Assembly: GCA_951406725.2 (NCBI GenBank) | Contig: OX597827.1 | Location: forward strand, 58,342,001 to 58,406,000 | Direction: 5' to 3' | Source of the DNA: Octopus vulgaris | Taxonomy: Eukaryota | DNA: 64,000 nt | In this document: positions 1 to 64,000 of the stretch, piece after piece | How positions within the stretch are numbered: the stretch's first letter is position 1 | Layout of the letters: each line of letters opens with the position of its first letter | The notes under the pieces: model-generated | Told to the model about the DNA's origin: nothing | Seen by the model: only the letters and a program-made list of their open reading frames with translations | The model's database searches: none | Translations under genes and position numbers: made by a program

Positions 1-70
1 TATAGCCTTGTCCCAACAAAAGCCTTGTGAGTGGATTGGGTAGGTGGAAACTGAAAGAAGCCCCTTGTGA

Positions 71-113
<43 letters not shown>

Positions 114-3064
114 CACACAGACACAGGAATGCACATATACTCCACAGACACAACCTCACACATATACTTCAAACTGCCAGTCAAACACCTTTGTACTGAC
201 CATTCCCCTATGGACATGTAAAGAAACACACTACACAAAAGACAGCCACTCCTACTGCCAAATTCTTCCTACAACAGTAAGTTCACTCACACATACACAT
301 ATAAACAGCCAAAACCAAACATATGCGCACACATACACACGCATACCTCCTTCTCTTACACTCTCCTGTCTTAGCACTTTTTCTTCACCCATTCCCTTCC
401 GGTCATTTCAAAATGTAACCACATGTGAATCATTGGCGATTTTCTTCCTCCGTCTTCCCTTCTATTGGACTTCCCTCTATTTCCGAAGAAGAGCATCTGC
501 TTGAAACATTAAACCATCTTTCTTTCCTTTCCTGAGCGTCTGCTAATACATTACATGTACTATGTCCTCGTGTTGTTGGGGTTTTTTTTTTGTTCTTTTT
601 GGATTTACTACACACACACGTGTTTGTGACGCCCCCGCCACTGCTTGACAACCAATGTTAGTATGTTTACGTTCTCATAACTTAGCAGTTTTCCAAAAGA
701 CACCAATAGAATAAGTACTCAGCTTACAAAGTTCTGGGGTCGATTTCTTTGACTAAAACTCTATGAGGCAGTGCTCCAGCATGGCCACAGTCAAGCAACT
801 GAAACAAGTAAAAGAATAAATAGGGAAGATAATTACTACTTTATTATTCAATTAAATAGGCAGTCAGTTAAAAATGTTTAACACACTTTCTTATTTTGAG
901 TTGAGAATACTTTGACCCTTTGCCTGTTGTAAACGTCTGTCCTTGTTTTTCAGACTTTTAGTTAGCCCTTTGTTTCATACATTCTGAGTAATACAGTGCT
1001 TTCCTTTCATAAGTTCCAAGTTAACTCTACTGGTCAAAATATATTGAGAATGTGTATCATATACAATGCATGAATGCCAGCGATATATATAATGTCCACT
1101 GTATCACATACGATGAACAGGATAGGTAAAGGATGAATTTATCATATATTGATTGATATCAGAATTCATCTTCCTAGTCTAAACTCTCTCTCCCCCTCTC
1201 TCTCATTCTCATTCTCATTCACACATAAACTCAATTGGTACAGCTTAAAATACAGCAATCTTTCTTTTGTGGAGAGACACTGATTTCGAAAAATAAACTT
1301 TTGACGTAAGAATTGGAGCACAATAAGTTATGCAGAGTTCATCATAATTAGCATAATTTTAACATTGAATTTTTTATATATATTTTATAATCTATCATTA
1401 TTAATTGTCACATCAACAAAATCAATCAACCACTCTTTCTCCAACAACCTTATAGTTTGTCACAGAAAACCAATTATCGATTTAACTATATTTCCAATAT
1501 CGGCTAATAATCAACTCTTCTATATTTCTCCATGCACACACAAACTTACATATAACTATGGTTGATAAATCCAAGATGGGAATATGAAATTATTCAAATC
1601 TTCAAATATTCGTTTGTATCAACCTGAGTGTGCGGGGAGGAGGTATTAATCCTCTATGTGGCTTATTACACTCAAGACTAACATATCTTCTCGCTTGAAG
1701 AAGAGACCCATTATGTGATTATTGTGTATGGTGGATTGGATCACTCTGTGTTGTTATAGAAAATGTTAAGCTTGGCAATTTAGGAGTGTGATGGTTTTAG
1801 CTAGCCCCTTTATAGTTTAATATTCTGAGATAGACACTATCTGCATTTTGATGAAATATAACTTCATTGCAGAGAGTTTGTAGGGTGAATCTTGTGCATA
1901 AAATGTGAGGTTGGGGTGTAAAAATGTGTATGGCAGGGGTTGAATATAGCTATGAGTCTGTCTGCCTTTCATGTACAGAAATAAATGGGTCATATACTGT
2001 GAATGGAGAGGATCTACAACAATTGTAAAATGAGTTGAATGTGATTCATTGTACATGTAAAGTCAACTGTGAAGGGAAGTGAAGCGAGTTTTAAGTTTCT
2101 GAACATCAAAGATAACGGCCAATATGTGTAGGGGAGACGACTAAGTTGGTATAGAGACGTAACAGGCAAATTGATTTCAGAATATTTATAACCTATAGGT
2201 GGGAAGTTGCTATTTTAATAAACAACACGCCAGTCCGAAGCTGCTTTAAAAAAAAAATATTATGTTATGGTGATGATATTGAAGAAAATTATTGCAGTAA
2301 TATATTTTTCATGATTTCTTCTTTTCACATTGCAAAGAAGGTTATTACACTCCTCTAACGAATATTTCTGTTAGTGTTGTAGTGAAAACACGAAGTGTAG
2401 TCAGTGAATTTTGCATATCAAGCATGTAGCAGTCTTAAACATAAAATACAATCAGAATTACATTAGATAAAATCACTGCTATTAAGTTTTCTATAAAAAT
2501 ATATAAAGCTTGTCTCTCTTAATTAAAAATCAGAAACGTCAGAAGCATACTAAAATCTACAACCCTTTTTTTTTTTTAAACTAAAGGAGTTGCCTCCCTG
2601 AATAAACTACTTTCATGTTTTAGAAATCAATATAATTGATTATTTTTTGAACTGTTAGTCACAATGTCTTTATTTTTGCAGCCTTTTCTTTTCATAGATG
2701 CTGATTTTCTATTTCCACGAGCAAGTCTGATTTTTAGATGCTATTTACTTAATCATTTACAACAATAATAATAGATTCTAGTGTTTTTAATTACATTACG
2801 ACCATACAGACGTTAAAAGACTTCAAGCTCTTAAAGACTTATTTCACCCTTTCAGTTTTCACAAGTTATCACGGAAACATAAAATAACATTAGATCTTAA
2901 TCTATAGTAACTTTAGTACAGCTTTAGTGAATAACAGCTGTGCCACTTTTTATCCAGTATATAAAATAAATACTTTTGATCTCAGTCTATCACTTTCAGA
3001 AGTTCTAAAGACCTGTATCTGAAATATTCATATTTCATTCAACAGTTTTCGTGTCTGTCGTATA

Positions 3065-3270
3065 AGGTGGCGAGCTGGCAGAAACGTTAGCACACCGGGC
3101 GAAATGCTTTGCTATATTTCGTCTGCTATTAGGTTCTGGGTTCAAATTCCGCCGACTTTGCCTTTTTTCTTTTTTCGGGGTCGATAAATTAAGTACCAGT
3201 TACGCACTAGGGTCGATGTAATCCACTTAATCCGTTTGTCTGTCTTTGTTCGTACCCTCTATGGGTAGTA
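3065..3270 (+). mobile_element. tRNA-derived SINE family A (Meta-domain-like core)
   Basis: ggcgagctggcagaaacgttagcac..gttcaaattccgcc (A/B-box-like) plus gactttgcc..ggggtcgataaa..agtaccag core; many copies in the window. Confidence 0.8.
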
Positions 3271-3327
3271 AAGAAATACGTATAAGGTGGTTCAAAAGTC
3301 ACGCACCAAAACATTTGACTAGTTTAT

Positions 3328-3605
3328 AATAATAATAATAATAATGAAATTATTGTATACAGTGCTCAGGTGCACCGCAACTTATGAAAAGTGCGTATAA
3401 AGCATATGCAATAATGAACAGTGTATGAGTCAGATACCTGCTTGTGTGTGTATGGAGGGGAGAATCTCAGGAAGCATGGAAGTTTTGAAGGATGCAGTGC
3501 TCCGACAACTAACAACTGATGCCGGCAGTTTGTTCCATACTTCAGCAACTCTTAGTGTGAAAAAATGTTTCTGAAAGTCATGGGAGCTGTGCTGTTTTCT
3601 GACTT
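3328..3605 (-). mobile_element. CR1-like LINE 3' end
   Basis: Minus frame HDFQKHFFTLRVAEVWNKLPASVVSCRSTASFK followed by a 3' UTR and an (ATT)n tail. Confidence 0.75.
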
Positions 3606-3625
3606 TGTAAACATATTATTATTAA

Positions 3626-4010
3626 GACGGCAAGCTTGGAGAACCGTTGCTCTTTAAGTTCTGAGTTCAAATGCTGTCAGTGTCGACTTCGCTTTTCATC
3701 CTTTACGGGGTCGATAAAATAGGTACCAGTTATGCACTGGGGTCGATGTAATCGACTTAACCCCTGCCCTAAAATTATTGTCGATGTGCCAAAATTTGAA
3801 ACTATTATTATTATGAAGGCGGCGAGCTGGCAGAATCGTTATCGGCATTTCGTCCGTCTTTGTATTTTAAGTTCAGATTCCACCTAGGTCAACTTTGCCT
3901 TTCATCCTTTCAGGGTCGATAAAGTAAGTACCAGTTGAGCATTGGAAAATTGATGTAATCGACTTAGCCTTTCCCCCTGAATAGCTGGTCTCGTGCTAAA
4001 ATTTGAAGCC
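3626..4010 (+). mobile_element. Two tandem SINE family A copies
   Basis: Same head and core as 3065-3270, separated by (att)n tails; another copy at 4396-4600. Confidence 0.75.
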
Positions 4011-4013
4011 ATT

Positions 4014-4368
4014 ATTACCTTCGCATTAGAGGTATTGTTTTCAGTCTCATTTGTTTGTTTGTCCGTGGACAAGATATCTCAAGAACCGCTGGATGGGTTC
4101 GGATGAAACTTTCAGGGATGTTTGGCCTCATGACTAACACGAACTGATTAGATTTTTGGATCGATCCGGACAAGGATTGTGGATTATTATTATTATTATT
4201 ATTGTACTTAATTTTTGAGAGCGGTCGGGTTCATTTTTAGTATTCTCGTTTGTGAGAGCTGTCGTGTTCGTTTTTGATATTCTCATTTAAAAAACCATCT
4301 CCGGTTAATCGTTGGGAGGATGTTGGTGTTGCTTTGGCGGAGGTTTCCACTCTCTGAGTACTCTTGTT
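4014..4368 (+). mobile_element. Helentron-associated (DINE/HINE-like) non-autonomous element
   Basis: Subterminal inverted motifs accttcgca.. / ttggcggaggt, internal (gttt)n, 3' hairpin actctctgagt. Confidence 0.5.
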
Positions 4369-7300
4369 AACATTATAATAATGGTGATAATTATAAGGTG
4401 GTGAGCTAACACGATGGACGAAAAGCTTAGCGTTATTTCGCCCGTCCCTACGTTCTGAGTTCAAATTCCACTGGGGTTCACTTTGCCTTTCATCTTTTCG
4501 GGGTCATTAAAATAAGTACCAGTTAAGTGGGGGGTCGATGTAATTGACTCAACCCCTCTCCAAAAATTGTTGCCCTTGTGGCAAAATTTTGAAACCATTA
4601 TTATTATTATTCATTTTGTTCACCATGTACATATCGTGTATTCATCATTATTTCATGCGTGACTTTTGGCCCACTCTGTATTCACTGAGCTTTGGGTTCC
4701 ATTCTAGACAAATCCCTTTCTTATCATTACTAATTAGCAATTCATTCTATTATGTAATTATTGTCACAAGATTTGTCATTTAGTTTCATTGGACGTCAAT
4801 GCAATTCATGATACTCAGATTTAGTTTCGAGTTACTTGGCAATTATTATAGTCAGTACTTTCAACACACTGAATTAATTAGCCTATAGTGAATGCTTGGA
4901 ATGCTACAACACGAACTGTGCATCCACTAATTGCAGTGTTGCATTCTTGTTTGCTCATTTCCAAAATATTGTTGTTATCTTGATTATGCATATTGCAAAA
5001 TGGTAAGACTATGTAAATTGCCTGTGTTTTGATTGTTTCTAGAGTTAATATTGAAACTGTTTGAAACACTTCTAAGGGGAAATAACTGTTGTGTTTTGGG
5101 TGTAAGTTGTGGATAAAATATTCAACAGATGATGCTATCACGATAGGGAACACCCAAATAATAACTTCCCCATTTCAATGTGATTGTCTTAACAAGTGTG
5201 TTAGACTAAGAGAATGTGAAAGGAATGAACTTCTTAGGTGATAGTCTCTTAACTGTTAGCTTTTAGTACTATATAGACAAAAACAATCACTTATGTTTAA
5301 CACCGAAGTAGATAAGTTGGTTGATGTTAGTCATTTCTCTGTGAAGACATCTGCAGCATCTAGAAGTCCCTCTCTCTTAACCCATTTGGGACCAGGGAAA
5401 TATCAAATTATAGTTAAATGTCTATTACAGCAACAAAACTTACTATATATACGAATAAAAAGGCTATCACCACACACACACACACACATATATACACATT
5501 TTCTTTTCGTATTTCATTGGTAAGTATTGAATATTTTATTATGGCTATCATTATGTAATTATTACATGTAATTTGATTATTTTAAATTCCATAATTTACA
5601 AAAAGAAAAAAAAAAAGAAAAAACATATTTAATCTGCAATGAAAGTTGTTAAAAGGCTCAATTTCCTGGCTGCCTTAATTTCTTATCAACTATCAATGAT
5701 TCTGTTTTAAATTGAAATGATGTTTTGATGACTCCTCCTTGCATTTGCTTGTTTTCTCTTCATGTTTTGTTTTTCTATATCACAATTTATATATATATAT
5801 ATTTTTTTTTTATGATGCCAAAATGGTATCTGATCTTCAATTATTATTTTTTTTATTTTCCGCTATTGTAACATGAAAGTATATTGTTTTATACTGTAAT
5901 TTTTTTTTAAAATTTTCATATCTTGTTATTCTAAAAAAAAAGAAAAATTATTTTAAATGTTTTTCTTTCATCAAATCCCATCACAGTGTTGACTGAATTT
6001 TTTTTTTTTTTTTGAAAAATTTATATATTTTTTTAATATTATATTGGCGTATTTTTCAACTTTTATATTTTGAGTTTTTCATTTTTTCAATTTATATATT
6101 TTTTTATAAACATTATGATTAAAAATGAAAATAAGAGCATATAAATCTCTGATTTTTTTTTTAACCTCCCACTTATATTTCCCAAATTGTTTCAATAGTC
6201 AACTTAAACCCACAACATTGTTGCAACAACATACCCCTTGTACTTAGAGTGGGGCCCATCATTTCACAACATTTTTTCCAGTTATCCCCAGTTTTATAAG
6301 GTGTCATTTCATCCTAAATCTATATTGTTAGGAGTTTCCTTTTTTTCTAACAAAACATTTGGTAGGGTATGCTTTTGGTTTCTTTGGAAGATGTAAGCAG
6401 AATGCTGGGTTGTTCACATATTTTCAAGATTGTTTGGGTTGTAAATGGAGTAAAATAATTTCTAAAAGAGGGGGGGAAAAAAAAGTCAAATTGCAGCTTT
6501 GTTATACTGGGAGTTACTGCTATTCTCTGTGACTAAGTAGAAAATTTATTTTTAAACTATATATATATTGCGTTTGTAAATTAGGTGTGAGTCAACTACA
6601 GTGTATTGTTAGTGCATCATTTATCAACTATATCAACCCTTACATTATGATGTATTGAATATGAATGACTCAGGTGATTTGAACTCAGAATCATAAGTGC
6701 ATATTTCTTTTTAAACACTAACATCTAATGTTAAGAGAGCGTGTGTTTGTGATTAATAATTGGATACCTGATTCCATTTCCTTTTTTTTTTTTTTATATC
6801 AAACTTAGATACTGGGGAAATTCCAACTTCATTGAATTAAAAGGCCCTTGTTTCTTTGAAGGGTTTTACATTTGTAGACATTGGGGTGATGCTGGGTCAA
6901 GATTAGGAAACTCACAACAAAGTGCGTATAACTCTGAACAAATCTATTGCTTTTACATAGGAAAAAGACTTGTTTATAAAATAGTTTAGCAACAAAAGGC
7001 TAATACTTTTCGTGTATTTGTGATTTTCACATTTTCAAGTTTCCAACCAAATAAAATAAAAAAGATATTTTTAATGACTGCAGTAATCTGATTTTCTGCC
7101 AAAAATTAATTGAATAGCACTGTATATGTGTGTATCACACAATTTAAGCTTGTCAGCTGACAATAACCTGTTCTGTGGTAAATAATATGCAAAGTCTACA
7201 ATTACAGTCATTGGGTTAAACTGGTTCAAACTCTGGAGGTGGAGCGGTTTCTGTTTTAACAACAACATATTGCACTCCATATTGTGCTTGATGCAAGGCA

Positions 7301-8229
7301 CTTTATGAAAATGCAATGTTACTGCTATCGAGATTCCTCTATGTCCAAACAAGATTGAATGACAATATCTATATCCAGTATGCTAGACCCACTAAATAGT
7401 CTAATATCCTGTATTACATTGTATTTCTTCAAACAAATATATGAACTGTTGTTTAACAGGTCAGCCCTGATCAAAGGTGTTCTAGATATCACTCTCCTAC
7501 CATTTTTAGATATCATTTATTTCAAATTGCATCCCGTTATCAGATACGCTACATACTCTTTTTTTTTTTTTTATTGTAAAGTAGGGTGTGATTTGAGGAG
7601 GAATTAGTTATTACTTCCAACAGTTATCGGATATTCCATGAAAATAACTAATTAGAGTCGATTTAAGTTGTTTAACAACATAATACCTCCAGTTGAGTTA
7701 GAACATGTGACTGGGGATGAATTTTATCTTCCGTTACACCTCACCCTCTATACTCTGTGTGTGGAGCTCTGCATGATTATCATGTTGTCAGATGGATAAT
7801 TTAATATGACACCTTAATCTTGCTTCTTTGTTAACAGAATGCAGTAAGTTATTACTGTTTATTTTTTTAATCTTTGTAGGGCTTTTGATAACAGTTTGTA
7901 CACTGATATTTGGCTTCTGGTTTGAATCTTTTTGTACTCATTCACACCTGATGTACAAGATATCGCTAGTTACTGTGTGTTTTTAGAGGTAACAATAAAA
8001 ACACACAAAAGTAGCTGTGTCTGTAGCCTATATCATGTGCATCTTACTATTATAAAACTGTAAATAGAAAATTATAAATAGAACGGAGAAGACTCCATAG
8101 TATCAAATTCAAGGCTAAATTCGAGAGGAAATTTTTTGTCTGTCGGCATTTTCTTTTTGATTCCTTTTAATTTTAGCTTATAATTGGCAAATTATGGGGG
8201 TAGTTTAAATGGTTGCACTATTTGGTTAT

Positions 8230-9800
8230 GTCCCTTTAGATTTTAACTTCTAATACCATTGAGATCAAGTCTACTTTTTCACCCTTCAGAGGTTGATAAA
8301 ATAAATTACCAGTCAAGTACAGGGGTTGGTTTAATTTTGCAGGAGAGGAGATTGGTTAATTAATCTCTTCCAACAAACTTTTGGCTTCGTGCGTCAATGT
8401 GACACCAGTATTAGGGCAGTTAAGTGTTAGACAAAATGTTTGACACTATTTGTTCCATTCCATTACATCCTCAGTTCAAATTCCACTGAGGTCACTTTTG
8501 ACTTTTGTCTTTCTGAGGTCAATAAAATAGATACCAGTTGGACACTGGTGTTGATATAATTCACTAGCACCAGCCTCCCAAATTTCAGGCCTTGCGCTTA
8601 GAAAGGATTATTATTATTATTAAGGTGGCAAGTTGGCAGAATTGTTAGCTAGCTGGATAGAATGGTTAGTGGCATTTTGGATCAAATTCCACTGAGGTTG
8701 ACTTTGCCTCTCATCTTTTCAGGATCGATAAAATAAGTACCAGTTTAGTATGGGGGTCGATGTAATTTCAGGATTTGTGCCCTTAGTAGAAAGGATTATT
8801 ATTATTTTTCATTGAAGTATCACTGTCAATTTAATCAATTAATCATGCCTTCCACCTCAACTCCAATTTTTGGTTGATGAAAGAAATCATTATTACTGTT
8901 TTGATAGTGATTTGGCAGAAATATTAGTGTCATATAACAATTTGTTAATATGATTTGTTTTGGGCTCATGCCCAAACTTCTTTCCAACATTTATAAAACC
9001 AGTTTTGGCTATTTCTTAGGGTATCATTTATTATTCATCTCTTTTAAATTTAGCCTTGTATCTAATCAAAAGCGATATGTTTTGAAATCAAATCCTGCCT
9101 AGGTCAGCTTTGCTTTTCACCCCAACACCCAGGCTTGATAAAATAAAGTATCAGTTAAGTTTTTATGTCAGTATAATTAGCTATTTCCTCACCACCCCAC
9201 CCCGATTTAGGATTAGGATCAATGGATTTACTTAACCCCACCTCCTCAAAATTGCTGGGGTTTGATGGTATCAACCCACTCCTCTAAATATTACTGACAT
9301 CGTGCCTAAATCAGAAACCAAGGTAGCAGACCTTCAGAATTGTTTGTGTGTTGGTCAAAATTCTTAGCGACACTTCTTCCAGCTCTTTACGTTTGAGTTC
9401 AAATTCCGCCTAGGTTGACTTTACTTTTTATCCTTCAGGGGTCGATAAAATCTGCTATCTCCTTCCCGCCAAATTTCTGGCTTTGTGCCTAATTCGATAA
9501 TCAGAAACCATCCTTTGACTTTCTGACTTTACATCTCTCTGGAGCCAATTTTGTCTTTCGTTCCTTTCCACATATATTAAATGGTTATGCTCAGGATTCA
9601 GTTTTTACTGACTCTATTTCAGCTTTAGATATTTGCCTTTATATTTACATTATATTAGTTGAGTCTTTACTTTCTGAGTTTAAATCTTGCTGAAATCTTT
9701 TGATCCTTGTGGATGAAATAAAGTACTAATGGAATCCGGTGTCGATTTAATTACCAAACACTCTCCTTCTCTCTAAATTTGTGGCTATGTGTCTTTGTTA
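8230..9800 (+). mobile_element. Cluster of degenerate head-to-tail SINE family A copies
   Basis: Repeated gttcaaattcc..gactttgcc..gtcgataaaataagtaccag segments. Confidence 0.65.
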
Positions 9801-12800
9801 GAAATTGCAGAGCTTCGAACTTAGAATAAATGTGTTTTAGCATTTAGCACCGTCTCTACAATTTCTTCTCGAATCCCTGACTTTATCTAAGGACTGATTA
9901 TTGCATCAATGGATCCTACATACTAAAAATCGTTAAAAACACACACACAATTCAGTTCTTTAGTTGCACAACAGGGTTATTGACACTAGCAGAACAAAAT
10001 AAGTAGAAAATTATTCAAATTCCGCTCCCTCTCCCTACCATAATTGGACCGTTAATAACACTGGTTGGTTCAATGCAAATTGCTGACCCCTCGGCCAGTC
10101 GTGCTTTCCAACTGCCCGTTTGCATACCCATCCAGATACTTTCTTTACAAGGCCACGCCAAATGAATGAAGATAATTGTAGCCTCAAGATGATGAACCAG
10201 CGATAGGTTTTGTTTATAACACACACGTGTATGCTTCTGGCAAAGGTTCATATACAAAGAACGATGGGAGCCTATATGCGATCGCTATACATCCATTCGC
10301 TAGAAATAGTAGCCAGATTTCCTTCAAATCACACCTCTTACCTGCTTAAAAATAGGGACGCATTCCATGAGACAGGTCTTCTCGATTAGGACCGACTTGG
10401 GACTTTAACAACAAATAGGTTTAAAATTAACTGATCTCGATTCCGAATGCTCTCTGCAGGAAAACACGAATGTATCAGAACCTCATTTCAAGCTTATTGT
10501 GTGGCTCTTGGTTAAAGTGTCTGCTAGGGTAGCTTCAGGGTTGATCCACGTGAAAATGGGTAGATGGAAACTTCGTGAAAGCCGGTCGGGTGGATACAAA
10601 GTTTGCTGCTTTGCACAGTCGCGTTGATTCAGTCCAAGAACTACGTTAATGGTATACGTATCTGTGGCAATACTCAGCCACGTACACGCTAATTCATTCG
10701 ATCGAACAACGGAATAGACATCGTGGGAACCAACGGAGATCCATTTACTGTAAACAGCGACTACATCTTTTACTTGTTCCTAATCATTGGACTGCAGCCT
10801 TGCTGGGGCACCACCTTGAAGGTTTTAATCGAATAAGATCTACCCCAGTACTTGTTTTTAAAGTCCATTATTCTATCGGTTACTTTTGCTGAACCGTTAA
10901 TTTACAGGGACACAAACAAGCCAACACCAATTGACAAGCGGTGGTGGTGGGGAGGGGACAAACACAACACAAGCACGTGCACATACGTATACGACGATTA
11001 CCAAATCTACACACAAGGCTTTGGCCGACTCGAGGCTGTAGTAGAATTACACTTGCCCAAGATGCGGCCCAGTAGGACTACATGGTTGGGAAGCAAGCTT
11101 CTTCCCTTTTACATCCACACCTGTGCGGATAAAATGTGTCTCTGGTTAGTCGTAGAGGTTTTAGATTTTCTCGTGGAAAAAGTTACGGTGATAGTTTAAA
11201 CACTTGAGAATCTGGAGATACGCAACGTTCTCCTATCCACGACCGTCCTGTCTTCATAGGACATATAGTACGACATTATGTAATATAGTTTCAGACATTG
11301 ATTTCAAAACTACATTATCCAGTTATGGACTTCTATTTTTTTTTAATTATATTTTTTATATGATCAGATGTGGTTTGACTGGAATTTGGTTGCTATTTCT
11401 AACAGAGCAGCGAACAACCACGTTGGTGGTAGAGATGCGACTTGACAACCTTTCATATCTCTCTAAAAATAAAGTGGTGGTAGGGTAGGGAAGAAACAAT
11501 GTAAAGATTATACTCCGTAGCTATATAAGAAACCATTATTGAATCTCTTCGAGCGAGCATTTTTTACTTTTCATAATAGAATCGGAAGTTGTCTGCGAAT
11601 CAAAACTGAACATTTTTAATATAAAGGCTGGCTTTATATACCAAAAGAGTCAGCCAGCCAGCCAGTCAGTCAGTCGTTTCCTCCCCGCCATCTGAAAAAT
11701 AGACTCGTCTATATTAGCGAGCTGTGAATTCTGGGTAAGATTTGTCATTGACCTCAATGTTTCATTTTTAGTATTGTGTGCCAAGCTTTTGAGTTTGCTG
11801 TTTTGTGCAACGTTAATTTGCATGGGCTCTTCATTAGCGCAACCACGAAATTTACTGGATTATAAATGCGGATTAATTCTTACCAAATAGGCGTAGAAAT
11901 CGTATTTACTTTGACTATGAACACCACCTCATTCATTGTTTAGCTGCTTTTTATTCTATCATATATACCATCAGTGTTATTATGAACTTTAATGGATTGG
12001 GATAAACGTTTGCAGCAGCAATGGCTCTCCTTATCTTAGCTGTTTAGTTTCTCAAGTTGGCTAAATATTTATTTATATATACATAAAAATATTCCAAATA
12101 TATATATACCTTATACGGCGGCTTTTACATACATACATACTTCTGAGTAGGATTATTTCACTCATTAATTCGGTAAGTAATTATTTTAACTGTTCAGAAA
12201 TAGATCAACCTACTTCCTTTATTATTTATTATTCCAGTATTATTATTATTATTATATGCATCTAATATGTTTGCGTGTGTGTATCGTTTTACAAAGCGAT
12301 GCTTTCAGTTTTTTGAAATGTCGGACATTTTTTTTTTTTTTTTTTTTTTATTTAGGGCCAATTGTTTTTTAACCTTGTGTCAAAAAACGCCTTCTCTTCG
12401 TCGTCTCTTACATAAATTATGATTATGAGCTTTTAAGTTTATAAGAGAGGAAAAAAAATTTCGGGATAATTTTTCTCAGGAAAAAAAAAAAAAAATTCAT
12501 AACTTTAAGTATTTAATTAAGTATTGATATTATATAAATTTATATCCCCCGACTGTTATCCATCCAAGCTTTGATTCTTCTTGGATGGGGTTTTAATTAG
12601 CATTGAATAAACAAGCCTGACTAATAATAATAATATATATATATATATATATATATACACGTACATACATAGACACATACGCGCGCGCGTATGTATGGGT
12701 CTAGCTGTGTTACTGAATATGGTGGCTATCGCCACTCCAACAAAAATGTAGGTCACTTAGGTATGCTTTAGCAGCTAACGACTGTCGTATGAATGTGTGT

Positions 12801-15685
12801 GTTTTTTTATCGTTTTAATGTTGTAGTTCCTTTGTTAAAAGAATGCGATCATGGCTGAAAGTGTTTTGTGAGAGAGATAGATGTATGTCTACATTTTCTT
12901 GGTTGCTTCTACTACTACTGCTATCATCATCATCAATTTCTATATCTGGCCCTAGTATACTTTCGTTGTTTCTGCCTCGGCCGTTAGAAGAAAAATCTAT
13001 CGTGTGTGAGAGGGGATGGATGTATTTCATATCTCACCACCACCATGAAAACGATGTTGATTGTTATAAGCTAGCAGTTTGCGATGGAGTAAAGAAAGCT
13101 ATCTGTTTACTGCTGGTATTATCTTTTTTTCAAGTTTTATATTTCTCACTTGCTCGTCTACCTCTCTATCAGTATTTAAATGCTATTTGCCGAGGTTGTT
13201 AACGCTTTGGCATCGGGGGGGGGGTTTGTTTCTTTTTGTTTTTGGTTCACGGATAGATGGTAAAAACTGCAATTTTCCATCTTACGTGACAGCAGAGACT
13301 CTCTCAATGGCTATCCGATTATTGGAATTATTATTTTTTCCGCCGCGCACACGCTAGACAACTACGTTTTAACTACTGCCAGAGAGTTATATTAATTTTT
13401 CCTTTTGCTTATTTTCATTATTATTATTCGTATATCAAATCAAAATTAGCAGTCACTCCTCTCTCCTCCTAAAATTGCAATCTGATATTAGAGGAAGGCG
13501 CTTGTGCTATTTAAAAATAAAAGCATATTTAAATTAAAATTCCTGGGCCAGTTGGATTATTGACAAAGACTGGCCGAGTTGGCAGGGTCCCTCAGACCAT
13601 GAACATGTCCCGTTTCATTATTTTCAGCTTGCATAAGACCAGTTAATTAGTACATAAACGAAAGTATATTTATAAATGTATACACACACACACACTTCAA
13701 AATAATTATCTTAGGTGTGTGTATGTATATATAGATATAGATATATATATTTATACACACACACATACGTTAAAGGCTGTATAGCTTACTGATCAGAAAA
13801 ATATTCTTAGTTCAAGGCTTGTTTTTTTTTTTTTATAGATACAAATATGTTTTATCTTTTTAGTTATATAACGTTTTAGCTAATTATAAACAGTCGTTTT
13901 TAAAAATTTTTATTTACGTATATTAAAATATTTGTCTGTTACTTTCACCAACCTAATAAGATATTTCGACGCGCACATTGTGACAGTAATTATACTATTT
14001 TCACTGCGAAACGCACGTAGTGTTTATTAAGTTTCTCTGCCTTGTGTGTGTGTCTGTACACACACACACATGCTCGCGTGCGCACATATACAGCTCTTGG
14101 TTGTATTGCAGAAATATATATATTCTGTTCGTCGCTCCGGAGTAGTAGTGTCAAGGTCATTGGCAATAGGCGCCATATCTGTCTCTACCTTCTCTGAAAC
14201 AGAATCTAACGTCACTGCCACCTTCCAGCTTCTGCCGAGACACCAATGACTGACTCATTATAAAATAAAACTAATCGATATTTCCTCTCTATTACGTTGT
14301 ACTTTTTATTTTTTATCCCCTACCTTTTTTTTTTCCCCCTGCTTTGTCGCCGGAATACTTACAGATCCTTTGTTAGAAATTTCAGTTTAGCTGTAAATAT
14401 TATGAGTTGCCATTCGCTTCATTTCATTTATTTAGCTCGAAAGAAGGTTCTTCCATTTACCTATTTATTCTTCCTCCACGGTCACCTCGGTTTCTTTCTT
14501 CGCTTTATTCCCTCTCTTTGTGCTGCTGGCCTGTCACTTTTAATATATAAAGACGCACCTGGCCTCTTCTGGTGTCATTATTAGCCGACGGTAGAACTGA
14601 ATTCTGCGCGCTTCAGGTCAGCGTGATATGTTTTCAGTTGCTATTTTCATAGTTCCCTACAGTTGGTCTCGCATAGTTTTCATATCTTAAGTAGGATCCT
14701 CTTAATTCTCTATTGCTTTTATTATTATATCAGTGAAAGCTTGTTTGTACATTTAGGCCGTTGCACTTCACAACTTTTGAACGTCGTCTTTTTAACACTG
14801 CATTTTATAATTGTCCTGTTTTCTCATCCGTGGATGAAATTTTTTCGACATGTTCGTTTCGCTCTGGTGCATATACATTAAAAGCCTATAACAGAAAGGG
14901 TGGGGATAAAAATCGGGGAAGTCAAATGCCCAAATCGCACACGTGATTTATCTGTGATGTACATAAAATATCCTTAGGTGGGAAAACCTTTTTTGAAAAT
15001 TAAGATTACTGGATTTTTGGCTCTATTTTTTTTTTTTTTTTCCTCCAGTTAATTTACCCCCAAAACACAAAATTATCGTGTTTATTTATTTTTTTTAATT
15101 CCCGAAAGAGGTTACAACAATGTTATTTTATATAACCAACCTTAGTCCCTTTAGTTGCAACCACCCACCCTAAGCTATGATTTTTGAAATTATTGTATTT
15201 TAATTACCAATAACTGTAAAGAATGCCCTTACCCCTTCTCCCTTAAACAAAACAAAACAAAAAGTATTCCAGGTATGAAATGTGTTTTTATGGACTTCAG
15301 ATTTTGAAGGGGGGAAAGTCCATAAATTCAAGATTGTTGCTTTTCTTTTTTTTTTTTTTAAATACCTATTTTTGAAATTATTGTAAATTTTGAAAACTGG
15401 TATCTAAATCACGAAACCCGGTTAACAATTTTCATGTTCTATCCAAAAGACATGCTTTTATATATATTTTTTTTCTTGTGTATGAAACAAACATACCAAA
15501 ATATTTTCATATATATGTGTGTATATTTATAAGAATTTATTCTATTGTAAAAGTGAAAACAAGCAGGTGTATAGAGGTTTCCCTTGATTAACTTTTTTAA
15601 GAAATCTTTTTTTTTTTTTTTTTCGTTTCTTTCACCATGGATTGGAGTTAATGTGGTTTTTGTTTTGCTTCTTTTTTGAAACCAG

Positions 15686-35490
<19,805 letters not shown>

Positions 35491-38400
35491 AATCCTCTTA
35501 AGTAGAGCTGTATACATCTTGCTACTTGTTTCTGGCTGGTTTTGTAAACAATGACCAAGACTGGCTGGACAGAAAAACTCTGATAAACCTGCCAGCCAGC
35601 CATACCAAGTGACATCCCACCTACACTGCCAAAGTCACTCCTGGCACCTTTTTTTTTTTTATCTGTTATTGCATTGTTATTAAAAGCCGTCTTTGTCCTT
35701 GTCAATCCTGCTAACTCTACTACATCCTACTTTGTGTTGTCAACTTAATGGTTGCAAGAAGTCTTTCAATTTTGAATTTGGATCCCTGGACAAAACATCA
35801 AGTTGCATGCTTTGCATAAATTGTGATACCTCTACATTCATGCAGCTACTGATATTTCACAAATATTTGATTTCCTAACAGCAAAACTAGAAATTAATCA
35901 AGGATGAGGCCAGATGGTGTGCAAGATAATAAAGCAAAAATTGGATTTTATCTTCTTTTTTTTTTTTTTTTTTTTTTCTCTCCTGAAAATTCATTTCCTG
36001 GCTGTGGAAACGTAAGAAGTTAAGCATCATTGAGTGTATCGAATTATTTTTGCCAATGTCAAAACTGTAGAGGACCTTGGAGCAGTTACCTATTGTCAGC
36101 TATGTTTGATACAACAGGCACTCAAGAATGGCAGTGCTTGTGCTGGCCACACTTTCTGCGATCTCATCTTCATGGCATTGAAGGAAAATTCATTGAACTA
36201 CTATCCACCCTCTTGATTATTTACCAAAGATAACCTCTATTTCTTTCAAAGTCATCTGATCTCTAGTAATATAATTTACTGAGGGTTTATTTACCATTTT
36301 AATCTAACAAAATAAATGAATTCCTTACATTCAGTGATATTGGTTGGCTGTGCTTAAAAAGTCCATCACAGCCCTGTGTGAGCAGCCAGAGTTGACAGTT
36401 GTAAATTGACATGCACTCTTATCAGACATTTCAACAGAAAATATCTGTTAACTGTCTCAATCATTACGACCTATGCCACCATCATAAAACAAAAAAAAAA
36501 TAATAATAATTAAAAATATATAATTAAAAACCCAAACCTTTGTAAAAGTTGTTTAGAGCATGATGGGGCCGTTCATTCATCACCCCTAGCTGTCTGTCAT
36601 TTATTTCATTGTCATTAATAAAACTGGTTGTTACTATTGATTCCAGTTCCTTTTTGTGTTGCCATCATTGTGATGAGGGCAGCATTTCACATAATGAAGC
36701 AGGGAAAAATTTGGGGCAGGGAAAGTAAACTGCTTATCTTTGTTTTTTTTCCCTTGATACTCTCATTGGTTGTATTCTATCAGATCCTCTTTGAAGGCAA
36801 CACTTGAACTCGGACTGCTTTCATGTTTGGTCAGTGCAGGTCAGTAGTGCATTAGACCCATTGAGTAATGTCCTCATTGTTACACCCACACCCCTCCAGA
36901 CACATACTGCCACATGAACTAGGCACATTTTCACCTAACAAAAAACTACATTGAACTTTTCCTCTTTTTGATTCATTGTTTTGACAGCAACCAAGAAGGA
37001 TGGCCGGTATTCTAGCCTTTTGTAAAACTATAGAAATATTTTTATATCAAATGTCGCATATGTCACAGTGTTCAAGTGACTGAAATGTTATCACATATGG
37101 CTAGAATCCTAGAAAGAACTTGTTCAACCATTCTTAAAAATAAATTCACTGATTTAAAAGTTTGTGTTAAATTTTTACTTTCTTTGTACATTTCCCCTGT
37201 TAGAAGCTGCAATTTCTTGTAATTAAACATCGGTGTCTCTATACACCAGCCACTTTGAATAACAATGGGCTGTTTATTCAAAATCTGAACTGTTCTTTTT
37301 TCTCCTATCTTCAAAGATGAAATAGGATCCCGTCCCTCTAAAAAGTTGTTCTATGCCAATATGTATTACATGGTTTTGAATTGTAGAATTTTTATAGAAA
37401 TTTTTAAAGCAGGGTTTTAGTCTAAAGTGTGGTGTTCATTAATTTGTATCTACAAACATAGCATAATGCCACAATTTAAGCAGTATGCCACTGTACCTCA
37501 ATTTTTCTCCGTTTACATTTTTAATTCCTATGCAACTAGCATTACCTAACACTCCTACACTTTTGATTGTGTTAAATAATGCTTTAAGGTTTAAGTTGGA
37601 TAAAGTACAATAAGCCTATGGTTAAAATATTGATCTCTTCAGAAAGTTCAGCTTTTGTGTTGCTTACATATTGTTTATATACTTTTTTTCTTCCATGAGT
37701 AAGGTCTTTGGTATAATTATCTTTTACCATTCTTCAGTGTTGCACTTGTGGATATATTTTAATTGGTGGCACTATTATCTGTCATCCAATTTCAGTAAGT
37801 TGGGAATCTGTGTCACACGAGCAGTACCAAAACTGCCACCACCCATATTTAGGTAAAAACTTGCATTGAAATGATCAGTCATAAAACAGGAGCAAGGTAA
37901 CAAACTACATTCATAGTTGTATTTGTCTGAGCAAATCTGATTGGCTTTTGGTAATTAAAAACCTCTCAATCACACTTGAAGCTGACAAAGTAATAACAAA
38001 AGCAAAACTATTTTAAGTAATGTAATTAAATCAGGTTTATATTTTTCTCAGCACAGACACATCATCCAGGTTCTTATTTCACTTGCAACTTGCCCCTGAT
38101 TGTAAGAACTTCCTCAACCCCTGCTCTTAGCAGTTAGATTAATAAGCCAGATATAGCAATCAAATCGCCATCAAATTTTACATTTTCATTAAAAAGAATT
38201 ATGCATTGTATAATAACAACCATGTGTCTGGAATTAATAATTTGTTCATCATAACAAAAATGGGTCTAAATAGCCTAACCTTTTCAATAGTCATCAGCTG
38301 AAAGATTTTAGAACCCACCCAAAGGTCTTAACAATAAATTGATTCTCTTAAGCTAAAAACCCGGTCCCTTCTCTGCCCATGTCTTTTTTTTTTTTGGTGT

Positions 38401-39721
38401 TCAAATTGGACATTTGCCACATTGATCTGGGATGACCTGCAAAGATCACTGACACTTTCCAGGACTATATTTTTTATAAAATTTGCTTATGGTTTTTTTT
38501 TTATTTATTCACTTTTTGGAAGGGTCTGTGACCTGTATATTTTACCAAATCTGAGATTGATCTGTTACTTAAAACCATCACAAATCAACAGCTATCAGAG
38601 AGTAAGGGTAAAATCAAGAAGGGCTGAATGGGATATGATGGAATACAATGAGTGATGAGTGCCTCAACACAAGTGGTGAGCCAGTCTAGTCTCTTAAGGG
38701 TGTATTTAAATAATGGGCAGAATGGAATTTGCATGTGCAGATAGCACTTTTGAGTCGTGTGTATAACCTGGACAGCAGACTAGGTAGATACGATAGGCCA
38801 TTCTAGAAAAATAAGCGAGCAGTGCATCTGGACCAGAGCTTTGTGTTTGACTTCGTGCCAAACATCCAAGTGGCCTCTCCTCAAATGTTTGTGTAACATG
38901 TAGGGGTGATATTTTATTACATTGTGGATCGTAACAACCTGAGGTTTACTAATAAGTTGTTTTATATTTTTAACTTCCGAACAGCAAAACCTGATATGTG
39001 TGTTCGTAAAGAGGACAACTATGAGTTGTGGAGGGACATGCCTGAAAGTGGTTTCATTTTTGCCTTTAACTCGATAAACAGAGTTATTAGTGTTTAACTT
39101 CGTAAATACACCAAATTTGAAAAATTTAAATAAACTTTGAAATTTCCACAGCTGCAACCAAAGCATGTAACCAAAAAATGTAATGTCACCCTTCACAAGA
39201 CTCTAACAGTAAAAACAGTGAAATGTTTTGCAATCATATGTTCCAAATTGCAATTTGAAGTAGAAGCCCATTTTATTGGAAGGAGATTGTGTGTGATGTA
39301 TTGTTGGTTATGGCGACACATAAGACATGTTGCCTGGAAGCATGTAACAACTTTACTAATGGAGTAGCCAGCAATATACAACGCTATACAGGAGTTACTG
39401 AGACAACCTGGGTCATATCTTAAGAGAAACGGACGAGGCAAACTTTTCTTGAACAAGGGGACAACGACTCTAAGATATTCGCATCTTCCAGATGAATTTT
39501 GAATTAGAAAGACTGAAACTTTTAGTCAGTGCCTTTATGATAGAAAATTTGTTTTGAAAACGTGATTTTTTTCCGTTTGTGGATTAGTGAATGAAAAACA
39601 TGCTGGGTACAGCTGAAATTGTTCAATGGGAAGTGACTAAGGCCATCCCAGAACGAATATTTTTTTTTTTTTTTTTACCATCAAACTAACAAAGCAGATT
39701 TATGATCAACAGTATTACATA

Positions 39722-39912
39722 TTTCTTTACTACCCACAGGGGACAGACAAAGGGATTTAGTCGATTGCATCGGCCCCAGTGTGCAACTGGTACTTAATTT
39801 ATCGACCCCGAAAGGATGAAAGGCAAAGTCGACCTCGGCGGAATTTGAACTCAGAACGTAACGGCAGACGAAATACGGCTTCACATTTCGCCCGGCGTGC
39901 TACCGTTTCTGC
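39722..39912 (-). mobile_element. SINE family A
   Basis: Reverse complement of the family A pattern; similar copies at 42320-42500 and 53420-53629. Confidence 0.8.
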
Positions 39913-40019
39913 TCAACAGTATTATAGCCATGAGTTTAGTGAACTCTTTTTCTGGGCGCAATTCAGTGATATCAGACCTTCAAGTATCATCGAAATCAAC
40001 CGCTATATTATCATCATTA

Positions 40020-40395
40020 TCTCTTCTCTCTATATATAAACGGCAGTTTGTCTGTGCGTGTTTCTGTGTGTCTGTTTGCTTGTACCCTCACCCTGACCAT
40101 GGCTTTCAACCGATTCTGATGAAACTTGACACACACATAGCCCAATATCATAATTCAAAACTAACGCAGCGAAAATTTTGAAAAGTTCCCCCAGTTCTGA
40201 AAAAATCGATAAATTCGACATGGGGTCGAGAATCAGAAACACGAACCACAAACTGTCTAGGGGACGCAACTCCACCTTTTTTAAATCTCAAAACAAAAAA
40301 TTACCATTTTTTTCCATTTTTTGGCTATCACTCTCTAAAAATGCTTTATAGTTATTTCCCTTACAAACCTGAGCAACGCCGGGCGATACTGCTAG
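40020..40395 (+). mobile_element. Non-autonomous Helitron-like element (same family as 48316-48698)
   Basis: A|TC...gagcaacgccgggcgatactgCTAG|T; high similarity to 48316-48698. Confidence 0.75.
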
Positions 40396-40897
40396 TTTAA
40401 AATATTGCTGGTTCTAGAGGAAGTGACTGTGTTCGTGACCTTTGTTAGTCCTCTTATACCAATGAAATTGATGCCATTAGTGTTCTTCTTGAACCATTGT
40501 GAACCCACACCTGCATGAAAGATATGAACAGGGTCAACGTTCTGAAAAGGAAAGGCCGGGGGGCTAGGTTGGAGTTGAACGCAACGAGGATGATTAAAGT
40601 CGGGGAGACGAATGGGTGTGTAATACGTGAGATGAAGTCGCGTGAGCAGAGCAATTTCCAAAAAGCTGAGAGCATTATAATGCAAATCGATCCCAGGACT
40701 TATTCTTTGTAAGCCTAGTACTTATTCTATTGGTCTCTCTTGCCGAACCACTAAGTGACGGGGACGTAAGCACACCAGCATCGGTTGGGGGGAGAAACAC
40801 ACACACATAGTCAGACAGACAGTCAGTTAATCCAGACATGAAAACACGACTCGAGGAACAAGTATAGTGTTATTGGACGCTAAGGAAAGAAAGGAGG

Positions 40898-40932
40898 ATT
40901 TAACGTTTCGAGCGGAGCTCTTCGTCAGAAAC
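40898..40932 (-). ncRNA. Penelope-type minimal hammerhead-like motif
   Basis: ttt-CTGACGA-agagctccgctc-GAAA-cGTT-aaa on the minus strand. Confidence 0.45.
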
Positions 40933-43739
40933 ATAGAAAAAGGGAAGACGATGAAAAATTATCGCCAACGATACATACGTGGATTCTTCTTTCAGTTTCC
41001 GTCTACTTAATCCTCTCACAAGGCTTTGATCGGCCTGAGGCTATAGTAGAAGACACTCGCCCAAGGTGCCACGCATTGGGACTGAACCCGGAACCATATG
41101 GTTGGTAAGCAAGCTACTTACCACACAGCCACTCCTGCGCCTGTATATAAAAAGTACATTTACAATGTATATAAAATTTGATAATAACGATGAAATATAA
41201 ATTTGAATAATTTTATCGATGAATTGAGCGAACATCTGCTAGAAATGCAAGAAAAAGGTCTTCAGTGCTTTTCCTCATCTGTAACTAACAGAAATAATCA
41301 TGGTGATATTGAAAGGTTTTTATGGTTCACTGTTTTCATCTTTTTCAAAATACGAATTTTCAAATCCAACCAGGTTCTTTCAGTTGTTTGAATATTGTTT
41401 CCAGTGTTTTGATCAGCATAATGTCTTTAGTGGTTGACAGAAGAATGATGGAAATTTAGACGATTTAGATTGGAATATGCTGGCCATTAGTCGGAATGAA
41501 TAACCAAATTTTCTGCAACGTCTCTTTGAATTATGGGTCCAAGTTTTACTGTAGAAAAGCGTTAGGTATTGAAGAAGTGTACCGCTGCAGTAGAGATTAC
41601 TCAAGCTCACAGAAATATAACTAATGATTGTGGCTCATAGAATGAATATTTATCCCCGCCACGTGAGAGTGATAAATATCCAACCGCTTAACTCTTATAA
41701 TCAGACGTAGTTATCAAAGGATCAAAAGTTATATTAAATTCAAGGGAGGAGACTATTTATTGTGGTACTCATGATACTTTCTAGAAGAGTTGAATGAAGG
41801 CGTGAATCATCGTGGTTAGGGTGTTCAGCTTGCAATCATAATATCATGGGTTCGATTCCAGGACCGGGTTACATATTGTGTCCTTCAGCAAAACATTTCA
41901 TTTCAGATTGTTGCAGCTCCTTATATTTCTGGGTGTGCTGTTGGGTCAGAAGAAGGGAACTCGAGAGGATCTTTCTGTCTGTTTGTGACTACACGAAACA
42001 ATTAGTGAAAGTGTGGTTCATGTCACCAGCTGTCCTCAATTGTGACTCATGGCTGGCTCTTAGAAGAGTTGGAGATGTAGATACACTAAGAAACAAACCT
42101 AGATCACAGTAAACCGCTAAAAATTTAGCTTCAACAATTGAGCCAAAGGGGGAGCCATGTGACCGCTTGACCAGTGAGAAATAGCAGGCAAATTTCCCGC
42201 AACTGACAACAGATTGACTAGGTGTTCTGTAAATAATAGACATGGGGAAAAGATGAGATGGTTACAGCTGGAATGTCTTTGATCAGAGTTGACACGAGCT
42301 TAACTTTTAAAATTGTTTCTACCATAGGCACAAGGCCTGAAATTTTGGGAGCGGAGTAGTCGATTACATCGACCTCAATGCTCAATTGGTACTTATTTTA
42401 TCGACCCCGAAAAGATGAAAGACAAAGTAGACCTCGGCAGAATTTGAACTCAGAACGTAAAGCCGGAAGAAATACCTCTAAGCATTTTGTCCTGCGTTGC
42501 TAAAGTAGAGAATAATGAATGAACAGGGCATGCACCGAAACAATTTCATAATCGTAACGCACTAAAACTACAGTTACCTCCCCTGATGCTAAGAGTAATA
42601 TCCCTTGTAAAAGCAACTTAGCTTCAATTAAACAACGCAGTATAAATTCAACTTTTCACTGATGTCAACCACAATATTATTAGGTGACCCAGATGTAGCT
42701 GCTTCGGACACAAAAGAAAATTTTTTATGTTGTAGTAGATTTCCTTTACTACTAAACACGAGAGCCTTTATAAATGGCGCCGAAGAGAGTTGTTAGTGTT
42801 GAATACGATACTTTACGGTCTTCGTGCTGGCTTTCTGAGCCCTGAGCTCAAATCTAGCACAAGTCACCTTTACCTTTCTTCCTTTCTGAATCAATAAAAA
42901 ATAAATCAGGTTAAGACGGTGGCTTGAGAGAATGTTAGATTGTTTTTTGAAATGCTTTAGTGTCTGTTTCTATTCTGTGCGTTGTGTGTTCATATTGTAG
43001 CGTGGTGTAGATTCGAAACTGTAATTGCTCAGTAACGAGAGATTTCGATTCTACATCTCACTCCAATATCCTGCTTTCTATCTATCAACCCCAGAACTTT
43101 TGAAACCCGGTGATAAGCTTAGGAAGCGATGACAAGCTTGAGAAGTCTTTCAGTAAGTACCTAATTATTTAGCCGATCGCTCTCCATGCCTGCATACCAG
43201 CTAGCAAGAGAACTTGTGTATAATATCCTGCTTACCCGGACATAAGAAAAAGAGACGGATTGTCGTGGCATCAATTATGGCTGACCTGAAATTAAACAAC
43301 AACTAAGCATCTGAGAGAAAACTTAATATGGTCGCTCTACCTGCTAGAAATAGCAGCCAAATCCCACTAAAATCACTATATGGTTGCAGCAGGGATATTT
43401 AGCATCCTCTCACTCCTGTGCATCTTTCACACACAAAGTCTTACTTTCTTTGTTAACCTTCTTGTGATTCAATTGGACCTTTTATAAATCCATTGTTTGC
43501 ACTGGATACACTCTAAGGAGTGTCTACTCTACCATTTAAAAAAAATAAGGACACATTGGATGACGAATTTTTTTAAAGAAAATCCGATATTTGTTTTCCC
43601 ATTGTGCATATGATATATTTGGTCATGAAATGAGTGGATCAAAGTAGAATTCTGTGGATGTCAGAATTTGGTAATGCCATTGCAAAGATTGTCTCAAAGA
43701 AAAATATATATTAGTGACAGAGGCAGTATTAATACTGAG

Positions 43740-44243
43740 AGGTGATATTTATCTCCATGGCTGTTTCCTGCACCAGCTTTACATAGAAGCCCCAGCCCAT
43801 CCAAAGTATACTGGATCGCAGGACGGCCTGCTGTGCTTACCTTGGATCATAGGGCAACCTGCTGTGCTTGAGGAGACCTATTGAGTCAAAAACATCAACA
43901 TCAAAAATCAAATAGAAATTGTAGTTGTGATACCTGAGCTGGTGGCACGTAAAAAGCACCATCTGAACGTGGCCGATGCTAGCGCCGCCTTGACTGGCTT
44001 CTGTGCCGGTGGTACGTAAAAATTACCAACCAATCATGGCCTCCTCTGGCACCTGTGCTAGTGGCACATAAAAAGCACCCACTACACTCACGGAGTGGTT
44101 GGCGCTAGGAAGGGCATCCAGCTGTAGAAACACTGCCAGATCAGACTGGAGCCTGGTGCAGCCTCCTGGCTTCAGACTCCGGTCCAACCATCCAACCTAT
44201 GCTAGCATGGAAAATGGATGTTAAACGATGATGATGATGATGA
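43740..44243 (+). mobile_element. Longer copy of repeat family C
   Basis: Three tggcacgtaaaaagcacc-type units, ggaagggcatccagctgtagaaac core, (atg)n tail. Confidence 0.7.
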
Positions 44244-44719
44244 CTTAAATGTGGATGTTCTGTTAGAACTATTCTGAGGTAGTTACCATGAGAGAAACTA
44301 TCATATTGACTTTTGGTGCAAAATGTACTCTTGTTTATATCACTAGAGGGGAGATAAATCCCTGCCATCTCCAGCACCGAGACCACTAGATCATGTGATT
44401 TCAACCTTACTTGGTCTTGACAATGATGGATGCTCAACCACTAGAGATAGCAGTGACTCATCTTCTTCCAAATAATATATAGAAAAGTAGTGCAAGAGCA
44501 AGCATTGGTGTTTGCAATTAGCCCGTGAGCTTCTTAAGACCAAAAAAGATAGAGATCTTGTGGTATCAGTGCATAGAAGTGTCAGGGATTTGTCGCCCCA
44601 CTAGTGCGTTTTGCACCAAAAGCCAGCCAATATGAGAGTTTCTCTCATGGAATCTACTGCAGTATAGTCTGTTCTAATGGAACATCCATATTTAAGTGGG
44701 GATAAATATTACCTATCAC

Positions 44720-44812
44720 AAAGAAATATCTGTCAGAAAGAATACAATCTTTGAGAATTGTAAATTGAAATTGGAAGAAGTAATCAAGATATTGTATTTG
44801 TATTCATATGAA
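44720..44812 (+). mobile_element. Possible Merlin/IS1595-like transposase relic
   Basis: ISVRKNTIFENCKLKLEEVIKILYLY resembles the SIRxxTxFExSKL motif; very short. Confidence 0.35.
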
Positions 44813-45134
44813 TCTCTATGCTTTTCTTTTTATCCTTTGATTTTGTTTCATTTTGAAATGTTGGGTAATAGGTGCAGACATGGCTTTGTGGTAAGAAACT
44901 TGCTTTCTGGCCACGTAGTTCTGTGTTCAGTCCCAATGTGTGGCACCTTGGGCAAGTGTCATCTACTATATCCTTGGGCTGACCAAAGTCTTGTGAATGG
45001 ATTTGGTAAATGGAAACTGAAATGTGTGTGTGTGTCCGCCACTACTGCTTGACAACCAATATTGGTGTGTTTACATCCCAGTAACTTAGTGGTCCAACAA
45101 GAGAGACCAATAGAATAAGTACCAAGCTTAAAAA

Positions 45135-45316
45135 TCTCTATATCTATAGACGGAAAAATGTCTGTATCTGTGTGTCCTTTATACAAATCCACAGTTTTTC
45201 ACGTAAAAGGATCGCATTTTCTACGGGCTTTCAAAACTGTCTGAAGCAGGATTTTCATGAAAGACCAAATATGCTTGACTAGCACCAGACCTGGCAATGT
45301 CGGGTCATAGTGCTAG
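45135..45316 (+). mobile_element. Short Helitron-like element nested in a SINE tail
   Basis: A|TC start, gacctggcaatgtcgggtc hairpin, CTAG|T end; SINE sequence resumes after it. Confidence 0.55.
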
Positions 45317-45539
45317 TAAATAAATAAATACCAGGGTCATTCATTCAATTAAAACTCTCCGAAGCAGTGCTCCAGCATGGCCGCAGTCTAATGACTGAAT
45401 CAAGTAAAAGGTAAAAGATAGAAGACAAATAACTAAGAAGCACCAACTCTTCCACTGTAACAATGACCACTGATTCACTCAATTAGTCCACCATTCACCT
45501 CGCACACAATAATTAGCAACAACATCAAACACAGCATGT

Positions 45540-48500
45540 TTAATTAAGTTTTATTTTCTTATAATACTTTCTTGATCTCTGCAATGCCTCTTCAGGATTG
45601 AATAATGGCCGGAAGCCTAAGTACGTCCTTGCTTTGTCATTTTTAAAGGTCAGTGTCATGTTGATGTACTTGATACTGCAGATGGGTGGTTGAGCATTGA
45701 TTTTGACCAAGGGCGATATCAGCCACAAAAACAGATCCCGGATGCTCAAGAGACCATGGATCAACCAATACGGGATGTATACTGGCATGTGCTTGAACCC
45801 ACGGTCATGAAGATAGGGTTCTAGGGTTGTGTAGATGCTGGTCGCAGGTGTGTCGTCGGGCACAAAGAAGTATTGACCTTCTACGTTAGTTAGTTTGTTG
45901 TCGAGGAGTGTCCGATTAGCCATTAGAAACGCCCAGGCCACATTGCCTGCGTAGGATACCTGGAAGATGGCTTTACCATTGCCAACACAGACTGACCATC
46001 CACCTGCGCTATAGGCAGACTGAAGTGCGGAAGGAATAAGGAATGGGTCACCTTCACCATACATGACATTTGGACGCAGCGAAACAGTGTACAGGCGTCC
46101 ACCTGTGGGAGAATAATAAAAATTAGGGTAGAATTCACAGCTTCAGTAATGATGATGATGATGATGAAGATGATAATGATGAGGGTGATGATGTTGTTGA
46201 AGATAATAGTGATGATGATGATTATGAGAGTAATAACGATGGTGATGATGATGATTATGAGAGTAATGACGATGGTGATGATGATGATAATGATGATGAC
46301 TGTTTCCAAGTTAAGCACAAACCCTGAAATTTAGCGGGAGGGGTTAAGCTGATTCCAGTGCTCAACTAGTGTTTATTTTATTGACATTGAAAGGATGAAG
46401 AGCAAAGCCGACCTTGGCAGAATATGAACTCAGGACATAGAGAACCTCAACAAATGCTGCTAAGCATTTTGTCTAGCATGCTAATGATTCTGCCACATCA
46501 CCACCTTAATAATAATAATAATAATAATATCTTGACACATTAGCAAAATGTGAAACCTGAAGACTAAAACAATACCTGTTGTCATAGGTGCCCTAGTAAT
46601 GATAGCAAAAGGGGTTGATTGCTACCTAGCTCAGATACCAGGAAACCCCAAAATGGCAGAAATTCAAAAGTACTCATGGGAACTGCCCATATCCTACGCC
46701 AAATACTCTCTATGTAATCTCAAGTTTTAAAACAAACATAATTTTCTTATGGTTTCTTAAGCATTCTCTAGAACAACACTTTATACAAAACCAAATATAT
46801 GCCACCCTAGGCATAACACCAACATGAACTTCCAACTTGTCTCTTAAGGTCTCTTCAAACTTTGCTATTATAATATTTATTCAAACCCCAGAGAATCTCT
46901 CTCAACACATGGCTATGTATGCTACCCAACTATTCCTGCTCATGATCAGAGAAGCAGATACTGTCAGCCACTAAGGGTTATGGTCAAGCAACATAAGTTA
47001 TGTGGTTATGGCCAGGCAACTGAAAAGCAAGTGCTTATGATCAAGCAAACTGAAAAGCAAATCTGTGATATTGAGCAGAATATTTGCAATAATGATATTT
47101 CTGCTTCAACAACTCAATGCGGAATCTGTGTGAAATATAATGGAAAATAGGTCAGTTTCAAAACGTTGATGTCCAGGTCACAAAAGCAAAGTTTGAAGCG
47201 ACTGGTAGTCAAACCAAGTAAAAGAAAAACAGAATGTGAAGATGAAGCTAGATAAGTGAAGATTTTGGGCTTTCCTCTTACCGTTGGCAAGGTGTGAACC
47301 ATTTGCTCTACAGACTAAATCTTCTGCCTCGTGCTTAGTTTGTGGGTATCCAGGGAAAAGGAAATGGCTTGGTGTGATTGCAGTGTCCTCTGTGCCATCA
47401 ACTATGTTTTTATCTCCTACAACGACGTCTACAGTGCTGCAGAAGATAAGTCGTGGCACACTCATTTCGATGCATGCATGGATAACATTCTCTGTGCCTG
47501 TATGAAAAGGGGAATTAGTAATGGACATTGTTAAGCTGCTCCTATCTACACATACACACATTCTTTACCACATACATATACACTCTCTCTCCGTCTCTCT
47601 CTCACACACATATACACTCTGTCTTTTGTTTCTCACACACAGACACACACACACTCTCTGTCTCTCTCTCTCACATACACAGATAACTATCTGTCTTTGT
47701 CTCTCTCCCTCACACACACACACACATTCTCTCTCTCTCACACACACACATACTCTGTCTTTTGTCTCTCACACACAGACTCTCTCTCTCTCTCAAACAC
47801 ACACGCACACACAATCTCTCTCTCTCTCTCACACATACATCTTTGACACATGTTTTGAAGATAACGCTGATATTATTCCAAAGGAATAAAATGGTGTAAA
47901 AGAATGTAATCTTCTCTTCAGGGAAGTGAAGAAATGAAACTTGTCAATAAGACATTTTAACTGAAAATGATGGATAGTATAGTGATTAACTGAAAGTGCG
48001 AGCCCTCTAACTGAAAAATGACAGTTTGCTATTCACAAATACACCTAAGTCTCTGATATTATCTGATGGTTCAAGTAGGTCTGACGGTGGTGTATATGGT
48101 TGTTTGAGTGTGCCCTCTTTTCCAAAGTGGATGAACTCAAATTTTTCTTTGTTCAACTGCATATATTATTTTTTTGTGCCCACTGAGTTACTGTGCATAG
48201 GTCTGATTGAAGCATCGTTTGATCATATGCTCCCTTAATGACTTTCTGGAACTTAGAGTCATCTACAAATATTTTAATGGTTCTATGTTCAATGGAATCT
48301 GCAATGTCATTGATATCTCTCTCTATATAAACGGCAGTTTGTCTGTGTGCGTGTCTGTGTGTCTGTCAGGTTGTACCCTCACCCTGACCACGGCTTTCAA
48401 CCGATTCTGATGAAACTTGACACACACATAGCCCAATGTCATAATTCAAAACTAACGCAGTGAAAATTTTGAAAAGTTCCCCCAGTTCTGAAAAAGATCG

Positions 48501-51500
48501 GTAAATTCGACATGGGGTCGACAATCAGAAACACAAACCACAGATGGTCTAGGGGACGCAACTCGACCTTTTTAACTCTCAAAAAAATTTACCATAATTT
48601 TTTTCCCATTTTTTTGCTATTTTTTGGCTATAACTCTCTAAAAATGCTTTATAGTTATTTCCGTTACAAACCCGAGCAACGCCGGGCGATACTGCTAGTA
48701 GATATCTTGCAAACAACTTGCACATGCAAGTGCTACCAGTTAAAAGCTCCGTATATCGGAAGCTAGCAAGTGTATGGGGTCATCAGGAGAGAATGCGCGC
48801 CGTTTCGGGGCCTACCTCTCGACGGCATCAATGCGCACCGGCCCCCCTCACTGATATGAGGCCCCGCTTGCTAGATCAGCTGGTTATGATGAACTCAATA
48901 TACTTCTAGCCATCGCTCATCGTCTCTTTTTAACCAAATCCAGTGGCTAGCCTTCTCCACTGTAGATTGGATATCAGTCATGGTGGTATTGACTTTACGA
49001 TGAGTTAGGCCTAACGATAACAACAGTCGTCTCACGCTGTGTCCTACAAACCCTCTACATCCGACTTCGATAGGAAAATGTTCCGCTTTCCAGCCTGCGT
49101 CTTCATATTCCTCGAGGAGGTTTTCATAACGGTTTAATTTTCGAGCTCGAGCGGCGTCCATATTATCTTCGTGAGGAACCGTTAGCTCGACTATATTTAA
49201 AACTTTCTTTCTTTCACACCACATCAAAATATCTGGTTTTTTCGAAACTGGGATGGGAAAGAAAACCTGGCACCCAGGTAAATCTGCAGTTACCTCCCAA
49301 TAGTCGTTCCACTTTTCATTTTTCTCAGGAAGTTTCTTGGTCTTCTTCTTGAAACGGATCTGCTGACCTGGTCGCACGAAGGTAATGAACTCTCTTGATG
49401 GTACTTTTAACGATTTTTCCTCAGTGTTGTTGAGATGAATTTGATTCTTTATAGCATTGAAGATAACCTTAAGGACCAAGTTGTGCCTCCATGTGTACCT
49501 GTTCAATGCTAACGAACAGTTGGAAAGAATATGTTTTAGTGTACCGACTTTTCCACATTTGCAGACGTCATTCTCTAAGACGTTCCATCTTACTAGATTC
49601 GTAGGTGATGGCAAAACATCATAAGATGAACGAATCAGGAAACTCAGCCGAGATGTTGTCCACTTCCACATCTCATCCCAACTTATCTTCCTCTCAACAA
49701 CATGTTCTTCCCATCTCGTCATCTGACCTTGATGAACACATCGGATCAAATGAAGCTCTCTTCTCTCTGCTTCTCTTGTTTTGACGCTGTTGCTAACAAC
49801 AGATCTGCGTTCACACGGCATCATGCTTGCAAACGGTCTGAACTGATCCGCGCCAAAACCAAATCCTTTCCGATGGTTCTGCGTTGCTCCCACCATATCT
49901 CTGTGTGTAAGAGAAGACAAGATGTTGTCAGTTTCTGCTTCTGCTTTCCACTTCCTGGCTGTTTTCACCTCTGGTGGGTTACGCCTGATTTCCATATCCT
50001 TCGATTCTCTCAGCATCATGACCGTCCGTATCTTCCCCAACTTATATATTTCGACTATTGATGCTATTGGTAACTGCAACGAACCTCTTTTACGATAAAG
50101 AGCTGAGCTGTTCAACATACGAGGTAGACCTAGCCACTTTCTAATGAACACATTACATTTTTGTTCGATCTTTTCAACTCGTGACAATGCTACTTCGTAT
50201 ATTAAAAGTGGCCACGCAAGTCGCGGGTACAGGCCGAACTGCAAGCACCAAATTTTATATTTACCTGGTAACTTCGAAACATCAATCGCTGATAACCCAG
50301 CCTCGGCCTGTTTCATAATTTCAATCCCACGACTTCTATCTGACAATGTTCCAGCGTATACTCGTCCCAAGCTCTTGACGGGCTCTTCCTTGACTGTTGG
50401 AATGCTTTCTTCCGATATTCGAAATTTAAATTCTTTCTGCACTCCCTTAACAAATGTCAGACTACGCGACTTTTTTGCTCTAAATCGCATCCTTGACCAC
50501 CTTACACGTTCGTCTAATCTCAAAAGGGCATTCTGCATGATTTGTTTATCTGTAGCTAGAAGTGTCACGTCATCCATGAAGGCTTTCTTAGGCGATTGTA
50601 CATGGGCGATTTGTTCCGAAAAATCTACACCTTTCAAAATCAACTCCATGACTAAGATAAACCACGTGACAGATATTGTACAGCCAGCAGCAATGCCAAC
50701 CTCCAATCGGTGCCAATTTGTTGTAAAACTTCCAGTTGTAAACCTCATTTCGAAACTTTCATAGTACATCCTCATTATTTTGATCACTTTGTCAGGAATG
50801 TGGAAGTGGTCCATGGCTGTTATTAGTAATTTGTGTGGCACTGAACCATACGCGTTAGCTAGGTCGAGCCATACCACGTTCAGACTTTTCTTGTTCTGTT
50901 TGGCATCCTGAATCGCTTTCCAAATCGAAAAACAGTGTTCAACGCATCCAGGGATCCCGGGGATTCCGGCCTTTTGAACAGATTCATCAACATATCCGTT
51001 ACTCTGTAAATATGTCACTGTTCTCCTCGACAGAATTCCCATAAAGATCTTGCCTTCCACATTCAATAAGGATATCGGCCTAAACTGTTTTATGGTCTTT
51101 GCATTGGCCTCTTTCGGCAGGTATATACCTTCTGCCTTACACCAATCCTCTACTATAGTCTCCTCGCGCCACAGTTGTCGGATTAGGACGAAGAGCTTCT
51201 TTCGCAGACGATTGCAGTATTTGTAGACTTTATATGAGACGCCATCACCTCCTGGGGCACTCTTCGCTCTAGCTTTTCTTACGAAGTCATTCACCTCTCT
51301 CTCCCTGATGTCCCCAATCTGGAATTCGATATCAGGTCCTGAGAGATGATTTAGCCCATGTAGAGATGGCAGCGGCTGATTACGGTGCGGATCGCTGTAG
51401 GTTTCCTTGATATGAGCATCCAATTCTTCTTTAGTGCACGATAAAGTACCACTCTTCGGCTCAGTGAACAGCTTCTTAGTAAACCCGTACGGGTCCTTCA

Positions 51501-54039
51501 GAAACTGCCCTCGAGTCCTTTTACTTTCTTTTCGACGCTCATATCGGCGAATATGTCGTTGCACATAACGACATTTCCTCTTCAAATCGTTATACAGCAA
51601 CGCAAGGCCAGGTTTCTCATCTAGTGCAGCACATCTCCATCTCTTTCTTAAGTCGGACTTTTCCTTCCTCAACTGCTGCATTTTTCTGATCCTCCTGCTT
51701 GGTCCACACTTTCCTTTCTCTAGTCGGATATTCTCTTTTATTCCAAATAAATCTCTTGCTACATCGTATATTGAGCTTGATAATTTTCCCAGTTTTTCCA
51801 CTGTAGAGCCTGTCATTTTATAAAGAGTCCGACAAACCTTGTTTTCAAACTCTTTATATTTCACTTTCTCATTAGCAGCAGGCCACAAAACCCTCGGTTT
51901 CCTCTGAGTATTATCCGATGCACCAGTTTCATGACTTGTAGTTTCTTCACGTGAAGAGTTCTGTGCTGTAGCATTTATCGATCCGCTGTGGTTTGAGTCC
52001 GGGGATGATTTGCCACGTGTTTTACGATCTGACGATCCACACTGCTCTGTCCTCTTCTCACAAGTCTTTCCCTGATGTATCTTCAAGCCTCTCTCAGTTG
52101 CAAAGGTTCTATAGCACAGCTTGCATCCAAAGTTGTTTGCATTTCGTCCGCTGTTCGAATGAATAATCATGTTCGTTTCAAAGGTCGTTTCCGTGCTGAC
52201 TGGGTTTGATTGATTCTCGACTCCCCCTCTCGGTCAATCATGGGGCTGTCTTTTCCTGTTATGTCTGTTACAATAAAATACAGAGGCGAGGATCGTAAGT
52301 CCGTAGCCTCCGCCAGTCTTTCCTGGTGTCGATAGTCGTTCCTATTGTCCGCTGGTCTTTCCGAGCAGTCCTCTTGTCTTTCCAAGATGCCTAACCGTCT
52401 TTCCGGTTTGTCAGTGGTTACCTACCACAAGGTCTTAAATATCTTGCAAACAACTTGCACATGCAAGTGCTACCAGTTAAAAGCTCCGTATATCGGAAGC
52501 TAGCAAGTGTATAGGGTCATCAGGAGAGAATGCGCGCCGTTTCGGGGCCTACCTCTCGACGGCATCAATGCGCACCGGCCCCCCTCACTGATATGAGGCC
52601 CCGCTTGCTAGATCAGCTGGTTATGATGAACTCAATATACTTCTAGCCATCGCTCATCGTCTCTTTTTAACCATATCCAGTGGCTAGCCTTCTCCACTGT
52701 AGATTGGATATCAGTCATGGTGGTATTGACTTTACGATGAGTTAGGCCTAACGATAACAACAGTCGTCTCACGCTGTGTCCTACAAACCCTCTACATCCG
52801 ACTTCGATAGGAAAATGTTCCGCTTTCCAGCCTGCGTCTTCATATTCCTCGAGGAGGTTTTCATAACGGTTTAATTTTCGAGCTCGAGCGGCGTCCATAT
52901 TATCTTCGTGAGGAACCGTTAGCTCGACTATATTTAAAACTTTCTTTCTTTCACACCACATCAAAATATCTGGTTTTTTCGAAACTGGGATGGGAAAGAA
53001 AACCTGGCACCCAGGTAAATCTGCAGTTACCTCCCAATAGTCGTTCCACTTTTCATTTTTCTCAGGAAGTTTCTTGGTCTTCTTCTTGAAACGGATCTGC
53101 TGACCTGGTCGCACGAAGGTAATGAATTCTCTTGATGGTACTTTTAACGATAAAAAGAAGTGGACCCAGTACAGTACTCTGTGGGACTCCACTGATGACC
53201 TTTGCTGGTCTTGAGTGGATGCCATCAACCACAACATGCTGGGTCCTGTTTGTTAGGAAATACCTAATCCATTGAAGTAGCTTTCTACTGACTCCAGTGT
53301 TGGATAGTTTTCTTAACAGTATATTGTAGTCGACTCTGTCAAAGGCCTTGCTGAAATCAAGGTACATGACATCTGCATTGGAGCCCTCACTTAGTGCATT
53401 TAACATCTCATATATATATATTTCTTTACTACCCACAAGGGGCTAAACAAGGAGAGACAAAGCGATTAAGTCAATTCCAACGACCCCAGTGCGTAACTGG
53501 TACTTAATATATCGACCCCGAAAGGATGAAAGGCAAAGTCAATCTCGGCCGAATTTGAACTCAGAACTTAACGGCAGACGAAATACGTGTACGCATTTCG
53601 CCCGGCGTGCTACCGTTTCTGCCAGCTTGCACACACACACACACACAGACACACACATTCACCAACATCTATATCAGAGACACAGTATAATATTCAAGTA
53701 AAAATCATTCAACCAACCAACCAGCAAATCAACCAAACCACCAATCTGTCTGTCTGTCTATCTAGATATCTAGCTATCTACATAACTAGTTTCCAGTCAG
53801 TTTGTCTAACACACCATGCTGTCTACAAATAACTTTCCTGTCTTAAATCACCTGAGACATTAACTTTCTGCATCAATTCAGTATCTGGTCTGGTCCCATA
53901 ACTGACTACACCAGCAACATGGTATACAACATCGACTCCATCTAATGCTTGCATGATATTAGTGTAGTTGGTAACATCACCAATGATGTGGCGGCTAGAA
54001 AAATTGTCTTCGTATTCTGCAATGAAAGAAGACAAACAG

Positions 54040-54073
<34 letters not shown>

Positions 54074-54468
54074 CAAATAAGAAAATGGAGAAACAATTTA
54101 GTTGGTTTATCTGCTTTAGGATATTAGAATGTTGACTTATTTATTTATTTAACACAACAAGAACCATAATAACATACATAAATACATTAAAATTCAATAC
54201 ATATAAGATAAGAATACAATTATAAAAACCTTAATATAAATTATATAAAATCACTCTTACAACTGTTTCAGCCTATGGGAAAAGTAGTTTTCAGTGCCTA
54301 TAGTTGTCAATTATATTGAGGCTGTAGGCATTTAAAACTGGGGTACTTATATATTGCAATTAAAAAACACTTGTGTATTAATAATTTGGGTATTATACCA
54401 GCAGTATATTGGATAAGTATTATCCCTTAGTGGGTTGGATCCACAACCCCTAACTTACTTGGTGTGTG

Positions 54469-54510
<42 letters not shown>

Positions 54511-54743
54511 GGAGTAAACACATAAATGTGAAACAAGGTGGAAAAAAGAGTACTCAAATACCAGTGGTAGAGTAATATGCTTTATTTTAAGCAGCAGAAA
54601 ATTCAACAAAATCTGTTACTCTGAGTTTCTTGTTGCCGTTCATCAGACAGTTTTTGCTAGAATCTAGCAAAAACTGTCTGATGAACGGCAACGAGAAACT
54701 CAGAGTAACAGATTTTGTTGAATTTTCTGCTGCTTAAAATAAA

Positions 54744-54790
<47 letters not shown>

Positions 54791-55478
54791 AAGAGAGGGA
54801 GATAGAAGTTACTATTCCCGTGCATGTTGAAAAAATAGATGCTTTAATGAAACTTCTATAATCCACCTTGATGCGAATAAAAGCTGTCAGTGGGAGAGAC
54901 GAATAGAATAATTTTTTTAAAAATTACTGTGAGTTGATAGTGTACTATAGTTTCGGGTTTAACTTGCAAAATTAAACAAATCGATTTTAAAAAAATTAAT
55001 TTAATTTAAATTTGGCAAGTTTGACCTTCCTCAGCACTATTGCTCCATATTTACAAAGAAACATGAATAATTAAAAAAATATTACCTTATTCGTTCATGT
55101 TGAAACCTGATAAAGAAGTTTAGCTTTCTTTCACTCTTGTTATATATATATATATATATATATACACACGTACACATACACATACATATATAAAACACAA
55201 TATACATTTTATACATACATATGTATATAATAAAAAAGCCTGTCTTATCATCGTTTAGCGTCCGTTTTCCATGCTAGCATGGGTTGGACGGTTCTACTGG
55301 GGTCTGTGATGCCAGAAGGCTTCATCAGGCCCAGTCAAATCTGGCAGTGTTTCTACGGCTGGATGCCCTTCCTAACGCCAACCACTCCGTGAGTGTAGTG
55401 GGTGCTTTTTACGTGCCACCCGCACTGGTGCCAGACAGAGCTGGCAAACGGCCACGAATGGATGGTGCTTTTTATGTG

Positions 55479-55522
<44 letters not shown>

Positions 55523-57122
55523 CATGAATGTATGCATGCACGTGTGTGCATGCATGTGTGTGTGTGTGTGTGTGTGTGTGCATGTGTAAAATACACACAT
55601 AAAGTGAGGTGCTGAAAATTCCTCAGAATGAAAGGTAGACTATATGATGCTTGTGTTTCTGAATGCAGAAAACATGTGTAGACTGGAGAGAAATGAAGGT
55701 AGTATGCACTATTGGATGTGCAGCATCAGTGCACATTGTACAACGAAGTGCAAATGTATTGAGAGAAACGTTGGGCATAAGAGGAATCAAATGTAGCATG
55801 CAAGAGAGAAGACTACGTTGATTTGGACATGTGATGCATATGAATGAGGACAGCTGCATAAAGAAGTGCTGATCACTGAAAGTAGATGGTATCTGTGGAA
55901 GAGGGAGACCCATGAAGACATGGGATGCAGTGGTAAGGACCGATCTCATGATGTTGTGTCTCACGGAGGAAATGACAATGGAAATATCTGGCGATATGAA
56001 GTTCTTGAGAAGACCTGCCCATATCAATGAAACTGAGTTCTAGAAGCACTGTGTGTCTCACCCACACTTAACAAGAAAACTTCTCACACACCCTACCACA
56101 ACAAACCAAACTACATCTCTACATTAGTTCTCTTCCTCGCATTTTCACTTCATGCACTATGCTTACTTCCCACTCCCCAATCCTGTCCTCTTGACCCTGT
56201 GCCACTGTATCACTGCTCTTTGCTAGCTTCCGACCCGTGTGTCCCACCCAGGCCCTGCCTTACTGTCTCATTGTATATGCCTGGCACTTTGCCACCATCT
56301 CTATCTTGCTGTCTCCCACTCTCTCTCACCTTCTCCTGCACTTCCCTCAGGCTGGGTAATCATGTATTTCTTTTGCGGCCGTGCACCTGTTTCTGTTCTC
56401 ATTCCTGATCTCTCTCTCTCTGGCCATGTAACCTTGTACCTCCTCTACTGTATGACACCTTTTTCTGTCTTGTAAGTACTTGGTGACCCTGTCACTGCAG
56501 GTGCCACTTAAAAGCACCCGGTCCACACTGTAAAGTGACTGGCATTTGGAAGAGCATCTAGCTGTAAAAATCTTGCCAAAATTGACCTCACCTGTGCTTG
56601 TGCCATGTAAAAAGCACTGAGTTCATTCAGTGTTAGGAAGGGTATCCAGCTGTAAAAATCCAGCCAAAAAATCACAGAAGTTTGGTGCAGGCTATTATCA
56701 AACCATTTACTCATGCCAGCATGGAAGGTGAATGTTAAATGATGATGATGATGAAACCTTGGGTACTTGATTATTAACTTAAATTCCAACAAATGCCTTT
56801 CTAGTGTCGAGTAATTCTGGTTTCTTAGTAATGAGTGTATATATGTGTGTGTGTATGCGTGCAAGTGAATGTGTGTGTGTGTAAATGTATATGCATGATG
56901 TAAAAAATAACTTGAAATCTAACCATGCATCAAAGAATTTGTTAATGCAAGAATCTCTTTTCTATACATACCTAGAAATTTCTTAATGGGCTGAACATCG
57001 AATGTACGTACTTCACGCACATCATCGCATTTTGTTTGTAAAAGATGTACAATGTGCTGTCCAAGGAAGCCCGAACCACCTGTCACCACACACACTTGTT
57101 TTGCTCTCCTCTCTGGTGCCAT
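45540..57122 (-). CDS. 3-beta-hydroxysteroid dehydrogenase-like extended SDR (HSD3B/HSD3B7-like), 4 coding exons, 364 aa
   Basis: Exons 57122-56972, 54016-53852, 47497-47282, 46102-45540, all phase-1 GT-AG junctions, 1095 nt in total. NAD-binding VTGGSGFLG, VYHVAG, NVSGTENV, catalytic YPQTK (YxxxK), LRPNVMYGEGD, YAGNVAWA. Confidence 0.93.
46148..46300. repeat. Compound (ATG)n microsatellite
   Basis: Imperfect gatgatgat repeats; explains the spurious poly-Met and poly-Ile ORFs. Confidence 0.9.
46545..46720 (+). mobile_element. R4/Dong-like RLE LINE C-terminal relic
   Basis: Degenerate LKTKTIPVVIGALVMI..IQK..MGTAHILRQILSM, next to an (AAT)n run. Confidence 0.65.
47547..47840. repeat. Compound (CA)n/(CT)n microsatellite
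   Basis: Alternating cacaca and ctctct tracts. Confidence 0.9.
48316..48698 (+). mobile_element. Non-autonomous Helitron-like element
   Basis: 5' TC, subterminal hairpin cccgagcaacgccggg, 3' CTAG, inserted between A and T; close copy at 40020-40395. Confidence 0.75.
48763..48874 (-). ncRNA. Putative rearranged (non-circularly permuted) hammerhead ribozyme, copy 1
   Basis: Sense RNA: CUAGCAAG-c-GGGGCCU...UGCGC..GCCGUC^GAGAG-gu-AGGCCCC-GAAA-CGGC-GCGCA-uu-CUCUC-CUGAUGA-ccccauaca-CUUGCUAG. All three core segments and stems I, II and III can pair. Confidence 0.72.
48895..52170 (-). CDS. Retrotransposon polyprotein: N-terminal zinc finger, reverse transcriptase, CCHC knuckle, restriction-like endonuclease (1091 aa)
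   Basis: CKLC..RGLKIHQGKTC; FRPISLLNVEGK, WLDLANAYGSVPH, GIAAGCTIS, AFMDD; CKCGKVGTLKHILSNC, RYTWRHN; KPDI..VELTVP..K, PIEVGCRGFVG. Confidence 0.95.
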   Translation of the reverse strand: MIIHSNSGRNANNFGCKLCYRTFATERGLKIHQGKTCEKRTEQCGSSDRKTRGKSSPDSNHSGSINATAQNSSREETTSHETGASDNTQRKPRVLWPAANEKVKYKEFENKVCRTLYKMTGSTVEKLGKLSSSIYDVARDLFGIKENIRLEKGKCGPSRRIRKMQQLRKEKSDLRKRWRCAALDEKPGLALLYNDLKRKCRYVQRHIRRYERRKESKRTRGQFLKDPYGFTKKLFTEPKSGTLSCTKEELDAHIKETYSDPHRNQPLPSLHGLNHLSGPDIEFQIGDIREREVNDFVRKARAKSAPGGDGVSYKVYKYCNRLRKKLFVLIRQLWREETIVEDWCKAEGIYLPKEANAKTIKQFRPISLLNVEGKIFMGILSRRTVTYLQSNGYVDESVQKAGIPGIPGCVEHCFSIWKAIQDAKQNKKSLNVVWLDLANAYGSVPHKLLITAMDHFHIPDKVIKIMRMYYESFEMRFTTGSFTTNWHRLEVGIAAGCTISVTWFILVMELILKGVDFSEQIAHVQSPKKAFMDDVTLLATDKQIMQNALLRLDERVRWSRMRFRAKKSRSLTFVKGVQKEFKFRISEESIPTVKEEPVKSLGRVYAGTLSDRSRGIEIMKQAEAGLSAIDVSKLPGKYKIWCLQFGLYPRLAWPLLIYEVALSRVEKIEQKCNVFIRKWLGLPRMLNSSALYRKRGSLQLPIASIVEIYKLGKIRTVMMLRESKDMEIRRNPPEVKTARKWKAEAETDNILSSLTHRDMVGATQNHRKGFGFGADQFRPFASMMPCERRSVVSNSVKTREAERRELHLIRCVHQGQMTRWEEHVVERKISWDEMWKWTTSRLSFLIRSSYDVLPSPTNLVRWNVLENDVCKCGKVGTLKHILSNCSLALNRYTWRHNLVLKVIFNAIKNQIHLNNTEEKSLKVPSREFITFVRPGQQIRFKKKTKKLPEKNEKWNDYWEVTADLPGCQVFFPIPVSKKPDILMWCERKKVLNIVELTVPHEDNMDAARARKLNRYENLLEEYEDAGWKAEHFPIEVGCRGFVGHSVRRLLLSLGLTHRKVNTTMTDIQSTVEKASHWIWLKRDDERWLEVY
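52439..53151 (-). mobile_element. 713-bp copy of the retrotransposon's 3' end, fused head-to-tail to the 5' end of the full-length element
   Basis: Direct repeat of 48702-49414 at offset 3737; 3 substitutions seen by eye; encodes the identical RLE C-terminus and the 3' UTR. Confidence 0.95.
52500..52611 (-). ncRNA. Putative rearranged hammerhead ribozyme, copy 2
   Basis: Identical to copy 1 except one substitution in the linker after CUGAUGA; predicted cut between 52558 and 52557. Confidence 0.72.
53152..53408 (-). mobile_element. CR1/L2-like LINE reverse-transcriptase fragment
   Basis: DVMYLDFSKAFDRVD..LLRKL..WIRYFLTNRTQHVVVDG..VISGVPQSTVLGPLLFI; truncated at the junction with the HERO-like 3' copy. 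Confidence 0.88.
54580..54744. repeat. Near-perfect 165-bp palindrome with a Penelope-type minimal hammerhead motif in each arm
   Basis: Arms about 82 bp with one mismatch; right arm reads ctgt-CTGATGA-acggcaacga-GAAA-ctcagag-TA-acag. Confidence 0.85.
55640..56030 (+). mobile_element. RTE-clade LINE C-terminal relic
   Basis: RLERNE..LRETLGIRGI..MQERRLR*FGHVMHM..GRGRPMKTW with stop codons. Confidence 0.75.
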
Positions 57123-57439
57123 GTTACTGCTGTACCGGAGAGCTGTAGATTTGGTTGGAAGGATAAGAAGTAAGCTTAAAAATAAGAAAAAGCGTTGGTG
57201 AGAGAGAAAGAGAGTAAGAAATAAAAAGGAGAATGAGACACAGAGAGCATGATTGTAAGGAAACCCTGCAATCAGCAACACACACAACAATCTACATCCA
57301 AGCAAAATACTGTATTCTCCCTATTTTGCTCTCTAGTGCTTTCATCAGTCAAGGTTCGACCATGCTTATGTGCAGGTTTTGTTAAACTATTTTGATAAAT
57401 ATAGGAACGTACATATGGATGTAATTATGCTATCTCTTA

Positions 57440-57852
57440 TTTCGTTATTGCCCACAAGGGGCTAAACATAGAGGGGACAAACAAGGACAGGCAAAGGGAT
57501 TAAGTCGATTACATCAACCTCAGTGCGTAACTGGTACTTAATTTATTGAACCCGAGAGGATGAAAGGCAAAGTCAACTTCAGCAGAATTTGAACTCAGGA
57601 CGTAAAGACAGATGAAATACCTAATTCTTTACTACCCACAAGAGGCTACACACAGAGAGGACAAACAAGGACAGACAAATGGATTAAGTCGATTATATCG
57701 ACCCCAGTGCGTAACTGGTACTTATTTAATTGACCCCGAAAGGATGAAAGGCAAAGTTGACCTCAGCAGAATTTGACTCAGGACGTAAAGACAGATGAAA
57801 TACCACTAAGCATTTCGCCCGGCATGCTAACGTTTCTGCCAGCTCACCGCCT
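57440..57852 (-). mobile_element. SINE family A with partial tandem duplication
   Basis: Two consecutive cccacaag..ctggtactt..gaatttgaactcagg units. Confidence 0.8.
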
Positions 57853-59512
57853 TATGCGTATCATATATTATGGTGGTGGTATTTGGCTAAGTGGCATTGG
57901 ACTATCTCTATGCGACTAATTTTTATCCAAGGGAAAGGTTGCCAGATTAGGCCAATGCAGCTTAATACCATGCCATCACAGGGCTGTCAAAATATAAGCA
58001 GCCAAAATAGATACCACAAGGTTCCTGTCTTTGTTTCTAATACACCTTTTGTGCACCCACTGACTAAATCTGAGTACACCAAACAAAATTTCTTCCAATT
58101 TTTTATCTGCATATTGAGCAAGCTATTTCCCAAATGGGAGTAAAAGTACTGTTTTAGCTCCTACAGATTAAAATCATCATCTATCCTCATTTAACGTCTG
58201 CTTTCCTTGCTGGTATGGGTTAGACAATTTGACTGGAACTGGTAAACCACAGAGCTGCACCAAGCTCAAGTTTGATTTGGCATGGATTCTATGGCTGGAT
58301 ACCCTGCCAAACACTAACCACACAAAGAGTGTAATGAGTAGTTTTTATGTGACACAGACACAGGGGCCATTTGCATGACACCAGCAATTGCCATGACTAC
58401 GATTCCAAGGGGGGCATTTACATGACGCTGGCAACAGTCACGACTATGATTTCACTTTGCTTGACAAGTCTTCCCAAGCACAGCATATTGTGCAAGGACT
58501 CAGTCACTTGCCATCGCCTCCATGGGGCTCAACATTCGAAGATCACGCTACCAGCAACAACAATAACAACAATAATAATACATATATCTATATATACACA
58601 CACACACACAAATATACATATATATACACAACTAATGTAGGATAAAACTTTTTTCGAAAAAAAATTTTATCAATGGCCAGCATATCAAAAATTACCTTTA
58701 AAGGTTAAATTTATAAATTTATATCATCATTCATTTAGCGTCCGTTTTCCATGCTAGCATGCATACACACACATATATATATATATATACCAAATAAGTA
58801 AGGGGTTGTGGATCCAACCCTCTAAGGGATAATACTTATCCAATATACTGTTGGTATACTACCCAAATTATTAATACACAAATGTTTTTAATTGCAATGC
58901 AATGAACTCACTTATTGTATTAAATGGGTGAAGGTAAAGAAATATTTTACCGTTAATTTATATTACAAATAAAAATAAGAAAATGGAGAAACACATTAGT
59001 TAGTTTATCAGCTTTAGGATATTAGAATGTTGTCTTATTTAATAAACAATATATACATTTAATAAACACATATATACATATATATGGATATACATACACA
59101 CACACATATATATACATATATAGATACACATGCGCGCATGCACACACACATATATATATAATTAGAAAGTAATGTAATAAAACATTATGGATGATACATA
59201 ACAAATGATTAAGATTACTTATGAATATATCAATGGCCAAACATGTTATCATAAAATACAAAGAAGAAAAACGTTTATAAATCACAATTATAACTAAGAG
59301 GGTTAAAAAATCCTTACATGTTAAAAATAGCAGCCAAAACTGCTATAAAGACATTATATCACTCATATTATTTCTCCTCATGATAAAAACTGTCTTCGGG
59401 CCTCATGACAAATAGAATCCACAACTTAAAGATAACTGGTTAATTCCGTATTGCAATGATGGATCGTTAGCTACTACACACTTTTTTTTCTCTTGTTGTT
59501 TTTTTCTGTGTA

Positions 59513-59550
59513 TCTTTCTGTTGAAGAGCGTAGGCTCGAAATGTAAAAGA
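59513..59550 (+). ncRNA. Penelope-type minimal hammerhead-like motif
   Basis: tcttt-CTGTTGA-agagcgtaggctc-GAAA-tGTA-aaaga; variant core. Confidence 0.45.
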
Positions 59551-59706
59551 CTTTTTCTATTCCTGAGCGCTATACTAATATATTTGTTTGTTTGTACTCC
59601 ACCTGCCTTTGTCTTTTGTTTATTTTCGTAAACTTTCCCCTTATATACACACATACATACATACATATATACAGAATTTAGAGACAAACCGCTATTTAGT
59701 TATTTC

Positions 59707-59828
59707 ATCAATAGTGAAAAGATATTATCTATAATAACCACATATGTTATGAGATTTTTAGAATAAAAATTATAAGATTTAATTAATTTCTGCGTGGTTA
59801 TTATAGATAATATCTTTTCACTATTGAT

Positions 59829-59829
<1 letters not shown>
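59707..59829. repeat. Small foldback element with about 36-bp inverted arms
   Basis: catcaatagtgaaaagatattatctataataaccac / gtggttattatagataatatcttttcactattgatg. Confidence 0.75.
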
Positions 59830-59869
<40 letters not shown>

Positions 59870-60533
59870 ATATTGTGAATCTTGATTTAGTGTGCGAAAT
59901 TGAAAATTTTTTTCCTTGTTAGCTTGGAATTATTACATTCCCTAACTATTAATAATATATATATATATATATATATAAATATTTATATTATCTACATTTT
60001 TATTTGATTGAATGCCACTCATCCATTTCCAAGTATATATATATAGTGAAACTATTAAAAGTGAAACAATATAAAAGCGAAACTATTTTTACACATTAAA
60101 ATAGAGATGTCATTTCACTTTTGACATGTAATACCAGAACAGTCTAAGAGATTGCACTGGGCTCACAATAGGCAAGAAGTTGTGTCTAGTATTGAGTCAG
60201 GCAAAGGAGCCGAGCAGACACAGACATGATGAAGTAAGGCAGTTAAGGTACAATATTGAGGTACGTGTGTGTAACTGGGTGCAGGCATGAAGACATATGT
60301 GTATGAACGTTGAGCAGTGCAAGTTACAAAATAAGTAAACCAAAGGAGTACAGACTTGGCTGGCAGGAGCACCCGGATTCTGAGAAGCTAAAAATTTAGA
60401 AGCGAAATACAAAAACAGGTGCATGCAAATGGCAGTTCTAGTCTCTATATACACAAGTATGAGTGACATGCGGATTCAATGCAGGCTTTGAACATAAAGT
60501 ATGTGTCTGCTGATGAAGTTGCGTGTGCGAGCC

Positions 60534-61087
60534 GCGAAATTTTTTCCCCACGAAAGTTTCAGTCCCCAGCAATGAACTTATTTGCATACAGCCAATCAGA
60601 GCTCATATTGACTTGGTTGTCAAGTTCACAAACACTCTCTACCAAGTAAACTAAAGATGAAGGACGGTGTTGTAAGTCGACCGATTGCCAATTTATGCCT
60701 GATTTTAGAAGGTGACAAGTAATTAGATAGATCTGCTCTATACCTATTATTGGATTTTGTTGGGGCCCCATATGGCAAAGATGTGGAAGGGAAAAATGTG
60801 GGTAGAGGGTGATGTGCTAGCACAACCCTCTCTCCCCTTACTGTTTTACAAAGTAAACAACAACACAAATAACTATACAGAGGCAGCCATGGTTGAAACA
60901 AAAACAAGAACAACAAGCATTATTAAAAGAGGAAAGAAGCATGGTCATTCCTTACCCAAGGGACCTTATCTTATTGCTCATCACTTGTTATGTGCTCATA
61001 AATAAGTTTGATAGTTGAGCTCTGATTGGCTGTATGCGAAGGAGTTTTTAACTGGGGTCCAGAACTCTGGTGGGAAAAAAATTTCGC
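60534..61087. mobile_element. MITE-like element with about 70-bp imperfect terminal inverted repeats
   Basis: gcgaaatttttttccc..gcatacagccaatcagagctca / tgagctctgattggctgtatgc..gggaaaaaaatttcgc. Confidence 0.65.
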
Positions 61088-61748
61088 GTGCTGGCCTCCA
61101 TATTATTGGGTGGATGGCTGTAGAAATGTTGTGTTTGAGGGCATCCATGCTATCAGCTGGTTCTCTGGTGTACTGGTTAGAGTTCTAGAATGAGTCGCAC
61201 ACATACGCGTGTGTGTGTTTGTGTGTACATGTATGTATGTAGGTATATTTATGTCTGTATGTATGCATGCAAGCACCTGATTTTTCTTTTCTTTTTTTGC
61301 GTGCATGTTTTTCTTTTTTTAATGAATGACTTCCTAGGTTGGCTGTCATTCCGTCCGTTATGACGACGAGTAACAGAACAGCCTGCTCGTATAATTAACG
61401 TAATTCCCTGGGAGAGTCAGCTTGACACCGACTGTAACGAGGTTGGCTCTTCGATACACAGGTACAACCCAATTTTGCCAGCTGACTGGATTGGAACAAC
61501 ATGAAATAAAGTGTCTTGCTCAAGGACACGACTGGAAATCGAACTTCCAAGGTATTCAGATAGTAATTAAGTGATGCGAGAAATGGGTAATTATGAAAGT
61601 TAAACCCGCAAAATAATATTTTTTTAAAGCGGGGAAAAAAATCTACGTTACACATTCTATGCCACACCTAAATTCATTAACCGTGAAATGAGGGTGGAAC
61701 AACTCCACCCACCGATAAAAGAGAGAAGGTAAAGGAGAAAGAGAGAAA

Positions 61749-61884
<136 letters not shown>

Positions 61885-62590
61885 CATAAACACATGTATA
61901 TTATATACACTCTTTGCCCAGATAAAAAAGCGCGGGTTTTCCTTACGAATTTCGTCGCCATCCAACGATTGCCTGCCTCCAATACCACGTGATTGTTATC
62001 ATTTCCAATCAAATCAATCACTTGCTCACATGTCTTCTAAGAGTTTTTCGGGCTGTCTCACTGTTTATATTTCTTAATTTTTGTACTCTCGAACCGACTC
62101 TAATAAACAAATTCTAAATAGCTATAGTCAACATTTTTTTTTTACAACGATTCTGTTTTGTTGTTTTCATAAAGTTATGGTAAGTTATACCTCGTGATCT
62201 TTTTTTTCCTTTTTGCCTTTACAAGTATTTCTATTTCCGTACTTGATAATTTCAACACTTCGTCTTATATATTATATACGCTTGTATTAGTAGGGGCGTG
62301 TCTCATTTATCCTCTAACCCAAGACACGGTTGCAATTTTTTTACGCATTAATCTTCTTTAAGACTTAAACAACAAATAAAACATTAAAACAGATAAATAA
62401 CTGAAATAGGATCTTACATGTATGGTAGTAGTTTCTCTCATCAAAATTTTAAATAAACTTTAGAAGGTTCCGCCCGAAGTCTAAGACCTCCCCTCGTCTC
62501 ACGTCATGAATGATAAATATTCTTATCCGCTTCTTCGTTCGCCCGTTATACTTTAGTTAGTTGGAGAGATGTAGCAAAAGTGTATGTGTG

Positions 62591-62624
<34 letters not shown>

Positions 62625-63087
62625 GGAAGGACAGTGAGTAGAGAGGGGAGGAGTGAGTTGAGAAAAAAAAGAAGTGAGGAAGAAGTAGAGAAAGATGTGT
62701 ACGGTCAAATGCGTCAAGTGGTTATTTGACGGGAGAGGCGAAGAGCGAGAGGAAAAGAGACAAGAGGGAGAAAGAAAAGAAGGAGAGAGAAGTGTTAACG
62801 ACATGATGTAAGGCGGGGAAAGAAAAGTAGAGAGAAAAAAGATATTCTTAGGATGCAATATTTAGCAGAGGATGATGTTCTGGTGGTGATGTTAAATAAA
62901 GGTAGATTGAAAGAGATGGACAGGGGAGGCAGTTACATTAAGAGAGAGAGGGGGGGGAGAGGGAATGTGAGAATGAGTGAGAGAGCAGATAGCCAACCGA
63001 TGCATTATGCTGTCACTCATGTGGTTCGTGGAAGTGGGAGGTAAAAAGAAAGAGAGAAATGTTAAAGGCATGAAGAAGGGAATTACA

Positions 63088-63492
63088 TACTCTTTTACTT
63101 GTTTCAGTCATTTGACTGCGGCCATGCCGGAGCACCGCCTGGTAGTCGACCAAATCGACCCCGAGACTTATTCTTTGTAAGCCTAGTACTTATTCCATCG
63201 GACTGTTTTGCCGAACCGCTAAGTTACGGGGATGTAATCACACCAGTATCGGTTGTAAAGTGATGTTGGGGGGGGGGACAAACACAGACACACAAACACA
63301 CACATATATATACATATACATATATACGACGGGCTTCTTTCAGTTTCCGTCTACCAAATCCATCCAGAAGGCTTTGGTGGGCCCGAGGCCTATAGTAGAA
63401 GACACTTTGCCCAGGGTGCCACTCAGTGGGACTGAACCCGGAGCTATGTGGTTGGTAAGCAAGCTACTTACCACACAGCCACTCTTGCGCCC
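63088..63492 (-). mobile_element. tRNA-derived SINE family B
   Basis: gagtggctgtgtggtaagtagcttgc..ccgggttcagtcccact..gggcaaagtgtc head, microsatellite middle, ..cagtcaaatgactgaaacaagtaaaagagta tail. Other copies or fragments: 1-820, 10760-11110, 16489-16810, 40680-41142, 44870-45420. Confidence 0.8.
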
Positions 63493-63709
63493 ATGGTTAA
63501 AAAGTTTGTTGAAGAGAAGAGAGAAAGAAATATAAAGTGCTTAGCAGAAGGAAATTTTAAAACTATAATATACTATTGTGACTGGAAAAAGATAAGAATG
63601 CAAATCATCCTTTCTTTTTTAAACAGCTTCTCTTAATCTTTTTCATTCTGTGGTATTTCCACGGGTCCCACTAGTATCTATAAGTATGTATATAGTTTGT
63701 TTGCATATA

Positions 63710-64000
63710 TAGGCGCAGGAACCATATGGTTCCGGGTTCAGTCCCACTTTGTGACACCTTGGGCAAGTGTCAGTGTCTTTGACTATAGCCTCGAGCCGAC
63801 CAAAGCCTTCTGAGCGGATTTGGTAGACGGAAACTGAAAGAAGCCCGTCGTGTATATGTATATATGTGTGTGTGTGTTTATGTGTTTGTGTTTATCCCCC
63901 AACATCGCTTGACAACCGATGTTAGTGTGTTTACGTCACCGTAAAGAGACCGAAGAATAAGTCCTGGGGTCGATTTGAGTATAAGAGTAAAAGAGTATAT
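63710..64000 (+). mobile_element. SINE family B, inverted relative to 63088-63492
   Basis: ggttccgggttcagtcccac..ccttgggcaagtgtc..ggaaactgaaagaagcccgtcg. Confidence 0.8.

Follow-up and report, generated by a model that had tools for sequence, protein, structure and literature searches.

An RLE-type LINE in the genome of Octopus vulgaris appears to have left a record of its own ribozyme among its insertions. Specifically, the 5′ truncations of this family pile up exactly where a hammerhead with a split core is predicted to cut the RNA, which is new in this study, as are the placing of the priming site and the scarless read-through of the cut. Target-primed reverse transcription is taught as a process in which a linear RNA is copied from its 3′ end. 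The genomic record of this element indicates internal priming, on a template uninterrupted at the cut as well as at the tail-to-head junction. From these data we hold it very probable that the hammerhead fold cuts the RNA in vivo, and quite probable, if slightly less so, that the template carries the junction. The further proposal has the unit RNA closed into a circle on which reverse transcription begins internally and at times goes beyond a full turn; of the schemes considered it fits the record best, and we regard it as evenly poised.

The window locus and its predicted split-core hammerhead

The window is a stretch of 64,000 nucleotides of contig OX597827.1. As originally predicted, it holds direct repeats (48702-49414 and 52439-53151) of 713 bp at an offset of 3737, with three mismatches (48776/52513, 48937/52674 and 49390/53127); both coding mismatches are synonymous and the two C-terminal translations are identical. 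Poly(A) is absent, and so is a target-site duplication, given that the rejoined flanks yield in-frame codons of a CR1/L2-type RT fragment (..LLFIV followed at the join by YIND..). This fragment was interrupted twice, by the LINE and then by a later 380-bp insertion, and the 5′ join of the element shows 5 nt of microhomology. The upstream repeat carries the variants 3049A and 3502A, which are common to loci L072 and L074 and are missing from the downstream repeat. Thus, a single template copied 1.19 times does not describe the window locus, which judged by these variants is a two-template mosaic, and because the repeats differ at two lineage-marking sites, a single circle cannot account for it.

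The single ORF has the order that defines RLE-type non-LTR retrotransposons, with an RT domain (PF00078, E 5e-19) followed by a CCHC knuckle at residue 870 and a PD-(D/E)xK-type endonuclease motif (PD-x12-E-x-T at 979), the latter two being present in 28 of 34 aligned proteins. The closest PDB matches are R2 proteins (E 2e-45), and the element is likely an RLE LINE of the HERO/Zebulon group, where the HERO label is one we assume from motifs and architecture. The description of the LINE as intact is doubtful, since five consecutive G near 52222 place the first ATG (52241) of the window copy in a frame of 24 codons, but 1091 codons can be read from the second in-frame Met (52170). Six G are found in three of eight translated full-length genomic copies (L092, L095 and L097), as well as in contigs from all eight sequencing runs, and L092 and L095 have an ORF of 1115 aa. 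The missing G may be an assembly homopolymer error.

Both cut coordinates of the predicted hammerheads were re-derived and agree with the original prediction. Every core nucleotide is present, but the strand order (II, III, I, II′, III′, I′) is not that of type I, II or III; it produces a triply crossing fold whose core is split between A9 and G10.1. This fold occurs in 30 of 80 loci of distant relatives, with 32 sense matches, no antisense match and none in shuffled sequence. The scan itself demanded pairing in stems I to III, so the support comes from these counts and from the diversity of pair types. NUH, CUGAnGA, GAAA and G10.1 are retained in 27 of 27 non-redundant folds, and a complete hammerhead core can be assembled (CUGAnGA, GAAA, NUH, G10.1-C11.1 and three stems whose base pairs vary) that stays intact across relatives of 32-60% protein identity. 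An Rfam scan of 46000-56000 returned no hammerhead and no HDV ribozyme among 46 matches at E<=5, and minimum-energy folding does not yield the pseudoknot.

Among other ribozyme assignments, a canonical type I, II or III hammerhead is ruled out by strand order, and a type-SGC reading by the stem II strand, which directly follows CUGAnGA on its 3′ side in 0 of 27 folds; twister and pistol were dropped after comparison by eye with consensus models. The noncanonical wiring of the ribozyme was not part of the original prediction, nor were the priming site ~119 nt past the cut and the hairpin array in the 5′ UTR (Table 1).

Table 1. Features of the element in the window, including the parts of the downstream fold
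Feature	Positions	Strand	Basis
Partial copy upstream: final 713 nt of the unit (unit 3025-3737)	52439..53151	-	repeat comparison
Fixed 3′-end/5′-UTR junction, also priming window of new insertions (unit 3734-3744)	52432..52445	-	
Predicted cut to priming site, 119 nt; occurs alone as ~120-nt insertions elsewhere in the genome	48702..48820	-	
Target, old CR1/L2-type RT fragment; rest at ~48150-48320	53152..53400	-	
Single ORF: C2H2-like finger, RT (FMDD), CCHC knuckle, PD-x12-E-x-T restriction-like endonuclease	48895..52241	-	
Five stem-loops, GAAAGA-type hexaloop, GAC-like spacer before each	52313..52408	-	relatives' conservation
Loops of the hairpin array	near 52403, 52382, 52361, 52341, 52322	-	
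Split-core hammerhead of the upstream copy, cut predicted at 52558^52557	52501..52610	-	
Split-core hammerhead, downstream copy; predicted cut 48821^48820	48764..48873	-	
Outer clamp P0	48873-48862 with 48779-48764	-	
Hairpin P5	48861-48846	-	
Stem II	48845-48840 with 48812-48807	-	
P4	48838-48833 with 48798-48793	-	
Stem III	48826-48822 with 48803-48799	-	
C17	48821	-	
Stem I	48820-48815 with 48792-48787	-	
GAAA	48806-48803	-	
CUGAUGA	48786-48780	-	

Starts, predicted cuts and priming sites in the genomic copies

Among the 40 best 5′-UTR matches, 31 copies reach the start of the element, and all 31 are preceded by their own 3′ end at one fixed junction. Their outer flanks differ and are spread over many contigs, none of them stands alone, and their upstream repeats range from 7 to 1974 nt without a pile-up at unit position 1. 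A partial tandem with a fixed junction is the sole form of 5′ start, and the same layout is present in relatives. At the level of the family, this consistency disposes of two caveats raised with the original prediction, namely that one copy had inserted next to another or that the tandem was an assembly artefact. The copy number is at least 1209, as counted by matches to a 3′-UTR pattern genome-wide. Among 24 exact matches to the junction pattern no two lie one unit apart, so that no genomic multimer was seen that could serve as a source of long linear templates.

The predicted cut site is marked independently by a sharp pile-up of genomic 5′ truncations. Nine of the 13 simple truncations in a 16-nt window begin exactly at the cut and two others are ambiguous through microhomology (P ~8e-9), and in a control window upstream of the cut ~10 truncations are scattered, by eye, over ~8 positions. 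Position-ordered 5′ ends at the cut number 4 of 114, compared with 0.14 per nt locally (P ~1e-5). Because a dozen short insertions of ~120 nt elsewhere in the genome begin exactly at GUC^GAG, we infer cleavage at this bond, and the pile-up serves as indirect, fossil evidence of the reaction in vivo. Most copies run through the same site: ~96% read through it without scars, and a single indel is found there in 133 copies. Linkage across the site is no lower than on one side of it, a result that is uninformative. In a distant family of relatives, the ORF-bearing copy L125 starts within 1 nt of the cut, which means that its template was cut upstream yet continuous downstream, or that a jump took place. 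Locus L288 is joined from the cut to unit 2176, and three deletions (L294-L296) end at the cut. The latter were downgraded as jump products, since similar microhomology deletions also end at 3612-3613. L292 was dropped as it lies inside a longer copy, and L297-L300 were classed from pattern letters only.

The upstream repeats extend beyond the second cut in 22 of 30 independent cases and stop at it in 0 of 30. Second passes are short (median ~308 nt among 25 listed) and resemble first-pass truncations; this would also fit copying begun anew once the RT has jumped, or transcripts initiated within the repeat. Single and tandem copies alike have 5′ ends concentrated at unit 3325-3525. In the full-length copy L092 a locus-only variant is common to both repeats, and L091 and L097 likewise have locus-only variants in both of theirs. 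Against a single template, the repeats of L091 differ at 11 of 1971 sites.

The 3′ ends fall at unit 3729-3744 in 117 of 130 loci, which places them at the junction, 111-126 nt past the cut and without poly(A). For 110 of these position-ordered loci the motif used to select them lies downstream of the cut; 3′ ends at the cut can therefore be revealed only by the other 20, chosen upstream of it, and 0 of 20 end there. The flanks at these termini carry on the junction sequence beyond chance, with G after CTAA in 6 of 12 against a background of 14% (P 0.003), and L092 terminates with seven junction bases. Beside this site lies the hairpin array, which is conserved in relatives (19 sense clusters, 0 antisense and 0 in shuffled sequence among 80 related loci), although the third stem and fourth loop of the window copy are damaged. 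At the DNA level, these ends point to one internal position for priming, which lies ~119 nt past the predicted cut and adjacent to the five hairpins. Insertion is not site-specific: the flanks are unrelated apart from a weak N-T-A bias and some (TA)n, and this bias could represent an endonuclease preference rather than RNA pairing. Candidate target-site duplications of at least 8 nt occur in 9 of 100 copies, against 0.8 by shuffling, which indicates that duplications exist in a minority of copies, even though about half of the candidates lie within simple repeats. A search for transduction found only simple repeats in common among 3′ flanks.

A proposed circular template and its rivals

A read-through transcript of such a locus would carry two ribozymes; here it is possibly a host pre-mRNA, because the element lies in the sense orientation in an intron. 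Both cuts would release a unit RNA of 3737 nt, whose ends might be held together by ~28 bp in P0, II, P4 and III and ligated by the ribozyme or by a host ligase, presumably of the RtcB type if circularisation proceeds as we suppose. The protein would bind the hairpin array just 3′ of the priming site and prime internally, helped by a few bases of match between target and RNA. Unligated RNAs would give 119-nt stubs, and copying beyond 3737 nt would rebuild the upstream repeat and leave the daughter competent again, with template switches between RNAs also occurring, as at the window locus. The fixed junction and the marked cut lend support to the original idea of release from read-through transcripts, but not to the window locus as its simple product. 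A covalent circle fits the record better than the rival templates, though we put it no higher than even odds. A ligated circle and a tandem are identical in sequence, and contigs cannot tell them apart. Translation from a circle is unexplained, and we count this against the circular reading.

It is appropriate to weigh other templates against the same record. A linear, terminally redundant RNA might start in or before the upstream repeat and remain mostly uncut, with the ribozyme cutting a fraction in the manner of R2 5′ processing and long repeats being rebuilt through the repeated tail by LTR-style, homology-guided strand transfer. The small share of 5′ ends at the cut, L125, the window mosaic and the shared concentration of single and tandem 5′ ends are all compatible with this scheme. 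We nonetheless consider it unlikely, since none of the 30 upstream repeats in this genome stops at the cut, terminal flanks continue into the junction even in a full-length copy, and a core preserved at such protein divergence is hard to reconcile with a minor activity. Similarly improbable in our judgement is a unit-length linear RNA that is never ligated, on which reverse transcription starts 119 nt in from the 5′ end and the RT then, at each pass, jumps end-to-end onto the 3′ end of that molecule or of a different unit RNA, failed jumps leaving the stubs. The R2 RT is capable of template jumping, and this route would explain the stubs, the mosaic, L125, L288 and the short second pass. However, it requires that more than 99% of jumps onto a cyclic-phosphate end be precise to the base, it sits poorly with the locus-only variants that both repeats share at three loci, and L294-L296 add little to it.

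There is a very slight chance that the fold does not cut, and that the pile-up is a transcription start or an RT stop coinciding with the predicted scissile bond. The interrupted core and the lack of an Rfam match speak for this, but it demands a single-base coincidence with a site predicted beforehand, leaves the invariant core nucleotides unaccounted for, and is opposed by L125, a copy of a distant family that points to this very site. Moreover, the helix partners would already have been copied when the RT arrives, leaving no structure to stall it. Least credible of all is chance insertion of one copy beside another, or an artefact of assembly. The window repeats do come from different lineages, locus L129 holds two families 68% alike head to tail, and among the contig pieces listed none bridges the junction by 31 nt on each side. 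Even so, chance would have to produce one junction in 31 of 31 copies with differing flanks on many contigs, and in relatives too. Among the sequencing-run contigs listed, no spliced joint in the 5′ UTR was seen.

Extending the circular reading to the whole clade, we tentatively propose, with rather more doubt than belief, that autonomous animal RLE LINEs exist that replicate via a protein-coding circular RNA. Their hammerhead, of a wiring so far undescribed, would cut the unit and religate it itself because four helices hold the ends, and the protein would dock on the array 3′ of the internal priming site and roll past one turn, such that no RNA 3′ end or poly(A) would be needed.

Relation to known systems

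Partial tandems (reported for Zebulon) and circle models (Penelope-like elements) were already known, although separately. How partial-tandem retroelements such as these regenerate their repeats is a long-standing question, and it becomes directly testable in this family, which is young and whose ORF seems complete. The findings also suggest that an RLE retrotransposon might accept circular RNA as a template, a point of relevance to gene insertion by RNA. The pufferfish element Zebulon of the HERO clade, said to have been described by Bouneau et al. in 2003, reportedly has a single ORF with an RT and a C-terminal RLE, dispersed insertion and a tandem structure, and the octopus element is alike in all of these, its tandem being partial. 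In the openly accessible literature that we searched, neither a ribozyme nor a hairpin array is described for HERO or Zebulon, and the same holds for internal priming at a fixed site and for a template in circular form. Insertion in the HERO clade is mostly non-site-specific according to the available text of PMC4640811, a trait that the octopus element matches.

The type-SGC, non-circularly permuted hammerheads such as HRIMA-1 cleave in vitro (Eckert et al. 2023, PMC10085705). In the portions of that paper available, they share with the octopus fold the block order of cleavage site, GAAA and CUGAnGA (S-G-C), a short linker between stems I and II, and multiple pseudoknots. However, their stem II strand directly follows CUGAnGA, whereas that of the element lies upstream of the cleavage block, and its bases after CUGAnGA pair with the GAAA side in 0 of 27 folds, forming a separate clamp instead. 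The hosts differ as well, being metatranscriptomic circular RNAs in one case and an animal LINE in the other. The same portions assume that the core cannot be interrupted between A9 and G10.1; the truncations would be indirect in vivo evidence to the contrary, namely that a hammerhead so divided is functional.

For Penelope-like elements with pLTR hammerheads, it has been proposed that the RNA is cleaved, ligated into circles and then reverse-transcribed over more than one unit (Cervera and de la Pena 2014, PMC4209133). They resemble the octopus element in that each repeat of their partial tandem holds a hammerhead, but as described in the available text they use a GIY-YIG endonuclease, a telomerase-like RT and minimal type I hammerheads, in contrast to an RLE, an R2-like RT and different wiring; a pile-up of genomic 5′ ends, as seen here, is not found in that text. 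R2, like the octopus element, is an RLE LINE in which the 5′ ends of insertions in the genome bear the mark of a ribozyme cut, in that case by an HDV-like fold (Eickbush et al. 2013, PMC3774820). According to the accessible part of this source, the R2 fold lies at the 5′ end, the target is 28S rDNA and the cut sets the full-length 5′ end, whereas the octopus hammerhead lies in the 3′ UTR, insertion has no set target, and copies of full length continue across the cut. Finally, the repeats of retrozymes are processed by hammerheads to give circular RNAs (PMC7229834; bioRxiv 10.64898/2026.07.22.740005). As far as the available text of these sources goes, retrozymes are noncoding and nonautonomous, whereas the octopus element encodes its own RT and endonuclease in an ORF of 1091-1115 aa.

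A partial tandem with a fixed junction

The partial tandem is real and family-wide. Among the best 40 of 95 candidate matches to the 5' UTR, all 31 copies that reach the start of the element (two of them a single segmental duplicate) follow a copy of its own 3' end at one and the same junction, as the original prediction would require, and the remaining nine are truncated within the first 94 nt. The element therefore lacks a free 5' end. The upstream repeats range from 7 to 1974 nt, and relative to the second cut site (n=30) 22 run past it, eight end before it and none ends at it. No two of 24 exact junction matches lie one unit apart, and at least 1209 element 3' ends are present in the 2.8-Gb genome. 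Terminal repeats or wrap-around contigs are also found in the relatives L114, L117, L122, L124, L151, L160, L164, L179 and L182.

Several loci carry unusual arrangements. Two related families, 68% alike and each with its own ribozyme, lie head to tail at L129 (85-3544, 3824-7266), and at L109 (C11:84627300-84634600) two near-identical copies (unit 224-3737 and 1975-3737) lie head to head, with one private variant and the start of the outer flank in common, by inversion or fold-back insertion. Seven tandem copies (L038, L042, L044, L052, L054, L057, L058) keep both UTRs around large internal deletions and are possible non-autonomous derivatives.

At the window locus (C14:58342001-58406000), repeat comparison and translation bear out the arrangement first described, with two 713-bp direct repeats 3737 bp apart that differ at three sites, both coding differences being synonymous. 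The insertion is likewise blunt, with neither target-site duplication nor poly(A), since, with a later 380-bp insertion taken out, its flanks join up again in codons of an older CR1/L2-type RT fragment. The ORF carries an RT match (PF00078, E 5e-19), a C2H2-like finger, a CCHC knuckle and an endonuclease motif, PD-x12-E-x-T, that 28 of 34 aligned proteins have. Among solved structures, R2 proteins are the closest match; relatives at E<=1e-30 make up 565 of 7986 scored candidates, with identity reaching 63%. The label 'HERO' is provisional and follows from motifs and architecture. A run near 52222 has five G in the window copy and six in three of eight full-length copies and in contigs of all eight sequencing runs; only the six-G form places the first ATG in frame, giving 1115 aa.

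Because an intron of a 3-beta-HSD-family gene holds the element in sense orientation, the host pre-mRNA would carry both ribozymes and, if the pair is active, would be cut. Also in the window are a ~380-bp non-autonomous element that begins ACTAG and is inserted next to the LINE's 3' end, at a distance of 2-3 nt, presumably Helitron/Helentron-like; a MITE-like, near-perfect inverted repeat whose 87-nt arms are 98% complementary and separated by 1 nt; and long exons without a Pfam match, whose motifs may be those of a KDM3/JMJD1-type demethylase.

Features of the window (unit positions, u, follow the element along the minus strand: u1 = 52438, u3737 = 48702)
Feature	Position	Strand
Predicted cut	u3618^u3619	-
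3-beta-HSD-family gene exons	53853-54017 and 45543-46142	-
ACTAG element	48321-48699	-
ACTAG element, second copy	near 40025-40400	
MITE-like inverted repeat	54575-54749	
Long host-gene exons	23465-25681 and 32365-33090	+

The split-core fold and 5' ends at its predicted cut

The predicted hammerhead stands in part. Its motifs are present, in the order GUC, GAAAC, CUGAUGA, which rules out types I, II and III, and an Rfam search of the element region returned no hammerhead match. A scan for the order II, III, NUH, I, II', GAAA, III', I', CUGAnGA gave 32 sense matches in 30 of 80 related metagenome loci (293 kb; proteins 32-70% identical, UTRs missing from many loci), with none in antisense or shuffled sequence. 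The 27 non-redundant folds have the triplets GUU, GUC, GUA, AUA or CUA, position 10.1 is G in every one (the scan favoured G on ties only), and stem columns show up to six pair types. Pairing in stems I-III was demanded by the scan and is not itself evidence. Two helices that it did not demand are longer than in shuffles: an outer clamp directly after A9 (mean 9.1 bp vs 5.4) and P4 (6.0 vs 3.9). Read as type S-G-C, with stem II from the bases after CUGAnGA, none of the 27 pairs. A different repeat, on the opposite (-) strand of the related loci L162, L173 and L183, has GAAA and CUGAUGA in the same order.

Of 130 copies sampled in order of position, 114 have their 5' end in view, and among these u3619 is the commonest single 5' end (four copies; local rate 0.14 per nt, P ~1e-5). 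A genome-wide pattern for homology loss in u3612-3627 gave 31 matches, classed by matched letters and fetched sequence (16 analysed). Nine begin exactly at u3619, two at u3617-3619 with 2-nt microhomology, and one each at u3620 and u3612; 9/13 at one of 16 positions gives P ~8e-9. Of the others, one joins u3619 to u2176, three have a short internal deletion that stops near the cut, one is part of a longer copy, and the last 13 are unclear or are read-through copies that are shifted. Judged by eye, 28 matches in an upstream control window include ~10 truncation-like ones spread over u3605-3612 and ~9 resembling microhomology deletions. The stubs, ~120-nt insertions from cut to priming site, have unrelated flanks and 3' ends mostly at u3737-3741, and L125, from a distant family, has its start no more than 1 nt away from the cut predicted for it. 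An RT stall at u3619 is an unlikely cause, because all helix partners would have been copied before RT arrives.

Other 5' ends cluster elsewhere. Six of nine copies truncated within the 5' UTR begin in a hairpin loop (L053, L058, L047, L059, L342, L344; u36-78), three exactly at u78, perhaps reflecting a protein-bound stall or another RNA end. In single and tandem copies, 5' ends concentrate at u3325-3525, which is 200-400 nt away from the priming site, and form small clusters near u3371, 3412-3429, 3442 and 3495; transcription could start inside the repeat.

Priming and the template

Most 3' ends (117 of 130) fall at u3729-3744, and none of 20 copies picked by a motif upstream of the cut ends at it. 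In the flanks of 110 terminal copies, C comes first in 50, followed by T (77) and A (75), which is the junction's continuation; G follows CTAA in 6/12 (P 0.003) and ATAA in 1/7, and C is next at nine of 12 full-turn loci (P 5e-6). The full-length copy L092 extends 7 nt into the junction sequence, and at the window locus target codons supply the three matching bases. These matches suggest priming on an RNA whose tail continues into the 5' UTR, with endonuclease preference as a rival source of the bias. Just 3' of the priming site stands a row of five hairpins that share one purine hexaloop. Clusters of such hairpins number 19 in sense among the 80 related loci (~17 of them the array) and none in antisense or shuffled sequence; their stems vary freely between relatives, and the array may bind protein.

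We believe that the likeliest template is a circular RNA, to which we give about an even chance. The cut unit RNA would be re-joined as a circle and copied past one turn, the stubs being products of unligated RNA. A circular template would account for the fixed junction without a 5' start, and for internal priming without poly(A) and seamless read-through; it would also renew both element ends, which would otherwise shorten each generation. Ligation would be favoured, as in the split-core wiring P0, II, P4 and III should keep the two ends of the cut joined. Variants private to L091, L092 and L097 are present in both repeats of each, as expected from one template read twice. However, a circle by itself explains neither L125 nor the mosaic at the window locus, where the upstream repeat has two variants shared with L072 and L074 and absent from the downstream repeat, which indicates that two RNAs were used there.

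About 96% of copies (110/114) pass the cut without a stop, though three of these have their 5' end downstream of it, indels there affect one in 133 copies, and second passes are short. The template must therefore have been uncut or re-ligated, or else jumps were made to the exact base. RNA that is terminally redundant and mostly left uncut, with strand transfer, is a rather unlikely source, and end-to-end jumps are slightly less probable again. That the fold does not cleave is quite improbable, and chance or artefact, against which the junction common to all start-reaching copies speaks, scarcely credible.

Relation to known systems

Zebulon reportedly has partial tandems. We found no paper that combines HERO or Zebulon with a hammerhead, a ribozyme or a partial tandem in our search, most subscription papers and Repbase Reports lying outside it. 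The new points, which we consider firm as far as genomic sequence can carry them, are apparent ribozyme activity in vivo and putative internal priming. In PMC10085705, permuted hammerheads are known and ribozymes of S-G-C order validated, and the CUGAnGA block is assumed to be uninterruptible. A cleavage-ligation-rolling model has been proposed for Penelope-like elements (PMC4209133), and circular RNAs are described for retrozymes in PMC7229834 and bioRxiv 10.64898/2026.07.22.740005. For R2, PMC3774820 establishes HDV processing with the ribozyme cut site recorded in 5' junctions, the same logic by which we read the predicted cut from genomic 5' ends.

Follow-up and report, generated by a model that had tools for sequence, protein, structure and literature searches.

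The window, a stretch of 64,000 nucleotides, carries on its minus strand an R2-like non-LTR retrotransposon with a restriction-like endonuclease (RLE), in whose 5' UTR five short hairpins with differing stems and a nearly constant GAAAGA loop follow one another. The element probably copies itself from a circular RNA of ~3.7 kb, a reading that draws on sequence comparison, and the array could be where the element's own reverse transcriptase/endonuclease loads onto this predicted circle, fixing the point at which copying starts. This last proposal, to which a probability of about 0.45 is given, has to be weighed against roles in translation, against other steps carried out by the same protein, and against schemes of copying that need no circle.

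The element and its copies

Three features mark the coding part of the element and its end:

48895..52233, minus strand: single ORF, 1112 aa stop to stop (PF00078, 5e-19; fold and sequence matches)
52223..52245, minus strand: conserved CCCC...CC-GAGA-GG hairpin at the ORF start, containing ATG 52241
48699..48710, minus strand: insertion 3' end (the core ends at 48702, followed by 3 nt of continuing sequence)

The ORF encodes, in order, an N-terminal CCHC-type zinc finger, a basic helical hairpin (aa 180-246), a reverse transcriptase (RT) of the non-LTR type (PF00078, 5e-19), a CCHC knuckle and a restriction-like endonuclease. An alignment of 48 sequences shows conservation of the C-x-C..H..C and WRHN motifs as well as of PD and ELTVP, as expected of a CCHC knuckle and a PD..(D/E)xK-type endonuclease. 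In the predicted structure (pLDDT 82.5), whose fold search returned R2 structures as its top seven matches, the segment aa 180-246 is a long, very basic helical hairpin that is also conserved in the alignment, making it a candidate binding surface. The nearest solved relatives are R2 chains both by sequence and by fold, and the element has the fixed 3' end and variable 5' truncation that the RLE class requires; it is an R2-like (RLE) non-LTR retrotransposon. Membership of the R2 clade proper was rejected, given dispersed, non-rDNA flanks and no Rfam ribozyme match for the HDV-like type; the flanks of the insertion sites are varied and many are TA-rich. Named homologs in databases are labelled 'uncharacterized'; an N-terminal query returned 294 matches among protein representatives. 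Among viral contigs there was a single weak match (24%).

The likely start codon is ATG 52241, and the hairpin that contains it is a candidate translation-initiation element. This ATG is in frame only with a run of six G at 52222-52227. The run has five letters in the window, while 13 matched loci (L021-L046) have five in seven cases and six in six. Six G were also read in contigs of runs X1, X2, X3, X6 and X14, among eight sequencing runs examined at the level of contigs only; with five runs reading six, the five-letter version may be a homopolymer assembly error.

The family is very high-copy and consists mostly of short 3' fragments, own-genome candidates numbering 21,926 for the C-terminal region and 69 for the 5' UTR; fragments that are long enough each contain the ribozyme motif described below. 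The element of the window splits an older LINE RT frame (window 53150-53450 and 48000-48330), the remainder of that RT being set off from the element's 3' end by a separate insertion of ~330 bp (48330-48700). Elsewhere in the window, positions 54621-54703 form a near-perfect inverted repeat of 83 nt with sub-threshold microRNA-family matches, probably the remnant of a small DNA transposon, and a further long open frame, of 738 aa from stop to stop, occupies 23465-25681 on the plus strand.

Immediately upstream, the array is bordered by the terminal 713 nt of the element's own sequence instead of host DNA, and these differ from the downstream copy by three substitutions:

52439..53151, minus strand: partial upstream repeat, 713 nt (ORF end and 3' UTR), a pseudo-LTR-like overrun
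52436..52447, minus strand: junction at which the element's 3' end runs into the 5' UTR, the putative internal priming site

The same arrangement recurs in the genome, where the best 40 candidates of each search were scored. With a 5'-UTR-only query, 24 of 30 loci among the best 40 candidates are preceded by the element's own 3' end at the same junction, the remaining six being truncated within the UTR, while an ORF-only query, again among the best 40 candidates, gave 14 of 30 loci extending past the junction. Two further searches (best 40 candidates each), combined with eight earlier loci, make 40 distinct loci, of which 27 overrun the junction, by 8 to 1976 nt, and 17 do so far enough for a second whole ribozyme. 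No fixed 5' end is apparent in this set drawn from the best 40 candidates per search: of the 40 loci, 0 have their end at the predicted cut or 5 nt or less from the junction, and stops are equally frequent on both sides of the latter (2.6-2.8 per kb). Target-site duplications were not clear in any of 12 loci, save a TA repeat; the 5'-truncated copy L070 has an apparent one of ~45 nt.

The 3' ends and the paired repeats bear directly on the nature of the template. After removal of one junction row from a set of 36, 11 of the 35 3' ends, where 0.65 would be expected (p 2e-11), still have 3 or more bases of the lead-in to the array, and the template thus extends beyond the point of priming. Within one locus, the two repeats agree in nearly all subfamily variants (exceptions being L173 and L174), and variants found in no other copy are common to both repeats in L162, L166, L170, L176, L177 and L180. 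Differences between repeats are scattered, often at CpG, and no indel at the cut site is present among those listed (the first 25 for the two oldest loci). In metagenomes, ten contigs contain in succession an ORF end, the ribozyme, the array and an ORF start, an order that repeat assembly could mimic. In a further contig, L128:3036-8474, a distant relative (32% identity) is arranged head to tail as a long partial dimer, and its two ribozyme copies are identical.

Several copies are internally deleted (L172, L178, L179, L180, L181, L032, L049, L020 and L206). Their deletions mostly join unit positions ~680-850 to ~3100-3440, often at microhomologies, and L181 holds two different jumps in one insertion. 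From these sequences the RT appears to switch templates during copying; non-autonomous mini-circles, considered as the source of the internal deletions, were rejected from the 9 of 21 loci covered, as L181 argues for template switches.

A hammerhead-like RNA with rearranged blocks

The array sits just behind a hammerhead-like RNA, in an order that is fixed across relatives, and the partial repeat provides the element of the window with two copies of this RNA:

52500..52611, minus strand: upstream copy of the permuted hammerhead-like RNA, predicted cut 52558/52557
from 52611 (5' strand) and to 52500 (3' strand), minus strand: P0 of the upstream copy
52598-52583, minus strand: hairpin V, with the 5' strand of stem II from 52582
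52574-52570 with 52535-52531, minus strand: pseudoknot
52563-52553 and 52549-52536, minus strand: cut-site block and GAAA block
52528-52517, minus strand: stem I' and CUGAUGA
48763..48874, minus strand: downstream copy, in the 3' UTR, predicted cut 48821/48820
48821..52557, minus strand: predicted cut-to-cut monomer of 3737 nt, the putative circular template

The family pattern served to place P0 and V in the window by eye, the descriptor search for P0 being silent there. The blocks occur in the order cut-site block, GAAA block, CUGAnGA (S, G, C), as in type-SGC hammerheads, but the strand before GAAA has no pairing partner in what follows CUGAnGA (0 bp for each of the 37 matches listed). The partner strand of stem II lies upstream instead, and two helices, P0 and V, separate CUGAnGA from stem II: CUGAnGA is followed by P0, whose other strand leads through hairpin V to G10.1, while an additional pseudoknot flanks stem III. 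This geometry would permit P0 to stack with V, the two joining the core in a four-way junction in which A9 stays on G10.1.

A descriptor of this RNA gave 35 sense and 0 antisense matches, as compared with 1 in 20 locally shuffled sets (290,705 nt). The hammerhead core of the 3' UTR is clade-wide; among ORF ends with at least 200 nt downstream, the ribozyme is found in 27 of 37, and a relaxed core is present in three of the ten that have no strict match. In L127 and L158, which have long inter-ORF regions, the ribozyme lies 600-740 nt past the stop, and in L090, likewise with a long inter-ORF region, ~1.6 kb past it. In a sequence-only alignment of 21 hand-delimited sequences (the window and 20 of the 35 metagenome matches), the core (CUGAnGA, GAAA and the UH cut site) is invariant in 21/21, with GC in 20 sequences and GU in one at pair 10.1-11.1. 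Two-sided changes affect 24 of 27 pairs, with a covariation of 0.62 against 0.21 in shuffled and at most 0.17 in slid alignments. Stems I to III are 95-100% paired, with two-sided changes, and this pairing is partly selected since the descriptor demands it; P0, V and the pseudoknot, which are not demanded, are 75-85% paired, and P0 with at least 8 Watson-Crick pairs occurs in 16/35 matches versus 0/35 controls. This hammerhead-type RNA is predicted to cut itself.

Other assignments were tried. A canonical SGC hammerhead was rejected, as the strand of stem II does not directly follow CUGAnGA (0 bp), and HDV-like, twister and antisense hammerhead candidates were dropped on inspection by eye, the antisense count of the descriptor being 0. 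The present arrangement of blocks was not found in the literature covered, which took in part of PMC10085705; the alignments that accompany that paper and the data set of Fell et al. 2025 may be relevant to its novelty.

An overrun of ~176 nt or more would give a copy two ribozymes, and a read-through transcript cut at both would release the 3737-nt monomer. The ends of the monomer would be held by helices P0, II and III together with the pseudoknot, and would then be ligated into a circle by the ribozyme or by a host ligase. RtcB-type ligases of the host are possible joiners of RNA ends. For retrozymes, RtcB ligation is described as demonstrated in excerpts of PMC7229834. A linear, double-cut monomer could be copied for only ~120 nt from the priming site, and the RNA must therefore be either uncut or closed into a circle. 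Conservation of the catalytic core favours the circle over uncut RNA. As the RT seems to switch templates, end-to-end jumping between linear monomers is a less likely route. The preliminary description had allowed for an RNA left uncapped or circular by ribozyme cleavage, and this premise has now gained strong indirect support from ribozyme covariation, private variants, overruns and retained 3' bases.

The hairpin array and its possible roles

The array itself is composed as follows:

52410..52428, minus strand: lead hairpin and UGAC opening the array, with a counterpart in most rows of the relatives' alignment
52313..52408, minus strand: five stem-GAAAGA-stem hairpins, spacing 19-21 nt, with short (U/G)GAC-like linkers (fold and conservation)
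52408-52393, 52387-52372, 52366-52351, 52345-52332 and 52326-52313, minus strand: the individual hairpins

All five hairpins of the preliminary description were found at their positions on the minus strand. The MFE and centroid structures of a 131-nt stretch consist of these hairpins, hairpin 3 being register-shifted owing to its mismatch, and the stretch folds with z = -2.45, 4 of 200 shuffles being as good. A motif for scanning the window, defined after inspection of the data, has 5 matches in 130 nt (four true hairpins and one overlapping, spurious match), whereas none of 20,000 dinucleotide shuffles has more than 2; hairpin 4 escapes it because of its variant loop. By the same scan, no other run of at least two units exists in the 64 kb, on either strand. 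Rfam has no family for the array or the ribozyme within window 44000-58000, where its 29 sub-threshold microRNA- or scaRNA-like matches all fall outside the element; among nine relatives it likewise returned no family for either, and one weak unrelated match.

Comparison of 30 family loci of the same genome (the window copy and 29 others) refines this picture. The GAACGA reported for loop 4 is present in the window, but it is a private variant and not a family trait, GAAAGA standing at 29/29 other loci. The mismatch of stem 3 is equally real in the window, but it belongs to the youngest subfamily rather than to the family as a whole, and older copies are perfectly paired; in one of these, L175, each of the five hairpins forms with a probability of at least 0.94. 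The hairpins first described are, moreover, only part of a larger repeat unit, which adds the single-stranded (U/G)GAC-like linker and is preceded by the conserved lead hairpin. Their placement in the 5' UTR, correct in that they lie ahead of the ORF, tells half the story, as they also lie directly 3' of the putative RT start site on the template.

Relatives were represented by 80 metagenome loci, of which 38 have enough sequence upstream of the ORF for an array scan, the window being added to these. A loop-blind scan of the 39 5' regions, for any 6-nt loop on at least 4 Watson-Crick pairs, most often returned the hexaloop G-GAAAGA-C (17 times, including 3 in the window), followed by GAGAGA (6) and by GGAAGA, GTAAGA and GATTGG (4 each). 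A motif for the relatives, broadened from these results, matches 75 times in sense and 6 times in antisense, with 7.2 expected from shuffles. Arrays were to be looked for in related elements, and they are present: 21 of the 38 metagenome 5' regions have at least two units, mostly 19-22 nt apart and with different stems. The other 17 have fewer than two, several being apparently truncated, and L091 (another relative with long inter-ORF regions) and L094, where the array is absent from 340 nt near the ORF, may truly be without one. Arrays of the relatives hold 2 to 5 units, each made of a UGAC-like linker and a stem of 4-5 bp, usually closed by G-C and bearing a G(A/G)NAG(A) or GAAYAG(N) loop, with the lead hairpin first; one possible reading of the loop is a GNRA-like turn that has a bulge of 2 nt on its 3' side. 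On a quick RT tree of loci with either motif, whose RT identity to the window's protein is 38-59%, loop, pairing and spacing are kept in all deep branches. The varied stems and kept loops of the relatives bear out the claim of a conserved RNA structure as opposed to a simple repeat; a strand test on the stems (G-U versus A-C) gave 17 versus 12, in a small sample that includes spurious ORF matches.

The position of the array is what links it to reverse transcription. Insertions end 3-16 nt before the lead hairpin in five other families and 10 nt before it here, which makes the array the first structure 3' of the priming site and, by the same token, the last thing copied in each round; as it lies directly 3' of the presumed RT start, the element's own enzyme is favoured over translation factors. 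The protein would bind the lead hairpin and the array, possibly in several copies and through the basic helical hairpin aa 180-246, and would nick AT-rich DNA, the nicked end pairing with the template at a site a few bases 5' of the array. The multivalent protein-binding platform proposed in the preliminary description is a candidate reading of the same array. Copying would then proceed round the circle, mostly stopping early, whereas a completed round would continue by strand displacement, restore a second ribozyme and so create a new donor copy. Among nine stops inside the array, four fall on the first G of a loop (a post hoc observation, p 7e-4), while the overall stop rate is not raised over the array and recurrent stop positions also occur outside it (-26, -368 and 255). 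Also counting against enzyme loading are the broken pair of hairpin 3 in the youngest subfamily, a unit number that ranges from 2 to 5, and the 17 of 38 relatives with fewer than two units. R2 proteins, in the accessible part of PMC12222951, bind a 3' UTR element lying 5' of the priming point, and the ribozyme region could thus be the true RT handle instead. As a tentative generalization, with somewhat less than an even chance, a clade of autonomous RLE LINEs as a whole would share a closed, full-length circular RNA, an active hammerhead of new topology split at A9/G10.1 by an insertion resembling a four-way junction, internal priming set by the protein-bound array, and a terminal repeat that is regenerated with each complete insertion.

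The array might instead, with the same ribozyme and circle, recruit the host translation machinery to a capless RNA, as an IRES-like element or enhancer acting with the start-codon hairpin. This main rival is a less likely reading that draws on several facts: 70-170 nt separate the array from the ORF downstream; RNA that is cut or circular lacks a cap; and the distance from the last hairpin of the array to the start-codon hairpin is conserved (89-96 nt in seven relatives, 71 in the window), which agrees just as well with a role in translation. It also has precedents, in that the ribozyme-bearing UTRs of R2 and L1Tc are thought to be IRES-like in excerpts of PMC6765202, and cleavage aids cap-independent translation in other systems according to portions of PMC13725137 and PMC8501958. 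Against these stand the start-codon hairpin, a nearer candidate for the same task, and the start of the array 3-16 nt from the priming site in six families. To our knowledge, no host factor is known for such loops, which also weighs against translation.

Less likely again is a role in which the array binds the element's own protein for some other step, such as second-strand cleavage by a recruited second subunit, or packaging into an RNP and shielding of the circle from being cut again. Repeated units would suit several subunits, R2 structures that include 5' ORF RNA exist (8iby, 8ibz), and the 5' RNA segment of R2Bm governs second-strand cleavage in the available text of PMC2346776. Most insertions, however, stop far short of the array (21,926 versus 69 candidates), a pattern that is compatible with such a role all the same, and the tight link of the array to the priming site would be left unexplained.

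Slightly more improbable still is a linear template, either uncut read-through RNA from partial tandems or RNA traversed by end-to-end jumps of the RT, in which case the array would serve either as a DNA-level promoter or within a linear 5' UTR. Partial tandems are normal in Penelope-like elements (as excerpted from PMC8557442), template switching is suggested by microhomology at internal deletions and by the two jumps of L181, and the activity of the ribozyme is predicted only. On such a template, however, overruns of up to 1976 nt would shrink in each generation, and the locus-private variants carried by both repeats, the continuing sequence retained at 3' ends, and the lack of an indel scar at the cut site among the differences listed all speak against it; a DNA promoter, for its part, needs neither stems that covary as their sequence changes nor a strand-specific motif. 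Finally, the proposal that tandems result from insertion of new copies where older ones begin at their 5' end, the hairpins being a decayed and functionless short tandem repeat, can appeal to 3' flanks that often resemble the junction sequence and to stems that are often alike among relatives (CCAG 19 times), as past duplication of units predicts, but it is already contradicted by private variants common to both repeats, by the strand bias of the motif, by clean starts at the junction in 0/40 loci with overruns as short as 8-27 nt (best 40 candidates per search), and by the loop, pairing and spacing kept across deep RT-tree branches.

Comparison with known systems

Among the closest known systems are R2Bm and R2Tg, of the R2 group of RLE elements, which likewise have one ORF coding for an N-terminal zinc finger, an RT, a CCHC knuckle and an RLE, and are also often truncated at the 5' end. 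R2, in the available text of PMC6765202, has an HDV-like ribozyme at its 5' end that defines a fixed 5' end, whereas the present element has a hammerhead-type motif in its 3' UTR, no fixed 5' end, and an overrun into its own 3' end. With HERO, the label given by the preliminary description, it has non-specific, TA-rich insertion in common; HERO elements, in the part of PMC4640811 at hand, insert mostly non-specifically, some into microsatellites, with TA-rich targets. R2-type enzymes are under development for gene insertion from linear RNA, as presented in portions of PMC13580325 and PMC12222951. If the present proposal is true, a relative that is loaded on a stable circle by a short modular array, and that primes beside this array, would be relevant to such gene insertion.

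Type-SGC hammerheads (Eckert et al. 2023; PMC10085705, from excerpts here and below) share with the present RNA the core nucleotides, the block order, a short linker between stems I and II, and multiple pseudoknots. In SGC motifs, however, the strand of stem II comes directly after CUGAnGA and the blocks are assumed to be uninterruptible (PMC10085705), while here this strand lies upstream and P0 and V are inserted between A9 and G10.1. Insertions in the hammerhead core, as reported in the available text of Perreault et al. (PMC3088659), are of 1-2 nt only. SGC motifs have been reported almost only from metatranscriptomes (excerpts of PMC10085705), whereas the present one resides within retrotransposon DNA. 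If true, this would be a natural hammerhead topology that violates the published assumption of three uninterruptible core blocks.

Penelope-like elements and animal retrozymes have the same partial tandems, with hammerheads in the repeat, and a circular RNA template giving rise to tandem cDNA has been proposed for them in excerpts of PMC8557442, PMC6765202, PMC7229834 and 10.64898/2026.07.22.740005. Penelope-like elements have a GIY-YIG nuclease and type I hammerheads, in contrast to the RLE and the other ribozyme topology found here; retrozymes are non-coding and of 170-400 nt, as opposed to an autonomous LINE of 3.7 kb with a hairpin array. Assignment to either group was ruled out by the domains of the ORF and the R2-type fold, there being an ORF and neither GIY-YIG nor a telomerase-like RT. 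The LINE Perere-3, with 5' twister variants, is likewise non-site-specific with a self-cleaving ribozyme of its own (here predicted); its twister lies at the 5' end and its target duplications beside the cut (portions of PMC8501958), while here no insertion ends at the cut. The circular-template route has so far only been proposed, for retrozymes and Penelope-like elements, where it is hard to test, and the present element would, if the proposal is true, offer a clean case of an autonomous LINE with a circular RNA template and internal priming. No ribozyme, hairpin array or circular intermediate in HERO or other RLE elements was found in the literature, from which subscription papers, Repbase Reports and supplements largely fell outside the scope.

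Arrays of hairpins that bind protein are known from lambda boxB, from CsrB/RsmZ, and from the AUGC-linked hairpins of alfalfa mosaic virus. The likeness of the present array to them is one of resemblance only, and consists in repeated short hairpins with a fixed purine-rich loop and variable stems; in the array of alfalfa mosaic virus, as here, the hairpins are joined by a conserved linker of 4 nt.
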